Part shown: positions 1 through 64,000 of the stretch, one piece after another
Numbering within the stretch: position 1 is the stretch's first letter
Layout of the letters: each line of letters begins with the position of its first letter
Sequence record: NC_018855.1
Reading direction: 5' to 3' (one strand)
Length of the DNA: 64,000 nt
DNA from: Escherichia phage HX01
Translations under genes and position numbers: made by a program
The notes under the pieces: generated by a model
The model's input: only the letters and a program-made list of their open reading frames with translations
What the model was told of the DNA's origin: nothing
Database searches by the model: none

Positions 1-561
1 AAACTTCTTGAAACAGAAAAACCATTTATTAAAGACGAAGTCATTGTTCTACAAGAGCCATTTACTAAGACATATAAGCTAGACGGTAAAAATATGACCG
101 AAATGCTTTTCAATAATGGGCAATTCGTTCGTATTCGAGATGCTGTAGAAACGTCTACATTCGTTAAAGCACGTGGTGTTTCAGGCGAATATATGATACG
201 ATACTGGAATCTTACAGTAGAAACATATGGTGATGATGAAGAATACGTCCGCGAAGATATAAAGGTTATTTCTTCTGAAGAAGAGCTTTATAAATTCAAT
301 TTGTTTTTGGCTAAGGCCGCAGAAACATACAAATTCTGGAATAAAGGTGGTAAAGCTCCATGGAGCGAATTCTGGGATGCTAAACGCATGTTCACTAAGG
401 TGAAGGCACTACCTGTATCAACCTTCCATAAGGCCCAGGGTATGTCTGTTGACACGGCCTTTGTTTATACACCGTGTATCCATTATGCCGATTCAGAATT
501 AGCTAAACAGTTATTGTATGTCGGCACAACTCGTGGTCGGTTTGACGTCCATTTTATTTGA
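1..561 (+). CDS. dda: Dda-like SF1B DNA helicase, C-terminal part (start lies upstream of window)
   Basis: Frame open from position 1; C-terminus ...HKAQGMSVD...YVGTTRGRFDVHFI resembles T4 Dda motifs V/VI; lies just upstream of dexA as in T4. Confidence 0.7.
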   Translation, partial: KLLETEKPFIKDEVIVLQEPFTKTYKLDGKNMTEMLFNNGQFVRIRDAVETSTFVKARGVSGEYMIRYWNLTVETYGDDEEYVREDIKVISSEEELYKFNLFLAKAAETYKFWNKGGKAPWSEFWDAKRMFTKVKALPVSTFHKAQGMSVDTAFVYTPCIHYADSELAKQLLYVGTTRGRFDVHFI

Positions 562-570
562 GAGAAAATT

Positions 571-1248
571 ATGAGCACTGATGTTATTATAGATTTTGAA
601 ACATTCGGCAATACATCAAAAGCGGCTGTTATTGACCTTGCGGTTATTGCATATAATTCCGACCCTGAAGTTGTTGAATCATTTGAAGAACTTGTTCAAC
701 GAGGTAAGCGAATTAAATTTAATTTAGCTTCTCAGAAAGGGAAGCGAGTTTTCGCTAAATCCACTATGAAATGGTGGAAAGAACAATCGGCTGAAGCGCG
801 TAAAAACTTGGCTCCGTCTGAAGACGATGTCACTACGCTTGAAGGCATTAAAATCTTTTTAGATTATTGCCGAGCTAATAAAGTTGACCAATGGAAATCA
901 CAGATGTGGTGTCGTGGTATGAGCTTTGACTTCCCAATCTTGGTCGATTTGATTCGTGACCTCTATCGTGATGAAGGTGTTCTTGAACCAGATATTGATA
1001 CTGATAAATTAGAACCTGTTAAATTCTGGGCTCAACGTGATATTCGTACGGCAATCGAAGCTTACTCGTTGACACGAGGATTAAGTATGTGTCCATTACC
1101 GATGGGTACGCTAAAAGGATTCGTTGCCCATGATAGTATTCATGATTGTGCTAAAGATATTTTGATGTTAAAATATGCTCAGCGTTATGCGCTTGGCCTT
1201 GAAGATGTCCCTGAGAATCCTGATCCGTTAAGTGTAAAACAGCGATAA
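571..1248 (+). CDS. dexA: Exonuclease A (DnaQ-like 3-5 exonuclease)
   Basis: 225 aa; N-terminus IIDFETFG and overall similarity to T4 DexA (227 aa) from memory; synteny. Confidence 0.8.
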   Translation: MSTDVIIDFETFGNTSKAAVIDLAVIAYNSDPEVVESFEELVQRGKRIKFNLASQKGKRVFAKSTMKWWKEQSAEARKNLAPSEDDVTTLEGIKIFLDYCRANKVDQWKSQMWCRGMSFDFPILVDLIRDLYRDEGVLEPDIDTDKLEPVKFWAQRDIRTAIEAYSLTRGLSMCPLPMGTLKGFVAHDSIHDCAKDILMLKYAQRYALGLEDVPENPDPLSVKQR

Positions 1249-1252
1249 AACA

Positions 1253-1282
1253 GTTTACAACCAAGGATGGTTGGAGTATAAT
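1253..1282 (+). promoter_or_regulatory. Early-type sigma70 promoter (GTTTAC-18-TATAAT)
   Basis: GTTTACAACCAAGGATGGTTGGAGTATAAT upstream of ORF 1314. Confidence 0.6.
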
Positions 1283-1313
1283 CTTTCTATCTTAACCAAA
1301 CAGGAAAAACATT

Positions 1314-1808
1314 ATGAATATCAATACTATGGCTACTTACATCCTGAAAGACGAAAAACAAATCAACTGGTACGGTGCTTCAGTGCGAGCTTATGAAAAG
1401 TTTTGTGAAATTTTAGGTGCCACTCAAGGTAATAGTTTCACTATTGTTAACTTCATCAAACAAGCTGAAGGCCCTTGGTTATTCTTAGAAATTAAAAATT
1501 CACACGGTACAATTTCTACTACCGCCCTTCCAAGCACTGACTTTGAACTGTTGATTGAAGAAGCACCTGTTAAAGATGGTCTCCACTTTGATATGGACAT
1601 CGCTTGTATGTACGGTACTCTGATTAAGCCTATTGAGCCTACTGATTTGTTGTGTAAAGCTGTTTCAATTCGACGTCCGTTCGCAGGACCAGTGAGTGGA
1701 TGGGTAACTGATCAGTGGATTGAAGACGGTGTTGAACTTCTGAACGTAGTTCATGCGGGTGATTTTAGTGTAGTTCCACGTAGTGCAGTAGTTAATATCC
1801 TTAATTAA
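1314..1808 (+). CDS. Hypothetical protein, paralog A of a tandem three-gene family (motB-region)
   Basis: 164 aa; C-terminal motif GWVTDQWIEDGVELLNVVHAGDFSVVP shared with the two downstream ORFs; own promoter upstream. Confidence 0.6.
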   Translation: MNINTMATYILKDEKQINWYGASVRAYEKFCEILGATQGNSFTIVNFIKQAEGPWLFLEIKNSHGTISTTALPSTDFELLIEEAPVKDGLHFDMDIACMYGTLIKPIEPTDLLCKAVSIRRPFAGPVSGWVTDQWIEDGVELLNVVHAGDFSVVPRSAVVNILN

Positions 1809-1810
1809 TG

Positions 1811-1840
1811 TTGTACATCCAAGGATGGATGGAGTATAAT
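1811..1840 (+). promoter_or_regulatory. Early-type promoter (TTGTAC-18-TATAAT)
   Basis: Near-copy of promoter at 1253 (spacer CATCCAAGGATGGATGGAG). Confidence 0.55.
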
Positions 1841-1872
1841 GAATTCAATTTAAACAAAGAGAGAGAGAAATT

Positions 1873-2337
1873 ATGATTACTATTGGTGAAATCCTTCGTG
1901 TATCTCCTGCTTCTCGTTCTAAAGCTGCAGGTCGTCTGGTTGAAGTAGCAGGGCTTCGTACTAACGGCATGGGACGTGTTAAAGAAGTTAAAGTTCGAAT
2001 CATCCCCAGTTTTGGCGGACAAGATGCCCAGTATGCTTACGTAAGTCCTAAATTCCTGGAAAAACATATACGAGTCCAATTTGCTTCAAGCGATATCGTT
2101 GAGCCTACTACACAGTTCAAATGGGCCCTTTGCAAAGGCGTTGAATTTATAACCGATAAAGAATTTGATTACATCGACGAATACGGATATCCAAGCAAAA
2201 CTGATATTATGTGTGGCTTCATTAGTGACCAATGGGTTGAAGATGGTGAAAAGTTATACAATATCGTATTCTTAGGTGACTTCCGAGTTGTTAAAGAATC
2301 TGAAATCACTCGCTATGTGTCTCCTCGTAAAGCTTAA
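1873..2337 (+). CDS. Hypothetical protein, paralog B of tandem family
   Basis: 154 aa; full-length similarity to ORF 2347-2766 (SPASRSKAAGRLVEV vs SVASRSKVAGKLVEV; FISDQWVEDGEKLYNIVF vs FISDRWVEDGVKLYNIVF). Confidence 0.6.
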   Translation: MITIGEILRVSPASRSKAAGRLVEVAGLRTNGMGRVKEVKVRIIPSFGGQDAQYAYVSPKFLEKHIRVQFASSDIVEPTTQFKWALCKGVEFITDKEFDYIDEYGYPSKTDIMCGFISDQWVEDGEKLYNIVFLGDFRVVKESEITRYVSPRKA

Positions 2338-2346
2338 GGAATTATT

Positions 2347-2766
2347 ATGAATATTGTAAATCTTTCTACAGGTGATTACGTATATGTATCTGTTGCTTCT
2401 CGCTCTAAAGTTGCCGGGAAGTTGGTTGAAGTTCTTTCTGTGAGTGATCCGGTTTTTGGACGTAACGAAGTTAAAGTTCGTGACGCCGATGGTAATATTG
2501 GTTACGTTAAAAGCCAATTCATTGAACCAGAAGAAAAGGCGTTCAAATGGGGACTATGCAGATCAGTTTCTGTTGAAAAAGACCACGAATTCACTATTGC
2601 TGCGGCAACCGATGGAACGCCATGGAAAACTAAGCAAATCGCCGGATTTATTAGCGACCGTTGGGTAGAAGATGGTGTTAAGCTTTATAACATCGTTTTC
2701 GCTGGTCAGTTCATGGTAGTTCCTGAATTCCAAATTAAAAAATATAGCCCAGCTGCTTTCGCATAA
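2347..2766 (+). CDS. Hypothetical protein, paralog C of tandem family
   Basis: 139 aa; paralog of ORF 1873-2337; RBS AAGGA upstream. Confidence 0.6.
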   Translation: MNIVNLSTGDYVYVSVASRSKVAGKLVEVLSVSDPVFGRNEVKVRDADGNIGYVKSQFIEPEEKAFKWGLCRSVSVEKDHEFTIAAATDGTPWKTKQIAGFISDRWVEDGVKLYNIVFAGQFMVVPEFQIKKYSPAAFA

Positions 2767-2770
2767 AGTT

Positions 2771-2799
2771 GTTTACTTCTCCTCTGGTTTTGATATTAT
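2771..2799 (+). promoter_or_regulatory. Early-type promoter (GTTTAC-17-TATTAT) inside an 11-bp inverted repeat
   Basis: CTCCTCTGGTT (2779-2789) and AACCAGAGGAG (2809-2819) flank the -10; right arm carries the RBS. Confidence 0.55.
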
Positions 2800-2825
2800 A
2801 GCCATATTAACCAGAGGAGAATAAT

Positions 2826-3350
2826 ATGTTAGTTTACCGCGTAGAACGTAGTTTTTGTACTCAACGTGAATCATTACCAGGAATTGCTATTGAAGACGGT
2901 AAAGCCGTCAGAATTTGGGAAACCTCTTGGAATAAAGAACCTCGCTCACCATACGGTTGGTCAGGCACCGACAACTCTGAAGAAACATGGGAGTTCCTTG
3001 ATAAACATGGAATACTCTCAGGTAACTTCTACCATCATGGCGACAACTATAATGTCCCTAATCGTCCTACAGTAAATGAAGACAAACTCCTTGAACAAAA
3101 TATCTTAAGATACTATAGAATTGAGCACACATTTGAATTGAGTGAAGATTGGGCTCAAGGGTTCTATTTTGGATTTGAAAGTGTTGACGCGGTTTATGCA
3201 TGGTTTGATGACCAGGTGGATGTTGAACTCCTGAAAGCTAAAGGATACTACATCGCCGTCTATGAAGCACCTGATTTCATCCTCGGAAGTTGTCAATTAA
3301 TGTTTAGACGTTCATTGGCAGAACAAGTTGATTTTATTTTGCTAAAATGA
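2826..3350 (+). CDS. Hypothetical early protein
   Basis: 174 aa ORF with strong RBS GAGGAGA 6 nt upstream and early promoter at 2771-2799. Confidence 0.55.
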   Translation: MLVYRVERSFCTQRESLPGIAIEDGKAVRIWETSWNKEPRSPYGWSGTDNSEETWEFLDKHGILSGNFYHHGDNYNVPNRPTVNEDKLLEQNILRYYRIEHTFELSEDWAQGFYFGFESVDAVYAWFDDQVDVELLKAKGYYIAVYEAPDFILGSCQLMFRRSLAEQVDFILLK

Positions 3351-3379
3351 TGTACAACAACTATGGTCTATGATACTAT
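3351..3379 (+). promoter_or_regulatory. Early-type promoter (TGTACA-17-TACTAT) with palindrome GGTCTAT/ATAGACC around -10
   Basis: Palindrome 3365-3384. Confidence 0.5.
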
Positions 3380-3407
3380 AGACCTATCAAAACAAGAGGA
3401 GAATATT

Positions 3408-3635
3408 ATGAAACGTCAAATCATTAAAAACGTAACTACTGATTCAAACATCGATGAGTTTGAAGATGTTCTGTTTAATCCTGATTTAGTTGTTGTACAG
3501 AAAAGCTGGACCGAATTTTTATGCTACACCGAAGTGGTTTACGTTTACGAAAAACTCGGTGATGAAATGCCTATCTATGGTATCTTCCGTGAAATCACTG
3601 AAAACGGTACAACTTATTGGAAGGAAACTTACTAA
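3408..3635 (+). CDS. Hypothetical protein (start moved to ATG with AGGAG RBS)
   Basis: ORF track 3363-3635; in-frame ATG at 3408 is preceded by AAGAGGAGAA; promoter at 3351-3379. Confidence 0.5.
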
Positions 3636-4045
3636 TGGCTAATAAATTTGAAGTTAATAAATGGTATCAGTTCATAGATAAACGTGCCCAAGAAGAGTTT
3701 ATTAAAGACCACACTGATAATGGGATTTATGCACGACGTCTTGGCATGGAGCCATTTAAAGTATTAGATGTTGACCATCTTGGACGTCCTACTAAACTTG
3801 TGACATCTACTGGCATGGTTGGATACGCAACAGGCGGTGATATCCTTGATGAAAACTTTATCTGGCTCTCCACAAATGAAGCAGAGTTCTTTGACGAAGT
3901 TGAAAATCCATATCAAGCGTCCGAAGAGCAAGATTCTGGTGAACTTGACGAATTGTCTGAATTTCCTGTGATGACGATTACTATCGAAAATAATGATCAG
4001 GCATGGTCTTTGTATCAAATGTTGAAAACACATTTTAAGGAATAA
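3635..4045 (+). CDS. Hypothetical acidic protein
   Basis: ORF track 3617-4045; ATG at 3635 overlaps the upstream stop (TAATG) and has an AAGGAAA RBS. Confidence 0.5.
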
Positions 4046-4047
4046 TA

Positions 4048-4227
4048 ATGCCATTATACGACTATAAATGTCAATCTGAAGATTGTGGCCATGAATATGA
4101 AAAAATTAAAAGAATTTCTGAACGAGAAAACGATGTTTGCCCTGAATGTCATCGTTTGTCTACTCGTCGGGTTTCTGCTCCTAAACATGTGAACGGTGGT
4201 TTTTACGACTTACTTAAGAAGGGTTAA
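4048..4227 (+). CDS. Small zinc-ribbon protein (CxxC...CxxC)
   Basis: 59 aa, below ORF-track cutoff; MPLYDYKCQSEDCGH...CPECH; tightly packed between neighbours. Confidence 0.45.
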   Translation: MPLYDYKCQSEDCGHEYEKIKRISERENDVCPECHRLSTRRVSAPKHVNGGFYDLLKKG

Positions 4228-4229
4228 TT

Positions 4230-4655
4230 ATGGCTTTTAAAGGTTTTGAAGTTGGTAAGAAATATCGTATTATCAAAGGACAGGAAGATAATTTCTTGAG
4301 AATTCTTAATACGACTGGTAAACGTCTTAATACTAATCTGCATACTACTTTGTTGTCCAAAGATTTTATTGTAGAAGAGATGATTGGTTACGGCGTTTCG
4401 GTTATTGCCGTAGAAGCCGTAGGCGATTATGGCCGAACTATTCATAGTATGCAAGGTGATATTCTGCTTTATGGTGCAGAATTTAAATTCTTTGAAGAAG
4501 TTCCGGAACCAGATACATCTGTCGATTTCAAAAAAGGCTCTGTAGAATTTGTTGATGGTTCGGTGATCGTATCAGGTGATGTGGTCATTACAGTTAAAAG
4601 TGAACAAGGGCGTTTGGCTGCAATTGATGCACTTCAGAAAATTAAATTTAAATAA
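4230..4655 (+). CDS. Hypothetical protein, positional and length equivalent of T4 goF (141 aa)
   Basis: 141 aa ORF followed directly by a UUCG hairpin terminator; sits upstream of gene 39 as goF does in T4; sequence identity not verified. Confidence 0.45.
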   Translation: MAFKGFEVGKKYRIIKGQEDNFLRILNTTGKRLNTNLHTTLLSKDFIVEEMIGYGVSVIAVEAVGDYGRTIHSMQGDILLYGAEFKFFEEVPEPDTSVDFKKGSVEFVDGSVIVSGDVVITVKSEQGRLAAIDALQKIKFK

Positions 4656-4673
4656 GGGCTTCGGCCCTTTTTG
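4655..4673 (+). terminator. Intrinsic terminator (GGGC-UUCG-GCCC plus T-run)
   Basis: AGGGCTTCGGCCCTTTTT immediately after ORF 4230-4655. Confidence 0.7.
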
Positions 4674-4696
4674 CTTTAGATTTCGGATGATAGAAT
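4669..4696 (+). promoter_or_regulatory. Putative MotA-dependent middle promoter
   Basis: MotA-box-like TTTGCTTTA at about -30, 12-nt spacer, TAGAAT -10; overlaps upstream terminator; precedes homing endonuclease. Confidence 0.45.
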
Positions 4697-4702
4697 ACCT
4701 TT

Positions 4703-5386
4703 ATGAAATACATAACATACTTAACAATATACACAGGCGATAAGTTGCCACCGTTTTATATAGGGTCTACTTATCTTGATAAACATACAAACAATTACTA
4801 TCATGGTACGGTAAAGTCGAAAAAATATAAACAAATTTATGATAAAGAGATAAAAGATAATCCTCATTTATTTGATTCATGTATTATTGGCGAATTTGAT
4901 ACACGGGAAGAAGCGACGTTTTGTGAGTTGTATTACCAGAAATTGCATAATGTGGTTAAATCTGAAAAATTTTTCAACATGTCTTATGCCACAGTTGATG
5001 GGTGCTTTGGTATGGATGTTTCAAAAGAGTTAAATCCATTTTATGGACATAATCACTCTGAAGAAACTATTGAACTACAATCCGTTATCAAGAAAGGCGA
5101 TCTTAATCCGATGTATGGAATTAAGCGCCCGGAACATTCTAAAGCAATGAGTGGCAAAAACAATCCATTTTATAATAAGAAACATACAAAGGAAGCGCTT
5201 ATAAAGTGTGGGCTTAAAAATCGTAAAAGTCCTGTATGGGAATATGAATCTGCTTTATATAAATTATGGTTAGAATTGGATAAACCAAAGGTTGGGAAAT
5301 TTGCTAAAGAAAGCATTAAACGTGGATTTCCGGAAGGTTCATACAAAAATATAGTCATGCAATTTGAGAGAAAATCTAATGATTGA
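4703..5386 (+). mobile_element. Free-standing GIY-YIG homing endonuclease (Seg-like) with NUMOD3-type repeats
   Basis: 227 aa; N-terminal YITYLTIYTGD...FYIGST (GIY-YIG); repeated NPFYG/NPMYG...HS(E/K) modules; 8-nt overlap with gene 39 start. Confidence 0.8.
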
Positions 5387-7199
5387 TAATAAAATTGAAA
5401 TGCTATCCGATAAAGAGCATTGTTTGAAGCGTCCTGGCATGTATATTGGAAGTGTTGCCAATGAAGAACAAGAACGTTTCCTATTCGGTGAATTTAAAAA
5501 GGTTAAATATGTTGCAGGTGTTCTCAAATTAATTGATGAAATTATTGACAACTCGGTAGACGAAGCTATTCGAACCAATTTCAAATACGCTAATAAAATT
5601 TCCGTTAGTATTGATTTAAATTCTAATAAAGTGACTGTTGAAGATAATGGTCGAGGTATTCCTCAAGAAACAGTTATTACTCCTGAAGGAGAAGAAATTC
5701 CAGGACCAGTTGCGGCGTGGACACGTACAAAAGCCGGTGGCAACTTTGGTGACGACAAAGAACGTGTTACGGGTGGACAAAACGGTGTCGGTTCTTCATT
5801 AACAAATATTTTTTCTGTCTCTTTTGTTGGCACTACTTCAGATTGTAAAAACGAATTGACAGTTAATTGTTCTAATAATGCTGATAATATTTCTTGGAAA
5901 TCTAAGCCGTCTAAAAACAACGGGACTAAGGTCGAGTTTATTCCTGATTTCTCTCATTTTGAAATGAATCAATTTGAAAAAATATACCAAGATATTACTA
6001 TAGACCGGCTCCAAACATTGGCAGTCGTTTATCCTGGCATTGAATTTAAATTTAATGGCAAAAAGATTCAAGGTAACTTTAAGAAGTTTGCTAAACAATT
6101 TGATGAAGAGGCCATCATTCAAGAACAAGACGGATGCTCTATTGCCATTGGTCGGTCACCAGATGGCTTCCGACATTTAACTTATGTTAATAACATCCAT
6201 ACCAAAAACGGCGGTCATCACATTGAATGTGTGATGGACGACATTTGCGAAGAATTAATTCCGGCTATTAAACGCAAATATAAAATCGACGTGACTAAAG
6301 CGCGCATCAAGGAATGTCTCACTCTCTTAATGTTCGTTCGTGGAATGAAGAACCTTCGTTTTGATTCCCAAACCAAAGAGCGTTTAACAAGTCCTTATGG
6401 CGAAATTCGGACGCATATTAAATTAGATACCAAAAAATTGGCAAAAAATATTTTGAATTCTGAAGCAGTTTTGATGCCTATAATTGAAGCAGCATTAGCT
6501 CGTAAATTGGCAGCAGAAAAGGCCGCAGAAACTAAAGCAGCTAAAAAGGCAACTAAAGCTAAGGTTCATAAGCATATTAAAGCTAACCAATGTGGTAAAG
6601 ATGCAGATACGACATTGTTTTTAACAGAAGGTGATTCGGCAATTGGTTATCTCATTGATGTTCGTGACCGTGAACTACACGGCGGATTCCCATTACGTGG
6701 TAAGGTGATGAATAGCTGGGGTATGTCATATGCTGATATGATGAAGAACAAAGAGCTCTTCGATATCTGTGCTATCACAGGTCTTATTCTTGGTGAAAAG
6801 GCAGAGAATACGAACTATCGTAATATTGCAATTATGACCGATGCCGATCATGATGGTCTTGGAAGTATTTATCCGGCTTTGCTTGCTTTCTTTAGTAATT
6901 GGCCTGAATTGTTTGAACAAGGACGTATTCGCTTTGTTAAAACGCCTGTAATTATTGCACAAATTGGCAAAACTCAAAAATGGTTTTATACTGTAGCTGA
7001 GTATGAAGAAGCTAAAGATACACTGCCTAAGCATAGTATTCGATACATCAAGGGATTGGGCTCCCTTGAAAAGTCAGAATATCGTGAAATGATTCAGAAC
7101 CCTGTGTACGACGTAGTTAAACTTCCTGAAAATTGGAAAGAACTCTTTGAAATGTTGTTGGGTGATGATTCAGAACTTCGTAAAGAATGGATGTCCTAA
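5379..7199 (+). CDS. 39: DNA topoisomerase II large subunit (GyrB-like ATPase), contiguous 39 plus 60-equivalent
   Basis: ORF track 5364-7199; start placed at MIDNKIEMLSD matching T4 gp39 N-terminus; GHKL ATPase and Toprim-like motifs; 606 aa with no split. Confidence 0.9.
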   Translation: MIDNKIEMLSDKEHCLKRPGMYIGSVANEEQERFLFGEFKKVKYVAGVLKLIDEIIDNSVDEAIRTNFKYANKISVSIDLNSNKVTVEDNGRGIPQETVITPEGEEIPGPVAAWTRTKAGGNFGDDKERVTGGQNGVGSSLTNIFSVSFVGTTSDCKNELTVNCSNNADNISWKSKPSKNNGTKVEFIPDFSHFEMNQFEKIYQDITIDRLQTLAVVYPGIEFKFNGKKIQGNFKKFAKQFDEEAIIQEQDGCSIAIGRSPDGFRHLTYVNNIHTKNGGHHIECVMDDICEELIPAIKRKYKIDVTKARIKECLTLLMFVRGMKNLRFDSQTKERLTSPYGEIRTHIKLDTKKLAKNILNSEAVLMPIIEAALARKLAAEKAAETKAAKKATKAKVHKHIKANQCGKDADTTLFLTEGDSAIGYLIDVRDRELHGGFPLRGKVMNSWGMSYADMMKNKELFDICAITGLILGEKAENTNYRNIAIMTDADHDGLGSIYPALLAFFSNWPELFEQGRIRFVKTPVIIAQIGKTQKWFYTVAEYEEAKDTLPKHSIRYIKGLGSLEKSEYREMIQNPVYDVVKLPENWKELFEMLLGDDSELRKEWMS

Positions 7200-7200
7200 G

Positions 7201-7225
7201 CTCCTTCTGGAGCTTCATTTTAATT
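7201..7225 (+). terminator. Possible terminator hairpin after gene 39
   Basis: GCTCCTTCTGGAGC then TTCATTTTAATTTT; weak T-run. Confidence 0.35.
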
Positions 7226-7241
7226 TTAATAAGGCTTAATT

Positions 7242-8342
7242 ATGAAAGTTATGTTTATCCCATCTCGTGCAGTCCCATTTAATCCTGACCGTGTACAAGG
7301 TGGTCTTGAAGCAGTACATTTAAATGTGTTGAAATATCTTGTGTCCATCGGTGCTGATATTGATTATATCGGCTTTGATAATGACACGTTTGGTGACTGG
7401 AAAGTTACACACCATCCTGTTGGTCATCTGACTAAATTTAGTCTAGGTATGAGTTATACTATGGCTCGTAAGATTGTTGAACTAGCCGGCATCCATGAAT
7501 ACGATTTTGTTGTTACTATGGAACCGACTAAACTAACCGTTCAGGCAATTAAAGACGCAGGTCTCTCTAAAGTTCATAAGAATTTTATGGCAACACCATT
7601 TGAACCGGTATCTCGTGGCATTGTTCAAATTTGGGACCAGACTATTCAAATTCATAAGAATGGTGGTAAGAGTTATGCTCCTACTAAAGCCTTCCGTGAA
7701 TTTGAACGCAAATATTGTTATATGACTTCAGGTCTGACTGACAAAATTGATTATGATTATTGGCGAGCAAATCCGTTGTTTGAAGCCGAAGATTATCCGG
7801 TTATTTGTTTGAATGAGAAACCTGAAGTTCTTCCGGCGACTGATCTGATTATTAGTGCACAACGTTATGACACTAAAATGCGTCGTACTGATGTTGCTCT
7901 TGAAGCGATTAAAGCACTAGGCGAAAATGGTGTAGGATACTGTCCAAGCAAATGGGCACCACCAGCTAAATATCCTGTTATTATTGATGCTCCACACAGT
8001 GAAATCATGGAACGTCTTAAAACAGCTAAAGCGCTTATTAATACGTGTCCTGACACAGGTACGGTAGAGAATAGTTCTATTGAAGCCATCTCTAAAGGTG
8101 TCCCTGTAATCCAGTTAGTTTTTAAGGATTATCCTCATGCGACATTCGAATACGACCCAGATACTGTGCGTGTAGAAATTGATTCCTCTACTCCTAAGAA
8201 AGAAGTAGTTGCGCTTTACACAAAAGCTGTATTAGAATTCACTGACACATACGAAGCTCGAGTTAAACGTGCTGAAGCAGTATGGAAGAAGTATAACCGA
8301 GATGCAGTTGTTGCGATGTGGGATAAAATCTTCACAGCGTAA
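7242..8342 (+). CDS. Glycosyltransferase-like protein (GT-B fold), candidate DNA hypermodification transferase
   Basis: 366 aa; N-terminal MKVMFIPS...GGLE Rossmann start and C-terminal ...TVENSSIEAISKGVPVI resembling the GT4 E-x-E region; occupies the slot between gene 39 and rIIA. Confidence 0.5.
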   Translation: MKVMFIPSRAVPFNPDRVQGGLEAVHLNVLKYLVSIGADIDYIGFDNDTFGDWKVTHHPVGHLTKFSLGMSYTMARKIVELAGIHEYDFVVTMEPTKLTVQAIKDAGLSKVHKNFMATPFEPVSRGIVQIWDQTIQIHKNGGKSYAPTKAFREFERKYCYMTSGLTDKIDYDYWRANPLFEAEDYPVICLNEKPEVLPATDLIISAQRYDTKMRRTDVALEAIKALGENGVGYCPSKWAPPAKYPVIIDAPHSEIMERLKTAKALINTCPDTGTVENSSIEAISKGVPVIQLVFKDYPHATFEYDPDTVRVEIDSSTPKKEVVALYTKAVLEFTDTYEARVKRAEAVWKKYNRDAVVAMWDKIFTA

Positions 8343-8358
8343 ATCCTGAATCGCCTGA

Positions 8359-8409
8359 GGCACTATTACACATAAGATGATAAATTATATGGTCTTTAGT
8401 AATAGTGCC
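8359..8409. repeat. 11-bp perfect inverted repeat with 29-nt loop in intergenic region
   Basis: GGCACTATTAC (8359-8369) and GTAATAGTGCC (8399-8409). Confidence 0.7.
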
Positions 8410-8434
8410 CTAGGAATCTACTGAAGAGAATATT

Positions 8435-8635
8435 ATGAGAACATATAACGTGGACTTGGAACTTTTTGATAAAGCAGTGCTCCGGGAATTCCGGCTTATC
8501 CAAAGATTTTTTGATATCGAATCAGCTGAAGCCTTTAAAGAACGCTTTAAGGAAATTCGATATAAAATACAAACCGATACAGCTACTAAAGAAGAACTTC
8601 TTGAAGTAGCAGAAATTTTTAAACGTAACTTGTGA
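8435..8635 (+). CDS. Hypothetical protein (rIIA.1 position)
   Basis: 66 aa ORF immediately upstream of rIIA. Confidence 0.5.
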   Translation: MRTYNVDLELFDKAVLREFRLIQRFFDIESAEAFKERFKEIRYKIQTDTATKEELLEVAEIFKRNL

Positions 8636-8647
8636 TGAGAGAAAAAT

Positions 8648-10861
8648 ATGATTATTGAAACGGCTAAAGAAACGATTATTGGTTCAGGCGGTAAGAGCAC
8701 AGCATTTACTATTCAAGGCAATAGCAAAGTTTATAAGATTTTGTCTAATGACCTTTATACAAACAAAGAATTGGCTTGTGTACGTGAATTAATCACAAAC
8801 TGTATTGATGGGCAAATTCTTAATGGTTGCACTGATAAGTTTATTGTTCAGGCTCCAGGTCGTTTAGACCCACGTTTTGTAGTTCGTGATTTTGGACCTG
8901 GTATGAGTGATTTCACTATTCGTGGTAATGACGAAGAGCCAGGAATTTATAACTCATATTTTGCTTCAACTAAAACATCGAGTAACGATTTCATTGGTGG
9001 ATTCGGACTCGGCTCTAAAGCTCCATTAGCATATACTGATACGTTTAACCTTACGTCTTATCATAATGGTGAAGTTCGTGGTTACGTAATCTACCAAGAT
9101 GACACAGGTCCACAGATTAAGCCGACCTTTGTAGATAAGATGGGTCCTGATGACCGTACGGGTGTAGAAGTAGTTGTACCGGTTAACCCGGAAGATTTTG
9201 AAAAGTTTGCATCCGAAATTGCATATGTTATGCGTCCTCTAGGTGATATTGCAGAAGTTCGTGGTGTTAAAGATATTAAATACTTCCCAGAATTTGATGA
9301 TGTATATTTGGCCAAGGAAGCTCCATGGGGTGAACGTGGTAATATCATGGCTGTTTATGGCGGTATTGTATATCCAATCGGAAGTGTTATTAAAGAACAA
9401 ACATGGATGATGACACGATGCACTACAGCTTATATTAAATTCCCAATGGGTGAACTAGATGTTGCTCCGTCTCGCGAAGCATTGTCATTTGATAAACGTA
9501 CAGTAGCAAATATCCATAAACGCGTTGCAGAAATCGATGCTAAATTGTTCGCTGAAGATTCTAAGAAATGGATTGATTGTAAATACCCACGACATGTGTT
9601 CCGCGAAATTGATTCTCTTGGCTATACCGCTCGTAAATACATGGAAAAGGCCGGGTCTAATATTGAATCACTGAAATACTCTAAAGAACAACTAACTTAT
9701 TCTGAGTTGTACAAACGTTTTAAAATGGGACCTGAGTGGTGTAATCTTGGTGTCGTATACGATATCGTTGAATCCCCTCGTCTTCGTCGTATTCGTGAAA
9801 GTGGTAGCTCATCATCAACCATTTCAATTAACAGCCTGATTGGCATTAACATTAAAAACGTTGAAATTGTTATTGACGATGTTAAGGGACGCGTTCCATT
9901 AATGCGAGCTCTTAATTCAATTGAAATGTCTAAAGACGAGGTTAAATTATCCGGTAAAGTTCCACGCGGTTTTGGTAAAAGCGTACTATTCGTTGACCCT
10001 ACAGACGAAGATGCAATGAAACTTCTGGAACGCCTTAAAGTTATCTTTGATGGCGATAGCATTAACATGTACAAGACTTCAGAGCTTTTACAAATCGTTA
10101 AGCCATGGATTGAAGTCAGGAAACGGACTAATGAGCCTCGTCCTAAATCCCCAAGTGCTCATCGGTTCTTTAAGAATGAAAAGGATGTTTGGGTATCAGA
10201 AGATCTCTTTATTCCAGCGAGTGAAGCTGATGAAATCCAAGGTTATGCTATAGTTCGTAATCGTTCTAATGCTGAATGTCTTGACGCAGATAAAGGTTGG
10301 TTAAACTATGACTCTAATTTCTTGACTCGTATTGCTGATTTGTCAGGTATTAAAGAGTTCACTGTAGTTCGCCCACAGATTGCTAAGAAAGTTCGTAAAC
10401 TTGGTGAAGTAGAATGCTTGTTCGAAAAATCAATTAATGACTATATTACGCTAATTGATAAAGTGGATTATGATGAGTATGTGTCACCAAGTCGTAGAGC
10501 ACAGCCTTATTTGAATCATATTACTCGTAATGAAGAGCTTAACTTCCTTAGTAAGTATTTTAGCTCTAAGAACAAAGAAATCAGTAAAGACTTTGCAAAA
10601 CTCTCAACAGTAAATAATCGTTGGGGATGGAATCGATTCGCAGGTGCTACTAATACAGACCTGAATAAGAAGTTAGAATTGTGTGCTAAAATTTTCGATA
10701 AGCTTAAAGATAATGCTTACGATAATGATGATAAAATGGTTATTGAATTCGAAACCAATTATCATATTGTGTCAGAATACATGGGACGACGTGGTACTCT
10801 TTCCAAAGAACAGGTCGCTCAAATCGTTAAATTCATGAAGGCCGTGGAAGCGGCCAAATAA
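8648..10861 (+). CDS. rIIA: rIIA lysis-inhibition/exclusion protein
   Basis: 737 aa (T4 rIIA about 725 aa); N-terminal GHKL-like ATPase motifs; followed by rIIB. Confidence 0.88.
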   Translation: MIIETAKETIIGSGGKSTAFTIQGNSKVYKILSNDLYTNKELACVRELITNCIDGQILNGCTDKFIVQAPGRLDPRFVVRDFGPGMSDFTIRGNDEEPGIYNSYFASTKTSSNDFIGGFGLGSKAPLAYTDTFNLTSYHNGEVRGYVIYQDDTGPQIKPTFVDKMGPDDRTGVEVVVPVNPEDFEKFASEIAYVMRPLGDIAEVRGVKDIKYFPEFDDVYLAKEAPWGERGNIMAVYGGIVYPIGSVIKEQTWMMTRCTTAYIKFPMGELDVAPSREALSFDKRTVANIHKRVAEIDAKLFAEDSKKWIDCKYPRHVFREIDSLGYTARKYMEKAGSNIESLKYSKEQLTYSELYKRFKMGPEWCNLGVVYDIVESPRLRRIRESGSSSSTISINSLIGINIKNVEIVIDDVKGRVPLMRALNSIEMSKDEVKLSGKVPRGFGKSVLFVDPTDEDAMKLLERLKVIFDGDSINMYKTSELLQIVKPWIEVRKRTNEPRPKSPSAHRFFKNEKDVWVSEDLFIPASEADEIQGYAIVRNRSNAECLDADKGWLNYDSNFLTRIADLSGIKEFTVVRPQIAKKVRKLGEVECLFEKSINDYITLIDKVDYDEYVSPSRRAQPYLNHITRNEELNFLSKYFSSKNKEISKDFAKLSTVNNRWGWNRFAGATNTDLNKKLELCAKIFDKLKDNAYDNDDKMVIEFETNYHIVSEYMGRRGTLSKEQVAQIVKFMKAVEAAK

Positions 10862-10870
10862 GGAAACATT

Positions 10871-11818
10871 ATGTACAATATTAAATGCTTGTCCCAAGAA
10901 GAACAGTTAGAAGCTTATGGCCTGGTTGAATCAGGCAAATGGACTCGTAAAGAAATTGCCGATTACTTCGACATTTCAACAGATACTCTTCGTAAGATTG
11001 TTAAGAATTTTAAAGCAGAAGGCGTTGTCCCTGAAGCAAACGATGCCTCTTATGTAATCGAAGAAGTTCCAGAAAATGATGAACCTATTATCGGCGGACA
11101 TCGTCCTGAAATCGTATGGAACGCGTCATCTAAATTTATTTCAATTATTGAAGGACGCGTAGCATACAATGCGACTCCATCAAGTCATGCAAATTTTGAA
11201 GAAATTAAAGCTAATCTGGTCGCAGGAAACCTTAATAAAGCTGTCGAACTTATTAACATCAAGAAAGCTATTAGTAAGTTTGTTGACGGTAATGTTGTTA
11301 TTGAAGGTGGTAGTTTATTTTATCAAGGTATAGAGATTCGTTCTGGTCTGGTTAATCGTATTATTGATTCTATGGAAAAAGGCGAAGACTTTAAATTCTA
11401 TCTACCGTTCCTTGAAAACCTGTTAGAAAACCCAAGCGAAAAAGCTGTACAACGTTTATTCGACTTCTTGGTTGCAAATGATATTGAAATCACTGAAGAT
11501 GGGCATTTCTACGCGTGGAAAGTAGTTCGTAAAGATTATTTAGATTGCTATAGCGGTACATTTGATAACTCACCAGGTAAAGTTGTTTCAATGCCTCGTA
11601 CTCGTGTTAACGATGATGATACACAAACCTGCTCCCGTGGTCTACATGTTTGCGCTAAATCGTATATTCGTTACTTTGGTTCTAGCTCAGATAAAGTTGT
11701 TAAGGTTAAAGTTCATCCACGTGATGTTGTGTCCATCCCAGTTGACTATGGCGATGCTAAGATGCGTACTTGTCGTTATGAAGTAATTTCAGACGTTACT
11801 GAATTATTTGCAGAATAA
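10871..11818 (+). CDS. rIIB: rIIB protein
   Basis: 315 aa (T4 312 aa), directly downstream of rIIA, followed by strong terminator. Confidence 0.85.
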   Translation: MYNIKCLSQEEQLEAYGLVESGKWTRKEIADYFDISTDTLRKIVKNFKAEGVVPEANDASYVIEEVPENDEPIIGGHRPEIVWNASSKFISIIEGRVAYNATPSSHANFEEIKANLVAGNLNKAVELINIKKAISKFVDGNVVIEGGSLFYQGIEIRSGLVNRIIDSMEKGEDFKFYLPFLENLLENPSEKAVQRLFDFLVANDIEITEDGHFYAWKVVRKDYLDCYSGTFDNSPGKVVSMPRTRVNDDDTQTCSRGLHVCAKSYIRYFGSSSDKVVKVKVHPRDVVSIPVDYGDAKMRTCRYEVISDVTELFAE

Positions 11819-11823
11819 TAATT

Positions 11824-11846
11824 GGGGACTTCGGTCCCCTTTTTTT
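11824..11846 (+). terminator. Intrinsic terminator after rIIB
   Basis: GGGGACTTCGGTCCCC followed by TTTTTTT. Confidence 0.8.
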
Positions 11847-11860
11847 CTTTAGGGGTAATT

Positions 11861-12148
11861 ATGATTCATCCATTTGACGTATCAGAATCCAAAATTGCTA
11901 ATCTTCGTGGTCATCATAAGTGTAAATCAGTTTATTGTGCTAAATTGGTAAAACATCCTGGCGATGCACACTACGGCTGGTTAGAATGCGACGAAGTTGT
12001 TATTGAAATTCCGCCTGTAGATGCAGAATATCTTGAAGAAGGAGACCGCATTTATTTTGGCGAACTACACATCAGAGGTATCTATGGTAAAGACGAACTT
12101 GGGGCTGTTGAGACTGAAGAATCTTCCGACATTTATCCTGTCGAATGA
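11861..12148 (+). CDS. Hypothetical Cys/His-containing protein
   Basis: ORF track 11822-12148; the first 13 codons are the translated terminator hairpin, so start moved to ATG 11861 (RBS AGGGG). Confidence 0.4.
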   Translation: MIHPFDVSESKIANLRGHHKCKSVYCAKLVKHPGDAHYGWLECDEVVIEIPPVDAEYLEEGDRIYFGELHIRGIYGKDELGAVETEESSDIYPVE

Positions 12149-12164
12149 GTTTTTGACTAGTGAA

Positions 12165-12641
12165 ATGAAGGTGAAGATTGCTGACACTGCTCGGTATTCC
12201 CTGAGCCAAAATCCTGATCAAAACAAAGAAGATGTAGTTCGACGTTGTAAGGTTGCGATCTTTGCAGAGTATGTAGTAGCAAATTGGCTAGACGGATATG
12301 TTAATAAAGGTATTGAAGACGTAGAAGACCCGTACACGTATGCATGGGACGTGTTAGCCCATCCCAAGTATTGTGGAATTCGTGTAGAAGTCAAGACACA
12401 CCAGATAGATTCTAAATGGATTTCTGTTACCACAGGATACAGTGGTGATTATCCAGGTGGCAACGGAATCAACATAGGGCCCTTCTTGAACCATCGAGTC
12501 GCAGATTGCATTATTATATTAGATGTCAAAGAAACCTCACCTGACGTCTTCTCTTATTCTATAAAGTTCGTGGGAGACCATGAAGACCTAAAGAAAATCG
12601 TCCGCAAGAGCAACTACAACGGGTGGTATCTTCATCTTTAA
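12165..12641 (+). CDS. Hypothetical protein in the denB position; start uncertain (12021, 12084 or 12165)
   Basis: ORF track 12021-12641; start at 12084 would give 185 aa, the T4 DenB length; identity with DenB not verified. Confidence 0.4.
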   Translation: MKVKIADTARYSLSQNPDQNKEDVVRRCKVAIFAEYVVANWLDGYVNKGIEDVEDPYTYAWDVLAHPKYCGIRVEVKTHQIDSKWISVTTGYSGDYPGGNGINIGPFLNHRVADCIIILDVKETSPDVFSYSIKFVGDHEDLKKIVRKSNYNGWYLHL

Positions 12642-12653
12642 TTTCATAAAAGT

Positions 12654-12683
12654 GTTTACAACTAAGTAGGTCTATGATATAGT
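12654..12683 (+). promoter_or_regulatory. Early-type promoter (GTTTAC-18-TATAGT)
   Basis: -10 flanked by inverted repeat TAGG...CCTA. Confidence 0.55.
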
Positions 12684-12709
12684 AGTCCTATCTAAAAGAG
12701 GATAACATC

Positions 12710-12973
12710 ATGAAATTTAAATTTTTCTACGCAAAACATAAAGTGACCGGTGAGTTTGTTTCAATGTACAACACCGCAGATGACGAAGGGATGATTTATA
12801 CTCATTTAGGTCTATCTCATTGGGACTCAGACGTGCCTTATATGTCATCTGAAGCCGAAATAACTCGTTTAGTTAATGGACATATGAACGACCATTTTAG
12901 TGTTATTCTTTCTAAAGACCTTAAAGAGGTTATCAACAAAGGATATATGGAACTCGCGGAAGTTGAGATATGA
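12710..12973 (+). CDS. Hypothetical protein
   Basis: 87 aa with RBS AGAGGA and promoter at 12654-12683. Confidence 0.5.
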   Translation: MKFKFFYAKHKVTGEFVSMYNTADDEGMIYTHLGLSHWDSDVPYMSSEAEITRLVNGHMNDHFSVILSKDLKEVINKGYMELAEVEI

Positions 12974-13056
12974 GCTCTAAAATGTGGATAGGAATATGGT
13001 TGCTTAGTATCCCTATGATTTGTATAGTATTTTCAATTGTATTGAGGTACTTATGA
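12970..13056 (+). CDS. Putative 28-aa hydrophobic peptide
   Basis: ATG overlaps upstream stop (ATGA); MSSKMWIGIWLLSIPMICIVFSIVLRYL, single predicted TM segment. Confidence 0.3.
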   Translation: MSSKMWIGIWLLSIPMICIVFSIVLRYL

Positions 13057-13163
13057 AAAATGCACTTATTATTGTACTAAGAACAATTTGTGATACGGGT
13101 TTTTACATCGCATGTTCGTTCACTGGAACATGGTTGGCTTTAACATATTTTAATGTAATTTAA
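13053..13163 (+). CDS. Putative 36-aa hydrophobic peptide
   Basis: ATG overlaps upstream stop; MKNALIIVLRTICDTGFYIACSFTGTWLALTYFNVI. Confidence 0.3.
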   Translation: MKNALIIVLRTICDTGFYIACSFTGTWLALTYFNVI

Positions 13164-13165
13164 TT

Positions 13166-13195
13166 GTTTACAACAAGGTAGGATTATGGTATAGT
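13166..13195 (+). promoter_or_regulatory. Early-type promoter (GTTTAC-18-TATAGT)
   Basis: -10 flanked by GTAGG...CCTAC. Confidence 0.55.
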
Positions 13196-13223
13196 AGTCC
13201 TACTGAAACATGAGGAACACAAA

Positions 13224-13424
13224 ATGGCTAAGCTTTTTAAAGATGTTGAAATTGGTGAAAAATTTGTTCTGAATAATGGTCAGCAGCTTATTCGTGTAGC
13301 TTCTATCGCCGGACAAACTCATAACTGTATCGCCCCAACGTGTTGGACTCGATTCTTTATTGAAGATGACACTGAATGTTTAACTGTTGAAGAGCTTTTT
13401 GAACGTTCTGATATAGCCGAATAA
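13224..13424 (+). CDS. Hypothetical protein
   Basis: 66 aa with RBS GAGGAA and promoter at 13166-13195. Confidence 0.5.
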   Translation: MAKLFKDVEIGEKFVLNNGQQLIRVASIAGQTHNCIAPTCWTRFFIEDDTECLTVEELFERSDIAE

Positions 13425-13426
13425 AA

Positions 13427-13456
13427 TTGTACAAACTCTTGAGAGCAGAGTATAAT
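13427..13456 (+). promoter_or_regulatory. Early-type promoter (TTGTAC-18-TATAAT) upstream of ndd
   Basis: -10 flanked by GAGAGCA...TGCTCTC; near-identical to element at 41819. Confidence 0.6.
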
Positions 13457-13500
13457 GCTCTCATGGATTACAAAAACATTAATCAATTGAGGAAATTAGC

Positions 13501-13947
13501 ATGTCCAAATATTTAACTCGTAAAGACCTTCTGGCAGTTGGCGGTGAAGTTGTTGCAGTAGTTCGTAATGGTGAATACGGTTCTGAAGTTTCTAAAGAGT
13601 TTCGTTCTCGTGAAGGTTTTTACTTCTTTGTTAAAGGTTCATCTGACTGGCGTCAAGTAGCAGCACGATTCTTTGTAGGACGTCAACGTTCTAAACAAGG
13701 GTTGGATGCAATTCTTTCTCACATTCGTCAAGGCCGTTCGCAACTAGCCCGTACTATGGGCACTAACAATATTGAATATGATGTAATCTTTGTTGCAGCT
13801 AAGAACATGAAACCACTGACTACTGGTTATGGTAAAGGACAATTGGCTCTGGCATTCACTCGCAATCATACATCAGAATATCAAACACTCACTGAAATGA
13901 ACCGTCTTCTGGCCGATAATTTCAAATTCATTCTGCAGAGTTACTAA
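13501..13947 (+). CDS. ndd: Nucleoid disruption protein Ndd
   Basis: 148 aa; C-terminal ...[38 protein letters not shown] matches T4 Ndd from memory. Confidence 0.8.
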
Positions 13948-13954
13948 TTTATAC

Positions 13955-13986
13955 AGGCCTAGCTTAATAGGCCTTTAATTTATTTT
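13955..13986 (+). terminator. Probable terminator after ndd
   Basis: AGGCCT-agcttaat-AGGCCT hairpin followed by T-rich tract. Confidence 0.5.
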
Positions 13987-13999
13987 TGAGGTAATTAAA

Positions 14000-14149
14000 A
14001 TGGTAGCATGGATTATTGCATTGCTGTGTTGGTCGTTTTTATTCGTTAACACTTTAGTTACAGGCGAAACAACAGTATTTCAACAGGCTGTGTCACAAGG
14101 TACCTTAGCGGTCTTAGCTCTTCTTAACGTATTAAAAGGCGAGCAATGA
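14000..14149 (+). CDS. Small membrane protein (ac-like position)
   Basis: 49 aa hydrophobic ORF, RBS GAGG upstream; T4 has small membrane genes (ac, 52.1) here. Confidence 0.4.
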   Translation: MVAWIIALLCWSFLFVNTLVTGETTVFQQAVSQGTLAVLALLNVLKGEQ

Positions 14150-14286
14150 TTAAGAAAATCTTAGCAGGAGCCTTCGGGCTCTTGTTGTTGCTTACGGTTC
14201 TGTACTACGGTGTGATGTTTGGGCTAATCCAAGTAGTGCTTTTCATTTCAGATGTTATAATGGTTATTCGTTCATTAATATGGTGA
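14146..14286 (+). CDS. Small membrane protein (52.1-like position)
   Basis: 46 aa hydrophobic ORF, ATG overlapping upstream stop. Confidence 0.4.
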   Translation: MIKKILAGAFGLLLLLTVLYYGVMFGLIQVVLFISDVIMVIRSLIW

Positions 14287-14290
14287 AAAT

Positions 14291-15616
14291 ATGCAATTGA
14301 ATTCTCGTAATCTAAAAAGTATTATTGATAACGAAGCCTTAGCATATGCGATGTACACCGTTGAAAACCGTGCAATCCCAAACATGATTGATGGATTTAA
14401 GCCGGTTCAACGTTTTGTGGTTCATCGTGCGTTAGATTTGGCTCGTGGTAATAAAGAAAAATTTCATAAACTTGCGTCAATTGCAGGAGGTGTTGCAGAT
14501 TTAGGTTATCATCATGGCGAATCTTCTGCACAAGATGCAGGTGCATTGATGGCTAACACATGGAACAACAACTATCCGTTGTTAGATGGCCAAGGCAACT
14601 TTGGTTCTCGAACAGTCCAAAAAGCTGCAGCATCTCGTTATATTTTTGCTCGTGTAAGTAAAAATTTCTATAACGTATATAAAGATACTGAATATGCTCC
14701 AGCTCATGAAGATAAAGAACACATTCCGCCAAAATTCTATCTTCCTATTATTCCGACAGTTCTTTTGAATGGCGTCTCTGGTATTGCAACCGGTTACGCA
14801 ACAAATATTCTGCCTCATAGTTTTAAATCAGTCAAAAAGGCTGTATTACAAGCTCTTCAAGGTAAAAATGTCACTAAGCCAAAAGTTGAATTCCCGGAAT
14901 TCCGTGGTGAAGTACATGAAGTTGATGGGCGTTATGAGATTCACGGAACATATAAGTTCACATCTCGCACTCAAATGCAGATAACTGAAATCCCATATAA
15001 ATTCGACCGTGAAACGTATGTGAGTAAGGTTCTTGACCCGTTGGAAGACAAAGGTCTAATCTCATGGGAAGATGATTGTGGTGAACACGGCTTTGGGTTT
15101 AAGGTGAAGTTCCGTAAAGAGTACTCGCTTCCTGATGATGAAGAGCTACGTCATGAAAAAATCATGAAAGATTTTAGTCTCATCGAACGTCGTTCACAAA
15201 ACATCACAGTGATTAATGAAAAGGGTAAATTAGCAGTCTACGATAACGTAGTGGACTTAATCAAAGATTTTGTTGAAGTCCGTAAGACTTACGTTCAGAA
15301 ACGTATTGACAACAAAATCCTTGAATCTGAAAAAGCGTTTAAACTTGCTTTTGCTAAGGCACACTTCATCAAAAAAGTTATTACAGGTGAAATTGTGATT
15401 CAGGGCAAGACTCGTAAAGCTTTGACTGAAGAGCTAGCACAAATCGAAATGTATAAAGAACATGTCGATAAACTGGTAGGTCTTAACATCTTCCATATCA
15501 CTTCCGACGAAGCACGTAAACTAGCAGAAGAAGCTAAAGCTAAGAAAGAAGAAAATGAGTATTGGAAGTCTACCGATGTTGTGACAGAGTACACTAAAGA
15601 CTTGGAGGCACTTTGA
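14291..15616 (+). CDS. 52: DNA topoisomerase II medium subunit (GyrA-like)
   Basis: 441 aa; N-terminal region ...AIPNMIDGFKPVQRFVVHRA is GyrA/ParC-like and matches T4 gp52. Confidence 0.92.
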   Translation: MQLNSRNLKSIIDNEALAYAMYTVENRAIPNMIDGFKPVQRFVVHRALDLARGNKEKFHKLASIAGGVADLGYHHGESSAQDAGALMANTWNNNYPLLDGQGNFGSRTVQKAAASRYIFARVSKNFYNVYKDTEYAPAHEDKEHIPPKFYLPIIPTVLLNGVSGIATGYATNILPHSFKSVKKAVLQALQGKNVTKPKVEFPEFRGEVHEVDGRYEIHGTYKFTSRTQMQITEIPYKFDRETYVSKVLDPLEDKGLISWEDDCGEHGFGFKVKFRKEYSLPDDEELRHEKIMKDFSLIERRSQNITVINEKGKLAVYDNVVDLIKDFVEVRKTYVQKRIDNKILESEKAFKLAFAKAHFIKKVITGEIVIQGKTRKALTEELAQIEMYKEHVDKLVGLNIFHITSDEARKLAEEAKAKKEENEYWKSTDVVTEYTKDLEAL

Positions 15617-15692
15617 GTGCCCTAGCCTTAGGATTTCTCGGTGCAATAGCTGCACTAGTGATTTGGCTGTATTGGTTGGACAAACATGATTA

Positions 15693-15713
15693 GGGAGCTT
15701 CGGCTCCCTTTTG
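15693..15713 (+). terminator. Intrinsic terminator after gene 52
   Basis: GGGAGCTTCGGCTCCC plus TTTT. Confidence 0.75.
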
Positions 15714-15733
15714 TGCATTTTTCTCACAAAACA

Positions 15734-15762
15734 GTTTACATGTGCTTCAAACATGATATTAT
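15734..15762 (+). promoter_or_regulatory. Early-type promoter (GTTTAC-17-TATTAT) with MotA-box-like GCTTCA
   Basis: Part of a repeated promoter-leader module. Confidence 0.55.
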
Positions 15763-15801
15763 AGACCTATCAAAACAAAACAACCAAATTGGAGAAATAA
15801 A

Positions 15802-16017
15802 ATGTCTAAAATGAAATTAACCCAAAACACAACTACTCGTTTTGGTAAAGTTAAACCTGGTATGAATGCTCCCCGTAAAGCACTTGTTGAAGAATTAAAT
15901 TTCTTAGAAGTTGAAATCAATTCTTTAGTGGTTCGCGGTTCAAATGGACATCGTTTAGAAAAGCTTCGTTCTAAAAAGGCAAAACTTATTGGCCTTATTA
16001 AAGAAATGAGTTTGTAA
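15802..16017 (+). CDS. Hypothetical basic protein
   Basis: 71 aa; driven by a copy of the motA promoter-leader module. Confidence 0.5.
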   Translation: MSKMKLTQNTTTRFGKVKPGMNAPRKALVEELNFLEVEINSLVVRGSNGHRLEKLRSKKAKLIGLIKEMSL

Positions 16018-16055
16018 ATTTTACCAGGGCTTTTGGAAAAAGAGCCCAAAATAAA

Positions 16056-16084
16056 GTTTACTTTTGCTTCAAACATGATATTAT
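16056..16084 (+). promoter_or_regulatory. motA promoter (GTTTAC-17-TATTAT)
   Basis: Second copy of the module; 38 nt upstream of motA ATG. Confidence 0.6.
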
Positions 16085-16121
16085 AGACCTATCAAAACAA
16101 ATACTAATTTGGAGAAATAAA

Positions 16122-16754
16122 ATGTCTAAAGTTACTTATATCATCAAAGCTTCTGAAAACGCTCTGAATGAAAAAACTGCTGCAATAATGGTTTATATCA
16201 TTAAGAACAACTTCACCACTGCTGCCAATGTCCGTGAAGCTCTGGAAGCGGAATACAATGCATCGGTTGTTAACTCTAACATTGGTGTATTGATTAAGAA
16301 AGGTTTAGTCGAAAAATCTGGTGATGGACTTATAGCAACAGGCGAAGCAATGGATATTATCCAAAAAGCTGCAGACCTCTTTGCCCAAGAAAATGCTCCA
16401 GAACTTCTTCAGAAACGTAACACTAGAAAAGCACGTGGAGTTACTCCTGAAATGCATGAATTAGCAAACTTTGTTTTTGAAAATATTAAAGATAAAGTTG
16501 AAGTTAAAGAAATTGGTGAAAACCGTAGTAACTTGGAAGTTCGATTTGCAAAACGAGTTCTAGGTATTCGTCAGATCGAAATTCGTCGAAATGGTTCTCT
16601 TAGAATCTTTGCATACAACATGTCAGAAACCGAATCAAAGCTGTTTACTTCTCTTGAAAATGATGTTAAGATTAAGATCGGTGGTAAATATACTTACATT
16701 GACTTCCCTAATGTGTCCAAAGAAATCATTACCCTTGTAACTAACGTACTGTGA
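16122..16754 (+). CDS. motA: Middle transcription activator MotA
   Basis: 210 aa; MSKVTYIIKAS...NSNIGVLIKKGLVEKSGDGLI matches T4 MotA (211 aa) from memory. Confidence 0.92.
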   Translation: MSKVTYIIKASENALNEKTAAIMVYIIKNNFTTAANVREALEAEYNASVVNSNIGVLIKKGLVEKSGDGLIATGEAMDIIQKAADLFAQENAPELLQKRNTRKARGVTPEMHELANFVFENIKDKVEVKEIGENRSNLEVRFAKRVLGIRQIEIRRNGSLRIFAYNMSETESKLFTSLENDVKIKIGGKYTYIDFPNVSKEIITLVTNVL

Positions 16755-16764
16755 GGAATACATA

Positions 16765-17109
16765 ATGAATAAGCTGAATATTATTAACGAACTTCGTAAA
16801 TGTGCAGAACCTACTCAGGAAGGATGGGATATTTGGTACCACGGGGCTTATCTTGGAACTATAGTTAAAGTTAAAGCTGGGTTATATTTAATTATTCGCG
16901 AAAATTCTGAATTCCCTAATGGAGTAGCTCCTGGCGGTATACGTAAAAACTTTATGGCAGCGATCAGTTCATTTGTTGATGCCGCTTACGAAATCTATAA
17001 AGAAGATTATAAAGAATATCAGCAGTCACAACCGGTTATTCGTTCGATTGGTGTAAATAAACAAGCACAAAAATCTATTTGGCAACGTATTAAGGAATGG
17101 TTTAAATGA
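16765..17109 (+). CDS. Hypothetical protein
   Basis: 114 aa ORF, RBS GAGGAA. Confidence 0.55.
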
Positions 17110-17567
17110 AATCATTTAAAGAACGTTTAGAGCTATTAGATTTGGCCTTGTCTCGTGAGACTCCTGAAAGTCTAGCAGAAAAATTACAGTCCTACGGTTA
17201 TAATTATTCTGCTGATGATGTAATGAATGAAGTTCCTGAAATCTGTTGGCAAACGTGCTATTGGAATAATGACCAAAAAGTTCAACGTGTTATAGTATGT
17301 GCAGCTAATAGGTTTAAATTGAAGAGTGGTGGAACTCTGGTTATTCCTGGAGTTCGTCATTACTCTAAAGATATGGCTGAAGTACTTGATATAGTTGGTC
17401 CTCAATTAGTCTCGCAACAAGTTTGTGGTGACGATCAAGGCTTTATCGACCAATACTCTAATTACTGGACTCGTGAAGAAGCAATGGTTATTGCAACGTA
17501 TGCTGGACAGGTACGTATTGAACGTGGCGGAAGCGAGAAAGAACTTTATTCAGAGGACCTTTATTAA
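17106..17567 (+). CDS. Hypothetical protein
   Basis: 153 aa, ATG overlapping upstream stop. Confidence 0.55.
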
Positions 17568-17848
17568 TGAATATTAAACAACTCCAGAAAGATGCTATTG
17601 AATCACGCATCCAAGATATCAAACGTCTTAATCATATGATGGAAGAAAACTATGGTATGTATGCTAATCAGCCTGGTTGGGACGCTTTAGACCATCCTTA
17701 TTTGGTTAATTTATGTAAAGGTGATACGTTAGCAATTATTCGTGATGGGTTAAAACCTTTCTTACGCGACATGTATATTAAAATGAACGAAGAAATTATT
17801 AGCTCGTTGCAATATCAATTAAGGAAATTAGATGATGAGAATAATTGA
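17567..17848 (+). CDS. Hypothetical protein
   Basis: 93 aa, start overlaps upstream stop (TAATG). Confidence 0.5.
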   Translation: MNIKQLQKDAIESRIQDIKRLNHMMEENYGMYANQPGWDALDHPYLVNLCKGDTLAIIRDGLKPFLRDMYIKMNEEIISSLQYQLRKLDDENN

Positions 17849-18050
17849 TTCTAAAGCAGATTATTTTAATTCTGTTAATGATAAGAATAAAGCTTTAATT
17901 CGCCACTTTATTACTGAGATGGGATACACTGACTCTAAAGATTTGAAAGAGCACATTATCGAATGTTCTGTGGCTAAAAAGTTTTCTTTTACCGATAAAT
18001 GTTTAAACGAGGTTATAAAGCATTATGAACAATCTTGTAGCAAAACATAA
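17832..18050 (+). CDS. Hypothetical protein
   Basis: 72 aa with RBS AAGGA. Confidence 0.45.
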   Translation: MMRIIDSKADYFNSVNDKNKALIRHFITEMGYTDSKDLKEHIIECSVAKKFSFTDKCLNEVIKHYEQSCSKT

Positions 18051-18133
18051 TTTCAATAAGGCTTCTGTTCATAAGGACAAGAAGAAATCAGAACTTCAAT
18101 CTAAACGTAAACAAAAACATAAGGGTAAAGACT

Positions 18134-18433
18134 ATGCTTATTAAAATCAAAGAAAATCCTGCAACTGAACTTGTTATTCGATGCGAAGAACTTGCAGAGC
18201 TTTATCAGGTTAACCGAGAAGTATATCGTAGTGTTGTTGCAGATATGGCAGACGAAGTATGTTCTCGTATTCCTTTTAGTGTTGATTTCAATCACATGAA
18301 GCCTGGTGAAATCACTATCGTCTTTGGTTCTGACTATACTGAAGAACGGGCTCTTAATGCCCTAGAATATGAAATGTCGTTCTTCGACATACAGGACTAT
18401 ATTGATAGTTATAAGGAACGATATGAGTCATAA
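18134..18433 (+). CDS. Hypothetical acidic protein
   Basis: 99 aa ORF between motA and asiA. Confidence 0.5.
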   Translation: MLIKIKENPATELVIRCEELAELYQVNREVYRSVVADMADEVCSRIPFSVDFNHMKPGEITIVFGSDYTEERALNALEYEMSFFDIQDYIDSYKERYES

Positions 18434-18584
18434 TCTTCAGAACGTAGTAGAGGCCGAACGTGAGCGTGAGGCTTTAGTCTATAATGAACTATTAGTTCCG
18501 TTCTTGGCCTTACACTCGTACGAACAGGAAGACTACACCAATTACGTTAAAAGCGTAGAAAAAGCCATTTACAATCAACACTGA
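18422..18584 (+). CDS. Hypothetical small acidic protein
   Basis: ORF track 18369-18584; start moved to ATG 18422 overlapping upstream stop. Confidence 0.4.
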
Positions 18585-18630
18585 TAATGGTACTATATCC
18601 ATATCAACTAAGTGGAATGAATAAAACGTT

Positions 18631-18903
18631 ATGAATAAAGACATTGAAATCGTACGTGAAATTATTACTATTGCTTCTATTTTGATTAAATTCTCTAGGG
18701 AAGATATTGTTGAAGACCGAGCAAGTTTCATCGGATTCTTGAATGAGATTGGAATTAAAAAAGATGGTCGGCAGCTAAATCAGAATTCGTTCAGAAAACT
18801 AATTACAAATTTAACTGCCGAAGAAAAGAAAACACTGATTAGTGAATTCAACGAAGGTTTTGAAAATATTTATCGTCATTTAGCGATGTATTCTAACAAC
18901 TAA
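18631..18903 (+). CDS. asiA: Anti-sigma-70 factor AsiA
   Basis: 90 aa; MNKDIEIVREIITIASILIKFSREDIVE...NQNSFRK matches T4 AsiA. Confidence 0.92.
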   Translation: MNKDIEIVREIITIASILIKFSREDIVEDRASFIGFLNEIGIKKDGRQLNQNSFRKLITNLTAEEKKTLISEFNEGFENIYRHLAMYSNN

Positions 18904-19563
18904 TTATTTGGCCCTTCCTAGTATTCGGACCGCTTGGTTGCATATAGCCGCTAAGCGATCCTCCTCAAGTATATTATTCCCCTTATACCAATACATCGTC
19001 ACAGTTCCAGCATAGATGTTATCCAAATTAAAGTATGGACAACTATACATATAAGAAAGTTCGGCAGTCTTAGATTTTGTAGGCAAAAATGCAAATTCTG
19101 ATTTAGATGAGAAATGACGGCCACTTAAATGAATTATATATTCATTGGCCGTTTTATCCACCGGGAATCCACCAAGGGACTTTTCAGAAATTGTGCTAGG
19201 TAGTTTGCCTTCATAAGCTATAAGGTCGACAAAATAATTTAAGTTTTTAGGTCTGAAAGAATACACAGCACTAAAATCTGCACCAGATGAGATATGAACT
19301 ATTTGCAGTTGTTCTAGAGCCGCAGATTCAAAACGTAAAGCTCGTTCTTTTTGGATTATTTCAGTATAAGTATCATACTTAGCTCTTACGTAATAATCCA
19401 GCAAAATACTTCCTTTGTACCATATTAGTGCCATTAGGAACAAAAGAATAATTACCGCTACTCGTGACATTAAAACCTTTCCAGTAGCGTTATCTTTGAA
19501 AATACGATCTAGCAACCCAAATAGAATATCACTAGGTGAAAATGACACTTTTGGTGTTGCCAT
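18904..19563 (-). CDS. t: Holin T
   Basis: 219 aa; MATPKVSFSPSDILFGLLDRIFKDNATGKVL... matches T4 holin (218 aa). Confidence 0.92.
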   Translation of the reverse strand: MATPKVSFSPSDILFGLLDRIFKDNATGKVLMSRVAVIILLFLMALIWYKGSILLDYYVRAKYDTYTEIIQKERALRFESAALEQLQIVHISSGADFSAVYSFRPKNLNYFVDLIAYEGKLPSTISEKSLGGFPVDKTANEYIIHLSGRHFSSKSEFAFLPTKSKTAELSYMYSCPYFNLDNIYAGTVTMYWYKGNNILEEDRLAAICNQAVRILGRAK

Positions 19564-19572
19564 AATACCTCC

Positions 19573-20124
19573 TTACTTAAAGATATTTATAATCGCTTTG
19601 AAAATAGATTTGTTTTCAAGGTCAGGGAATTTAGGGAATTCGCCGCCAAGATGTTCATGTTTTTCTAAAAGGGCAAAGAATTTTTTGAGCTCTTTAAATT
19701 TTCGTTTTTCTTCTCTATTAGCAACCTCTGCGTCAATAAGAGAACTTAAAACACCGAATAATTTATAGAGTTCATGAATTTTCTTGTCACGTTGAACTAC
19801 GCGTTTATATGCTTCATCTTCCTTCCACCCGTCACCGGACCAAATGTCAAATTCACCAGGTTCTTCTGTAGTAACATTTTGAAGAGTACCTGGAGTGTCA
19901 ATAACAATTTTTTGCTTATCATAAGTCCATACTGTTTTTCCACGATGGTCTTCGACATATACCCATTCTTGTTCGCGTTCATCAAATACAACAGCATAGC
20001 CTTCTTTAGGGTCTAAAGGTTTTTTTGGTGTCGAATGAGCCGGAAATCCTACGCCTTTTAATGGTTTATAATTTTCTTCTTTGTAAAATTCTTTAGTGTC
20101 AAAATAATAGTGATAGAGTTTCAT
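19573..20124 (-). CDS. 38: gp38, tail fibre assembly chaperone (T4-type, 183 aa)
   Basis: 183 aa; MKLYHYYFDTKEFYKEENYKP... as in T4 gp38. Confidence 0.9.
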   Translation of the reverse strand: MKLYHYYFDTKEFYKEENYKPLKGVGFPAHSTPKKPLDPKEGYAVVFDEREQEWVYVEDHRGKTVWTYDKQKIVIDTPGTLQNVTTEEPGEFDIWSGDGWKEDEAYKRVVQRDKKIHELYKLFGVLSSLIDAEVANREEKRKFKELKKFFALLEKHEHLGGEFPKFPDLENKSIFKAIINIFK

Positions 20125-20128
20125 ATTA

Positions 20129-20148
20129 TAAAAAGGGACCGAAGTCCC
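20129..20148 (-). terminator. Intrinsic terminator downstream of gene 37 (- strand)
   Basis: - strand reads GGGACTTCGGTCCC then TTTTTATAAT. Confidence 0.65.
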
Positions 20149-20154
20149 TTCTCC

Positions 20155-23100
20155 TTATGCTAAACGAACGATATAGTTAAAAGCAACGTTTTTAACTGTG
20201 TTTTCTGTATTTCCTGTGGCATTTACAGTTATTGTATGTCCATGGGAACCAATTGCAACAGTATGAGAATGAGCACCAATACCCACAGTATGCGTATGAG
20301 CACCAATACCCACAGTATGAGCATGGTTACCCGTAGCGCTAGTAGTTCCTGACCAACTATGAGTGTGGGCACCATCTGAAGAAGTTTTGGCTATATTCGA
20401 CCCTGCAGTAGCACCATTCACGGTTCCAGTGAATTTAGCGTTGGCGTTTGCACCTACACTATTATATCCGTCATAGAATATGTTATTGGGTATGCCGGCT
20501 TGTATCTGAGGGCCTGAACGCGCGTGTTGGTGCGCACCGGCGGAACTAGTATTACCGCTCACTGTATGGTTATGGTTACCAGTGGTATTACTGGTCTTAG
20601 TACCATAATCAAAGCTTGAAGTCGTTTTGCTACCGTAATCAAAACTAGAAGTGGTCTTAGTACCCAAATCCGTGTTTGATGCACTTGCACTATGGCTATG
20701 TGACTTAACACCGTCTGCTTCTGTACTTAATACAGCACGCCCAGATGGTTTACCCTTGATAGTTTGACCACGCATATCAGGCAGAGAGCCGGAAGGATAC
20801 ACAGCAGCTAACTTAGGATACAAGCCAGCATCAAATGTTTGACCTTCCATTATGGCGTAACCTTCAGGAGGTGTATCAGTAGGCCAAGGAATCGGAGCAC
20901 CAATTGGATAACTTGAGACAATATCCGTCTTAAGGTTATTTATTGTGGTATTCAAGTTAGCAAAATTGCCAGAACCACCGGTGATATTACCATCAGTACC
21001 AATACGAACATTACCAGCGCCTAATTTACCAGGAGAGTAAAAATCACCGTTTTTATTAAATTCCCAACCTAAATCCTTTATAATTGCGCCAGTAGAACCG
21101 CCATCGCCACCTTCGTGATAATGAACTCTAAAGTTACCACCATTAATTAAAGTACCAATAGAATAGCAACTATTATTTTGAACGTATCTTTGTTTCACAA
21201 TAGGAACATAAGTGCTTGTATCTGTTCTATCAATATTCATATAGAAAGGAGCACGAACGTTTTCATTATTTTGTGAAGCAAAAGAACCGGCTCCAGCTGG
21301 GCGAACAGCATCAGTACATTCTGCATCAATGTACGCCGACTGACCTATCTGCATTCTGAAATTAGGAGAAATGCGACTATTACTAGTAACAACAACAAGT
21401 TTGTTATCGTTGTCCACAGTAATCATATTACCACCAGCACCATCATCGCCTAACGTAACAGAATGACGCATTTGCACCATACCATTATTAAGGCTAATAC
21501 TAAGCGGGCGGAGATTACTTATTCCACCACTTTCACCTGCATCTTTAAGTGTAGGTATAATATACAAAGACGCTTCAGAACGACGGAAAATAGCTCCATA
21601 TTCAGCATTGTAAATACGGAAAGCATCTGCGGTATTACCGATTTTAACTTGACCTGTAATAGAACCACCGCCGGATAAAACAAGCCCGTTATCCATAGTA
21701 ACTTGTCCGGATAATGTACTTAATCCATTAACTCTAAGACTTCCATCGGTGATAATGCTCCCTCTTGCATTCAGTTGTCCATTAATTTGTGTTACAACAG
21801 GTCCCACAGTTTCTGAACCGGTTGGAGCCACACGCTGTGAATAAAAATAATATCCTTGTCCGTCAGCTACTTCAAAAACTGTTTCACGATTACGATCGCC
21901 GGATGCGTTAAATGAATTACCCCATGCTTTAACAGTTACATAACTCTTATTCTGACCTGCTCGAGTACCGCCTTCCCACATGATTTGCTTAGTGCCGTCA
22001 ATACCTGAAGCTGCTTTAAAAACTAGAGAAGCATTAGTTCCATCACCATTAAAATATAATCCATTATTAAGCTTTAACGTTTGAACAGAAGCGACGGTAC
22101 CATCAGCACGCAAACTTAATGTATTTGAACTAGTTTTAATATCTAAAATTCCTGGTTCAACAATAAGTCCTTCGGCCATGCCAACAGCCATACGACCTGT
22201 ACCACGGAAATAGTGATACATCTTGGCATTGCTGCTATAACCTATATGAGTCTGACCATCGCCGTTATTATTACCATCAATATCGGTGCGTGCGGTAAAC
22301 ATTGCTTGGTTGTTATTTGGAAAATCCCAGGTAGAACCGGAATCTCGACTATAACCAACCATCAATTTTTTAGTACTGTTAATACCGTTATTAAGAATAG
22401 TGCCGGCAGAAATACCATTCGCAACTAAATCGATAACCCCGTCACGAACCCATTTAATACCAGTATCATTGTCACCAATTGCAATACCTTTACCAAACGA
22501 AACCAATGGATAACGTCCTTGGTCACCAACATCAGCAAGACCTATACCTATCGAATTAGCAACAGACATACGCCCATCTGTGGTATAAGACCATTGATAA
22601 ACTTCAGCATTACGTCCCGTCCAATACGAAATATTCTGTGGTTTACCTGAACGAGCATCAGCAACTTCATGGAAAATAGCAGAAGAAACATGTCCGCGGA
22701 ATTTACGAAGGTAGTTTATACCATTAGTATCCAAATCCGTTTCGGTTGGAGTATACTGCCAAGTCGGTAATGAAACTAAATCATATGCAGTATCAATATT
22801 AGTGTCCCAAGATTTAGTGCTCACATTGATATTTTTGGTAATAACTTTAGGACCAATTAAAGAACCAGCTTTAGTTTCAATATTACTTTGAGTAACTAAA
22901 TATCCATTAGATACTAATAAACTTCCGGAATCAACTTGAAAATTACCGTTTCGATTAAAAGTCCAGTATTTTGAAGTCCCGGTTTCATCAATATAATGGA
23001 ATTTAAAACTACCTTCGTTTACTAATGTACCAGCAGAAAAAGTTCCATCTTTATAGCGTTGTTTAATCAGCGGATGGTATTCTGAAACAGAAGTAGTTGA

Positions 23101-23448
23101 ACTTAAATCTGTAAAGATAGGGGCTTTATTCAAATGTTGGTTGGCCCAACGAGCACCATTTCCAGCGGTTTTAGGTAAAAATTCAATATACTTACCGGCG
23201 TAAACGAACATATTACCATTGAGGTTAAATGTGCCGTTTTGTAAATAATCACCATTTTGAGTTACATTACCGTTAATATCCCCGCCCTTAGCAAAGCCTA
23301 GGCTAATAATATTACCGAGGTCATCTTTAGTAAAAAGAGTTCGATCTTTTAAGTTTATCGCTAATTCGCCTTCGGCTAATTGTGCCGCAGTAGGATTAAC
23401 TCCTGCTACTTTGCTTCTTTTAAATTGTATCTGTTTTAATGTAGCCAT
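20155..23448 (-). CDS. 37: gp37, long tail fibre distal subunit with C-terminal His-box receptor-binding tip
   Basis: 1097 aa; N-terminus [16 protein letters not shown]... as T4 gp37; C-terminal HxH repeats. Confidence 0.93.
20244..20324 (-). repeat. Tandem 27-nt repeats encoding His-box (HxH) units in gp37 C-terminal tip
   Basis: GAGCACCAATACCCACAGTATG(C/A)G(T/C)AT repeated twice plus a degenerate third copy; encodes GAHTHTVGI-type units. Confidence 0.75.
20593..20665 (-). repeat. Tandem about 30-nt repeats in gene 37 encoding KTTSSFDYG(S/T)
   Basis: Direct nucleotide repeat; protein shows [21 protein letters not shown]. Confidence 0.7.
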
Positions 23449-23456
23449 AAGTCCTC

Positions 23457-24119
23457 TTAATAATAGCCGAAATCTTGAACAGAATCTTTAATTACAATCT
23501 GGTCGAAACGAGGAACATGATTAGCCTCGGATGCCGGATTCTGTGAGAAAAAGTTTGGTGCTGTTAAAGTACCAGTCATGGTGTCGCCTTTACGCAATAC
23601 ACGGGAATTTGCGTTATCCGTAACAATATTTATTCGTCCATCAACATAGTCCTTTCTAGTAAGGTCATTCGCTGCTACAGGAGCAGTAGCGTTAGAACGA
23701 ACAGGACCGGTTGCATAAAAACCGCCCTTAGTGCTGACATCACCGGTACGAGCGTTAATAACAACAGTTCGTTCTGCTGAACCTTGTGATGATTTAAAAC
23801 CAATACCATTCCATGAAACGATGTCAATATTTGCCATAGCAAAAGTAGCTGCATCACCGTTACCTGGATAAACACCGCACTGTTGACTACTACCTATAGT
23901 AGGAACATGTACGCCTCCATTAAATCGAACGGTCGCGCCGTAAGTACCACCATTAGCTTTAGAAACGAAATCGTTATCAGCCGCTTGTGGTTTATTATAT
24001 TCTGAATAGAGTTTAAACGTTTTATACAGGACGTCATCACCTGCTGGCATTAAAGGGAAATTACCTTGATGCCATATGACAGCACCGCCAGTTGTACTAC
24101 CAGCTTTTAAATCGGCCAT
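23457..24119 (-). CDS. 36: gp36, long tail fibre hinge/distal connector
   Basis: 220 aa (T4 221 aa); position between 35 and 37. Confidence 0.9.
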
Positions 24120-24143
24120 AGTTGTCTCCTTATATGTATACCA

Positions 24144-24151
24144 TATTTATA
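24144..24151 (-). promoter_or_regulatory. Late promoter (TATAAATA) for gene 36-37 transcript
   Basis: TATAAATA on - strand about 25 nt upstream of gene 36 ATG. Confidence 0.6.
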
Positions 24152-24152
24152 C

Positions 24153-24176
24153 AAAAATGGGAGACCGAAGTCTCCC
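24153..24176 (-). terminator. Intrinsic terminator downstream of gene 35 (- strand)
   Basis: - strand reads GGGAGACTTCGGTCTCCC then ATTTTTG. Confidence 0.65.
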
Positions 24177-24181
24177 TAAAT

Positions 24182-25309
24182 TTATTCCGATGCTTCTTTA
24201 AATTCTTGTCCAAATACCTTACCAGTATCAGTTGAAGATTGAGTAGGTAATGTCATTATGTCTGGGGCACTTAAAGATTCTGAAACATAATTTACACGAA
24301 TACCATTTACACCAAACTCAGCAGGTTTTGAAACGCTTCCATTACATGATACTTCAGTGAATATAATGTTTCTTAATCCACCTTGCCCGACTGGAGCTGT
24401 ACGATAACAATAAATCGTGAACCCGTCAGCACCAGCAGGAATTTCTATGTAGTCTTCATATATCTTCCATTCACCTGCAGCCCCATCAAAGTTTATATCC
24501 TTAAATGAAATAGGTGAAGTAGAAGGAGATTTAAAGAAACGAATAGAAAGTCGTGTCGTCCCTTGTGCTAACAAATCAGCATCGGCCATTAGTTGGAATT
24601 TCATATAAAGGAAATCTCCAGGCTTCAATTTATACCCAGCGAGAGGTGTAATAAGGGATGTTGTAGGCATCCTTTTAATTTCATTATTAGTACCTCCAAC
24701 GGCAGATAAAAATGTGTCTGTCGATTCATACGTACGACTAGGGAAGCCGGTAGCACCAATATCGTCGATCGTGTCATACACAACATCAAGTGGTGTACTA
24801 TAGTCGGTTGAAGTTTTCTTATTACTATACTTAATATGTTCTAGTGCTATAGCATTCTTACCAGAAATATAAAATGCCGAATAAGAAATGTCCACTATAT
24901 TTAAAACTTGTTGAGCTAATGGAATAGCAGAACTTCCGGCTTTATTAAACCATGTAAGAACTTCAGGCGGAAAGTTTGTTTTAGCGTTAGTAACAAGAGC
25001 AAATATAAAATTTGAAGCATATGTGTCCATGAAAGTAACAAATGCACTTGACGTTGTGTCGTTTTCAGTAGAGAAATTATATGACTTAGATTCAACTACT
25101 GCACCTGTTGTAGGATTTATTACACGAACGTTTAATCCAACGGAAAAAACCTGGGACCCAAGTGGATTATCTTGGAACTTAATATAAGCAGGAGATGTTG
25201 ATAGCGGGCAAGAGCCCGCTATGCTTAATTTAAATCGTACTGAATTGCTTTCCGATAAAAATGGCGTTTGGACGTATCCTTGTCCGAACTTAGCCATAAA
25301 TTTTTCCAT
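24182..25309 (-). CDS. 35: gp35, long tail fibre hinge protein
   Basis: 375 aa (T4 372 aa); synteny. Confidence 0.9.
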   Translation of the reverse strand: MEKFMAKFGQGYVQTPFLSESNSVRFKLSIAGSCPLSTSPAYIKFQDNPLGSQVFSVGLNVRVINPTTGAVVESKSYNFSTENDTTSSAFVTFMDTYASNFIFALVTNAKTNFPPEVLTWFNKAGSSAIPLAQQVLNIVDISYSAFYISGKNAIALEHIKYSNKKTSTDYSTPLDVVYDTIDDIGATGFPSRTYESTDTFLSAVGGTNNEIKRMPTTSLITPLAGYKLKPGDFLYMKFQLMADADLLAQGTTRLSIRFFKSPSTSPISFKDINFDGAAGEWKIYEDYIEIPAGADGFTIYCYRTAPVGQGGLRNIIFTEVSCNGSVSKPAEFGVNGIRVNYVSESLSAPDIMTLPTQSSTDTGKVFGQEFKEASE

Positions 25310-25317
25310 AATACCTC

Positions 25318-28300
25318 TTATTCAATCCACTCAAATTTAACAGTTTTATTCACAGGGTCTGGAATAATGCGAACATTACCAATCCTTAAGAAATCCCTTA
25401 TTGTCAAGTTTCCGATTGTTGCATTATCAGAAGGTAAAGCGCCAATATCAGAAGGTTGAGGAGGGTTTCCGCCATCAAATACCTGAACAAAACTCGACCA
25501 AGAATTTTTAGTTTTCTGCCATGTACGTGTCCAACGGGTTGTACGTGCTTCTGGAGTTGTTGGATAAGTAATCCAATCTTGGTAAAGTGAATCAAGTGTA
25601 TTACCAAACTGAGTCAATGTACCAGGAGATTTAACTTCTTCGCCACGTTCTAAGTATGGAAGCCCAGTCACTTCATTAGTTTTTTCAACCATTTTAAAAT
25701 AACCCGGGAATTGGTTATAAGTAGCTGAATCATTAATGTCAATTGACCAGAATCCTACAGTATCAGATGTCGGTGCACGGGTGTATAAATCAGCGGTTTT
25801 AGTGCCCTGAGAACGAATTCTCGAGTTAACAGTTAAACCACCTGAATTTATAGTAGCACCTTTGGCAATGATTAAGCTTTCACCAATCGTTACTTGGCCG
25901 GATGCATTATTAATAGCTAAAGGACGTAATCCATTAAATCCGCCAGTCTGATCACCTGATGCAGTAAGCATAAAATAGGTATTAGCAGCATCATTACGAA
26001 TAAAGAATCCGTAATTACCACTAATTGCTCTGAATGCGTTTGCACTATAGGTTATAAATTCACCCTGTGCTGTCACCGAACGTCCAAATGTTGCCGCACC
26101 ATTAGCATTCAATGTTCCGGATGCATTAACATTAATCGGCCGAACTGTACCGTTGATGCTGAAAGTAATATTACCAAGGTTATCCCGTTGTGAATAAAAG
26201 TGGTTAGATGTTTCATCACCAACTTCAAATATCGTAGCACGAGATGTATCAGAACCGCCGGCGAATTGGTTACCCCATACACGGATATTCATCGCCTGAG
26301 CAGGGTTGTTTCCAGTTTGTGGACCTTTTTCAAATATTAAGCGAGTTGAAGCACCTGTATTAGAAATAGTTAATGTACTATTAGCAGATACCGAACCACC
26401 AAACGTAGCCGTACTAGATGATACAAGAGGGGCACTCAGATTCGTTTGTTGGGTTAAGGTTAGTGAACCATTAACCGTCTGTGCAATGTCCCTACGAATG
26501 AACTGAGATGAATCTAGGCCATCTAATAAATTTGCGTCAGCAGCTTTTGCTTTTAATGGCAAGTAATTTGCCAATACACGGTTTAATTCATACGGTGATA
26601 CTGCATAGCTATTTTTCTCGTATAGCTCTAAGTTTTGTGTAGAACCGACTGTATCATTACCAACGAATGTAATAGAACCGGATGAAGTTTTAACGAATCC
26701 GCGAATTGCTGTAGTAGCAGCCCATGTTGGTTCACTCTGCACAATCCATTTTAAATTCTTAGGAGATACAGCAGTGTTCGCTGACGTTCCAGTCACAGTT
26801 TCAGACTGGGTTGCAACCTTGATTACACCTTCAGACGTTTCAGTGGACTTAGTCCCTAAAAGCTTTTTAGGAGTAATAAGAACATCATCTAAAGTTCCTG
26901 CATTAGATTCTGCCTGGGTCGCTACGCGAAGTGTACCACGTTGTGTTTCATTTGCTTTAGAAATATCAAGAGTATAATGGTTCCACAAGGTTCCTTCTTC
27001 AATAAGTCCGGAATCAGAATTAACACTGGTACGGTCAGAAGAATCAAAATGAGTTTTAATTTTCAGTGGAGTCGAGATACGAGTATCATCAGTTCCAGTA
27101 TCAAATTCAACTTGCGTAGCAATTTCGGCTATGCCGGATAATCCTTCCGTCGCTCTCCTATCATTTAACGTCTTAGGCGTTACTGCACGTGTATAATCAG
27201 TCCCAGCATTAGTTTCTGCTTGCGTAGCAATTTCAATTAAACCAATACGTCCATCAGTAGAAGTTTTCTTATGTAGTGTTTCAGGAGTTACTACAGCATG
27301 AGAGTATCCAGACTGAGATTGTCCAGCAATTACTTCACTATCAATAGCTAAAATTACTGCACCTTGTTGGGCGTAAGTTGCTTTATATTGGTCAAGGGCT
27401 TTAGGAGAAATAGTTAAATTATTTACGGTTTTATTATAAACATTAGTGCCTGCAGCCCCACGAGTTTCGGCAGGAGTAGCAGAAGTAGTTGATACATATT
27501 TAACTATACCCGATAGTGTTTCGGAACCCTGACGTGCCTGTAATTTCTTAGGCGTAATAATCGTTGTGTCATCAAGACCAGCATCGGTTTCAGTCTGAGT
27601 AGCAATTTCAGCAAGACCGCGACGAGTTTCAGTTGCTGTACGCTCATTTAGTTTTTTAGGCGTAACAATAGTATCGTCCACAAATGATGCTGTGGAATTC
27701 TGGTTAACTTGTGCTGTTGTAGCAATTTTAGCGATACCACGTCGAGCTTCAGTTGCTGTACGATTTGCCAACGTTTCAGGAGTAATAGCAACTTCTTTAG
27801 CCGGAGTATTCTCTAAATCAACATTTGCTTGCGCTTGAGTAGCAAGAGCAATAACACCTAAACGAGCTCGTGTAGCATCAGTTCCAGCATCAACACGTTC
27901 TACCGTAGGGACATTCTGTTGCACAACCCAATAATGGGTGTCAGAATCGGTATCTTCAATATATGCTAATTCTAATACAGGAACATATGAATTAGTACCA
28001 TTGAATTCCAATTCAGTAACAGAAACCCATTGAGCATCAGGTGGATATTCAGAACGTTTAGGGAACTGAAGCAATGCAACAGAAGAAGCAATTGTATCAC
28101 CAGTAGCTGCTTTAATTTTTACTGTTTGGCCTTTACGCATGTAGTTCATTGAAATTTTAACAGTGTCACCACTCAAAATTCCAGTAGGCAGCGTAAGATT
28201 AATAGTTCCGGTTGTAGCGTTATTTGTGCCAAAAATAAGAACTTCTTCATTTGGACGAATATTTGAATCAGCACGGATAATACGAAGACGCGATTTCTGG

Positions 28301-29193
28301 TCGCCTTCCCATATACGCCATAAACTATTTGAAGCATCAAAAACAAAAAACGCGTCAGAGTCATTTCTGCCTTCGGCAATATGAGTCCCGACTTCACCAA
28401 TAGACGTTGTATCATCAAATGTTTTAACAATTGTATGATACAGTGGGTTTAATTTATCTAAATCGACTAGGGTGATTATATCACCATTGTTAGCATTACG
28501 TGGAAGTGTAATGTTGATTGGTGCTGCACTAGTAAAACGACGAACGATAAAATCATTTGCTTGTGCTTGATATGGTGTCGCAGGTGTAACAGTGATTGAT
28601 TCTTTACCGTAATCAATGATATACATCTGCCACAAACGATTACTAAACACAAACACTAGTTGTGAACGTGGGCGCGTCATTAAAACTGTACGAACTTGTT
28701 CACCTCTAAAGTTTAAAATACTCTGCACAGATGCGTTAATCTGTACTTTAACTGTCCCGGTTCTTCCACCAATATCAGCCAAAACAACAGTATCACCATC
28801 AACTGGTGCACTTGGCAACGTGAAAACCATATCATTGCCGGCACCAGTGTTAACCGAAATCGATTCACCTGAAGAAAGTTGATAAGTCCCAGAAGCGACA
28901 GTTATCCATTGTGCATCAGTACGAACTGCACGCCATTGTAAAAGGTTAAATGCCCCGGAAGGAGACACGATATCATTTATTGCTTGATATAATCGGTTGT
29001 CATAAAGAACAACAAATCCTTTGTTATATCCACGCGTAGAATCATATACTTGAACGGTGTTTTCTTGTACCAGGAAGTCAACGTTTACGCCATCAGTACC
29101 TACTGTACGGTCGGCTAATGCTACGTTAACAATCTTGTCGCCACCGGCGTCCAGACCGTCTTCGGCTCTGAACTTACGTTTGATGTCGGCCAT
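25318..29193 (-). CDS. 34: gp34, long tail fibre proximal subunit
   Basis: 1291 aa; near-colinear with T4 gp34 (1289 aa), e.g. C-terminal ...TRWTRTWQKTKNSWSSFVQVFDGGNPPQPSDIGALPSDNAT. Confidence 0.95.
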   Translation of the reverse strand: MADIKRKFRAEDGLDAGGDKIVNVALADRTVGTDGVNVDFLVQENTVQVYDSTRGYNKGFVVLYDNRLYQAINDIVSPSGAFNLLQWRAVRTDAQWITVASGTYQLSSGESISVNTGAGNDMVFTLPSAPVDGDTVVLADIGGRTGTVKVQINASVQSILNFRGEQVRTVLMTRPRSQLVFVFSNRLWQMYIIDYGKESITVTPATPYQAQANDFIVRRFTSAAPINITLPRNANNGDIITLVDLDKLNPLYHTIVKTFDDTTSIGEVGTHIAEGRNDSDAFFVFDASNSLWRIWEGDQKSRLRIIRADSNIRPNEEVLIFGTNNATTGTINLTLPTGILSGDTVKISMNYMRKGQTVKIKAATGDTIASSVALLQFPKRSEYPPDAQWVSVTELEFNGTNSYVPVLELAYIEDTDSDTHYWVVQQNVPTVERVDAGTDATRARLGVIALATQAQANVDLENTPAKEVAITPETLANRTATEARRGIAKIATTAQVNQNSTASFVDDTIVTPKKLNERTATETRRGLAEIATQTETDAGLDDTTIITPKKLQARQGSETLSGIVKYVSTTSATPAETRGAAGTNVYNKTVNNLTISPKALDQYKATYAQQGAVILAIDSEVIAGQSQSGYSHAVVTPETLHKKTSTDGRIGLIEIATQAETNAGTDYTRAVTPKTLNDRRATEGLSGIAEIATQVEFDTGTDDTRISTPLKIKTHFDSSDRTSVNSDSGLIEEGTLWNHYTLDISKANETQRGTLRVATQAESNAGTLDDVLITPKKLLGTKSTETSEGVIKVATQSETVTGTSANTAVSPKNLKWIVQSEPTWAATTAIRGFVKTSSGSITFVGNDTVGSTQNLELYEKNSYAVSPYELNRVLANYLPLKAKAADANLLDGLDSSQFIRRDIAQTVNGSLTLTQQTNLSAPLVSSSTATFGGSVSANSTLTISNTGASTRLIFEKGPQTGNNPAQAMNIRVWGNQFAGGSDTSRATIFEVGDETSNHFYSQRDNLGNITFSINGTVRPINVNASGTLNANGAATFGRSVTAQGEFITYSANAFRAISGNYGFFIRNDAANTYFMLTASGDQTGGFNGLRPLAINNASGQVTIGESLIIAKGATINSGGLTVNSRIRSQGTKTADLYTRAPTSDTVGFWSIDINDSATYNQFPGYFKMVEKTNEVTGLPYLERGEEVKSPGTLTQFGNTLDSLYQDWITYPTTPEARTTRWTRTWQKTKNSWSSFVQVFDGGNPPQPSDIGALPSDNATIGNLTIRDFLRIGNVRIIPDPVNKTVKFEWIE

Positions 29194-29223
29194 TCGTTTT
29201 TCCTTTATTGTTTCAATAATACT

Positions 29224-29231
29224 TATTTATA
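29224..29231 (-). promoter_or_regulatory. Late promoter (TATAAATA) for gene 34
   Basis: TATAAATA on - strand about 30 nt upstream of gene 34 ATG. Confidence 0.6.
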
Positions 29232-29234
29232 CCA

Positions 29235-29264
29235 GTTTACGCTTTCAAATGAGTGTGTTACTAT
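29235..29264 (+). promoter_or_regulatory. Early-type promoter for rnh (GTTTAC-18-TACTAT)
   Basis: In the divergent 34/rnh intergenic region. Confidence 0.5.
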
Positions 29265-29296
29265 AGACAAGTTGACTAACTGAACAAGAGGTTCAT

Positions 29297-30214
29297 ATGG
29301 ATTTAGAAATGATGTTAGATGAAGATTACAAAGAAGGTATTGCACTTGCCGACTTTAGTAACATTGCATTGGCCGCCGCATTAAACAACTTTGAAGACGG
29401 CGATAAAATTACTGTTCCGATGGTTCGCCATGTAATCTTGAATTCAATTCGTAAAAACGTGGTGATGTTCCGTAAGCAAGGCTATACAAAATTTGTATTG
29501 TGTATGGATAATGCTACTTCAGGTTATTGGCGTCGTGACTTTGCTTACTATTACAAGAAAAATCGTAAAACCGATCGTGAAGCTTCAAAGTGGGATTGGG
29601 AAGGATATTTTACTGCACTCCATCAAGTTGTTGATGAGATTAAGAAATACATGCCATACGTTGTAATGGATATTGACAAGTATGAAGCGGATGACCATAT
29701 CGGTGTATTAACTAAATATTTGTCATTAGCTGGACATAAGGTGTGTATTGTTGCATCAGATGGTGACTTTACACAATTACACAAATACCCTAACGTTAAA
29801 CAGTGGTCGCCACCACAGAAAAAATGGGTTAAAATTAAGAACGGTTCTGCTGAAATTGATTGCATGACTAAAATTCTTAAAGGTGACCGTAAAGATGGCG
29901 TTGCATCTGTTCGAGTTCGTGGTGACTTCTGGTTTACTCGAGTTGATGGTGAACGAACTCCGAGCATGAAAACAACGATTATTGAAGCAATTGCCAATGA
30001 CCGTTCTCAAGCCGAAGTATTATTAAGTGCAGAAGAATATAAACGGTATCAAGAAAATTTGGTTCTCATTGATTTTGATTATATCCCTGATAATATTGCT
30101 TCAACCATTATAGAGTATTATAACTCATATAAACCACAACCTAAAGGCAAGATTTATTCATACTTTGTAAAATCTGGTCTTTCTAAATTAACAAGTGTAA
30201 TTAATGAATTCTGA
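29297..30214 (+). CDS. rnh: RNase H (5-3 exonuclease/flap endonuclease)
   Basis: 305 aa; MDLEMMLDEDYKEGI... and ...GYWRRDFAYYYKKNR... match T4 RNase H. Confidence 0.95.
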   Translation: MDLEMMLDEDYKEGIALADFSNIALAAALNNFEDGDKITVPMVRHVILNSIRKNVVMFRKQGYTKFVLCMDNATSGYWRRDFAYYYKKNRKTDREASKWDWEGYFTALHQVVDEIKKYMPYVVMDIDKYEADDHIGVLTKYLSLAGHKVCIVASDGDFTQLHKYPNVKQWSPPQKKWVKIKNGSAEIDCMTKILKGDRKDGVASVRVRGDFWFTRVDGERTPSMKTTIIEAIANDRSQAEVLLSAEEYKRYQENLVLIDFDYIPDNIASTIIEYYNSYKPQPKGKIYSYFVKSGLSKLTSVINEF

Positions 30215-30221
30215 GGTAAAC

Positions 30222-30491
30222 ATGGCTAAGAAAGAAGCAGTTGAATTTAATCAAGATGTGCATGGTGAAGAACTGGCTAAACTAGTCAAAGAAGCTTCCG
30301 ATAACAAACTTAAAATTTCTGGTTATAATGAACTGATTAAAGACATTCGTACTCGTGCTAAAGAAGAGCTTGGCGTCGATGGAAAAATGTTTAATCGTTT
30401 GTTAGCTCTTTATCATAAAGACGCACGTGACCAATTTGAAGCTGAAAACGAAGAGGTAGTCGAGCTTTATGACACAGTTTTCACTAAGTGA
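30222..30491 (+). CDS. dsbA: dsDNA-binding late transcription enhancer DsbA
   Basis: ORF track 30204-30491; start moved to MAKKEAVEF (89 aa as in T4), RBS GAGGT. Confidence 0.88.
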   Translation: MAKKEAVEFNQDVHGEELAKLVKEASDNKLKISGYNELIKDIRTRAKEELGVDGKMFNRLLALYHKDARDQFEAENEEVVELYDTVFTK

Positions 30492-30807
30492 TATTAAACC
30501 GGTTGATGAGACCGGTTTATCTGAACAAGAATTAGCAGTAAAACACGATAAAGATGATATCGCTAAATTGCTTGACCGACAAGAAAATGGATTCATTATC
30601 GAATCCATGGTTGAACAATTTGGTATGTCTTATTTAGAAGCAACAACTGCTTTCTTGGAAGAAAATTCTATTCCAGAAACACAATTTGCTAAATTTATTC
30701 CTACAGGAATTGTTGAAAAAATTACAAGCGAAGCAATTGACGAAAATATGCTTCGCCCATCAGTTGCTCGTGGTGAAAAAACTAATACGTTAGATTTCTT
30801 ATTATGA
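30469..30807 (+). CDS. 33: gp33 late transcription co-activator
   Basis: 112 aa (T4 112 aa), synteny dsbA-33-59-32. Confidence 0.85.
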   Translation: MTQFSLSDIKPVDETGLSEQELAVKHDKDDIAKLLDRQENGFIIESMVEQFGMSYLEATTAFLEENSIPETQFAKFIPTGIVEKITSEAIDENMLRPSVARGEKTNTLDFLL

Positions 30808-31457
30808 TTAAAATACGCATGCCTCCTGATGGAGAACGTTATATTAACGGAAAATCGGTATACAAACTATACTTGATGTGCAAACAACATTTTAATGGTC
30901 GGTATGACGTAATCAAATATAACTGGTGCATGCGTGTTTCGGATAATGCGTATCAAAAACGCCGAGATAAATATTTCTTTGAAAAACTAGCAGAGAAATA
31001 TAAATTGAAGGAACTCACCTTGATATTCATAAGCAACTTAGTTGCTAACCAAGACGCATGGATTGGTGAGATATCAGACGCTGATGCATTAGTTTTCTAT
31101 AGGGAATATATTGGACGTCTCAAACAAGCCAAGGAGACGTTTGCTGAAGATGTACGTAACATCTACTATTTCGGTAAGAAAGTTGAAGTTAGCGCGCTTC
31201 AAGAGATATTTGATTATAATAATAAAGTTCAGTCGAGCTACATATTTAAATTGCTACAAAGCAATATAATTTCATTTGAAACCTTCTTGTTGTTAGATTC
31301 ATTTTTGAATATTATAGATAAGCACGACGAACTCACCGATAACTTAGTCTGGCAAAATTATTCTACCAAATTAAAGGCATATCGAAAAATACTTCAAATC
31401 GATGGAAATGCTGCTAAGAAATTGTTCATAGAAACAATCAAATCATGTAAGTATTAA
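30804..31457 (+). CDS. 59: gp59 helicase loader
   Basis: 217 aa (T4 217 aa), synteny. Confidence 0.88.
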   Translation: MIKIRMPPDGERYINGKSVYKLYLMCKQHFNGRYDVIKYNWCMRVSDNAYQKRRDKYFFEKLAEKYKLKELTLIFISNLVANQDAWIGEISDADALVFYREYIGRLKQAKETFAEDVRNIYYFGKKVEVSALQEIFDYNNKVQSSYIFKLLQSNIISFETFLLLDSFLNIIDKHDELTDNLVWQNYSTKLKAYRKILQIDGNAAKKLFIETIKSCKY

Positions 31458-31486
31458 GCTTTATTTCTTGTGTGTTAAAATTACTT

Positions 31487-31494
31487 TATAAATA
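31487..31494 (+). promoter_or_regulatory. Late promoter (TATAAATA) upstream of gene 32
   Basis: TATAAATA 86 nt upstream of gene 32 ATG. Confidence 0.5.
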
Positions 31495-31504
31495 AATCAT
31501 ACCA

Positions 31505-31579
31505 GCTACGAGGTATAAGTGTCGTAGCAACCAACTGTAAGTAAATAAATTAAATAATCTAAATAAAAGGTAATAATCC
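31505..31579 (+). promoter_or_regulatory. Gene 32 5-prime leader: candidate autoregulatory translational operator
   Basis: 7-bp stem GCTACGA/TCGTAGC (31505-31528) then AU-rich unstructured stretch (AAATAAATTAAATAATCTAAATAAAAGG) to the ATG. Confidence 0.5.
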
Positions 31580-32482
31580 ATGTTTAAACGTAAATCTACT
31601 GCTGACCTCGCTGCTCAAATGGCTAAACTGAATGGTAACAAAGGTTTCTCTTCAGAAGATAAAGGCGAATGGAAGCTGAAGCTAGATGCATCCGGTAATG
31701 GTCAAGCGGTAATTCGTTTCTTGCCAGCAAAAACTGATGATGCACTACCATTTGCAATTCTTGTTAACCACGGTTTCAAGAAAAATGGTAAATGGTATAT
31801 TGAAAATTGCTCTTCTACACATGGTGATTACGACTCTTGTCCTGTATGTCAGTACATTAGTAAAAATGACCTGTACAATACCAACAAAGCTGAATATTCT
31901 CAACTGAAACGTAAAACTTCTTATTGGGCTAATATTCTGGTTGTTAAAGACCCTCAAGCTCCAGATAACGAAGGTAAAGTATTTAAATATCGTTTCGGTA
32001 AAAAGATTTGGGACAAAATCAATGCAATGATTGCAGTTGATACCGAAATGGGTGAAACTCCAGTTGATGTTACTTGTCCGTTTGAAGGTGCTAACTTCGT
32101 TCTGAAAGCTAAGCAGGTTTCTGGTTTTAGCAACTATGACGAATCTAAATTCTTGGGTCAATCTGAAATTCCTCGTATTAATGATGAAGCATTCCAGAAA
32201 GAACTATATGACCAGATGGTAGACCTTACCACTTTGACGGCTAAAGACCAGTTCAAATCCTTTGAAAAATTAAATGAATCTTTCGCTAAGGTTCTTGGTA
32301 CTGCCGCTCTTGGTGGTGCAGCAGCCGCAGCAGCTTCTGTTGCAGATAAAGTTGCTTCTGACCTTGACGATTTTGATAAAGACATGGAAGCCTTTAGTTC
32401 TGCAAAAACTGAAGATGACTTCATGAGCTCTACCTCATCCTCTGATGATGGTGACCTCGATGACCTGTTAGCCGGTCTATAA
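31580..32482 (+). CDS. 32: gp32 single-stranded DNA-binding protein
   Basis: 300 aa; [36 protein letters not shown]... with acidic C-terminal tail as T4 gp32. Confidence 0.95.
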
Positions 32483-32488
32483 TAAATC

Positions 32489-32511
32489 GGGAGACTTCGG
32501 TCTCCCTTTTG
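32489..32511 (+). terminator. Intrinsic terminator after gene 32
   Basis: GGGAGACTTCGGTCTCCC plus TTTT. Confidence 0.8.
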
Positions 32512-32537
32512 AGTATCTGTAAATTGCCGAAAAAGTT

Positions 32538-32566
32538 GTTTACTTCTTCCCTGGATGTGTTAGTAT
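32538..32566 (+). promoter_or_regulatory. Early-type promoter (GTTTAC-17-TAGTAT)
   Basis: Followed by TATAGACCTATCAA box seen at several other promoters. Confidence 0.5.
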
Positions 32567-32595
32567 AGACCTATCAACAACATGAGGAAATCAAA

Positions 32596-33000
32596 ATGGA
32601 AATCGGAAAATCTTATATCATTAACCCTTTATTTAAAGATGACTTTGTTCAAGAAGCACCACACAATAACGCTAAGATGTTAAAATTGATTGAACTCCAC
32701 GGGCCTAGTTTTGTTGTAAACGGAATGGAACCTGATTATGATAGCGATACGTCAAACGTAGTAAGTGTAACTATGGAAGATGGTACTGTATGTTCTGCCG
32801 GTGGTGAAATTGAAACTTATTTTGAGATTTATCCTGACGAGTTCAAATACTTTATTGAGTACTTTACTGAGGTAACTTTAGAAAAGCCTCAACCTACTAA
32901 CGAAGGTATAACTTTAGGTGTAACAAAAATCCATTGTATCGTAGATGAAACCAACGTCGACGAAATCATCAAACTTTTGCAAAAAACTTTTAAAAAGTAG
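32596..33000 (+). CDS. Hypothetical protein (frd.x region)
   Basis: 134 aa with promoter at 32538-32566 and RBS GAGGAAA. Confidence 0.55.
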   Translation: MEIGKSYIINPLFKDDFVQEAPHNNAKMLKLIELHGPSFVVNGMEPDYDSDTSNVVSVTMEDGTVCSAGGEIETYFEIYPDEFKYFIEYFTEVTLEKPQPTNEGITLGVTKIHCIVDETNVDEIIKLLQKTFKK

Positions 33001-33030
33001 TGTACAATCAGATAGGGTTATGTTATAGTA
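33000..33030 (+). promoter_or_regulatory. Early-type promoter (GTGTAC-19-TATAGT)
   Basis: -10 flanked by GATAGGG...CCCTATC. Confidence 0.5.
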
Positions 33031-33064
33031 GCCCTATCAAATCAAAAGTGAAGCGGAGAATAAA

Positions 33065-33313
33065 ATGAGATTGCAACGCCAGAGCATCAAAGATTCGGAA
33101 GTTAGAGGTAAATGGTACTTCAACATCGTCGGTAAAGACGCTGAACTCCTTGAACAAGCTGAAGAAGCTTTACGAGAAATGGGTTGGAACGAAGAATGTG
33201 ATGGATGTCCACTCTACGAAGATGGTGAAAGTGCAGGATTCTGGATTTATCATTCTGACGTCGATCAGTTTAAAGCTGATTGGAAAGTTGTTAAGAAAAA
33301 TCTGAGGAAATAA
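33065..33313 (+). CDS. Hypothetical protein
   Basis: 82 aa, promoter at 33000-33030. Confidence 0.5.
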   Translation: MRLQRQSIKDSEVRGKWYFNIVGKDAELLEQAEEALREMGWNEECDGCPLYEDGESAGFWIYHSDVDQFKADWKVVKKNLRK

Positions 33314-33315
33314 TT

Positions 33316-35001
<1,686 letters not shown>

Positions 35002-35002
35002 A

Positions 35003-35257
35003 ATGATTTTACGTTTTATTAATTCATATGGCACCACAATTTTTGAAATGAAAAATCCTACAGAACTAGATATCCCTTCGCCAAATAGTGAAATCACAGT
35101 TAAAGGTGAACGATTCATTTGCTATTCACATGAACGAATTTATGAATATCGTGAATTTTGTGGTGGTTACGGTATGGAAAAAGAACCATTGGTTTATTTC
35201 GATATCACAGTTTTGACTCCTAAAGAATACAAAGAAATTATTGCTAAGAATAATTAA
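35003..35257 (+). CDS. Hypothetical protein (nrdA.1 position)
   Basis: 84 aa ORF between td and nrdA. Confidence 0.5.
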   Translation: MILRFINSYGTTIFEMKNPTELDIPSPNSEITVKGERFICYSHERIYEYREFCGGYGMEKEPLVYFDITVLTPKEYKEIIAKNN

Positions 35258-35344
35258 CGCTTCAGTTTAAAAGTGTATAATAAATTAACGGGATAAATAC
35301 TATCCCGTTTGGAGTAATGTCTATCAACCTATACTGAGGAATAT

Positions 35345-37600
35345 ATGCAAGTAACTAAGAGCAGTGGTGTATCCCAAAATTTTGATGCACAGAAAATTAT
35401 TCAAGTATTAACTTGGCAATGTGAAGGAACACAAATCGACCCATATGAATTGTACGAAGAAATTAAGACCCATCTTGTCGATGGGATGAGCACCAAAGAT
35501 ATTCAGAAGATTTGTATTAAAGTTGCAGCTAACTCGATTTCTGTCGAAGAACCCGATTATCAATATGTTGCCGCTAAAGGATTAATGTTTGCACTTCGTA
35601 AAGATGTATATGGACAGTTTGAACCTCCTGCTTTTATCGACCATATTTCTTACTGTGTTAATGAAGGCAAATACGATCCCGAGTTGTTGTCTAGATATTC
35701 TGCAGAAGAAATCATTTATCTTGATTCTCAGATTAAACACGAGCGAGATTTCGACCTGACTTATGCTGGTGCTATGCAGCTTAAAGAAAAATACCTGGTT
35801 AAAGATAAAACAACTGGTAAGATTTATGAAACTCCCCAGTTTGCTATCATGGCTATTGGTATGGCCTTACATCAAGACGAAACTCATGACCGTTTGAAAC
35901 ATATTATTCGTTTTTATGATGCCGTTTCTACTCATCAAGTTTCATTGCCTACTCCAATTATGGCAGGTGCTCGTACTCCAACTCGCCAGTTCTCTAGTTG
36001 TGTAGTTATTGAAGCCGGTGATTCGTTAAAATCTATTAACAAAACTTCAGCATCAATTATTGAATATATTTCTAAACGAGCTGGTATAGGTATCAACGTT
36101 GGTATGCTTCGTGCAGAAGGTTCTAAGATCGGTATGGGTGAAGTTCGACATACGGGTGTTATTCCATTCTGGAAACATTTCCAAACTGCAGTAAAATCTT
36201 GTTCTCAAGGTGGTATTCGTGGTGGTGCTGCTACAGCGTATTATCCGATGTGGCACTTAGAAGTAGAGAACCTATTAGTTCTGAAAAATAACAAAGGCGT
36301 GGATGAAAACCGTATTCGACATATGGACTACGGAATTCAAATTAATGACCTTATGATGGAACGCCTTGGTAAAAATGATTATATTACTTTATTTAGCCCT
36401 CACGAAATGTCAGGCGAACTATACTACTCGTTCTTTGAAGATCAAGATAAATTCCGTGAGCTTTATGAGAAAGCTGAAAAAGACCCGACAATCAGAAAGA
36501 AAAGAATTAAAGCACTAGAACTCTTTGAATTGTTCATGACTGAACGTTCTGGTACTGCTCGAATTTATCCACAGTTTGTTGATAACACGAATAACTACAC
36601 TCCATTTATTCGTGAAAAAGCTCCAATTCGTCAGAGTAACTTATGTTGTGAAATCGCTATTCCAACTAATGATGTGAATGGCCCTGATGCTGAAATTGGT
36701 TTATGCACATTATCTGCTTTTGTATTAGATAAATTTGATTGGCAAGACCAGGATAAAATTAATGAACTTGCTGAAGTGCAAGTACGTGCACTTGATAACC
36801 TGTTAGACTATCAAGATTATCCGGTTCCAGAAGCTTTAAAAGCTAAAAAGCGTCGTAATCTTGGTGTTGGTGTTACGAACTATGCCGCGTGGTTAGCTTC
36901 TAACTTTGCTTCATATGAAGACGCTAACGATTTGACTCATGAATTGTTTGAGAGATTGCAATATGGCCTTATCAAAGCTTCAATCAAACTCGCCAAAGAA
37001 AAAGGATGTTGCGAGTATTATTCAGACACTAAATGGTCTAGAGGCGAATTACCTATCGACTGGTACAATAAAAAGATTGACCAAATCGCAGCCCCGAACT
37101 ACGTCTGTGACTGGGAAGAACTTCGAGCTGAACTCAAAGAACATGGAATTCGTAACTCAACGTTGTCTGCACTCATGCCTTGTGAGTCAAGCAGTCAAGT
37201 ATCAAACTCTACAAACGGGATTGAGCCCCCGCGCGGTCCAGTAAGTATTAAAGAATCTAAAGAAGGCAACTTCCGTCAGGTTGTTCCTAATATAGAACAT
37301 AACATGAGTCTTTACGACTACGCGTGGAAACTTGCTAAGAAAGGTAATAAACCTTATTTGACCCAAGTTGCTATCATGTTGAAATGGGTGTGCCAATCTG
37401 CTTCTGCTAATACTTACTATGACCCTGCAGTATTTGAGAAAGGTAAAGTGCCAATGTCAGTAATGCTTGACGATCTGCTTTACTTCTGGTACTTTGGCGG
37501 AAAAAATCTCTACTATCATAACACTCGTGATGGGTCAGGTACAGATGACTATGAATTAGAAACACCTAAAGCTGAAGATTGTTCTGCTTGTAAGCTTTAA
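35345..37600 (+). CDS. nrdA: Ribonucleotide reductase large subunit
   Basis: 751 aa; near-colinear with T4 NrdA, e.g. C-terminal ...DGSGTDDYELETPKAEDCSACKL. Confidence 0.95.
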   Translation: MQVTKSSGVSQNFDAQKIIQVLTWQCEGTQIDPYELYEEIKTHLVDGMSTKDIQKICIKVAANSISVEEPDYQYVAAKGLMFALRKDVYGQFEPPAFIDHISYCVNEGKYDPELLSRYSAEEIIYLDSQIKHERDFDLTYAGAMQLKEKYLVKDKTTGKIYETPQFAIMAIGMALHQDETHDRLKHIIRFYDAVSTHQVSLPTPIMAGARTPTRQFSSCVVIEAGDSLKSINKTSASIIEYISKRAGIGINVGMLRAEGSKIGMGEVRHTGVIPFWKHFQTAVKSCSQGGIRGGAATAYYPMWHLEVENLLVLKNNKGVDENRIRHMDYGIQINDLMMERLGKNDYITLFSPHEMSGELYYSFFEDQDKFRELYEKAEKDPTIRKKRIKALELFELFMTERSGTARIYPQFVDNTNNYTPFIREKAPIRQSNLCCEIAIPTNDVNGPDAEIGLCTLSAFVLDKFDWQDQDKINELAEVQVRALDNLLDYQDYPVPEALKAKKRRNLGVGVTNYAAWLASNFASYEDANDLTHELFERLQYGLIKASIKLAKEKGCCEYYSDTKWSRGELPIDWYNKKIDQIAAPNYVCDWEELRAELKEHGIRNSTLSALMPCESSSQVSNSTNGIEPPRGPVSIKESKEGNFRQVVPNIEHNMSLYDYAWKLAKKGNKPYLTQVAIMLKWVCQSASANTYYDPAVFEKGKVPMSVMLDDLLYFWYFGGKNLYYHNTRDGSGTDDYELETPKAEDCSACKL

Positions 37601-37653
37601 GACTTTTGATTATAATTTACTCATGGATGAGTTAAACTAAGTGAGAAAATATA

Positions 37654-38793
37654 ATGAGTACAGTTTTTAACACACAACAAGTCGATGTTTTGAATGAACC
37701 GATGTTCTTTGGTTCCGGTCTTGGCCTCGCACGTTACGATATTCAGCGTCATAAAGTTTTTGAAGAACTTATAGAAAAATCCTTGTCATTTTTCTGGCGT
37801 CCTGAAGAGGTAAACTTGATGTTGGACTCTGCGCAGTTCAATAAGCTTCCTCAGTTCCAACAGGACATCTTTACAAACAATCTTAAGTATCAATCATTAT
37901 TAGATTCTATCCAAGGCAGGGCCCCATCTGCGGTACTTATGGCACTGATTTCCGACCCTTCATTAGATACATGGGTTGCAACATGGACATTCAGTGAAAC
38001 TATTCACTCTCGTTCGTATACTCATATTATGCGAAATCTTTATACAGACCCATCTAAGGTATTTGATGAAATTGTATTAGACGAAGCAATCATGAAACGA
38101 GCTGAATCAATAGGTAAATATTACGATGATGTTCTAGTCAAGACTCGCCTTTACCGGAATGCTTTAGAAGAATATCACGAGTTTAGCGAAGGCGTAAAAC
38201 AGGCTAAATATGAACTAATGCGTTCTCTTTACCTCTGTCTGCACGTAATCAACGCACTGGAAGCTATTCGTTTTTACGTATCATTTGCATGTACTTTCAA
38301 CTTCCATAAAAATATGGAAATTATGGAAGGTAATGCAAAGATTATGAAGTTCATTGCTCGTGACGAACAACTCCATCTCAAGGGTACTCAGTACATTATC
38401 CGTCAACTTCAATCTGGTACTGATGGTGATGAGTGGGTTCAAATTGCTAAAGAATGTGAACAAGAAGCAGTTGACATTTTTATGGAAGTAAATAGACAAG
38501 AGAAGGAATGGGCTGCACACCTCTTTAAAGACGGTACATGTCCAGGTATCAATACGCAGAGTATGTGTGCTTTTGTTGATTACTTGACTGTGTCTCGTAT
38601 GAAACAGTGTGGTTTACCATGCCCAATCACTGATGCTCCGTCCAAGCATCCATATCCTTGGATTCGTGAATATCTGAACTCTGATTTAGTTCAAGCAGCT
38701 CCTCAGGAAGTTGAAATCAGTTCTTATCTTGTCGCACAAATTGATAATGATGTAGACCAAAATGTAATCAATTCATACAAAAAATATTTCTAA
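37654..38793 (+). CDS. nrdB: Ribonucleotide reductase small subunit, uninterrupted
   Basis: 379 aa contiguous ferritin-like R2 protein; no intron or I-TevIII-like ORF. Confidence 0.92.
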   Translation: MSTVFNTQQVDVLNEPMFFGSGLGLARYDIQRHKVFEELIEKSLSFFWRPEEVNLMLDSAQFNKLPQFQQDIFTNNLKYQSLLDSIQGRAPSAVLMALISDPSLDTWVATWTFSETIHSRSYTHIMRNLYTDPSKVFDEIVLDEAIMKRAESIGKYYDDVLVKTRLYRNALEEYHEFSEGVKQAKYELMRSLYLCLHVINALEAIRFYVSFACTFNFHKNMEIMEGNAKIMKFIARDEQLHLKGTQYIIRQLQSGTDGDEWVQIAKECEQEAVDIFMEVNRQEKEWAAHLFKDGTCPGINTQSMCAFVDYLTVSRMKQCGLPCPITDAPSKHPYPWIREYLNSDLVQAAPQEVEISSYLVAQIDNDVDQNVINSYKKYF

Positions 38794-38797
38794 GGAC

Positions 38798-38818
38798 GGG
38801 ACTTCGGTCCCACTTTAT
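38798..38818 (+). terminator. GC hairpin (UUCG loop) after nrdB, weak T-run
   Basis: GGGACTTCGGTCCC then ACTTTATTA; overlaps denA start region. Confidence 0.45.
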
Positions 38819-38819
38819 T

Positions 38820-39230
38820 ATGAAAGATATCGCCGCCGAATATTCCTTTATTAAATATACAGAATTGGAGCTATTAGAAGATGCAACAATTAAAACAGTT
38901 GATGTCCCTAATAAGAAAAATGTCATATATGCTATTGCTATAGATGACGAACTTGTGTATATTGGTAAAACCAAGAATTTAAAGAAACGCATTAACTATT
39001 ATCGAACAGCCATAAATCGAAAAGACCAGACTTCAGATTCAAGAAAATCACTTATGATTTTGGATGCCTTAATGCAAGGCAAAAAGGTTGAATTCTGGGC
39101 CCGCCAATGTTTTGACCTTTCAGTCACCAACGAACTTGGTTCAATGACCATCGCAACAATGGACCTTGAAGAACCGCTTTTTATCAAAAAGTTCAACCCG
39201 CCTTGGAATATCCAACATAAGAAAAAGTAG
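38820..39230 (+). CDS. denA: Endonuclease II (GIY-YIG family)
   Basis: 136 aa (T4 136 aa); ...VIYAIAIDDELVYIGKTKNLKKRINYYR... GIY-YIG-like core. Confidence 0.85.
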   Translation: MKDIAAEYSFIKYTELELLEDATIKTVDVPNKKNVIYAIAIDDELVYIGKTKNLKKRINYYRTAINRKDQTSDSRKSLMILDALMQGKKVEFWARQCFDLSVTNELGSMTIATMDLEEPLFIKKFNPPWNIQHKKK

Positions 39231-39259
39231 TTTACACACCACAAGGATTGTGGTACAAT
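39230..39259 (+). promoter_or_regulatory. Early-type promoter for rnlA (GTTTAC-18-TACAAT)
   Basis: Spacer contains CCACAA...TTGTGG inverted repeat. Confidence 0.55.
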
Positions 39260-39276
39260 TTAAAAAAACTAACTGA

Positions 39277-40410
<1,134 letters not shown>

Positions 40411-40412
40411 TG

Positions 40413-40442
40413 GTTTACAAACACCAAGGAAGGTGTTACTAT
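40413..40442 (+). promoter_or_regulatory. Early-type promoter for alc (GTTTAC-18-TACTAT)
   Basis: Spacer ACACC...GGTGT inverted repeat; lies in the apparent N-terminal extension of the alc ORF. Confidence 0.55.
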
Positions 40443-40472
40443 GGCTTTTATCAACATCACGAGGAGAAAATT

Positions 40473-40973
40473 ATGAATATGCAATTGATTACTAACGATA
40501 TGGTTGTGGCAGCATTCGGTGATTCTACAGATGGAATCCGGGTCTTTAAGAAAGGACGTCCAGTTGGTTATCTTACTGACCTACGTGTTACACTGGCCAA
40601 AAATCTTAAAAAGAAGTTAAAGCAAAAGGAATATTCAACACGTTACACCGAAGAGAAACGCGAAGCGATGCCGGAAGCAGTTAATGCCATGGTAGAATTT
40701 CTTCAAAATAATTTGACTAAATATGACGCTAATGTGTTCATTAATATTAGTCAACCAAACGTACATATCGCAGGTATAAAATTCTACATTATTTGCGACC
40801 CTCTTACCGACAAATTCAACCGTCTCGGAATCTCAAGTCCGTATCATACAGCAGAAGAGTTGTGTGTATTGTTTGAATCGTACAAAATCCAGTGTGATGG
40901 TCCGAAAACCGTTCTTATCAATGGATTATCCCGAGATGAAATCATTGAGATTATTAAAACATGCTTAAAGTAA
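40473..40973 (+). CDS. alc: Alc (host transcription elongation inhibitor)
   Basis: ORF track 40410-40973; first 21 codons contain a promoter, so start moved to ATG 40473 (RBS GAGGAG); about 166 aa as T4 Alc. Confidence 0.8.
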   Translation: MNMQLITNDMVVAAFGDSTDGIRVFKKGRPVGYLTDLRVTLAKNLKKKLKQKEYSTRYTEEKREAMPEAVNAMVEFLQNNLTKYDANVFINISQPNVHIAGIKFYIICDPLTDKFNRLGISSPYHTAEELCVLFESYKIQCDGPKTVLINGLSRDEIIEIIKTCLK

Positions 40974-41317
40974 ATCCGATTTATGCTATAGTAGCAGCTT
41001 TTGCTCTAGTTTCTACGGCAACAATAGTTGTCTTAAACAACAAAGTTGATTCGTTGAATACTGAATTAGCTTCTGTCAAAGAGACTGCTAAAAACAATGC
41101 TAAAGTATTAGACGACTTCAAGGTTCAGTATCAGTCAATCGAAGAAATGACTTATAAGAACCGTGTTTTAGTTGACCAACTTAAGGCCGAAAATGAAAAG
41201 CTCCGTAAGGATTCGAAGAAGAAGAACGTGGTGGCAAGTAAACCAGGATTGGTCGAAAAACAAATCAACAAGTCCTTCGATTCCTTTGCAGAAGACCTCA
41301 GGAAGCTCTCAGAATGA
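40961..41317 (+). CDS. pseT.3: i-spanin (Rz-like inner-membrane spanin subunit)
   Basis: 118 aa; N-terminal TM segment then coiled-coil periplasmic domain; T4 i-spanin PseT.3 lies here. Confidence 0.7.
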   Translation: MLKVNPIYAIVAAFALVSTATIVVLNNKVDSLNTELASVKETAKNNAKVLDDFKVQYQSIEEMTYKNRVLVDQLKAENEKLRKDSKKKNVVASKPGLVEKQINKSFDSFAEDLRKLSE

Positions 41318-41604
41318 TTAAATTAACCGCAGTTGTATTATCTATTAGTATTTTGGCTGGATGTGCCCAGGATGTGCCCTTAAGCCCTAAAGAAACTTTA
41401 CATCCGCCATGGCCTGAATCTATTGTTGAATATAACCAGAAATGGCAAGTAAAGGTTATTGATGGTAATCCGTGGGTTGGAATGCCGTTTGAAGACTCTC
41501 AAGAATTTCGTATCTGGTTAAACGATGTAAAAAGATATGTACATGACCAGAAGACTATGATATGTTATTATCGTAGTGGTTTAAAAGAGGAAAAATGCCA
41601 ATGA
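41314..41604 (+). CDS. pseT.2: o-spanin (Rz1-like outer-membrane lipoprotein)
   Basis: 96 aa; signal peptide with lipobox ILAGC; follows i-spanin with overlapping start. Confidence 0.7.
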   Translation: MIKLTAVVLSISILAGCAQDVPLSPKETLHPPWPESIVEYNQKWQVKVIDGNPWVGMPFEDSQEFRIWLNDVKRYVHDQKTMICYYRSGLKEEKCQ

Positions 41605-41819
41605 CTAAAGAACAACATGAATACATTAAAGGGCTTATCTATGAATCTGAAATGGCGGCTATGATTTATGGGCGCCAGATTCAACGATTAGAATCTTTGC
41701 CTCCGACTAATGACCGATTGTTAGTTCAGTCTCGTGCTAATCTGAAAAATGAATATCAGAATAAGTGGGCAGTAGCGACTAAAGCTCTTCACGAGTATAT
41801 TGAATCTTTAGTAAAATAG
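41595..41819 (+). CDS. Hypothetical protein
   Basis: 74 aa, overlapping start with upstream gene. Confidence 0.5.
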   Translation: MPMTKEQHEYIKGLIYESEMAAMIYGRQIQRLESLPPTNDRLLVQSRANLKNEYQNKWAVATKALHEYIESLVK

Positions 41820-41848
41820 TTTACAAACTCTCAGGAGCAGAGTATAAT
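41819..41848 (+). promoter_or_regulatory. Early-type promoter (GTTTAC-18-TATAAT)
   Basis: -10 flanked by AGGAGCA...TGCTCCT. Confidence 0.6.
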
Positions 41849-41876
41849 GCTCCTATGGATAATTGAGGAAATCTAA

Positions 41877-42175
41877 ATGAAAACATTACTAGAGAATTAC
41901 ATCAAACGGTCTGATGAGTATATTGATATCTGTCGTGGAATGTCACTCGGCAATTATGACAAAGATGCAGCAAAGGCACTAGATGAAGCAGGTAAAGCTC
42001 TTCGTAAAGCTGCTAAAGAAAAAGGGTTGGATTTGCAACAACTCAAAAGTCATATGATTAAATTTATTTCTTCAAACGTTAGAAGTACGTCAATTAATAA
42101 AAACGTTGCTGAAATTAATAAAGACCGGCGCGAGCATAACATTCGTATTCTTGAAATTTTCTTAGGAATAAAATA

Positions 42176-42176
<1 letters not shown>
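41877..42176 (+). CDS. Hypothetical protein
   Basis: 99 aa; promoter at 41819-41848, RBS GAGGAAA. Confidence 0.5.
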
Positions 42177-43262
<1,086 letters not shown>

Positions 43263-43263
<1 letters not shown>

Positions 43264-43454
43264 TGAAACGATTATATGAAGTGATTGAGGCCATCGAACA
43301 GCATAAAGAATATTTGTTTGTAGTATGGCCTTTAGTAAATGGACGGTTCGGTATTGATGTGCTGGACTATGAACATGAAGAATGGTTGGACGGCAGTATA
43401 TTTGATAACGTCGACCAGGCAATTGAATGGTTAAATGAAAACTATGTACGATAA
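43263..43454 (+). CDS. Hypothetical protein
   Basis: 63 aa. Confidence 0.5.
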
Positions 43455-43659
43455 ACATCATGAAATCGAAGATGAAGCATACAAAATGCTTCGTAAACTA
43501 GTGGGACTTAATATGAGTCCTACATTAATCAACAAACTCGCAGGAATTCGTAATGATCTGAATACTCGTTACAAAGGTGAATATCATGTAGAGTTTGTTC
43601 CTGTAGGTGAACCAACCGAGCGATTTGTTGTTCGAGTTAAAGTAAATACTGTACACTGA
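43435..43659 (+). CDS. Hypothetical protein
   Basis: 74 aa. Confidence 0.5.
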   Translation: MKTMYDKHHEIEDEAYKMLRKLVGLNMSPTLINKLAGIRNDLNTRYKGEYHVEFVPVGEPTERFVVRVKVNTVH

Positions 43660-43666
43660 GGTAATT

Positions 43667-43942
43667 ATGTTCCCAACTTATTCTGAAATTGTAAAGGTAG
43701 TCTTCAGTCAGATTATTGCTAATAATATGTTTGAAGTGCTTGATAATGCAGCCGAACTCAGAGTTCATGCTCAACTAACTCATGTACTCAATGCTTTGCT
43801 CCCAGACCAAGTAGATTCTATTGCTATTACTCTTCTCCCTGGGTCTGCACACGTCATAGTGGTATTTGATCTTGACGGCGATTTAGTTATCCAATGTGAT
43901 ATCAATTTCGGTACACAAAAAATTGAATGCAAAGCAATTTAA
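43667..43942 (+). CDS. Hypothetical protein
   Basis: 91 aa, RBS GAGG. Confidence 0.5.
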   Translation: MFPTYSEIVKVVFSQIIANNMFEVLDNAAELRVHAQLTHVLNALLPDQVDSIAITLLPGSAHVIVVFDLDGDLVIQCDINFGTQKIECKAI

Positions 43943-43944
43943 TG

Positions 43945-43974
43945 GTTTACAACATGGTGGAGTTGTGATACTAT
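43945..43974 (+). promoter_or_regulatory. Early-type promoter (GTTTAC-18-TACTAT)
   Basis: GTTTACAACATGGTGGAGTTGTGATACTAT. Confidence 0.5.
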
Positions 43975-44002
43975 AACTCTACCAACAAATGAGGAAATAG
44001 AA

Positions 44003-44239
44003 ATGCTAAGTGAAAACCCAATTACAGTACACGAATTTCAGATTAAAGTAAAAGAATTTGCTCAAGCACTCATCAATAAAGTGTCTGAACGTTTCCAAGA
44101 TGCAACATTACGAGTTATTCAAGAATCTCCACGTTCTTTTCTCATAATCGTTAATCCTAAAGATGGTGACCAAATTACTAATCTTAAATTAGGCAGTGAT
44201 GGTCTTGTTGAAGCAACTCGAGTATATGGAACACTATAA
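44003..44239 (+). CDS. Hypothetical protein
   Basis: 78 aa; promoter 43945-43974; RBS GAGGAAA. Confidence 0.5.
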   Translation: MLSENPITVHEFQIKVKEFAQALINKVSERFQDATLRVIQESPRSFLIIVNPKDGDQITNLKLGSDGLVEATRVYGTL

Positions 44240-44359
44240 TGAGAGCTATCTCATTACTATCGAGAATGGTCATAAATCTGAGCACTACCAACTTAGCCTG
44301 TCTAATCCGGTTAAAGGTATTGTTGAATCAGAATCTGTTTATATCTCCTAAGGATTGTT

Positions 44360-45352
44360 ATGTTACCTGTCATCAGAAAACTTATTTCTCCAAAAGAACT
44401 GGCTGAGATTATTCCTTTGTCGGAAGCTTACGCATCACAAGTGGCTTCTCATCGCGAACAAGTTAATTCGATTATGAATGGTGAAGACCCACGCAAACTT
44501 ATTGTTGTAGGTCCTTGTTCAATTCATGACCCTATTGCTGCTGTTGAATACGGCAAACGTCTGGCTGAACTTCAAACTCGTCTTCCTAATGTTCTGTTAG
44601 TGATGCGCGTTTATTTTGAAAAGCCTCGAACTACCGTAGGTTGGAAAGGTCTTGTAAATGATCCATATCTTGACGGAAGTTTTGATATGAACCACGGTCT
44701 TATAGTTGCACGAACATTGTGTCGTAAACTTCTACGTATGGGACTTCCATTAGCAACTGAAGTATTAGACCCATTCACGATTAAGTATCTTTCTGGTATT
44801 TTCTCATGGGTTGCTATTGGCGCCCGTACGACTGAAAGTCAGACACATCGTGAAATTGCTTCAGGTCTACCGATGTGCGTAGGCTTCAAGAACGCAACCA
44901 ATGGTTCTATTAAAGTAGCTACAGACGCGATGTATAGTGCCGCCTGGCCTCATCGGTATATGGGTATGGACGTCGATGGTACTGTAGGCATTGTTGAAGC
45001 TGAAGGTAATCAGAATACGCATATCGTATTGCGTGGCGGGACTAACGGCCCGAACTATCATTCTTCTGATATTCAAGAAGCTTCTAACAAAGCAAGTGCA
45101 GTAGGTCTGAATCATTATGTAATGGTTGACTGTAGCCATGCAAACGCTGATGGGTATTATAGCAATCAAATTGGTATTGGTAAAAATTTAGCAGCTAATG
45201 ATTTGGTCAAAGGAATTATGATAGAATCATTCCTACATGAAGGAAATCAAAAAATTTCTGATAATATGTCCTATGGCGTTTCCGTTACCGATGCGTGCAT
45301 CGGTTGGGAACAAACTAAAGAGCTGTTAACTTATATTAATAAGGTTCAATAA
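44360..45352 (+). CDS. 3-deoxy-D-arabino-heptulosonate-7-phosphate (DAHP) synthase homolog, class I AroG/F/H-like
   Basis: 330 aa; motifs LIVVGPCSIHD, KPRTTVGWKGL, GARTTESQTHRE, VGFKNATNG, DCSHAN, IMIESFLHEGNQ, SVTDACIGWE align with E. coli AroG active-site segments; RBS AAGGA. Confidence 0.85.
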   Translation: MLPVIRKLISPKELAEIIPLSEAYASQVASHREQVNSIMNGEDPRKLIVVGPCSIHDPIAAVEYGKRLAELQTRLPNVLLVMRVYFEKPRTTVGWKGLVNDPYLDGSFDMNHGLIVARTLCRKLLRMGLPLATEVLDPFTIKYLSGIFSWVAIGARTTESQTHREIASGLPMCVGFKNATNGSIKVATDAMYSAAWPHRYMGMDVDGTVGIVEAEGNQNTHIVLRGGTNGPNYHSSDIQEASNKASAVGLNHYVMVDCSHANADGYYSNQIGIGKNLAANDLVKGIMIESFLHEGNQKISDNMSYGVSVTDACIGWEQTKELLTYINKVQ

Positions 45353-45933
45353 TGAAAGCTAGCACATATCTTCAAATTGCTTATTTGATTTCTCAAGAAT
45401 CAAAATGTTGTTCATGGAAAGTTGGTGCCGTCATTGAAAAAGATGGACGCATTATCTCTACTGGATATAATGGCTCACCCGCAGGTGGCGTTAACTGTTG
45501 TGAACATGCATCCGAAAATGGTTGGTTGAAGAATAAACCAAGCCCGGTCATCGTTGCTGGACATAAAGAAGGCACTACAGCATTTGGACGGGCAGATAAT
45601 TTTGTTTTGGCTAAAGAACATCGGGCCGCTCATAGTGCATGGTCTGCTAATAATGAAATCCATGCAGAATTGAATGCAATTTTGTTTGCAGCTCGTAAAG
45701 GTAATTCTATTGAAGGTGCTACGTTATATACTACGCTTTCTCCATGTCCTGATTGCACTAAAGCTATTACGCAGTCAGGTATTAAAAAGGTTGTATACGC
45801 AGAATTATACGATCGATCTCCTGAAAATTGGGCAGACATTCTAAAACAAGCCGGTATTGAAGTAATTCAGTACTCTCGTAATAATCTTCGTTCTCTGAAT
45901 TGGGAACAAATCCGAAACTTTTGTGGTGAATAA
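45352..45933 (+). CDS. cd: dCMP deaminase
   Basis: 193 aa (T4 193 aa); zinc motifs HAELNA and PCPDC. Confidence 0.92.
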   Translation: MKASTYLQIAYLISQESKCCSWKVGAVIEKDGRIISTGYNGSPAGGVNCCEHASENGWLKNKPSPVIVAGHKEGTTAFGRADNFVLAKEHRAAHSAWSANNEIHAELNAILFAARKGNSIEGATLYTTLSPCPDCTKAITQSGIKKVVYAELYDRSPENWADILKQAGIEVIQYSRNNLRSLNWEQIRNFCGE

Positions 45934-45934
45934 T

Positions 45935-46231
45935 ATGATTTTAACTGAACAAGAAACTATGGTTCTTCGTGAACGTATTAAAACTATTCTGTCTGTAGGC
46001 GTTCATTGTGTTGTATTTGAAAAGGCTAACGGCGAGGTACGCACTATGTTTGCTTCGCGCGATGAACTTGAAGTCAAATATGAAAATAACAATCCAGCAA
46101 CAGAAGTTCGTTATGAACCTCGTGAATCAGTTCGAGCATTCGATACCAAGTTAGGCCAGTGGCGTTCTTTCCGCCTTGATAAAGTAATTTCGGTTGATGG
46201 TACTCCGGCGGAACGTTTGCTTCTTATGTAA
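45935..46231 (+). CDS. Hypothetical protein
   Basis: ORF track 45923-46231 (GTG start); ATG at 45935 used. Confidence 0.5.
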   Translation: MILTEQETMVLRERIKTILSVGVHCVVFEKANGEVRTMFASRDELEVKYENNNPATEVRYEPRESVRAFDTKLGQWRSFRLDKVISVDGTPAERLLLM

Positions 46232-46258
46232 TATGCTTTACGAATAGTATGGTATTAT
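46231..46258 (+). promoter_or_regulatory. Putative MotA-box middle promoter upstream of gene 31
   Basis: ATGCTTTA, 12-nt spacer, then TATTAT. Confidence 0.35.
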
Positions 46259-46288
46259 TAATCTATCGTCAAACAACAAGGAAATAAG

Positions 46289-46621
46289 ATGTCTGAAGTA
46301 CAACTCCCAATTCGTGCTGTTGGTGAATATGTCATTCTGGTTTCTGAACCCGCTCAAGCAGGTGATGAAGAAGTTACAGAATCAGGACTTGTGATTGGTA
46401 AACGTGTTCAAGGTGAAGTTCCTGAACTATGTGTAGTTCATTCTGTAGGTCCTGATGTTCCTGAAGGTTTTGTTGAAGTCGGTGATTTGACTCCACTACC
46501 AGTTGGACAAATTCGAAATGTTCCACATCCATTTGTGGCTTTGGGACTTAAACAACCTAAAGAAATTAAACAGAAATTCGTAACATGCCACTATAAAGCT
46601 ATTCCGTGTCTTTATAAGTGA
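46289..46621 (+). CDS. 31: gp31 co-chaperonin (GroES analogue)
   Basis: 110 aa; [21 protein letters not shown]... matches T4 gp31 (111 aa). Confidence 0.92.
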
Positions 46622-46629
46622 TATAAATA
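46622..46629 (+). promoter_or_regulatory. Possible late promoter (TATAAATA) between 31 and rIII
   Basis: TATAAATA on + strand 117 nt upstream of rIII. Confidence 0.3.
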
Positions 46630-46745
46630 ACTATATGAAGAGAACACTCTTCTAAGCGGTAGCCTACAACTGAGAGACTTGTCGAAAGAAGGTGAAATTC
46701 AGACGAACGTGGCTACTAAATATTATCTCGAATTGAGAATTTAAA

Positions 46746-46994
46746 ATGATTAAACAATTACAACACGCTCTTGAACTGCAACGAAACGCATGGAATAACG
46801 GTCACGAAAACTACGGTGCGTCAATTGATGTTGAAGCCGAAGCACTGGAAATCCTGCGATATTTCAAACATCTGAATCCTGCTCAGGCTACTCTGGCTTC
46901 TGAACTGGAAGCTAAAGATGAATTGAAATATGCTAAGCCTCTGGCTTCTGCAGCACGCAAAGCAGTTCGTCATTTTGTTATTACCCTGAAGTAA
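46746..46994 (+). CDS. rIII: rIII lysis inhibition accessory protein
   Basis: 82 aa (T4 rIII 82 aa); position downstream of gene 31. Confidence 0.75.
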   Translation: MIKQLQHALELQRNAWNNGHENYGASIDVEAEALEILRYFKHLNPAQATLASELEAKDELKYAKPLASAARKAVRHFVITLK

Positions 46995-47256
46995 GTTAAA
47001 TCGAGGAGCCGTCGAATTGTCTGATTATCGATTTGCGAATCGGTATGTTTTAGAAGTACCGCCCCGACAATTTTACGGTGTACCTCTTGAATGTTACTAT
47101 CATGCGTCAGAAAAGTGTTATCTGTGTAAGTCTTGGTGGTATGATGACGAGGTTTATGGTTATCCTGTCGTTAAATATCCAAAACCTATGTTCCCCTTGA
47201 GGGCTTGAGCAGGCAATGTCAATAAGTCCTGCATTTTCATTTAAAGAGAATTTATA

Positions 47257-47436
47257 ATGGCAAAACAAGCTAAAGCAAAGAAAGCAGTTGAAAAGAAAGT
47301 TGATGGTACCTCTAAACGCGCTGGATACAAGCGTGGGTCGAACTCTCGTATTAATCAAACAGTTGAGAAGATCATGCGCAGAGCACGTGCAGTTCTTCGA
47401 GATGATGCTTCTCGTTTTGGAAAGGTTGTTGCATAA
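47257..47436 (+). CDS. Small Lys/Arg-rich protein (59 aa)
   Basis: Below ORF-track cutoff; MAKQAKAKKAVEKKVDGTSKRAGYKRGSNSRINQ...; followed by UUCG hairpin terminator. Confidence 0.4.
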   Translation: MAKQAKAKKAVEKKVDGTSKRAGYKRGSNSRINQTVEKIMRRARAVLRDDASRFGKVVA

Positions 47437-47441
47437 TTTTA

Positions 47442-47464
47442 GGGAGACTTCGGTCTCCCTTTTG
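47442..47464 (+). terminator. Intrinsic terminator after small basic ORF
   Basis: GGGAGACTTCGGTCTCCC plus TTTT; stem identical to 32489-32506. Confidence 0.8.
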
Positions 47465-47496
47465 TGCGTTTAGGGCAGAAAAAGTTTAAAAAAGAT

Positions 47497-47525
47497 GTTT
47501 ACTCTCCTGTAGGATGTGTTACTAT
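47497..47525 (+). promoter_or_regulatory. Early-type promoter (GTTTAC-17-TACTAT)
   Basis: GTTTACTCTCCTGTAGGATGTGTTACTAT. Confidence 0.5.
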
Positions 47526-47566
47526 AGACTTGTACCACCTAATCAATAAAACAATCGGAGAATAAA

Positions 47567-47935
47567 ATGAAAATCAATCTGAACTCATACATCAAATGTA
47601 AAGACCACGACGGTTATAAAGCTATCGAAATTAAAGAATTCCAGTGGATGTTATACAAAGAGCAATTTGAGTTCGTAGGTTGTATGACCCCTGAAGGTCC
47701 TTCAGATGATTTCTCTTGGAAAATTGTGCTAGCAAACTTTTTCACAGGTGACACATATGAATTAAAAACTATTATTACCGGTAAAATTCGTTCAGAAACA
47801 TATGTTGACGAAGAAACTGGTTACTCTGAAGATGTTACATGGTATCAAAATGGACGCATTACAGCAGATAACCTGATCGAAAAAATGAAAGCCAAAGGTG
47901 TTTTAAATTTAGACAATTGGATTAAAGTTGCATAA
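47567..47935 (+). CDS. Hypothetical protein
   Basis: 122 aa; promoter 47497-47525; RBS GGAGAA. Confidence 0.55.
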   Translation: MKINLNSYIKCKDHDGYKAIEIKEFQWMLYKEQFEFVGCMTPEGPSDDFSWKIVLANFFTGDTYELKTIITGKIRSETYVDEETGYSEDVTWYQNGRITADNLIEKMKAKGVLNLDNWIKVA

Positions 47936-47939
47936 AACA

Positions 47940-47969
47940 GTTTACTTTGGTACAGGTTATGTTATTATA
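47940..47969 (+). promoter_or_regulatory. Early-type promoter (GTTTAC-18-TATTAT) inside a 9-bp perfect inverted repeat
   Basis: GGTACAGGT (47949-47957) and ACCTGTACC (47971-47979) flank the -10. Confidence 0.55.
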
Positions 47970-48009
47970 GACCTGTACCAACAAACAACTTAAACATCTG
48001 GAGAATAAA

Positions 48010-48375
48010 ATGAACTACACCAACTTCGAACGCAAATATGTTTCTAACGGTATCGCTGGTTCTATCGATATGGTTTGTTTGTGGAAGCATAAAAATGGTT
48101 CAGTATGTGAAATTGAGCAGTGCATGACTCCTAATTATGTTTATATGCGATTTGAAAATGGCATCACGGTTTCAATCACGACGGAAGGTTCAAATTTTAA
48201 AATTGCATTAGATGATGATTTCCGTCAGCGTGATTTAGGTACTCATCCTTGCTGGAACGGCGTTAATCGTAAACTTCTGGTTAAAACTTGGATTCGTCAT
48301 ATCCTGAGTAACCGAGCTAAACCTGAACATCTCGAAGCAATCTTTGATGTAGTTCTTAACGAATTCGATATCTAA
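48010..48375 (+). CDS. Hypothetical protein
   Basis: 121 aa; promoter 47940-47969; RBS GGAGAA; followed by GC hairpin. Confidence 0.55.
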   Translation: MNYTNFERKYVSNGIAGSIDMVCLWKHKNGSVCEIEQCMTPNYVYMRFENGITVSITTEGSNFKIALDDDFRQRDLGTHPCWNGVNRKLLVKTWIRHILSNRAKPEHLEAIFDVVLNEFDI

Positions 48376-48382
48376 TTTAACT

Positions 48383-48398
48383 GGGAGCTTCGGCTCCC
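48383..48398 (+). other. GC hairpin with UUCG loop, no T-run (RNA stability or processing element?)
   Basis: GGGAGCTTCGGCTCCC directly before RBS of ORF 48411. Confidence 0.4.
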
Positions 48399-48410
48399 AC
48401 TGAGGAAATT

Positions 48411-49025
48411 ATGTTTAAAGTTAATACTTTTTATAAAATGAATTTTAAAAATGGGGATATTACTCCACGCCTTAAAAACATGTTCTCATATGACCTTATC
48501 GAGCCTTTTGAAGTTTTAGAAGTTACTGATGCCGGCTCGGTTTGTGAAATTAGAACTTCTGAAGGTAAAATTTATCAGGCAGGTGTTGGTAAATTTAGTA
48601 ATTGTTTTACTTTAATATTCTCGACCGATTTAGATGAGCATTTTATTGAATGTCCTAGCCCTAAGGTCTACGAAGTTCCACATCAAGAAACTAAGAAAAA
48701 TGGCCCACACGAATATACGAAGGTTGAAACTCCTCATGGCGTGATGTGGCGTCATAACTCTCCTTTTGGAAGTAAAGGAACATTTGCTCAACCGTCTAAA
48801 CCGTATGATGATGAAAAATACATCGTCGTCTTTTTATCTGAACAGGGTACTCAAGACCGTGGATGCCAACGAAGTGGTTTACTAAGTGAACTTGAAGCTC
48901 ATAACCAAGCACGTGAATTCGTTGAGAAAAATCCTGGTTCTGAAGCTCTAGTCATGAAAGCAATTACTCAATATATCACTGCTCAACCTGTTGTTCATCC
49001 GGTAGAAATTAATTTCGTTAAGTAG
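48411..49025 (+). CDS. Hypothetical protein
   Basis: 204 aa; RBS GAGGAAA. Confidence 0.55.
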   Translation: MFKVNTFYKMNFKNGDITPRLKNMFSYDLIEPFEVLEVTDAGSVCEIRTSEGKIYQAGVGKFSNCFTLIFSTDLDEHFIECPSPKVYEVPHQETKKNGPHEYTKVETPHGVMWRHNSPFGSKGTFAQPSKPYDDEKYIVVFLSEQGTQDRGCQRSGLLSELEAHNQAREFVEKNPGSEALVMKAITQYITAQPVVHPVEINFVK

Positions 49026-49053
49026 TTTACATCCAAGGACGGATTAGAGTATA
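49024..49053 (+). promoter_or_regulatory. Early-type promoter (GTTTAC-18-TATAAC)
   Basis: Spacer CATCCAAGGACGGATTAGAG resembles promoters at 1253 and 1811. Confidence 0.5.
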
Positions 49054-49079
49054 ACGATTTCTTTAGTAAGTGGAAAAAT

Positions 49080-49277
49080 ATGAAATTTTTAATAGCACAA
49101 ACAGTCCAATTAAAAGGTGTTGGAATTCCTGGGGTGATTTTTAAAGTTCTCCCTGAATTTAAAACCGCCGCTGGAATTATCAATGAAGCGTATGCTGTTC
49201 AATGGGTTGATTGGACTTCTGACATACGTATGGGTAAAGAGTTATCTCCTATTAAAGGGTTGAAACATGTTGAATAA
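49080..49277 (+). CDS. Hypothetical protein
   Basis: 65 aa; promoter 49024-49053. Confidence 0.5.
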   Translation: MKFLIAQTVQLKGVGIPGVIFKVLPEFKTAAGIINEAYAVQWVDWTSDIRMGKELSPIKGLKHVE

Positions 49278-49479
49278 ATTAATCCAGAAATTGTTAGGTA
49301 CAGAAATGGTTGAAGTTACGTATCGTGTGACTGACTGCTCGCCTATTCATCCACAGGATGAACCATTTATCAAGACAATTAAAATGCTTAAAAACGATGG
49401 TGGTTTATCTATTGAAGACCGTCTGCCTAGTTACGGTCATTGGGCTGATGTTGAAATTATAAGTGTTAAAGATGTCTGA
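49267..49479 (+). CDS. Hypothetical protein
   Basis: 70 aa overlapping neighbours. Confidence 0.5.
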   Translation: MLNKLIQKLLGTEMVEVTYRVTDCSPIHPQDEPFIKTIKMLKNDGGLSIEDRLPSYGHWADVEIISVKDV

Positions 49480-49930
49480 ATTAGAAATAAGAAGCAATTT
49501 CAAATGGCCGTCATGCGCATTAAGTAATTTCGCCCAATGGCCTTTTGTTATGGATGGTATTCAATTCGGAGGACTTGAAGGATTTCTCCAAGGATGTAAG
49601 GTGAAAAACGTTGAACAACAAAAACGTATATTTGGGTTGTCTGGATTGGCTGCACAGCAAGCTGGAAGGTCTTATGCAAGAGCTCAGGACCGTGGGACTC
49701 TCTTCTGGTTAGGAGTTCCATTTTCAAGATACTCTGAAGCGTGGAAAGAATTATACACAAATGCATATTTTGAAGCCGCGATCCAAAACAAGGGGTTTCG
49801 TGATGCCTTACAAGCCTCTAAAGGAAAAATTTTGAAGCACAGCATGGCCAGCCACCTAACAAAAGATGATACAATATTAACCGAAGCTGAATTTATTGAT
49901 GTGTTAAACCTATTAAGAGACTCTTTATGA
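49472..49930 (+). CDS. NADAR (YbiA/DUF1768)-like protein
   Basis: ORF track 49463-49930 (GTG); ATG 49472 used; segment ALSNFAQWPFVMDGIQFGGLEGFLQGCK resembles the NADAR signature (SNF..PF..DG..F...E.FQA.K). Confidence 0.45.
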   Translation: MSELEIRSNFKWPSCALSNFAQWPFVMDGIQFGGLEGFLQGCKVKNVEQQKRIFGLSGLAAQQAGRSYARAQDRGTLFWLGVPFSRYSEAWKELYTNAYFEAAIQNKGFRDALQASKGKILKHSMASHLTKDDTILTEAEFIDVLNLLRDSL

Positions 49931-50763
49931 AACCTACTATTTTGACTGATATTGATGGTGTATGTTTAAGCTGGCAATCTGGACTTCCTTATTTTGCCCA
50001 AAAATATAATCTTCCATTAGAACATATTTTAAAAATGATTCAGGACGAAAAATTTATTTCTCCTGGTAAACTATTCAATACCGACGATGACCTCGGTAAA
50101 CAATTAATAGAAAAATATAATCGCTCTGATTTTATTCGTTACTTAGCGCCTTATTCGGATGCTCTTCGAGTTATCAATAAACTAAAAGAAGACTATAATT
50201 TTGTAGCCGTGACGGCGCTAGGTGATTCAATTGATGCTCGATTGAATAGACAATTTAATTTGAATGCTTTGTTCCCAGGCGCTTTCTCTGAAGTAATGAT
50301 GTGTGGTCATGATTCTTCAAAGGAACAATTATTCGAACTAGCTAAAACAAAATATAACGTGATTTGTTACGTTGACGATTTAGCTCATCACTGTGACCAT
50401 GCAGCAGAAATTCTTAATGTACCGATTTATTGGTTGGCTCGTGGTGAACGTGATGATATTCCTCGCACTGCACAACGTGTACACACGTGGGATGATATTG
50501 AATCTCGTTTGGTTCTACCAGAGCATAATTCAGATTCAGATCGTGAAGACCTTTTAAAACGATTGGCGGATTTGCTTAAAGAATCTGGTGCAACAAGTCC
50601 AGGTGCATGGCCTAATCAAATTGGCGCTCCGTCGAATCCGTACACCTGGCGAACTCCAGGACCAACCGATATGCTGCCTCATTGGCGATACACTAATGTA
50701 GGCGAACATCCTGTTCCTCCGTATTGGGCAGTTCCACAAGGTTACGGCACAACTAAGGGTTAA
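49927..50763 (+). CDS. HAD-superfamily hydrolase-like protein
   Basis: 278 aa; N-terminal LTDIDGV (HAD motif I) and YVDD (motif IV); equivalent to T4 30.2 region. Confidence 0.55.
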   Translation: MKPTILTDIDGVCLSWQSGLPYFAQKYNLPLEHILKMIQDEKFISPGKLFNTDDDLGKQLIEKYNRSDFIRYLAPYSDALRVINKLKEDYNFVAVTALGDSIDARLNRQFNLNALFPGAFSEVMMCGHDSSKEQLFELAKTKYNVICYVDDLAHHCDHAAEILNVPIYWLARGERDDIPRTAQRVHTWDDIESRLVLPEHNSDSDREDLLKRLADLLKESGATSPGAWPNQIGAPSNPYTWRTPGPTDMLPHWRYTNVGEHPVPPYWAVPQGYGTTKG

Positions 50764-50765
50764 TT

Positions 50766-51035
50766 ATGTTTGTAGTTCATGATATTACAGATGGCAAAAA
50801 CACCACACGTGACTACGGTCACGTTAACATGTTCTTTCGAGACTGGCCATTGTTTCGTTCAGTAAAAGACGCAGAAATATTTAAAGAGTGTGTTGAACAA
50901 GGGTTCATCTACATTTCAGAATACTATGTTGAAGGACTCGGTAAATGGATTACCACTTATCAGAAAACGCTGAAATCGCTTCTAGATGAAGTGGCTTATA
51001 ATAGAACCGTAACCAAAATCGAGGACATCAAATGA
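50766..51035 (+). CDS. Hypothetical protein
   Basis: 89 aa directly upstream of ligase. Confidence 0.5.
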   Translation: MFVVHDITDGKNTTRDYGHVNMFFRDWPLFRSVKDAEIFKECVEQGFIYISEYYVEGLGKWITTYQKTLKSLLDEVAYNRTVTKIEDIK

Positions 51036-52525
51036 TTTTAGATATTTTAAACCAAATAGCTGCGATCGGTTCTACTAAAACAAAACAAGAAATCCTTAAG
51101 AAAAATAAGGACAACAAATTACTTGAACGTGTGTATCGTTTAACATATGCACGTGGTATCCAGTATTATATTAAGAAATGGCCAGGACCAGGTGAAAGGT
51201 CTCAAGCGTATGGTCTTCTTGAATTAGATGACATGTTGGATTTTATTGAGTTCACATTAGCCACTCGTAAACTCACTGGTAATGCTGCAATTAAAGAGCT
51301 CATGGGTTATATCGCTGACGGTAAACCTGATGATGTAGAAGTCCTTCGTCGTGTAATGATGCGAGACCTTGAAGTAGGTGCTTCAGTGTCTATCGCGAAT
51401 AAGGTGTGGCCTGGACTTATTCAATTGCAACCACAGATGTTAGCATCTGCATATGATGAGAAATTGATTACTAAAAATATTAAATGGCCCGCATTTGCCC
51501 AATTAAAAGCAGATGGTGCTCGTTGTTTCGCTGAAGTTCGCGATGATGGTGTTCAATTCTTTTCTCGTGCCGGTAATGAATACCATGGTCTTACTCTATT
51601 AGCTGATGAACTAATGGAAATGACTAAAGAAGCTCGTGAAAGACACCCTAATGGGGTTTTAATCGACGGTGAATTAGTTTATCATTCATTTGATATTAAA
51701 AAGGCTGTGAGCTCAGGAAATGACCTGTCGTTCTTATTTGGTGATAATGAAGAATCCGAAGAAGTACAAGTTGCAGACCGTAGCACTTCAAATGGTTTAG
51801 CAAATAAATCTCTTCAAGGGACTATTTCTCCTAAAGAAGCGGAAGGTATGGTTCTTCAAGCCTGGGACTATGTTCCTTTAGATGAAGTCTATTCTGATGG
51901 CAAAATTAAAGGTCAGAAATACGATGTTCGTTTTGCTGCTCTTGAAAATATGGCTGAAGGCTTTAAGCGAATTGAGCCAATTGAAAATCAGTTAGTTCGT
52001 AATCTTGACGAAGCTAAAGTGGTTTATAAAAAATATGTTGACCAAGGTCTTGAAGGTATTATCCTTAAAAACCGTGATTCATACTGGGAAAACAAACGCT
52101 CTAAGAACCTAATTAAATTTAAAGAAGTTATTGATATCGCTTTAGAAGTTGTAGGATACTATGAACACTCTAAAGACCCTAACAAATTAGGTGGTGTCGA
52201 ACTCGTATCACGTTGTCGTCGTATTACAACCGATTGTGGTTCAGGGTTTAAAGATACAACTCATAAAACAGTTGATGGTGTAAAGGTTCTTATTCCTTTA
52301 GATGAGCGTCATGATTTGGACCGTGAACGATTAATGACCGAAGCTCGTGAAGGTAAATTGATTGGACGTATTGCTGATTGTGAATGCAATGGTTGGGTTC
52401 ATTCTAAAGGACGTGAAGGCACTGTAGGTATTTTCCTTCCAATTATTAAAGGGTTCCGTTTTGATAAAACAGAAGCGGATTCGTTTGAAGACGTATTTGG
52501 ACCGTGGTCCCAGACAGGTTTATAA
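51032..52525 (+). CDS. 30: ATP-dependent DNA ligase
   Basis: 497 aa; MILDILNQIAAIGSTKTKQEILKKNKDNKLLERVYRLTY... and adenylation motif LKADG match T4 gp30. Confidence 0.95.
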   Translation: MILDILNQIAAIGSTKTKQEILKKNKDNKLLERVYRLTYARGIQYYIKKWPGPGERSQAYGLLELDDMLDFIEFTLATRKLTGNAAIKELMGYIADGKPDDVEVLRRVMMRDLEVGASVSIANKVWPGLIQLQPQMLASAYDEKLITKNIKWPAFAQLKADGARCFAEVRDDGVQFFSRAGNEYHGLTLLADELMEMTKEARERHPNGVLIDGELVYHSFDIKKAVSSGNDLSFLFGDNEESEEVQVADRSTSNGLANKSLQGTISPKEAEGMVLQAWDYVPLDEVYSDGKIKGQKYDVRFAALENMAEGFKRIEPIENQLVRNLDEAKVVYKKYVDQGLEGIILKNRDSYWENKRSKNLIKFKEVIDIALEVVGYYEHSKDPNKLGGVELVSRCRRITTDCGSGFKDTTHKTVDGVKVLIPLDERHDLDRERLMTEAREGKLIGRIADCECNGWVHSKGREGTVGIFLPIIKGFRFDKTEADSFEDVFGPWSQTGL

Positions 52526-52713
52526 TGAAAGCTTATTTAGAAACAGTTATTGTAGCTAAGAAGGATGGTGGAGATGTTTCCACCTCTTGCTCTCAGATTA
52601 TATTAGATTTTCCTAATGAAAATTCGTATCGGGTTTTCGTAGATAACGTTAATGGGTACGAAAAAGGCCCTAATTTTGAAGTTTATCGTACTTTGCTCCC
52701 GATTGTGGATTAA
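52525..52713 (+). CDS. Hypothetical protein
   Basis: ORF track 52504-52713; ATG 52525 overlaps ligase stop; followed by terminator. Confidence 0.45.
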   Translation: MKAYLETVIVAKKDGGDVSTSCSQIILDFPNENSYRVFVDNVNGYEKGPNFEVYRTLLPIVD

Positions 52714-52733
52714 GAGCCTTCGGGCTCTTTTTG
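52713..52733 (+). terminator. Intrinsic terminator upstream of alt
   Basis: AGAGCCTTCGGGCTCT plus TTTT. Confidence 0.7.
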
Positions 52734-52768
52734 GCATAAATATAAATTATTACTAAAAGGAAAACACT

Positions 52769-54856
52769 ATGTCTGAACAATTAAATGAAGTGTTTGAATC
52801 TGAAGGCAGTCTTCCTGTCGTCAATTTGAACCCTAAAGCTAAAGTTCCACAAGTCTGGAAAATTGGTGATATCGATACAAACATCGTAGTTCGCTTATTC
52901 TCTTACCTTTCTGAAGGCGATGCTGTAAAACAAGTTAAACTTGGCGACAAATACGCTCATGTTGTTATTATGAGTCTGTCTGAAAAGGGTAATCTCGCTG
53001 AATTGAAAAATGGCCTTGGTCCTGCTCCTATTGATGCAATCAACACCATTTTCAATACAGTATATGAACAGGTTAAAGCTCTTCGTATGGATGCAGTTCT
53101 GTTCCGATTCCCTACCAAGAAATTGAAAGGACGTGGACAACAACTTCAAACTCTTCTTGCTCGTTTAGTTTCTACTAAAACCGGTGGACGTTTTAAAGTA
53201 TTGTCGGCAATGTATCAATTCACAGGTAAACACACCTATGTGATGATGGTTCGTAAAAATGCCAACATTGACGATATTAAAGGCATCCCTAACATTAACA
53301 CAGAGTTGTACACGAAAGTAGATTCTGATGTTGGTGAAGTTTATGTGAGTAAAAAGACCGGCGAAACGGTCACCAAAGAAACGGCTATCGCTGGTTCTAT
53401 TGCTGCTGTAGAAGAAAAACGTAAAGATAAGCCTGTTATTGCTCGTACTAAAATTTCTCGTCGTGCTATTGCAGCAAGTCAATCTTTAGAAGCTGACCGT
53501 CAAGAAGGTGAGTTATTCCAGAAATACGAAAATTCTGCTAAAGAAGTTAGTGGCCCAGCTACAGCCGAATTACTTCCTGAAGCATATGAAATCGTACTAG
53601 CCCAAGCATCGTCCACAGCAAAAGGCACTTTAGTTGCTGATATCGAAAATAAGATTTATAATCGTATTGATGAATCCTTTAGATTTGCTGATGAAGTTTC
53701 TTATGGTAGTGTTATTAAGCCAACTTTAGAAAAGTTTGCTAAGAAAATTAAAACTGAAAAAACAACATCTGTTAAAGCATTAGCTGCTTTTGTTGAAGCT
53801 GCAAATGAAATTGCAGACTCTATTAAAGACGAATGGTTTGAAGATTTTAGACGTGATAATTTCCAACTGGCTGACGACGTTTTAGCTGAAGTATCTGAAA
53901 AAACTTGGAAACAACGTAAATCAGCGTTCTTGTCTAATGTGATGTATACTTATGCACGAGAATCGGCTAGAGGCACCTTTAATATAACAATGAATCGGGA
54001 CCCTAAACAATACTCTGTTGCTGAAAAACGAGCTATTCGTGAATATGCCTCTTCTGCGTATACCGATATCAATAATATGTTGTTAGGTCGTTATAAACCA
54101 GATTTTTACGATGTTGCAGATGAAGATGAAGTTAAACGCGCTATTGATGGTCTTGATTCGGCGTTCTTAAATGGAGACCGTTTACCTGAAGGACTAACGT
54201 TATATAGAGCTCAGTCTATCAGAATGCCTATTTACGAAGCAATGGTTAAAAATAAGGTATTCTACTTCAGAAACTATGTTTCCACTTCACTAGCTCCTAT
54301 TATTTTCGGTGGGTTTAAAGAGAACGTTGCCCTTGGACTTGCTCCTGAAGAAGTTCGCAAAGAGCTTAACATTGACAATAATGACGAAGGTGTTACTATT
54401 TCTCCTAGTCAAGTAAGAACAGCTATGCATGCACCAGACCAAATCCGTGTTAACGTTGGATGGGCTATTGATGGCGCCCATAAAGTTAACGTGATTTATC
54501 CTGGACAGTTGAGTAATCACCCTAATGAGCAAGAAATTATTTTGCCTAGAGGCATTCTCTTGCAGATAAATAAAATTACGGATGCGTCATCTGACACTGG
54601 TGCAGGTTTAGAATCCAACCTTAAATTTATTCAAGCTGAAGTTATGTCCTCAGACCAGTTGGACGAAGCTGTCATTTACGATGGTGATGTTCTCATGGAA
54701 ACAGGTGAGGTGGTTGCTATGACTGGTGAAATCGAATCAGATGAACCGATATCGTTCTCTTCATTTGTAGAAAAAACTAGTGCTCCTAAAGGATTGAAAT
54801 TGTTAGCATCTTTAATGGATTTAGAATCAGTTCCGTTTAAATTTGTCCAAGGATAG
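52769..54856 (+). CDS. alt: Alt, packaged ADP-ribosyltransferase
   Basis: 695 aa (T4 Alt 682 aa); position downstream of gene 30. Confidence 0.8.
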   Translation: MSEQLNEVFESEGSLPVVNLNPKAKVPQVWKIGDIDTNIVVRLFSYLSEGDAVKQVKLGDKYAHVVIMSLSEKGNLAELKNGLGPAPIDAINTIFNTVYEQVKALRMDAVLFRFPTKKLKGRGQQLQTLLARLVSTKTGGRFKVLSAMYQFTGKHTYVMMVRKNANIDDIKGIPNINTELYTKVDSDVGEVYVSKKTGETVTKETAIAGSIAAVEEKRKDKPVIARTKISRRAIAASQSLEADRQEGELFQKYENSAKEVSGPATAELLPEAYEIVLAQASSTAKGTLVADIENKIYNRIDESFRFADEVSYGSVIKPTLEKFAKKIKTEKTTSVKALAAFVEAANEIADSIKDEWFEDFRRDNFQLADDVLAEVSEKTWKQRKSAFLSNVMYTYARESARGTFNITMNRDPKQYSVAEKRAIREYASSAYTDINNMLLGRYKPDFYDVADEDEVKRAIDGLDSAFLNGDRLPEGLTLYRAQSIRMPIYEAMVKNKVFYFRNYVSTSLAPIIFGGFKENVALGLAPEEVRKELNIDNNDEGVTISPSQVRTAMHAPDQIRVNVGWAIDGAHKVNVIYPGQLSNHPNEQEIILPRGILLQINKITDASSDTGAGLESNLKFIQAEVMSSDQLDEAVIYDGDVLMETGEVVAMTGEIESDEPISFSSFVEKTSAPKGLKLLASLMDLESVPFKFVQG

Positions 54857-54885
54857 TTTACAAACACATGGATGTGTGATACTAT
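54856..54885 (+). promoter_or_regulatory. Early-type promoter (GTTTAC-18-TACTAT)
   Basis: Spacer ACACAT GG ATGTGT palindrome. Confidence 0.5.
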
Positions 54886-54914
54886 CATCCCATCAACAAC
54901 ATGAGGAAAACGTT

Positions 54915-55208
54915 ATGAAATCTATGCTTCGCTTTAATGGTCAAGAACTAGTAGTTGAAGATGTTATCCCAGCGGATGATGCTTTTAACGAAGCTGTGAT
55001 TGACGAATTGAATCGAGTATTCCCAGGTGCATTCCATATTGCTATGGAACCTCTTAAAAACTTTCGTGACCCTGAGCACACTGATCAAATTTTTGTCGGT
55101 GTAGTGACAGGTCATTTAGAAACAGAGGTACCAATGGTCGTATTAGTTAAATACTCTAAAGATGATACTCCATTCCGAGCACCAGCATTCCTTTCATTCC
55201 GTAAATAA
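54915..55208 (+). CDS. Hypothetical protein
   Basis: ORF track 54843-55208; start moved to ATG 54915 downstream of promoter 54856-54885 (RBS GAGGAAAA). Confidence 0.5.
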   Translation: MKSMLRFNGQELVVEDVIPADDAFNEAVIDELNRVFPGAFHIAMEPLKNFRDPEHTDQIFVGVVTGHLETEVPMVVLVKYSKDDTPFRAPAFLSFRK

Positions 55209-55217
55209 ACCCCTAAA

Positions 55218-55240
55218 GGGAGACGTTGTCTCCCTTTTTC
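55218..55240. terminator. Terminator hairpin between convergent + early and - late genes
   Basis: GGGAGAC-GTTG-GTCTCCC followed by TTTTT on + strand; only a short T-run on - strand. Confidence 0.65.
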
Positions 55241-55241
55241 T

Positions 55242-56204
55242 TTATAGTCCTAAAACTCTTGACGCAGAATTCACCACACCTGTCAATGTGTTTATATTAG
55301 ACACACCTCCAGCAGTCCCACCTAATCTAGAAAGTCTTGATACTGCACTTCCTAGACCAGAATCATTCTGATTATTTCCAAACATTCCTGAAACACTACT
55401 AATAAGTCCTGATTCCAGCCATTCTAAAGCAGCCTGTCTATTTACAGCACCTGATTGCATAACGCGATAAGCAAATGTTACATCAAAAACTGTTATCTGA
55501 TTATCACCGTCATACGTTAACTCAGGAGAAGAGACACTAACAGGAATACATCCAGTGAACATGACAGCGGTATGTGGTAAACCATTTCGTGCATGTAAAT
55601 TAACCTGAATATCTGCTTCGACGTCTTGTGGTAAAGCGCGAAGACCTGTTACAGGGTCTTGGACTGAGTTTACCCAGTCTTGCATTGCTCTAAAGTTAGA
55701 TGCTTCAGAATCCATTCTAAAGCTTATTACTAACGGGTCCATTTCACGGCCGGTAATTCGGATGTTCGGTGAGTTATAGTTGAAATCTGTTTCATAAGAT
55801 AATCGGTTCTCAGGCATTTTTACAGAATAAATCATTAAACCTGTATTATTATATGCCATATTGAAGAAGTCTATCAGATAAGCTCCTACTGTGAACTCGC
55901 CTAACAAGCTTTGTACCGTACGTTGACTCATTGCTCCAATCAGATATTTACTTACACCTGATTTTCGAATTAATTTCTGTGTCCCTGCTGTAATCAGGGT
56001 TGTTACGCCCTGATTGATATCACCTTGAGTCAATCCTAGCCAATCGGAATCCAACCCTAAGTTATTATAAGCAAAACTACCAATTGACGAAATTAGTGAA
56101 GACGATTTGGTTGATGGTGTAGTAGCAAATACACAACTAAACATATTGTTTCGTTGGAAATCTGCATTTATAGCTTGGTTATTAAATTCTTCTAAAGAGT
56201 ACAT
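55242..56204 (-). CDS. 54: gp54 baseplate tail-tube initiator
   Basis: 320 aa; MYSLEEFNNQAINADFQRNNMFSCVFATTPSTKSSSLISS... matches T4 gp54. Confidence 0.93.
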   Translation of the reverse strand: MYSLEEFNNQAINADFQRNNMFSCVFATTPSTKSSSLISSIGSFAYNNLGLDSDWLGLTQGDINQGVTTLITAGTQKLIRKSGVSKYLIGAMSQRTVQSLLGEFTVGAYLIDFFNMAYNNTGLMIYSVKMPENRLSYETDFNYNSPNIRITGREMDPLVISFRMDSEASNFRAMQDWVNSVQDPVTGLRALPQDVEADIQVNLHARNGLPHTAVMFTGCIPVSVSSPELTYDGDNQITVFDVTFAYRVMQSGAVNRQAALEWLESGLISSVSGMFGNNQNDSGLGSAVSRLSRLGGTAGGVSNINTLTGVVNSASRVLGL

Positions 56205-57313
56205 TAGAAAGTCCCCGCATAAAGTGAAGAACGGTTTAATGTAATAATTTCTCGCATTGTTATCTCTAACGTAAATGTTGATGGTAAGTTAGGAGCAATA
56301 GCGAGACCATTAAATTGACCATTTGGAGTTTTATCAAAACGTACGCTTTGAATTTGGCATGGGCCAAATACGTCAGTTAATCCATCAAATTTAGACGTAT
56401 AACCAAAGTTTTTAACCATCCAAATTGTAGGGTTGCTTACAACTAATACGTTTGTTAATGACGCAGTAATCTTTTCAAACAATGTCTTATTTTTTACTGC
56501 ATCATCCGGCGTCATAGGCTCAATAAACGTTGAACGGTACCATTCGTCTAAATAACTTTTAATCTCTTGGGCGTACTGTGATTTACCGGTCTCACCATAT
56601 GAGAAATAGTTAAAATACTGGTAAATGTTTATAATAGCCATAAGGTCTTCAGTTGAACGTGGAGTTAAATCCCATGTAAAGACTTTAGTACGGTTCTCAG
56701 CACCGCCATACATACTACGAGAAGTCGTATAAATCTGTTCATTATTATCAGCCATAAGCCCTTGAGTAATAGAATCTAATGCACCAAAAACTGCAGTAGA
56801 AGCAATGTTACTTAAAACACCCGTAGCAGTACCTCCACCTTTAGTAATAAGGCTATCACCGATATCATTAAAACGATGTGAAGTTGTATCAACGTCAGAT
56901 TTGGAACGTGGCAAAAGTATATTAGCAACAGGAGTTTTATTTATAGTAGGTTTATTAGCTCCGGCAGGAAGCAACCCATTAGAGAATTTAGTCACTGCAT
57001 CTTTCACATTATCAGTTAAATCTGATATGATACCATTAGATGAAGTGCCGGCGTATGCCGGACGTAAATTCCTGAGGGATCCTGAATCGCGTGCAGACAT
57101 ATTGTACGCGGTAAATAATAATCCATTCTTATAAAGGTCTGTTACCTGGAAGTCTCCTGCGGAGTCATTTCCGGCTGCTCTTCCTGTAGGAAATTGAGCA
57201 ACGTAAGTTTTAGTAGTTGTTTCGGTTTTAGTGCTTTGCCCAGCACTTTCTGAGACTGGGATTGCTTTATTTAAATCCTTTGCATCTACTACTATTTCTT
57301 TTACACTAATCAT
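56204..57313 (-). CDS. 48: gp48 baseplate tail-tube cap
   Basis: 369 aa (T4 364 aa), synteny 29-48-54. Confidence 0.9.
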   Translation of the reverse strand: MISVKEIVVDAKDLNKAIPVSESAGQSTKTETTTKTYVAQFPTGRAAGNDSAGDFQVTDLYKNGLLFTAYNMSARDSGSLRNLRPAYAGTSSNGIISDLTDNVKDAVTKFSNGLLPAGANKPTINKTPVANILLPRSKSDVDTTSHRFNDIGDSLITKGGGTATGVLSNIASTAVFGALDSITQGLMADNNEQIYTTSRSMYGGAENRTKVFTWDLTPRSTEDLMAIINIYQYFNYFSYGETGKSQYAQEIKSYLDEWYRSTFIEPMTPDDAVKNKTLFEKITASLTNVLVVSNPTIWMVKNFGYTSKFDGLTDVFGPCQIQSVRFDKTPNGQFNGLAIAPNLPSTFTLEITMREIITLNRSSLYAGTF

Positions 57314-57321
57314 AATAATCC

Positions 57322-59094
57322 TTAATTAACACCGGTGGCATGGAAAATTCCAGGAGCCGTTGTACTTGTTACAGGGGTCATATTCTGGACTACGGTATTC
57401 TTTTTGACGACATTATTTGTGTTACTAATCGCCGCTACCGGTTGCTGTTGTTTAGATTCAGAAGCACGTCCTTTCTCTATTGACTGAACTTGTTTTGCTT
57501 CCGGAGATTTAGTCGAAGATTCAGGCTTAACTGTTGTCTGAGCCTTTTTGGCTTCAGCCATTTTATTATTTAGCTTTTCAAATCTAGCATCTAATTCCTT
57601 TTTAACAACAGGAGTTTTATTAAGTTCAGGGTCTTTAATAAGTTTACTTAAATCGGCATAAGACTTCTCGACGTTTTTAGCATTTTCCGGATTAGTCATA
57701 TCGATTTTATCGATATAATCCTCAAATCTAACTAGTGCCGCACGAGTTTCATTAGCTTTTATATACGCCTCTTTACGCTCCTCTTCAGGTAACTCTTTTA
57801 ATTTTGCCGATTCCGCAGCACGCTCATCGCTTGTACTAAACTCTTCTTTATTGTCATTACCACGAACCCAGTTGGTAACGAATGTTTTGCCGCGTTGTAA
57901 CATATCAAGACCTTTAGAAACGGTTCCTAATTCCCCATCATCACGCTTCATTTGATATTTAGCGACTTTCTCTTGGTCTTCTTTCTTTAATTTGTTCCCA
58001 GTAGTTTCTTGGAATCCTTCCAAAGCACGTCCTTCTATTTCATCCGCGGTATCACCAAAACCTATAGCACGCAATATAGACGCGGAGAGTTTAGCCATTC
58101 CTAATTGAATTAGTTCACCTAAGTTCATTAATGCTGTTCCTACACCTTTGACAATAGCAACGGTTAAACCACCCCAGTCTCCAGCTTCCCACAATTGTTT
58201 TATAGAGTCAATGGAAGTGAATATATCACTTAAGAATTTACCCCACTCTTTAGCTTCATCGGAGAATTTAGTAAAGTTTTCATCAAATAAATCCCAGGCA
58301 GAAGTGAACTTGTCTGTCCAATATTTGAAATGGACTATCAATAAATCAATACCGATAACAATACCAAGAATAAGTGCGGCCATTTTTGCTGCTTCAATAG
58401 CAGCCGTTATAGTGTATTTGAAAAGCATTCCAGCAATTCTGTCCGAAATTGATATTGATTTATTAAACCCGGCTTGAACTGTTTTGGTGAGCATTGCAAT
58501 TTTATCGCTCAATTTAAAGCTAATTCCGCCTTTAGAATCAGAAGTAGAATTAGCACTTTCTTGAACCGGGGCTGGGAAGAAATCTTCGTCTGGCTTATTA
58601 TCAATCTTTTCAGGTGTAGGTAATGCTTTAAACAGCTCATCATAAGTTTCATTCTCAACCACTTTAACAGGTATTGCGTTCTCAATTACTTCAAGAGAGG
58701 TGCCTCCTGTATTTTGAATAGCGGTAGATGTTTGTAATTTTTGCTCTAATAATGTAGCTAATCGGTCTAACTTGGAGCTTATTGCACTAGAAACTTCGTT
58801 TATACTTTTAGTGACTTCAGTTTGTTTTTCAATAACTTCTGCGATAAGCTCTGTGCCTTCAGCAGTATTATCTGTCGAATTCTTTAAGTCTCCAATTGAT
58901 TCAATAATTCCATTGCCTTTATCTTCTACACTTTGTGATGTGAGTTCAGACGCGGCTTGGACATCGTCTAGTTTTGATGAAATATCATTCAATGCTTCTA
59001 ATGAATCAGTAGCTGCTGTTGCAGCTACTTTTTGTGGTTTATTATCGGCAATGACCTTATTTCTACGCATGGATTTCATTTCTTCAGGTTTCAT
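57322..59094 (-). CDS. 29: gp29 tail tape-measure/baseplate hub protein
   Basis: 590 aa (T4 590 aa), synteny. Confidence 0.9.
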   Translation of the reverse strand: MKPEEMKSMRRNKVIADNKPQKVAATAATDSLEALNDISSKLDDVQAASELTSQSVEDKGNGIIESIGDLKNSTDNTAEGTELIAEVIEKQTEVTKSINEVSSAISSKLDRLATLLEQKLQTSTAIQNTGGTSLEVIENAIPVKVVENETYDELFKALPTPEKIDNKPDEDFFPAPVQESANSTSDSKGGISFKLSDKIAMLTKTVQAGFNKSISISDRIAGMLFKYTITAAIEAAKMAALILGIVIGIDLLIVHFKYWTDKFTSAWDLFDENFTKFSDEAKEWGKFLSDIFTSIDSIKQLWEAGDWGGLTVAIVKGVGTALMNLGELIQLGMAKLSASILRAIGFGDTADEIEGRALEGFQETTGNKLKKEDQEKVAKYQMKRDDGELGTVSKGLDMLQRGKTFVTNWVRGNDNKEEFSTSDERAAESAKLKELPEEERKEAYIKANETRAALVRFEDYIDKIDMTNPENAKNVEKSYADLSKLIKDPELNKTPVVKKELDARFEKLNNKMAEAKKAQTTVKPESSTKSPEAKQVQSIEKGRASESKQQQPVAAISNTNNVVKKNTVVQNMTPVTSTTAPGIFHATGVN

Positions 59095-59624
59095 TCAAGC
59101 AATCCAATAATTTCTGCTATACCCTTAATAGGACCATTAGGGCCTGGAATAGCAATAGTTGTCGAAAGGTCTTCTGCCCATTTGATTACAAAAGCAGGCA
59201 TCTCAAGGAAAGAAATTTCTTTCTCTTCGTCATTAACTTTTATTAAGCAATTTGATAGCATTTCACTGATTGTAGCGAATTGTTCAAATTTGCCTGGGGG
59301 TCTAAAATAAAAAGTATTACCTTGAAATTGGAATTCTGTTCGTTGGCATACATAGACGTCATCTAGTTTATAAGTGAATCCATCTTTTTCAACTTCAGAC
59401 TTAAGTTTGTTATTAAATTCCAATATGTGTAGACATGCAAAATCAAAATCCGCTGGACTCATATTTTTACAAATAGAATCAGCTAAGATTTTCATGTTTT
59501 CGTCAGGGCCTTTAACGTCCTTTAAAAGATTATAATGTTTGAGCCCTAATTTGGGAATCATTACCTTTTTATTAGACTGTGGTAGAATTATTTTCTTTAG
59601 AGGTAGAATCAGATTTAAGTTCAT
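59091..59624 (-). CDS. 28: gp28 baseplate hub distal subunit
   Basis: 177 aa (T4 177 aa); overlaps 3-prime end of gene 27 by about 50 nt, start not certain. Confidence 0.82.
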
Positions 59625-60744
59625 TTTTAACCTTAACTGGGTTAACAGGTTCTAACACCATTGAGTTGGTAAACATGTACAGATGAGTTTGTGAGTTGTT
59701 ATTTGATAACTCATGAATAACTTCATCCACGTAAAATTCGGATTTGAATTGGTTCTTTTGGTCAACAAATATAATTTTAGTAGCAGGCGTTATGTTAAAA
59801 TTACCTGTAGTAGTGCATTTAGCATATCCGTCATATTGAGCCATTGTCTGAAGACGACTTGCTTCTTCAAATCCATTACGATAGGTCATTTCGGAATATC
59901 CACCTGATCTTGACACAAGAATAGCATTATCACCATCACCTGTAACAATAACCGGAATAGATGTATCTAAAAATGAATGAGCGAATATCGTGGCGTTTTT
60001 AATAGGGTCTCTTGTAAATTGGTTAGCTTTAGTCATCCAGGTGAAATCCCATACTAATGGATACTCAAGCTCTTGAATATACTGACCTACAGTATTTGGC
60101 TCGCCTACAATCATCTTAATGCCTTCCTGACCAATAAGAGTATCATAGTCAATCATGTTTACGCCTAAAATATCTTGCCATACGAATACGAACTTATCAC
60201 TCGCTGTAGCAAGTCCTAATTCTCTGACATATGCCAAATAATCATCAAACGTGCTTGTCCAAGGAATATCAGGAACATAAGCATTAATAGTGTTTATTGG
60301 CGGAGTAATTAACGTACGGTCTTTATATATGACACCTAACATTTCACGTATAGATTCTCCTGCGTCTGAGAAGAATGGTCGCCCAAATTTAAGATTCTCT
60401 ATAGAATGTATTGTTCCAAGCTCAATTGCAATAATATTGTCACCTTTTGAGTCTACAGACACAGAATAATGTCTACATCCGTAAATTCGAGTTCTAACTT
60501 GGAGAGGTGTGTTTGAATTTGAAACAGAGATTTGGACTATCTGTCTACCATCCATTTTAGTGTGGATGTTTTTAGTGTCATAAAATTGAAGAATCCCTTC
60601 ATTTCTTCCATATAGTGAATCTCGCATGGTTAAAGTTGTTATTGTTGCGGCGAGTTCAACGTATCTATTTTCTTGCCAAGCCGAATAATCTTGATATAAT
60701 TTAACGCTTAAGTTAGGATATCCTGGACGTTGGAATACTGTCAT
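59572..60744 (-). CDS. 27: gp27 baseplate hub subunit
   Basis: 390 aa (T4 391 aa), synteny. Confidence 0.9.
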
Positions 60745-61493
60745 TTTTTATGGTCCTTTTCTACTAATGTTAAAGCAATACCACGTTCAACAGGAATCAT
60801 TTGCATAATAGAATCCAATGTGTATTGACTCTTTACTAGTGAATGGTTTATCTGATAGAATGTAAAAATCTCATCAGGGTTAACTAACAATTTAAAAACC
60901 TCTAAGATATCAGTATATGTTTTAACATGACGTTCACAACAACCTAATCTAAGGGTCAAATTAATAGGGTTCATAGAAGCAATAACCTTCTCGAGAGAGT
61001 CAATGTCTATTGCTTCTATTACTTGGATTTGGTTCTCTTCAGTCAAATCATTCCATGGGTACCATTCATCATTATAATATATTTCTTTTATGTTTTCACT
61101 TATCATTAATGCTTTATTATCATAAAACTTTTCAGGGAAAGAAAAACGTATTTTTATACCAGCAACATCAAGTTCAGGTTCGACTAGTTCTTTTTGATAT
61201 ATCTCAAATGGTGCAGTTTTTTCTTTAGAGCATTTAGGGCAAGTGAAAATAACGGGAACTTTTGTTTTGCCTATAGAGCCTGCAAAAACTTGCAGGAATA
61301 TAAATGGTTGCCATGTTTTAGGGTACTCGCCAAAATAATCATCAATCAGATCGGCAATTATTTCTTTTTGTTCTTGTGGCGAACGATGTTCGATATCATT
61401 TCTAACTAGTAAAAAGTCTCTATAATCCGCCACGGTGAACGGCTTGAAACGATGAACACCATCCGGTAATTTACAACGAATTATATTAGCCAT
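60741..61493 (-). CDS. 51: gp51 baseplate hub assembly catalyst
   Basis: 250 aa (T4 249 aa), divergent from gene 26. Confidence 0.88.
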
Positions 61494-61510
61494 AATTACT
61501 CCTTTTCTAT

Positions 61511-61522
61511 TATTTATAAATA
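61511..61522. promoter_or_regulatory. Overlapping divergent late promoters for genes 51 (-) and 26 (+)
   Basis: TATTTATAAATA reads TATAAATA on both strands. Confidence 0.6.
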
Positions 61523-61540
61523 CACAATAAAGGAGTTAAC

Positions 61541-62167
61541 ATGTACAAATATACGTTTACCGTACGTTTAGGCGATAAAGAAGTGAATTGTAGAGCCTTT
61601 ACTTTAAAAGAATATTTAGGACTCATAGGTGCGCGGGCTACCGGTACTATTGAATCAGCAGTGAACAATATTATCACTAATTGCTCTAACGCTAAAAACT
61701 TGACTAAACAAGAAGCCGAGTTATTGTTGGTAAATCTATGGGCACATTCGTTAGGTGAAGTGAATCAAGAACACACCTGGAATTGTTCCTGTGGGCATTC
61801 ATTTCAAGTCTATATGAATTTATTGCACACTCAATTGGATGAACAGGCCGACCCCTGGTATTCGTTTAATGGTATTAAAATTAAGTTCCGACAACCTAAA
61901 TTATTTGACGATAAAAATATCGCATTAATGATTGCTTCATGTATTGAGGCCGTTTTTGTCAATGGAGAGTCCATCCCTGTTGAAGATTTAACTGAAGCAG
62001 AAATAAACGACCTTTACGGCCTTATAACAGAAGATGACATGATCAATATTAAAAATCTTTTGGTATCGCCATCAATTTATCTGGCAACCCCTATTAAATG
62101 TCCCAAATGTGGGGCGTCACACGTTCACACAATACGAGGCCTCAAAGAATTCTTTGAGTTACTATAA
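61541..62167 (+). CDS. 26: gp26 baseplate hub subunit
   Basis: 208 aa (T4 208 aa). Confidence 0.88.
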   Translation: MYKYTFTVRLGDKEVNCRAFTLKEYLGLIGARATGTIESAVNNIITNCSNAKNLTKQEAELLLVNLWAHSLGEVNQEHTWNCSCGHSFQVYMNLLHTQLDEQADPWYSFNGIKIKFRQPKLFDDKNIALMIASCIEAVFVNGESIPVEDLTEAEINDLYGLITEDDMINIKNLLVSPSIYLATPIKCPKCGASHVHTIRGLKEFFELL

Positions 62168-62565
62168 TGTCTAATATCAATAAACTTTATTCAGATATCG
62201 ACCCAGAAATGCGTATGGATTGGAACAAGGACGTTGCTCGTTCTGTAGGACTTCGTTCTATTAAAAATAGTCTTCTTGGCATAGTGACAACTAGAAAAGG
62301 CTCACGCCCCTTCGACCCTGAATTTGGATGCGATTTGGTCGACGAACTTTTCGAGAACATGACACCACTTACAGCCGATACGATTGAGCGTAATATCCAG
62401 GCAGCCGTCCGTAACTATGAGCCGCGCATCGACAAACTTTCTGTAAGTGTAACGCCAGTATATGATGACTATACAGTTATAGTAGAGATTAGATTTTCGG
62501 TCGTAGATAACCCTGATGATATCGAACAAATCAAACTTCAGTTAGCATCAAGCAATAGAGTGTAA
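62167..62565 (+). CDS. 25: gp25 baseplate wedge/sheath initiator
   Basis: 132 aa; MSNINKLYSDIDPEMRMDWNKDVARSVGLRSIKNSLLGIVTTRKGSRPFDPEFGCDL... matches T4 gp25. Confidence 0.93.
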   Translation: MSNINKLYSDIDPEMRMDWNKDVARSVGLRSIKNSLLGIVTTRKGSRPFDPEFGCDLVDELFENMTPLTADTIERNIQAAVRNYEPRIDKLSVSVTPVYDDYTVIVEIRFSVVDNPDDIEQIKLQLASSNRV

Positions 62566-62645
62566 TGCTTCAAGGCAACCTATGTATAATGGTTTTAGGT
62601 CCTTCCGATACAGCCGGGAGATTATTAGTTAAAAGAGAGAATATT

Positions 62646-63059
62646 ATGAAGCTGGAAGATTTACAGGAAGAGTTAGACGCAGACTTAGCTATTGATACGA
62701 CAAAGTTGCAATATGAGACGGCGAATAATGTTAAGTTATACAGCAAATGGCTACGTAAGCACTCATTTATTCGTAAAGAAATGTTGCGTATAGAGACTCA
62801 GAAGAAAACTGCTCTAAAAGCAAGATTAGACTACTACTCGGGACGAGGTGACGGTGATGAATTCAGTATGGACCGATACGAGAAATCTGAAATGAAAACT
62901 GTCCTGGCTGCAGATAAAGATGTGCTTAAAATAGAGACTACTTTACAATACTGGGGAATTTTACTTGAGTTCTGTAGTGGTGCACTTGACGCAGTTAAGT
63001 CTCGTAGTTTTGCACTTAAACATATCCAGGATATGCGAGAATTTGAAGCGGGGCAATAA
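62646..63059 (+). CDS. uvsY: UvsY recombination mediator
   Basis: ORF track 62565-63059; start moved to MKLEDLQEEL (137 aa as T4 UvsY), RBS AAAGAGAGA. Confidence 0.92.
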   Translation: MKLEDLQEELDADLAIDTTKLQYETANNVKLYSKWLRKHSFIRKEMLRIETQKKTALKARLDYYSGRGDGDEFSMDRYEKSEMKTVLAADKDVLKIETTLQYWGILLEFCSGALDAVKSRSFALKHIQDMREFEAGQ

Positions 63060-63283
63060 TGCGTTATTCAATTGAAGATGCCTTTAATAATGATGAAGAA
63101 TTTGAAACTGAAATTAAATTCTTAATGGAAAAGTATCGTCTGCGTCGCCAGGATATTCGTATTCTGGCAGACCATCCTTGTGGCGAAGACGTCCTTTATA
63201 TTAAAGGGAAGTTTGCCGGGTACATCGACGAGTATTTTTATACAAAAGATATGGGTATCGATATGTGCATGCGAATGGTATAA
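63059..63283 (+). CDS. Hypothetical protein (uvsY.-1 position)
   Basis: 74 aa, TAATG overlap with uvsY. Confidence 0.6.
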   Translation: MRYSIEDAFNNDEEFETEIKFLMEKYRLRRQDIRILADHPCGEDVLYIKGKFAGYIDEYFYTKDMGIDMCMRMV

Positions 63284-63286
63284 ATA
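63279..63286 (+). promoter_or_regulatory. Possible late promoter (TATAAATA) upstream of uvsY.-2
   Basis: TATAAATA overlapping the stop of the uvsY.-1 ORF. Confidence 0.35.
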
Positions 63287-63315
63287 GATATGTAATTTCA
63301 ACTTAGGAGGCAATC

Positions 63316-63483
63316 ATGTCAGATAAGATTTGTGTTGTCTGTAAAACTCCAATCGATTCTGCATTGGTTGTTGAAACAGACAAAGGTCCAGCACATCCTG
63401 GTCCTTGTTATAATTATGTCCAACAATTACCGGTTTCAGAAAGTTCAGAAGAGCAATTGAACGAAACCCAACTTTTACTATAG
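63316..63483 (+). CDS. Hypothetical Cys-containing small protein (uvsY.-2 position)
   Basis: 55 aa, below ORF-track cutoff; RBS AGGAGG 6 nt upstream; followed by terminator. Confidence 0.5.
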   Translation: MSDKICVVCKTPIDSALVVETDKGPAHPGPCYNYVQQLPVSESSEEQLNETQLLL

Positions 63484-63507
63484 TGTTACCTTTTTTGCCT
63501 ATGGTTT

Positions 63508-63538
63508 TGGCCCTTCCAAAAAGGTCGGGCCTTTTTTA
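63508..63538 (+). terminator. Terminator after uvsY operon
   Basis: GGCCC...GGGCC hairpin followed by TTTTTT. Confidence 0.55.
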
Positions 63539-63539
63539 A

Positions 63540-63773
63540 TTAGAAGTCTTCTTCCTCATCCTCATCATCGTCGCCTTCAAGTTCGGCACGCTTACCTGCT
63601 AAGGCATCCCTGACAGAAATATCATCTGTATCTTTTAATTCCGTTTCTTTTATACGTTTCTTATAATAAGCTTCCAATTCTTCAAGCCCTTCTAAGGTAT
63701 GACAACTAGCAATTTTACCCATGAATTCGTCAATAGATGCTTCGTATAAAAATTGTTTAAATTCAAGTACCAT
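63540..63773 (-). CDS. uvsW.1: UvsW.1-like small acidic protein
   Basis: 77 aa with acidic C-terminal tail; position next to uvsW as in T4. Confidence 0.6.
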   Translation of the reverse strand: MVLEFKQFLYEASIDEFMGKIASCHTLEGLEELEAYYKKRIKETELKDTDDISVRDALAGKRAELEGDDDEDEEEDF

Positions 63774-63798
63774 TTTTATCTCCTAAGGGCCGAAGCCC

Positions 63799-64000
63799 TT
63801 ATAAATTAATTGTTTTCATTACATAGTTAAATTTCTCATCAGCGTAACGTTGGATACGATCAATACCGTGTTTTAACAAGTAATTAAGATGAGTATACTT
63901 CTTTTTAGTATTTAATGATTTAGGTTTTACACCTGCGTCATCGATTAGATCCCAAACTGTGGCAACAGCTTTAGAACCATGCTTACGAAGCACGCGACCT
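63799..64000 (-). CDS. uvsW: UvsW helicase, C-terminal fragment (continues beyond window end)
   Basis: Stop at 63799 and frame open to window edge; position consistent with T4 uvsW; identity inferred from synteny only. Confidence 0.5.
   Translation of the reverse strand, partial: GRVLRKHGSKAVATVWDLIDDAGVKPKSLNTKKKYTHLNYLLKHGIDRIQRYADEKFNYVMKTINL

Follow-up and report, generated by a model that had tools for sequence, protein, structure and literature searches.

Probable PeSL-type early gene cassettes between rIII and gene 30 of Escherichia phage HX01

Genes between rIII and gene 30

The window analysed here is a stretch of 64,000 nucleotides from Escherichia phage HX01 (NC_018855.1), a T4-like Mosigvirus of the RB69/JS09 type with 98.9% identity to phage JS09. 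Its genes identify the locus around positions 47497–49053 as the rIII-to-gene-30 hyperplastic region known from T-even phages, a stretch of accessory genes that reaches from rIII to the DNA ligase gene, and synteny comparison shows that gene order and identity match T4 genes 30.9 to 30. All genes and elements of this region described below lie on the + strand. The upstream border of the region is the lysis-inhibition accessory gene rIII (46746–46994), which is 93% identical to T4 rIII and annotated as such in ATK47 and NBG1. It is followed by a conserved spacer of 262 nt, which folds no better than shuffled sequence, and by gene 30.9 (47257–47436, 59 aa; 96% identity to T4 30.9, phrog_1427 at 2.4e-31), which occupies the place directly upstream of the locus that the original prediction had given to rIII. 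The next four ORFs, whose coordinates in that prediction are all correct, encode gp30.8 (47567–47935, 122 aa), gp30.7 (48010–48375, 121 aa), a 204-aa protein in the gene 30.6 slot (ORF204, 48411–49025) and a homologue of gp30.5 (49080–49277, 65 aa; 64% identity to T4 30.5, phrog_1690). The overlapping ORFs 30.4 (49267–49479) and 30.3 (49472–49930 from its ATG; PF08010) come next, with 30.2, 30.1 and the ligase gene 30 downstream. The order rIII-30.9-30.8-30.7-...-30.2 is retained in about 43 loci on the maps of relatives, and an Rfam search of positions 44000–53000 returned nothing meaningful. When the region is compared with T4 30.9 to 30.3, the gene order, the terminator after 30.9, the promoters before 30.8 and 30.7 and the hairpin after 30.7 are all the same, but identity of the 30.8 allele drops to 37% and T4 30.6 is replaced by ORF204 and a decayed promoter. 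The architecture is already known and is ordinary for RB69/JS09-type T4-like phages.

The gp30.8 protein matches PF06019 (Phage_30_8) at 6.7e-44, with 149.2 bits against a gathering cut-off of 25, and gp30.7 matches PF06919 (Phage_T4_Gp30_7) at 3e-51, with 172.5 bits against a cut-off of 27. gp30.7 is 93% identical to its T4 counterpart and is found in 995 phage records. Identity of gp30.8 is 37% to T4, 57% to AV113 and 87–90% to Dhakavirus and Gaprivervirus, and at least three deeply divergent allele classes (37–57% identity) are swapped at the repeat borders described below among Mosigvirus, Dhakavirus and Tequatrovirus. The protein is also present in Phapecoctavirus. Comparative genomics and structure prediction had been suggested as checks on the locus; the former revealed variable content and the latter gave confident AF2 models of gp30.8 (pLDDT 94.6; all-beta with a C-terminal helix) and gp30.7 (pLDDT 82.6), but no structural neighbour for either. 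The best Foldseek hits against the PDB had E values of 0.27 and 0.15, respectively, both with TM scores of at most 0.28, and in BFVD the gp30.8 model retrieved solely uncharacterised members of its own family. PDB sequence searches with 30.8, 30.7 and ORF204 gave nothing significant. Paralogy of 30.8 and 30.7 was considered and rejected, as profile-profile comparison shows no relation between them, and the CMTP and GSVCEI strings common to both were therefore treated as chance.

ORF204 is limited to Mosigvirus, with 119 phage records (112 of them full length); among 5.8e9 proteins it makes up a single cluster at 90% identity. It has no Pfam match and was assigned to phrog_17531. Two domains can be distinguished, an N-terminal one (about residues 1–85) and a C-terminal one (about residues 90–195) of the '30.6A' family, and the HMMER representatives match either the C-domain (P0063–P0066) or the N-domain (P0068). 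On sequence grounds ORF204 is a two-domain chimera, unrelated to T4 30.6 (95 aa, phrog_2153).

Promoters, stem-loops and ribosome-binding sites

T4-type sigma-70 early promoters of the form GTTTAC-N17-TAnTAT precede 30.8 (promoter 1, 47497–47525) and 30.7 (promoter 2, 47940–47968), each 73 nt 5' of the ATG, and are kept at orthologous positions in five genera. For the wider pattern GTTTAC-N16-18-TAnnnT the window has 19 matches, 18 of them on the + strand, against 3.2 ± 2.0 in shuffled sequences, an enrichment of about six-fold that none of 100 shuffles reaches. A generic sigma-70 scan of the region was uninformative, with 26 sites and no enrichment over the 23.5 expected. In the third GTTTAC element (49025–49055) the spacer is 19 nt long and the -10 box reads TATAAC, which places it outside the promoter pattern; it is a degenerate early-promoter remnant, at best weak. 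It was seen solely in loci that carry ORF204; T4 and AV113 have no promoter at this point, their 30.6 stop and 30.5 start codons overlapping as TAATG. A resemblance to the promoter at 1253 of the window was also observed. The proposal that the four ORFs are individually promoted thus holds for two of them (at 47497 and 47940), the copy at 49025 being degenerate and ORF204 having no promoter of its own.

Downstream of 30.9, the tetraloop hairpin AGGGAGAC-UUCG-GUCUCCCU (47441–47460; -14.1 kcal/mol, z -2.95) is GC-rich and passes directly into UUUUGUG, as in a Rho-independent terminator (47441–47466). A consensus terminator scan missed it because the stem runs into the T run. The hairpin and T-run are orthologous in T4, SP18, IME08 and pKp20, where the stems differ in a compensatory manner, and the terminator is annotated in ATK47 and NBG1. 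The junction element after 30.7 (48382–48408) consists of the hairpin UGGGAGC-UUCG-GCUCCCA (48382–48399; -13.1 kcal/mol, z -3.3) and the block TGAGGAAA (48401–48408), so that the hairpin leads directly into the SD of ORF204; it is followed by CUGAGGAAAUUAUG and not by a U tract, and does not conform to a Rho-independent terminator. Across 14 diverse orthologues of this junction, compensatory changes affect three of the five consensus pairs, and TGAGGA never varies. The same combination of hairpin and TGAGGAAA stands before at least 10 different downstream ORFs in relatives, the hairpins of orthologues also use GAAA, UUCA, UACG and UUUG loops, and the junction elements are kept across five genera, their stems changing in a compensatory way. 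Both GC hairpins of HX01 share the CUUCGG loop closure of the C(UUCG)G hairpins that Tuerk et al. reportedly described in 1988 in intercistronic regions of T4, with no notable difference. The GC hairpins of the original prediction are thus real and stable, both with z of about -3, but the individual termination that it read from them was not borne out: a true terminator follows 30.9 only, the U tract is missing from the hairpin after 30.7, and no hairpin was found after ORF204. With two of the four ORFs having their own promoter and a single true terminator, the units are in part individually promoted, and they are not individually terminated.

The sole stem-loop after 30.8 (47947–47981; -19.5 kcal/mol, z -3.4 in read-through RNA) is interleaved with promoter 2, with a 5' arm from the promoter spacer and a 3' arm from the leader, and it encloses the -10 box. 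Complementarity between spacer and leader, assessed by a permutation test, is maintained in at least seven different sequence versions among 30.7 orthologues, between which loop sizes and arm positions vary; in two of these the spacer pairs with the SD instead. A promoter within a hairpin, which implies that only RNA initiated upstream can fold, is also found where the SD is sequestered in T4 e, soc, 49 and I-TevI (PMC3014915), and the pairing of spacer with SD in several 30.7 orthologues and at the window promoter at 2771 is a further likeness. In contrast to those T4 genes, which have late promoters, the promoters here are early, and in HX01 28 nt separate the end of the 30.7 hairpin from the ATG, the SD being left uncovered.

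Exactly three copies of the 13-mer GGAGAATAAAATG are present in the window, where 0.18 would be expected, and two of them are at this locus. The nearly identical ribosome-binding contexts noticed earlier are genuine and lie at 47557 and 48000, 2 nt away from the 47555 and 47998 given for them. The SD common to both, GGAGAATAAAA (47557–47567 and 48000–48010), is the published optimal cleavage site of RegB/S1, for which an 11-nt consensus GGAGRAYARAA with the optimum GGAGAAUAAAA has been described in single-stranded RNA, usually at the SD of early genes (PMC1702504). As at the sites in T4 early mRNAs, both HX01 copies are exact optima before early genes and are predicted to be single-stranded, the leader having an MFE of 0. 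ORF204 and 30.5 have no such site. The regB gene is absent from the 64-kb window; Mosigvirus LF82-3, a phage with the same ORF204 locus, has a RegB of 77.5% identity. No report of RegB cleavage at the 47557 and 48000 sites was found in the literature consulted.

Repeat units and recombination breakpoints

The promoter, leader and SD of 30.8 and of 30.7 belong to a 91-nt direct repeat whose two copies are 74% identical, lie 443 nt apart and flank 30.8. Unit 1 (47481–47571) comprises an A-rich stretch, a GTTTAC -35 box (47497–47502), an extended -10 box TGtTACTAT (47517–47525), a leader, GGAGAATAAAA and the ATG at 47567. Unit 2 (47924–48014) has its -35 GTTTAC at 47940–47945, its -10 TATTAT at 47963–47968, the stem-loop at 47947–47981, the SD at 48000–48010 and the ATG at 48010. 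[quoted passage not shown] 2010, PMC2839356; Comeau et al. 2014, PMC4122927). The PeSL promoter of the T4/PST type, TTTACW-N17-TAYWAT, is present at 47497 and 47940 and missing at 49025. The hairpin at 47441–47460 lies 36 nt 5' of the first -35 box and that at 47947–47981 encloses the second -10 box, AAAAAGTTTAAAAAAGAT is found 5' of the first promoter, and both units end in GGAGAATAAAATG. Published PeSLs are also repeated in tandem in hyperplastic regions, on either side of small ORFs that are not essential, with indel and replacement crossovers within the elements; the 91-nt repeat, the breakpoints and deletion described next and the locus maps give the same picture here. PeSLs have been described in RB49/phi1, PST/T4 and nt-1/KVP40 and not at this Mosigvirus locus, which has in addition a second, promoter-less type of junction, the tetraloop hairpin with TGAGGAAA, that shows the same behaviour. 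Lambdoid phage morons are similar in being single accessory ORFs with their own promoter and terminator, but do not have conserved repeated flanking elements that mediate movement (PMC2839356).

In AV113 the 30.8 allele is swapped, and the limits of the swap coincide exactly with the two units: identity to the window stops at 47570 and restarts at the GTTTAC at 47940. The IMG/VR contig L039 carries a 1014-bp deletion relative to L038, with flanks that are 98.7% and 98.1% identical, and the crossover lies inside GGAGAATAAAA (CGGAGAATAAAA), in a 12-nt block common to two non-allelic units 1 kb apart, indicating ectopic recombination between repeats and not allelic exchange. Swaps of the 30.8 allele and of the gene in the 30.6 slot fall exactly at regulatory junctions, and the locus maps show that cassette content varies among relatives. 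The 30.8 allele and the 30.6 slot bear out the expectation of variable cassettes, but 30.9 and 30.7 are strongly conserved relative to T4. Recombination between the units flanking 30.8 is predicted to release a 443-bp mini-circle; PeSL mini-circles have been demonstrated by experiment in RB49 and phi1.

Taken together, it is highly likely that the locus represents PeSL-type early cassettes in a T-even (Mosigvirus) hyperplastic region.

Alternative readings, expression and possible functions

That these are accessory genes in a variable region, as first proposed, is supported by the hyperplastic locus, its differing content, the swaps at junctions, the T4 orthologues, with early RNA and early protein documented for 30.4 to 30.8 (PMC9697503), and T4 30.5, which is dispensable and can be deleted (bioRxiv 10.1101/2024.12.17.629029). 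The possibility that all the ORFs are conserved core genes with housekeeping functions was examined and does not apply. An anti-defence role, which had also been suggested, found no such support. In an anti-defence island the cassettes would encode immune inhibitors, and an arms race against the defences of the host would lie behind the swapping of 30.8 and of the 30.6-slot gene. In keeping with this, the T4 orthologues are expressed early, at least three divergent 30.8 allele classes are exchanged between genera, ORF204 is restricted to one genus and T4 30.5 interacts with the bNACHT11 defence. However, no known defence or anti-defence family was matched in Pfam, PHROGs (function), NCBIfam, PADLOC, PDB sequences or Foldseek, the gp30.8 and gp30.7 models have no structural neighbour, 30.7 and 30.9 scarcely differ between HX01 and T4, and T4 30.5 binds the host polyphosphate kinase (Ppk) and triggers bNACHT11, with no inhibition reported (bioRxiv 10.1101/2024.12.17.629029). 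We consider such an island unlikely, if worth weighing.

A plain early operon with internal promoters, whose junctions serve expression only and in which breakpoints coincide with them by survivorship, viable phages arising solely from exchanges at gene borders, without any special cassette mobility, is quite improbable. Such an operon would agree with the backbone kept in about 43 loci and with the short homology that suffices for T4 recombination (PMC2839356), but it does not account for the L039 crossover between non-allelic units, the same junctions before at least 10 unrelated ORFs or the mini-circles of RB49 and phi1. The palindrome at promoter 2 (TTGGTACAGGTT / GACCTGTACCAA), an inverted repeat that brackets the -10 box, could in principle serve a dimeric repressor of 30.7 as its DNA operator; this is very improbable, as the arm sequences are wholly different among 30.7 orthologues while their complementarity is kept in at least seven versions, two of which pair the spacer with the SD, a pattern that fits a nucleic-acid structure and not a sequence-specific protein site. 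Chance promoter and ribosome-site matches in AT-rich DNA, which the generic scan taken by itself would allow, are already refuted by the strand-biased excess of the T4-specific pattern (19 against 3.2, reached in 0 of 100 shuffles) and its orthologous positions in five genera.

For the PeSL-type cassettes, promoter use, RegB cutting and the roles of the stem-loops in HX01 are inferred from work on T4, RB49 and RB69. The terminator after 30.9 would insulate the region from upstream transcription, and, by analogy with T4, host RNA polymerase would fire both promoters as soon as the cell is infected. RNA started at the first promoter would read through 30.8 and fold the stem-loop, as judged from T4 probably an attenuator or stabiliser, over the second promoter, and would go on into 30.7, then ORF204 and the overlapping series of genes from 30.5 to 30. 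Minutes later, if T4 is a guide, RegB would cut GG^AG in the GGAGAAUAAAA SDs and end translation of 30.8 and 30.7. The 91-nt repeat and the hairpin-SD unit would act as patches of homology through which single ORFs are swapped, deleted and inserted between phages, and the encoded proteins are probably dispensable early host-interaction factors, one of which has a homologue (T4 30.5) that binds Ppk. More tentatively, gp30.8 and ORF204 might be host-range or immune determinants, either anti-defence or sensor-escape variants, and the early-promoter stem-loops might gate read-through against local RNA; if so, the gates would bring to early cassettes a mechanism known from the late genes e, soc and 49 of T4.

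The finding fits the framework already described for T4 early promoters, PeSL elements and RegB shut-off, and the view of this phage group is therefore unchanged. Its practical value lies in candidates for functional screens, namely the hyper-allelic gp30.8 with no structural neighbour, the one-genus chimera ORF204 and the homologue of gp30.5, the Ppk-binding trigger of bNACHT11, and the locus offers clean natural cases of cassette exchange and deletion at regulatory repeats.

Gene map of the rIII-to-gene-30 region

The 2.3 kb around the cassette chain shares 98.9% identity with Escherichia phage JS09, and many other Mosigvirus (RB69-like) phages match it at 96–98%. A gene map built from annotated relatives and comparison with T4 gives the order cd (45352–45933), 31.1 (45923–46231), 31 (46289–46621), rIII (46746–46994), 30.9 (47257–47436), 30.8 (47567–47935; PF06019, E 6.7e-44), 30.7 (48010–48375; PF06919, E 3e-51), a 204-aa ORF in the gene 30.6 slot (ORF204, 48411–49025; phrog_17531 the sole family match), 30.5 (49080–49277; phrog_1690), 30.4 (49267–49479), and 30.3 (49472–49930), with 30.2, 30.1, and ligase gene 30 downstream. 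The ORF coordinates of the original prediction are right; its placement of rIII beside the chain is wrong by one gene, the abutting gene being 30.9.

A DAHP synthase gene (44360–45352; PF00793, 1.5e-74), an aromatic-amino-acid pathway gene found in Mosigvirus phages, lies directly upstream of cd. Several public annotations look wrong (30.9 as "glycogen branching enzyme GH-13," 31.1 as "tail fibers protein," 30.7 as "baseplate hub subunit"), and in AV113 (locus L005, 3874–4194) the annotated 30.6 start falls within the hairpin, and the SD-preceded ATG lies 33 nt downstream of it. The 262-nt non-coding spacer between rIII and 30.9 (46995–47256) keeps 86–100% identity with T4 outside an indel block at ∼47094–47150. 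A mechanical ORF within it (47017–47208, TTG start) is broken in T4, and a small hairpin, TATCGATT-TGCG-AATCGGTA (47026–47045), shows compensatory changes relative to T4. The spacer gave no Rfam match and its whole-region fold was no better than shuffles.

Promoters, hairpins, and leaders

The window contains 19 matches to the pattern GTTTAC-N16-18-TAnnnT compared with 3.2 ± 2.0 in shuffles, with 18 of the 19 on the + strand, among them the promoters at 47497 and 47940, both with an extended −10 box, TGtTAnTAT. Enrichment was absent in a generic sigma-70 scan; the promoter signal resides in the T4-specific consensus. With its 19-nt spacer and TATAAC, the motif at 49025 does not fit the T4-type pattern. 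The hairpin after 30.9 (47441–47460, −14.1 kcal/mol), followed by UUUUGUG, is a terminator. That after 30.7 (48382–48399, −13.1 kcal/mol) runs directly into CUGAGGAAAUUAUG without a U tract, and no hairpin-like fold was found 3' of ORF204 (z −0.34). The proposal of individually promoted units therefore stands for two promoters and not for the third motif, and "individually terminated" is overstated. The proposed near-identity of the RBS contexts is borne out, as GGAGAATAAAATG occurs exactly 3 times in the window compared with 0.18 expected, with two copies here, at 47557 and 48000. Overall, the observation is largely real.

Comparison with T4, SP18, IME08, ABTNLsp5, AV113, and pKp20 covered five genera. 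Across these, the elements stand at matching positions: a CUUCGG terminator follows 30.9, with stems that differ yet are complementary, early promoters precede 30.8 and 30.7, both ending in GGAGAATAAAATG, and a tetraloop hairpin plus TGAGG follows 30.7. In 14 diverse junctions the latter hairpin keeps five consensus pairs, three of them with compensatory double changes, and TGAGGA is invariant; at least 10 different ORFs lie downstream of this hairpin-SD junction, including T4-type 30.6, ORF204, and a phrog_8920 protein.

The two promoter units (47481–47571 and 47924–48014) form a 91-nt direct repeat, 443 nt apart and 74% identical without gaps; in both, the distance between GTTTAC and ATG is exactly 73 nt. 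The leaders from both promoters are predicted to be unstructured (MFE 0, less folded than 200/200 shuffles). Read-through RNA from 30.8 is predicted to form a stem-loop (47947–47981, −19.5 kcal/mol, z −3.4) with the second-promoter spacer as its 5' arm and the initial 12 nt of the leader from that promoter as its 3' arm. This complementarity is kept as contiguous 9–14-bp stems in at least seven unrelated sequence versions of the 30.7 promoter, in two of which the spacer's partner is the GGAG SD, and the mean stem is 10.6 bp compared with 6.1 ± 0.33 for shuffled leaders. Promoters directly after a terminator (the first promoter here and that of L039, a member of an IMG/VR contig pair) are without it. 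Taken over all 16 early promoters of the window, the mean spacer-leader complementarity is 7.19 bp versus 5.53 bp when cross-paired, with 0/5000 permutations reaching the observed mean, and the best spacer-internal palindromic stems sum to 65 versus 49.4 ± 3.3 expected.

Short inverted repeats inside the 17-nt spacer include CAACCA-AGGA-TGGTTG at 1253 and ACCACAA-GGA-TTGTGGT at 39230. These repeats match the stem-loop placement reported for the promoter-early stem-loop (PeSL) cassettes of RB49 and phi1 (PMC2839356); since Arbiol et al. state that PeSL stem-loops lie most commonly between −35 and −10 or overlapping −10 (PMC2839356), the trait is already known. At the early promoter 2771–2830, a 13-bp complementarity links the spacer TTCTCCTCTGGTT to AACCAGAGGAGAA, which is the SD of the driven gene, and sequestration of this ribosome site would be possible only in read-through RNA. 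A tandem near-identical promoter-leader-SD pair (15734–15805 and 16056–16125), ending in GGAGAAATAAAATG and with a small ORF between, indicates that the window has this cassette layout outside the rIII–30 region as well.

Cassette exchange

Protein identity to T4 switches sharply from gene to gene along the locus, at 96% for 30.9, 37% for 30.8, 93% for 30.7, 64% for 30.5, 46% for 30.4, and 96% for 30.3, with the 30.6 slot unrelated. Compared with the Mosigvirus AV113, the DNA is ∼100% identical as far as the ATGAA of 30.8 (47570), falls to 52–78% in the 30.8 ORF, and regains identity at the G of GTTTAC 47940 through 30.7. AV113 then carries a T4-type 30.6 in place of ORF204 and is without 30.4, with identity back at 30.3. 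The swapped 30.8 allele and 30.6-slot gene support the proposed accessory genes in a variable region. The nearest relatives of the window's 30.8 allele (87–90%) are in Dhakavirus and Gaprivervirus phages, and two 30.8 allele classes are present in Dhakavirus. Of two Jiaodavirus-like contigs, one is without a 1014-bp segment in which the other has 30.8 and a phrog_5804 ORF, flanked by 98.7% and 98.1% identity; the crossover lies inside CGGAGAATAAAA, common to the two promoter units, and the event is an ectopic repeat recombination, as the PeSL model predicts.

The C-terminal ∼80 codons of 30.2 (50500–50760) diverge sharply among otherwise near-identical Mosigvirus genomes (34–74% nucleotide identity over 50650–50750), which suggests a swapped C-terminal module. 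Some Tequatrovirus genomes (R5505, Lutter, SHFML-11, SP1, F1) carry ∼150 extra bases and a small ORF in the 30.9–30.7 segment relative to T4, which adds a further indel to this cassette chain.

Encoded proteins and expression

The gp30.8 model is confident (pLDDT 94.6), with a beta-rich body and a single C-terminal helix; it has no PDB neighbor and matches only uncharacterized family members in BFVD. Phage records with the gene number 1036, Phapecoctavirus among them. Homologues at ∼40% identity in Stephanstirmvirinae, outside the T4 family (e.g. locus L009, OZ035728, Phapecoctavirus 536P1, 3001–3348), imply transfer between phage families. The gp30.7 model (pLDDT 82.6; seven strands, two helices) has no structural neighbor, and profile comparison found no link to gp30.8. 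A predicted 154-aa ENA metagenome protein (P0052) combines PF08010 (30.3) with PF06919 (30.7), being either a fusion or an assembly/gene-calling artifact. ORF204 is found in 119 phage records only and forms one cluster among 5.8 billion proteins. In exhaustive HMMER searches its C-terminal half matches the "30.6A" family, of which SP18 too has a member, and its N-terminal half matches separate relatives; the N-domain also weakly matches PHROGs in neighboring slots of Klebsiella phages. ORF204 is a chimera. T4 30.5, to which gp30.5 is 64% identical, can be deleted; the T4 protein co-purifies with host Ppk and is an activator of the bNACHT11 defense (bioRxiv 10.1101/2024.12.17.629029). NCBIfam and PADLOC gave no match for any ORF of the locus.

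The identical RBS is exactly the single-stranded 11-mer GGAGAAUAAAA, the efficient RegB/S1 target (PMC1702504), present in the rIII–30 locus at 30.8 and 30.7 only. No RegB gene was found in the 64-kb window; RegB has matches in 1136 phage records, among them Mosigvirus LF82-3, which also carries ORF204. T4 30.4–30.8 are classed as early at both the RNA and protein level (PMC9697503 supplements), and by analogy with T4 the promoters and RegB sites would function in this phage.

This layout corresponds to the PeSL and T4 early-promoter organization already published for hyperplastic regions (PMC2839356; PMC4122927), and its novelty is low. The genes are supported as accessory and exchangeable, and an anti-defense role is hypothesized. 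Of use are the by-products: a set of candidate genes, and clear-cut cases of exchange mediated by the junctions.

Follow-up and report, generated by a model that had tools for sequence, protein, structure and literature searches.

An intact AdfN-type NADAR gene in Escherichia phage HX01, its probable role against DarTG1, and a neighbouring putative HAD-type phosphatase

Escherichia phage HX01 carries an intact adfN gene, a homologue of T4 gp30.3 that encodes a protein of the NADAR fold. It is very probable that this gene counters DarTG1, that the gp30.2 homologue encoded directly after it is an independent HAD-type phosphatase, and that their common neighbourhood is a matter of synteny. The present analysis establishes to which family AdfN belongs, its fold, its catalytic residues, and that the gene is intact, and by analogy the HX01 allele would be expected to behave like the T4 protein. 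The biology of this gene was described in 2024-2025, in work on the T4 orthologue. The window analysed is a stretch of 64,000 nt from Escherichia phage HX01 (NC_018855.1), and all positions are counted from its start.

The adfN gene (gp30.3 homologue) is located at 49472..49930 on the + strand and is full length, encoding 152 aa; the assignment is based on PF08010 and on identity to T4 and JS09. The start codon is the ATG at 49472 and the stop codon is the TGA at 49928-49930. The start ATG overlaps the stop codon of a 30.4-like ORF in the sequence ATGTCTGA. This upstream ORF (49267..49479, + strand, 70 aa) matches phrog_2042 with an E value of 5.4e-34 and is 72% identical to RB69 gp30.4, and it is likely that the two genes are co-transcribed and translationally coupled. 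The catalytic codons of AdfN, all on the + strand, are E36 (49577-49579), K43 (49598-49600), and H123 (49838-49840), and residues 16-43 form the peptide ALSNFAQWPFVMDGIQFGGLEGFLQGCK that was cited in a preliminary description of this DNA. The JS09 protein is 100% identical to HX01 AdfN, and T4 gp30.3 is identical at 146 of 152 residues (96%). The six differences, given from the window to T4, are K11R, K51R, E89P, I120V, M125I, and H128G, which are conservative to moderate. At the nucleotide level JS09 is ~97% identical to the window over 49000-51100, and the window is from a Mosigvirus-like T4-type phage. A DNA alignment determined that the inactivating T-insertion found at nt 411 in RB69 is absent from HX01 adfN; the C-terminus (...VLNLLRDSL, then the stop) is the same as in T4, with an intact C-terminal helix. 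The neighbours of adfN are 30.4, 30.2, 30.1, and ligase. A scan of flanking ORFs turned up no DarT-like domain, and adfN is an orphan, as has been described for AdfN (PMC11257639).

PF08010 (Phage_30_3) matches HX01 AdfN in Pfam with an E value of 2.4e-69 and a score of 231.9 bits (cut-off 36), and the family match is therefore far beyond chance. The alignment is full length, pairing residues 11-150 with profile positions 1-138 of 138. The preliminary description had proposed a check against the Pfam NADAR profile; that profile, PF08719, gave no match to HX01 AdfN itself at E ≤ 0.1, which formally is the outcome that the description had named as refuting. This reflects only that Pfam files the phage clade separately as PF08010, and the support from Pfam comes from the latter model. 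Searches of HX01 AdfN against PDB sequences and against NCBIfam also returned no match. The link to NADAR is provided by intermediate sequences, as 20 of 61 AdfN family members match PF08719 (best 1.5e-7) and the family profile matches YbiA (E 0.0056) in an alignment that places E36 and K43 on the E...K motif of YbiA. E36, K43, and H123 are invariant in all 61 homologues. The AF2 model of HX01 AdfN has a pLDDT of 92.6 and a pTM of 0.88, features a helix at 138-151, and shows the NADAR fold; structure prediction was another check that the preliminary description had proposed. In a Foldseek search of this model against the PDB, the only matches below E ~1 were YbiA (2b3w) and the NADARs 8bau and 8bat. 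YbiA was the top match with E 2.5e-4 and a TM of 0.69, and the TMq values were 0.56 against 8bau and 0.60 against 8bat. The 8bau entry is the P. nicotianae NADAR with ADP-ribose and 8bat is the DarT1-linked NADAR from G. lovleyi. Profile, intermediate-sequence, and predicted-fold evidence place AdfN in the NADAR fold. The original assignment of 49472-49930 to NADAR is thus borne out by the PF08010 match, the NADAR-only Foldseek matches, and the family profile against YbiA.

T4 gp30.3 has been named AdfN (anti-DarT factor NADAR) and is a DNA ADP-ribosyl-guanine glycohydrolase (PMC11257639; PMC11125620; the HIDEN-SEQ preprint, 10.1101/2025.11.20.689424). The suggestion that the phage gene counters an ADP-ribosylating toxin has been demonstrated for this 96%-identical protein in the same sources. 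T4 AdfN is both necessary and sufficient against DarTG1, its rescue is abolished by E36A and by K43A, the purified protein removes ADP-ribose from DNA, and a truncated RB69 allele is non-functional (PMC11257639). In vitro, T4 AdfN acts on guanosine-ADPr and not on thymidine-ADPr (PMC11125620). Phage NADARs feature a His in place of the catalytic Glu/Asp (PMC11543638). On this basis the host DarT1 toxin would place ADP-ribose on guanine of the phage DNA during infection, and AdfN, a stand-alone glycohydrolase with a NADAR fold, would cleave the N-glycosidic bond that joins ADP-ribose to guanine. The template would be made replicable again, allowing the phage to grow on hosts that carry DarTG1. 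E36 and K43 would bind ADP-ribose at its distal ribose and its phosphates, and H123 in the last strand would stand where cellular NADARs have Glu or Asp.

There is one discrepancy regarding the activity of T4 AdfN, which in two studies did not protect uninfected E. coli from DarT1 toxicity (PMC11257639; PMC11125620). To account for this failure, the enzyme may prefer DNA that is hydroxymethylated or glucosylated in vivo, or it may depend on a phage cofactor. The authors favour a preference for modified DNA, yet they leave a cofactor possible (PMC11257639).

The gp30.2 homologue is encoded at 49927..50763 on the + strand (278 aa), and its ATG overlaps the adfN stop codon (ATGA). It is a putative HAD phosphatase of the C1-capped, DxD type. 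The HAD core covers residues 1-~198 (49927-50520, +) and is followed by a variable tail at residues ~200-278 (50521-50763, +) that consists of a helix and a disordered W/P/Y-rich stretch. The protein has a Rossmannoid HAD fold with an inserted helical C1 cap. All four HAD motifs are present, namely DxD (I), S/T (II), K (III), and DD/ED (IV); DIDGV is found at residues 8-12 and YVDD at residues 148-151. The corresponding codons on the + strand are D8 (49948-49950), D10 (49954-49956), and D150/D151 (50374-50379). Among 50 homologues, D8, D10, G11, K132, D150, and D151 never vary and T96 is almost invariant. The preliminary description had read this ORF as a HAD-family hydrolase with motifs suggestive of a nucleotide phosphatase, and the family holds at the level of fold and motif. 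The HAD profile check it had proposed came out below the Pfam and NCBIfam thresholds for HX01 gp30.2, with PF00702 matched by 10 of the 50 homologues (best 1.2e-4). In Pfam no HAD model is above threshold for gp30.2 (HAD_2 reaches 15.2 bits, the cut-off being 23.8), and the NCBIfam HAD match is insignificant (TIGR01428, 12.5 against 125.4).

The substrate class of gp30.2 can be named tentatively. The protein may be a nucleotide phosphatase, most likely one that acts on (deoxy)nucleoside monophosphates, and its variable tail is unstructured. NT5C (PF06941) has no Pfam match to HX01 gp30.2 itself and is weakly matched by 8 of the 50 homologues (best 0.002). Searching the PDB with gp30.2, by sequence and by profile, gave insignificant matches throughout, with 2jao at E 0.18 (by sequence) and 0.41, and in the fold search NT5C structures stand among many equally scored HAD matches. 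One homologue bears the JGI name 'FMN phosphatase YigB (HAD superfamily)', which is an automatic label. A literature search on gp30.2 found no functional study. T4 30.2 is non-essential, and gp30.2 would be dispensable and not needed for countering DarT.

Downstream on the + strand are the gp30.1 homologue (DUF3045; 50766..51035; PF11243 E 1.4e-26; 98% identical to RB69 gp30.1), the gp30 ATP-dependent DNA ligase (51032..52525; PF01068 E 1.9e-26; 99% identical to RB69), and alt, which encodes the packaged protein ADP-ribosyltransferase (52769..54856; PF03496 E 6e-28; 92.5% identical to RB69 Alt). The overlapping 30.4/30.3/30.2 order is the same in HX01 and T4. The run of 30.4, 30.3, 30.2, 30.1, ligase, and alt is inherited T4-type synteny and not an ADP-ribose operon. 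A promoter and terminator scan of 46500-55300 gave 30 promoters against 26.7 ± 4.8 in shuffled sequence; this is no excess, and the scan is therefore uninformative on operon structure.

A T4 transposon screen bears on the roles of these genes. The section of the supplement used has no header, and we take it to be the DarTG1 screen because of where it stands in the file and because 30.3 is depleted in it. In this table, 30.3 insertions are depleted (log2FC -7.25), 30.2 insertions are neutral (-0.12, p 0.61), alt insertions are neutral (-0.01), and 30.4 insertions are mildly depleted (-1.79), the last of which is probably a polar effect on 30.3. A functional adfN-30.2-alt module, which the preliminary description had presented as a local cluster of ADP-ribose and nucleotide functions, is rejected because of these transposon data, subject to the identification of the table, and because the synteny is broken in several genera.

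The proposal that adfN and gp30.2 act together as a two-enzyme module, with the HAD phosphatase being the phage factor that AdfN needs for full activity in vivo, is distinctly unlikely. In its variants the phosphatase would process a phosphorylated product or intermediate of ADP-ribose removal, or would rid the pool of mononucleotides that are damaged or ADP-ribosylated. The start-stop overlap of the two genes is consistent with this, as is their adjacent and colinear arrangement in 984 of 1564 phage records, which extends to Acinetobacter phages of another subfamily, and one island of high nucleotide identity to T4 is shared by adfN with the 5' half of 30.2. The poor performance of T4 AdfN outside T-even infection, with the cofactor left possible, also points this way, although AdfN alone strips ADP-ribose from DNA in vitro (PMC11257639; PMC11125620) and the authors' preference is for DNA modification. 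The neutral 30.2 insertions beside the depleted 30.3 argue against the module, and no HAD neighbour of AdfN-like genes was found in Jiaodavirus, Karamvirus, Gelderlandvirus, Krischvirus, Tulanevirus, or Emdodecavirus, in phage RSP15 (Ackermannviridae according to its record), or in Brevundimonas jumbo phages. The distant AdfN-like loci checked on metagenomic jumbo-phage-like contigs likewise have no gp30.2-like neighbour. In the Vibrio phages nt-1 and PVA8 an AdfN-like gene is followed by an overlapping gene for a Pfam NT5C deoxyribonucleotidase, a pairing that favours the module; this protein is at best marginally gp30.2-like and the neighbourhood differs (gp47/gp46). The more general idea that AdfN-like genes of T4-type phages are recurrently partnered with NT5C-like HAD nucleotidases, the partner being gp30.2 in T-even and Acinetobacter phages and the NT5C protein in Vibrio phages, is also unlikely. 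If it were true, the phosphatase could take part in the same conflict, perhaps by clearing mononucleotides that are ADP-ribosylated or damaged in some other way, or it could be directed at a defence different from the single DarTG1 system tested to date.

Two further readings would assign AdfN a different substrate. It is very improbable that AdfN controls or undoes the protein ADP-ribosylation that the phage itself carries out through Alt, ModA, and ModB, a role that would explain its position near alt. The alt gene lies 2.8 kb downstream of adfN on the same strand and both proteins handle ADP-ribose; however, alt is on the opposite strand in Acinetobacter phage DP45, and many neighbourhoods of AdfN-like genes show no alt gene. 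In T4, moreover, Alt is a late, packaged protein and the 30.x genes are early or middle, which counts against such a role. In the presumed DarTG1 table the specific depletion is that of 30.3, and alt is neutral. NADARs were assayed on ADP-ribosylated bases, where they were active on guanine and inactive on thymine, and the available parts of the sources describe no protein Arg-ADPr activity for NADARs (PMC11125620, PMC11543638). It is extremely improbable that AdfN is a housekeeping N-glycosidase of the YbiA type whose substrates are intermediates of the riboflavin pathway, and that gp30.2 is the YigB-like phosphatase that goes with it. E. coli YbiA is the best structural and profile match of AdfN, and the YigB name has been given to one gp30.2 homologue, but that name is automatic. 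The phage clade features His at the diagnostic Glu of YbiA-type enzymes, as seen in PMC11543638 and in the 61-homologue alignment, and the AdfN clade is, according to the authors, nearest the DarT1-linked NADARs and not YbiA (PMC11257639). Direct genetics and biochemistry tie the T4 orthologue to DNA de-ADP-ribosylation. The preferred reading remains that of an anti-DarTG1 AdfN beside an independent phosphatase.

This case illustrates that an anti-defence NADAR is recognisable by a reader working from sequence alone, and gp30.2 belongs to those conserved genes of T4-type phages whose products have a clear enzyme fold. Among known systems, T4 AdfN is the closest. The HX01 protein has the same length (152 aa), start, and stop, and it retains E36, K43, and H123, but the HX01 genome is a Mosigvirus of the RB69/JS09 type and not a Tequatrovirus. 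Unlike in RB69, the Mosigvirus type species, adfN is not frameshifted in HX01; this RB69-type phage carries an intact gene and therefore should be naturally resistant to DarTG1. AdfN shares the NADAR fold with the DarG1/DarT1-linked NADARs (BC4488 subfamily; 8bat; E. coli C7 DarG1), and the same chemistry, hydrolysis of ADP-ribosyl-guanine, would be expected by analogy to neutralise the product of the same toxin. At 152 aa it lacks the N-terminal extension of 8bat (219 aa), it has His123 where DarG1 has a catalytic Asp, and it has no adjacent DarT gene; in T4 it cannot stand in for DarG1 in uninfected cells. YbiA (2b3w, PF08719) has the SNF...E-x6-K signature in common with AdfN at 17% identity, whereas its last-strand Glu is His in AdfN and its role is housekeeping and riboflavin-related (PMC11257639). 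Among subfamily I phosphatases of the HAD superfamily, the 5'(3')-deoxyribonucleotidases (PF06941; 2jao, 2i7d, 3bwv) share the DxD, Thr, Lys, and DD motifs with gp30.2 as well as the Rossmannoid core and helical C1 cap, and they differ from it in lacking the ~80-residue variable disordered C-terminal tail.

The NADAR and anti-DarT reading given to adfN (49472-49930, +) in the preliminary description is correct, and it has already been published for the 96%-identical orthologue T4 gp30.3; the anti-DarT role of gp30.3/AdfN is known biology, not a new one. DarTG1 resistance of T2 and T4 was mapped by Johannesman, Carlson, and LeRoux to gene 30.3, which was renamed adfN, and in T-even phages the gene is both necessary and sufficient against DarTG1 (PMC11257639). 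The same study reported that purified AdfN removes ADP-ribose from DarT1-modified DNA, that E36A and K43A abolish rescue, and that RB69 is DarTG1-sensitive because of a T insertion at nt 411, which makes the protein 15 residues shorter. In an independent biochemical study, T4 gp30.3 acted on guanosine-ADPr but not on thymidine-ADPr, and it failed to protect uninfected cells against DarT1 (PMC11125620). A T4 transposon screen again identified 30.3/adfN as the DarTG1-specific gene (10.1101/2025.11.20.689424). A three-way DNA alignment of the window, T4, and RB69 places the RB69 insertion at column 411, where it is missing from the window, and the window gene continues to a T4-type C-terminus. 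For this reason, and given the 96% identity to T4, the window allele would be expected to be functional. T4 also has an annotated internal ORF, 30.3' (window 49608-49835, +, in another frame of adfN), which is not conserved. Its start ATG is ACG in the window and an in-frame internal stop is present in both the window phage and RB69, which speaks against 30.3' being a real gene.

The window AdfN covers the entire Pfam PF08010 (Phage_30_3) profile with an E-value of 2.4e-69, is identical to T4 gp30.3 at 146 of 152 positions, and is 100% identical to the protein of phage JS09. The window protein has no direct match to Pfam NADAR (PF08719) at E <= 0.1, and searches of it against NCBIfam and PDB sequences found nothing; the literal profile test thus failed, and the NADAR relationship is carried by family profiles and the predicted fold. 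A profile built from 61 AdfN homologues matches E. coli YbiA (2b3w) with an E-value of 0.0056, and its alignment places E36 and K43 on the YbiA E-x6-K motif. PF08719 is matched directly by 20 of the 61 homologues (best 1.5e-7). The AlphaFold2 model of the window protein (pLDDT 92.6, pTM 0.88) has as its top three PDB matches YbiA (E 2.5e-4, TM 0.69), 8bau, a Phytophthora NADAR-ADP-ribose complex, and 8bat, a Geobacter lovleyi DarT1-linked NADAR, with no other PDB match below E 4. E36, K43, and H123 are invariant throughout the 61 homologues. H123 is the His that, according to a structural paper, replaces the Glu of the YbiA subfamily or the Asp of the BC4488 subfamily in phage NADARs (PMC11543638). 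Together, the profile, the homologue matches, the modelled fold, and the invariant residues make a solid case for the NADAR relationship.

Among T4-type phages, the window phage is one of the RB69/JS09 kind. Megablast with window 49000-51100 returned 673 matches among phage records, and this segment has 97.2% nucleotide identity to Escherichia phage vB_EcoM_JS09. The + strand ORFs around adfN are tightly packed. The adfN ATG overlaps the stop of a 30.4-like ORF (49267-49479, +), and the 152-aa adfN ORF is followed by the 278-aa gp30.2 homologue (49927-50763, +), whose ATG overlaps the adfN TGA, a DUF3045 ORF (50766-51035, +; Pfam DUF3045, 1.4e-26), DNA ligase (51032-52525, +; PF01068, 1.9e-26), a small alt.1-like ORF (+), and Alt (52769-54856, +; PF03496, 6e-28). 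This order is that of T4 30.4, 30.3, 30.2, 30.1, 30, alt.1, and alt, and RB69 is arranged likewise. The NADAR-like peptide and both HAD motifs, DIDGV and YVDD, lie exactly where they had been reported. A 204-aa ORF (48411-49025, +; phrog_17531, E 9e-146) sits where T4 and RB69 have gene 30.6. It has no match in a Pfam search, nucleotide similarity of window 48400-49300 to T4 or RB69 was not found, and the ORF is a lineage-specific replacement. A strong terminator-like hairpin with a 10 bp stem and a T-run (55215-55237, +) separates gene 54 from the alt.-3-like ORF that converges on it.

Sequence models scarcely recognise the gp30.2 homologue, a HAD-fold protein that belongs to phrog_420, labelled "unknown function". 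It scores 15.2 bits against Pfam HAD_2, which is under threshold, and matches mouse 5'(3')-deoxyribonucleotidase 2jao with an E-value of 0.18 in a sequence search. Precomputed Pfam domains on 98 database homologues gave none except one DUF3045 match, and wherever a source is named the homologue is a phage protein, with a single exception that is labelled Acinetobacter baumannii. A 50-homologue alignment conserves all four HAD motifs (D8-x-D10-G11, T96, K132, and D150-D151, with T96 nearly invariant). The HAD assignment of the preliminary description holds at the superfamily level. In HAD enzymes, a second motif-I Asp is found in phosphatases or phosphotransferases and speaks against a dehalogenase, and its presence here argues that gp30.2 is one of the former. 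The more specific nucleotide phosphatase remains putative; it is a reasonable guess because Pfam NT5C is matched weakly by 8 of the 50 homologues. The conserved core stops near residue 198, beyond which sequence and length are variable and many homologues have nothing. The AlphaFold2 model agrees: confidence is high in the core (pLDDT >90 as far as residue ~195), after which come a helix (203-221) and a tail predicted to be disordered. This W/P/Y-rich tail (residues ~200-278, window 50521-50763; pLDDT <55) differs among T4, RB69, and the window. Homologue lengths range from 176 to 347 aa, and a GIEY..QPT end motif common to many longer homologues is missing from the window allele.

The proposal that these genes form an ADP-ribose and nucleotide metabolism cluster with alt is not supported. 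The relevant T4 resampling table is taken from its file position and the paper's text to be Data S6, control versus DarTG1. In it 30.3 is strongly depleted (log2FC -7.25, adjusted p 0), and 30.2 (-0.12, p 0.61), 30.1 (-0.01), alt (-0.01), and 61.2 (adfA; -0.34) are not significant. T4 30.4 is also depleted (-1.79, adjusted p 0.014), probably because insertions in it are polar on 30.3, the gene that follows and overlaps it, with a contribution of 30.4 itself being possible. T4 30.2 is non-essential, with insertions at 72 of 72 sites. The synteny is also broken in several genera. A tblastn survey with an AdfN and gp30.2 fusion query found either gene in 1564 phage records, 984 of which carry both genes side by side and colinear. 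Adjacency is kept in Tequatrovirus, Mosigvirus, Dhakavirus-type, and Acinetobacter phages, is looser in Slopekvirus-like and some Aeromonas phages, and is interrupted by two ORFs in Proteus phage Pm5461. No HAD gene lies beside the AdfN-like gene in Jiaodavirus, which carries it among tRNAs, in Krischvirus, where 30.3 is immediately before ligase, in Karamvirus, Gelderlandvirus, and Tulanevirus, outside Straboviridae (Sinorhizobium phiM19, Ralstonia RSP15, and Brevundimonas Gurke), or in jumbo-phage-like metagenomic contigs. In an Acinetobacter phage alt is on the opposite strand. Alt modifies proteins. The substrate of AdfN is guanine-linked ADP-ribose in DNA (PMC11257639, PMC11125620). With differing activities, broken synteny, and 30.2 and alt neutral in the T4 table, a functional ADP-ribose cluster with alt was rejected.

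A second NADAR-HAD pairing is found in Vibrio phages nt-1 (locus L016, 5001-5952) and PVA8 (L012, 6007-6961), where an AdfN-like gene is followed by an overlapping Pfam NT5C deoxyribonucleotidase gene (E 4e-11). This pair adjoins gp47/gp46, not ligase, and the NT5C protein matches the gp30.2 family profile marginally (E about 0.003). That a NADAR gene is paired with HAD proteins of two distinct NT5C-like lineages may point to a functional connection, or just as well to an ancient gene order whose members have diverged; the T4 screen table weighs against a role in evading DarTG1 in particular. Vibrio phage D481 has a much better gp30.2-like gene located elsewhere (L015, 7941-8567; gp30.2-family profile E 5.6e-34). 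It adjoins a nicotinamide phosphoribosyltransferase gene on the opposite strand, with another gene for this enzyme and radical-SAM genes no more than about 5 kb away, a setting that may hint at a connection of the family with salvage of NAD or nucleotides.

AdfN and the 5' half of 30.2 (window 49400-50400) are far closer to T4 than their flanks are. Nucleotide identity to T4 is 78-93% in this island versus 43-78% in the flanks (30.1, ligase, and alt; comparison 50500-52600), and amino acid identity is 96% for AdfN, 64% for ligase, 56% for gp30.1, and 42% for Alt. This pattern suggests either unusually strong constraint or recombinational exchange of an anti-defence gene between Tequatrovirus and Mosigvirus. 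Such a reading fits the RB69 x T2/T4 crosses, in which exactly the adfN/5'-30.2 segment was transferred easily (PMC11257639).
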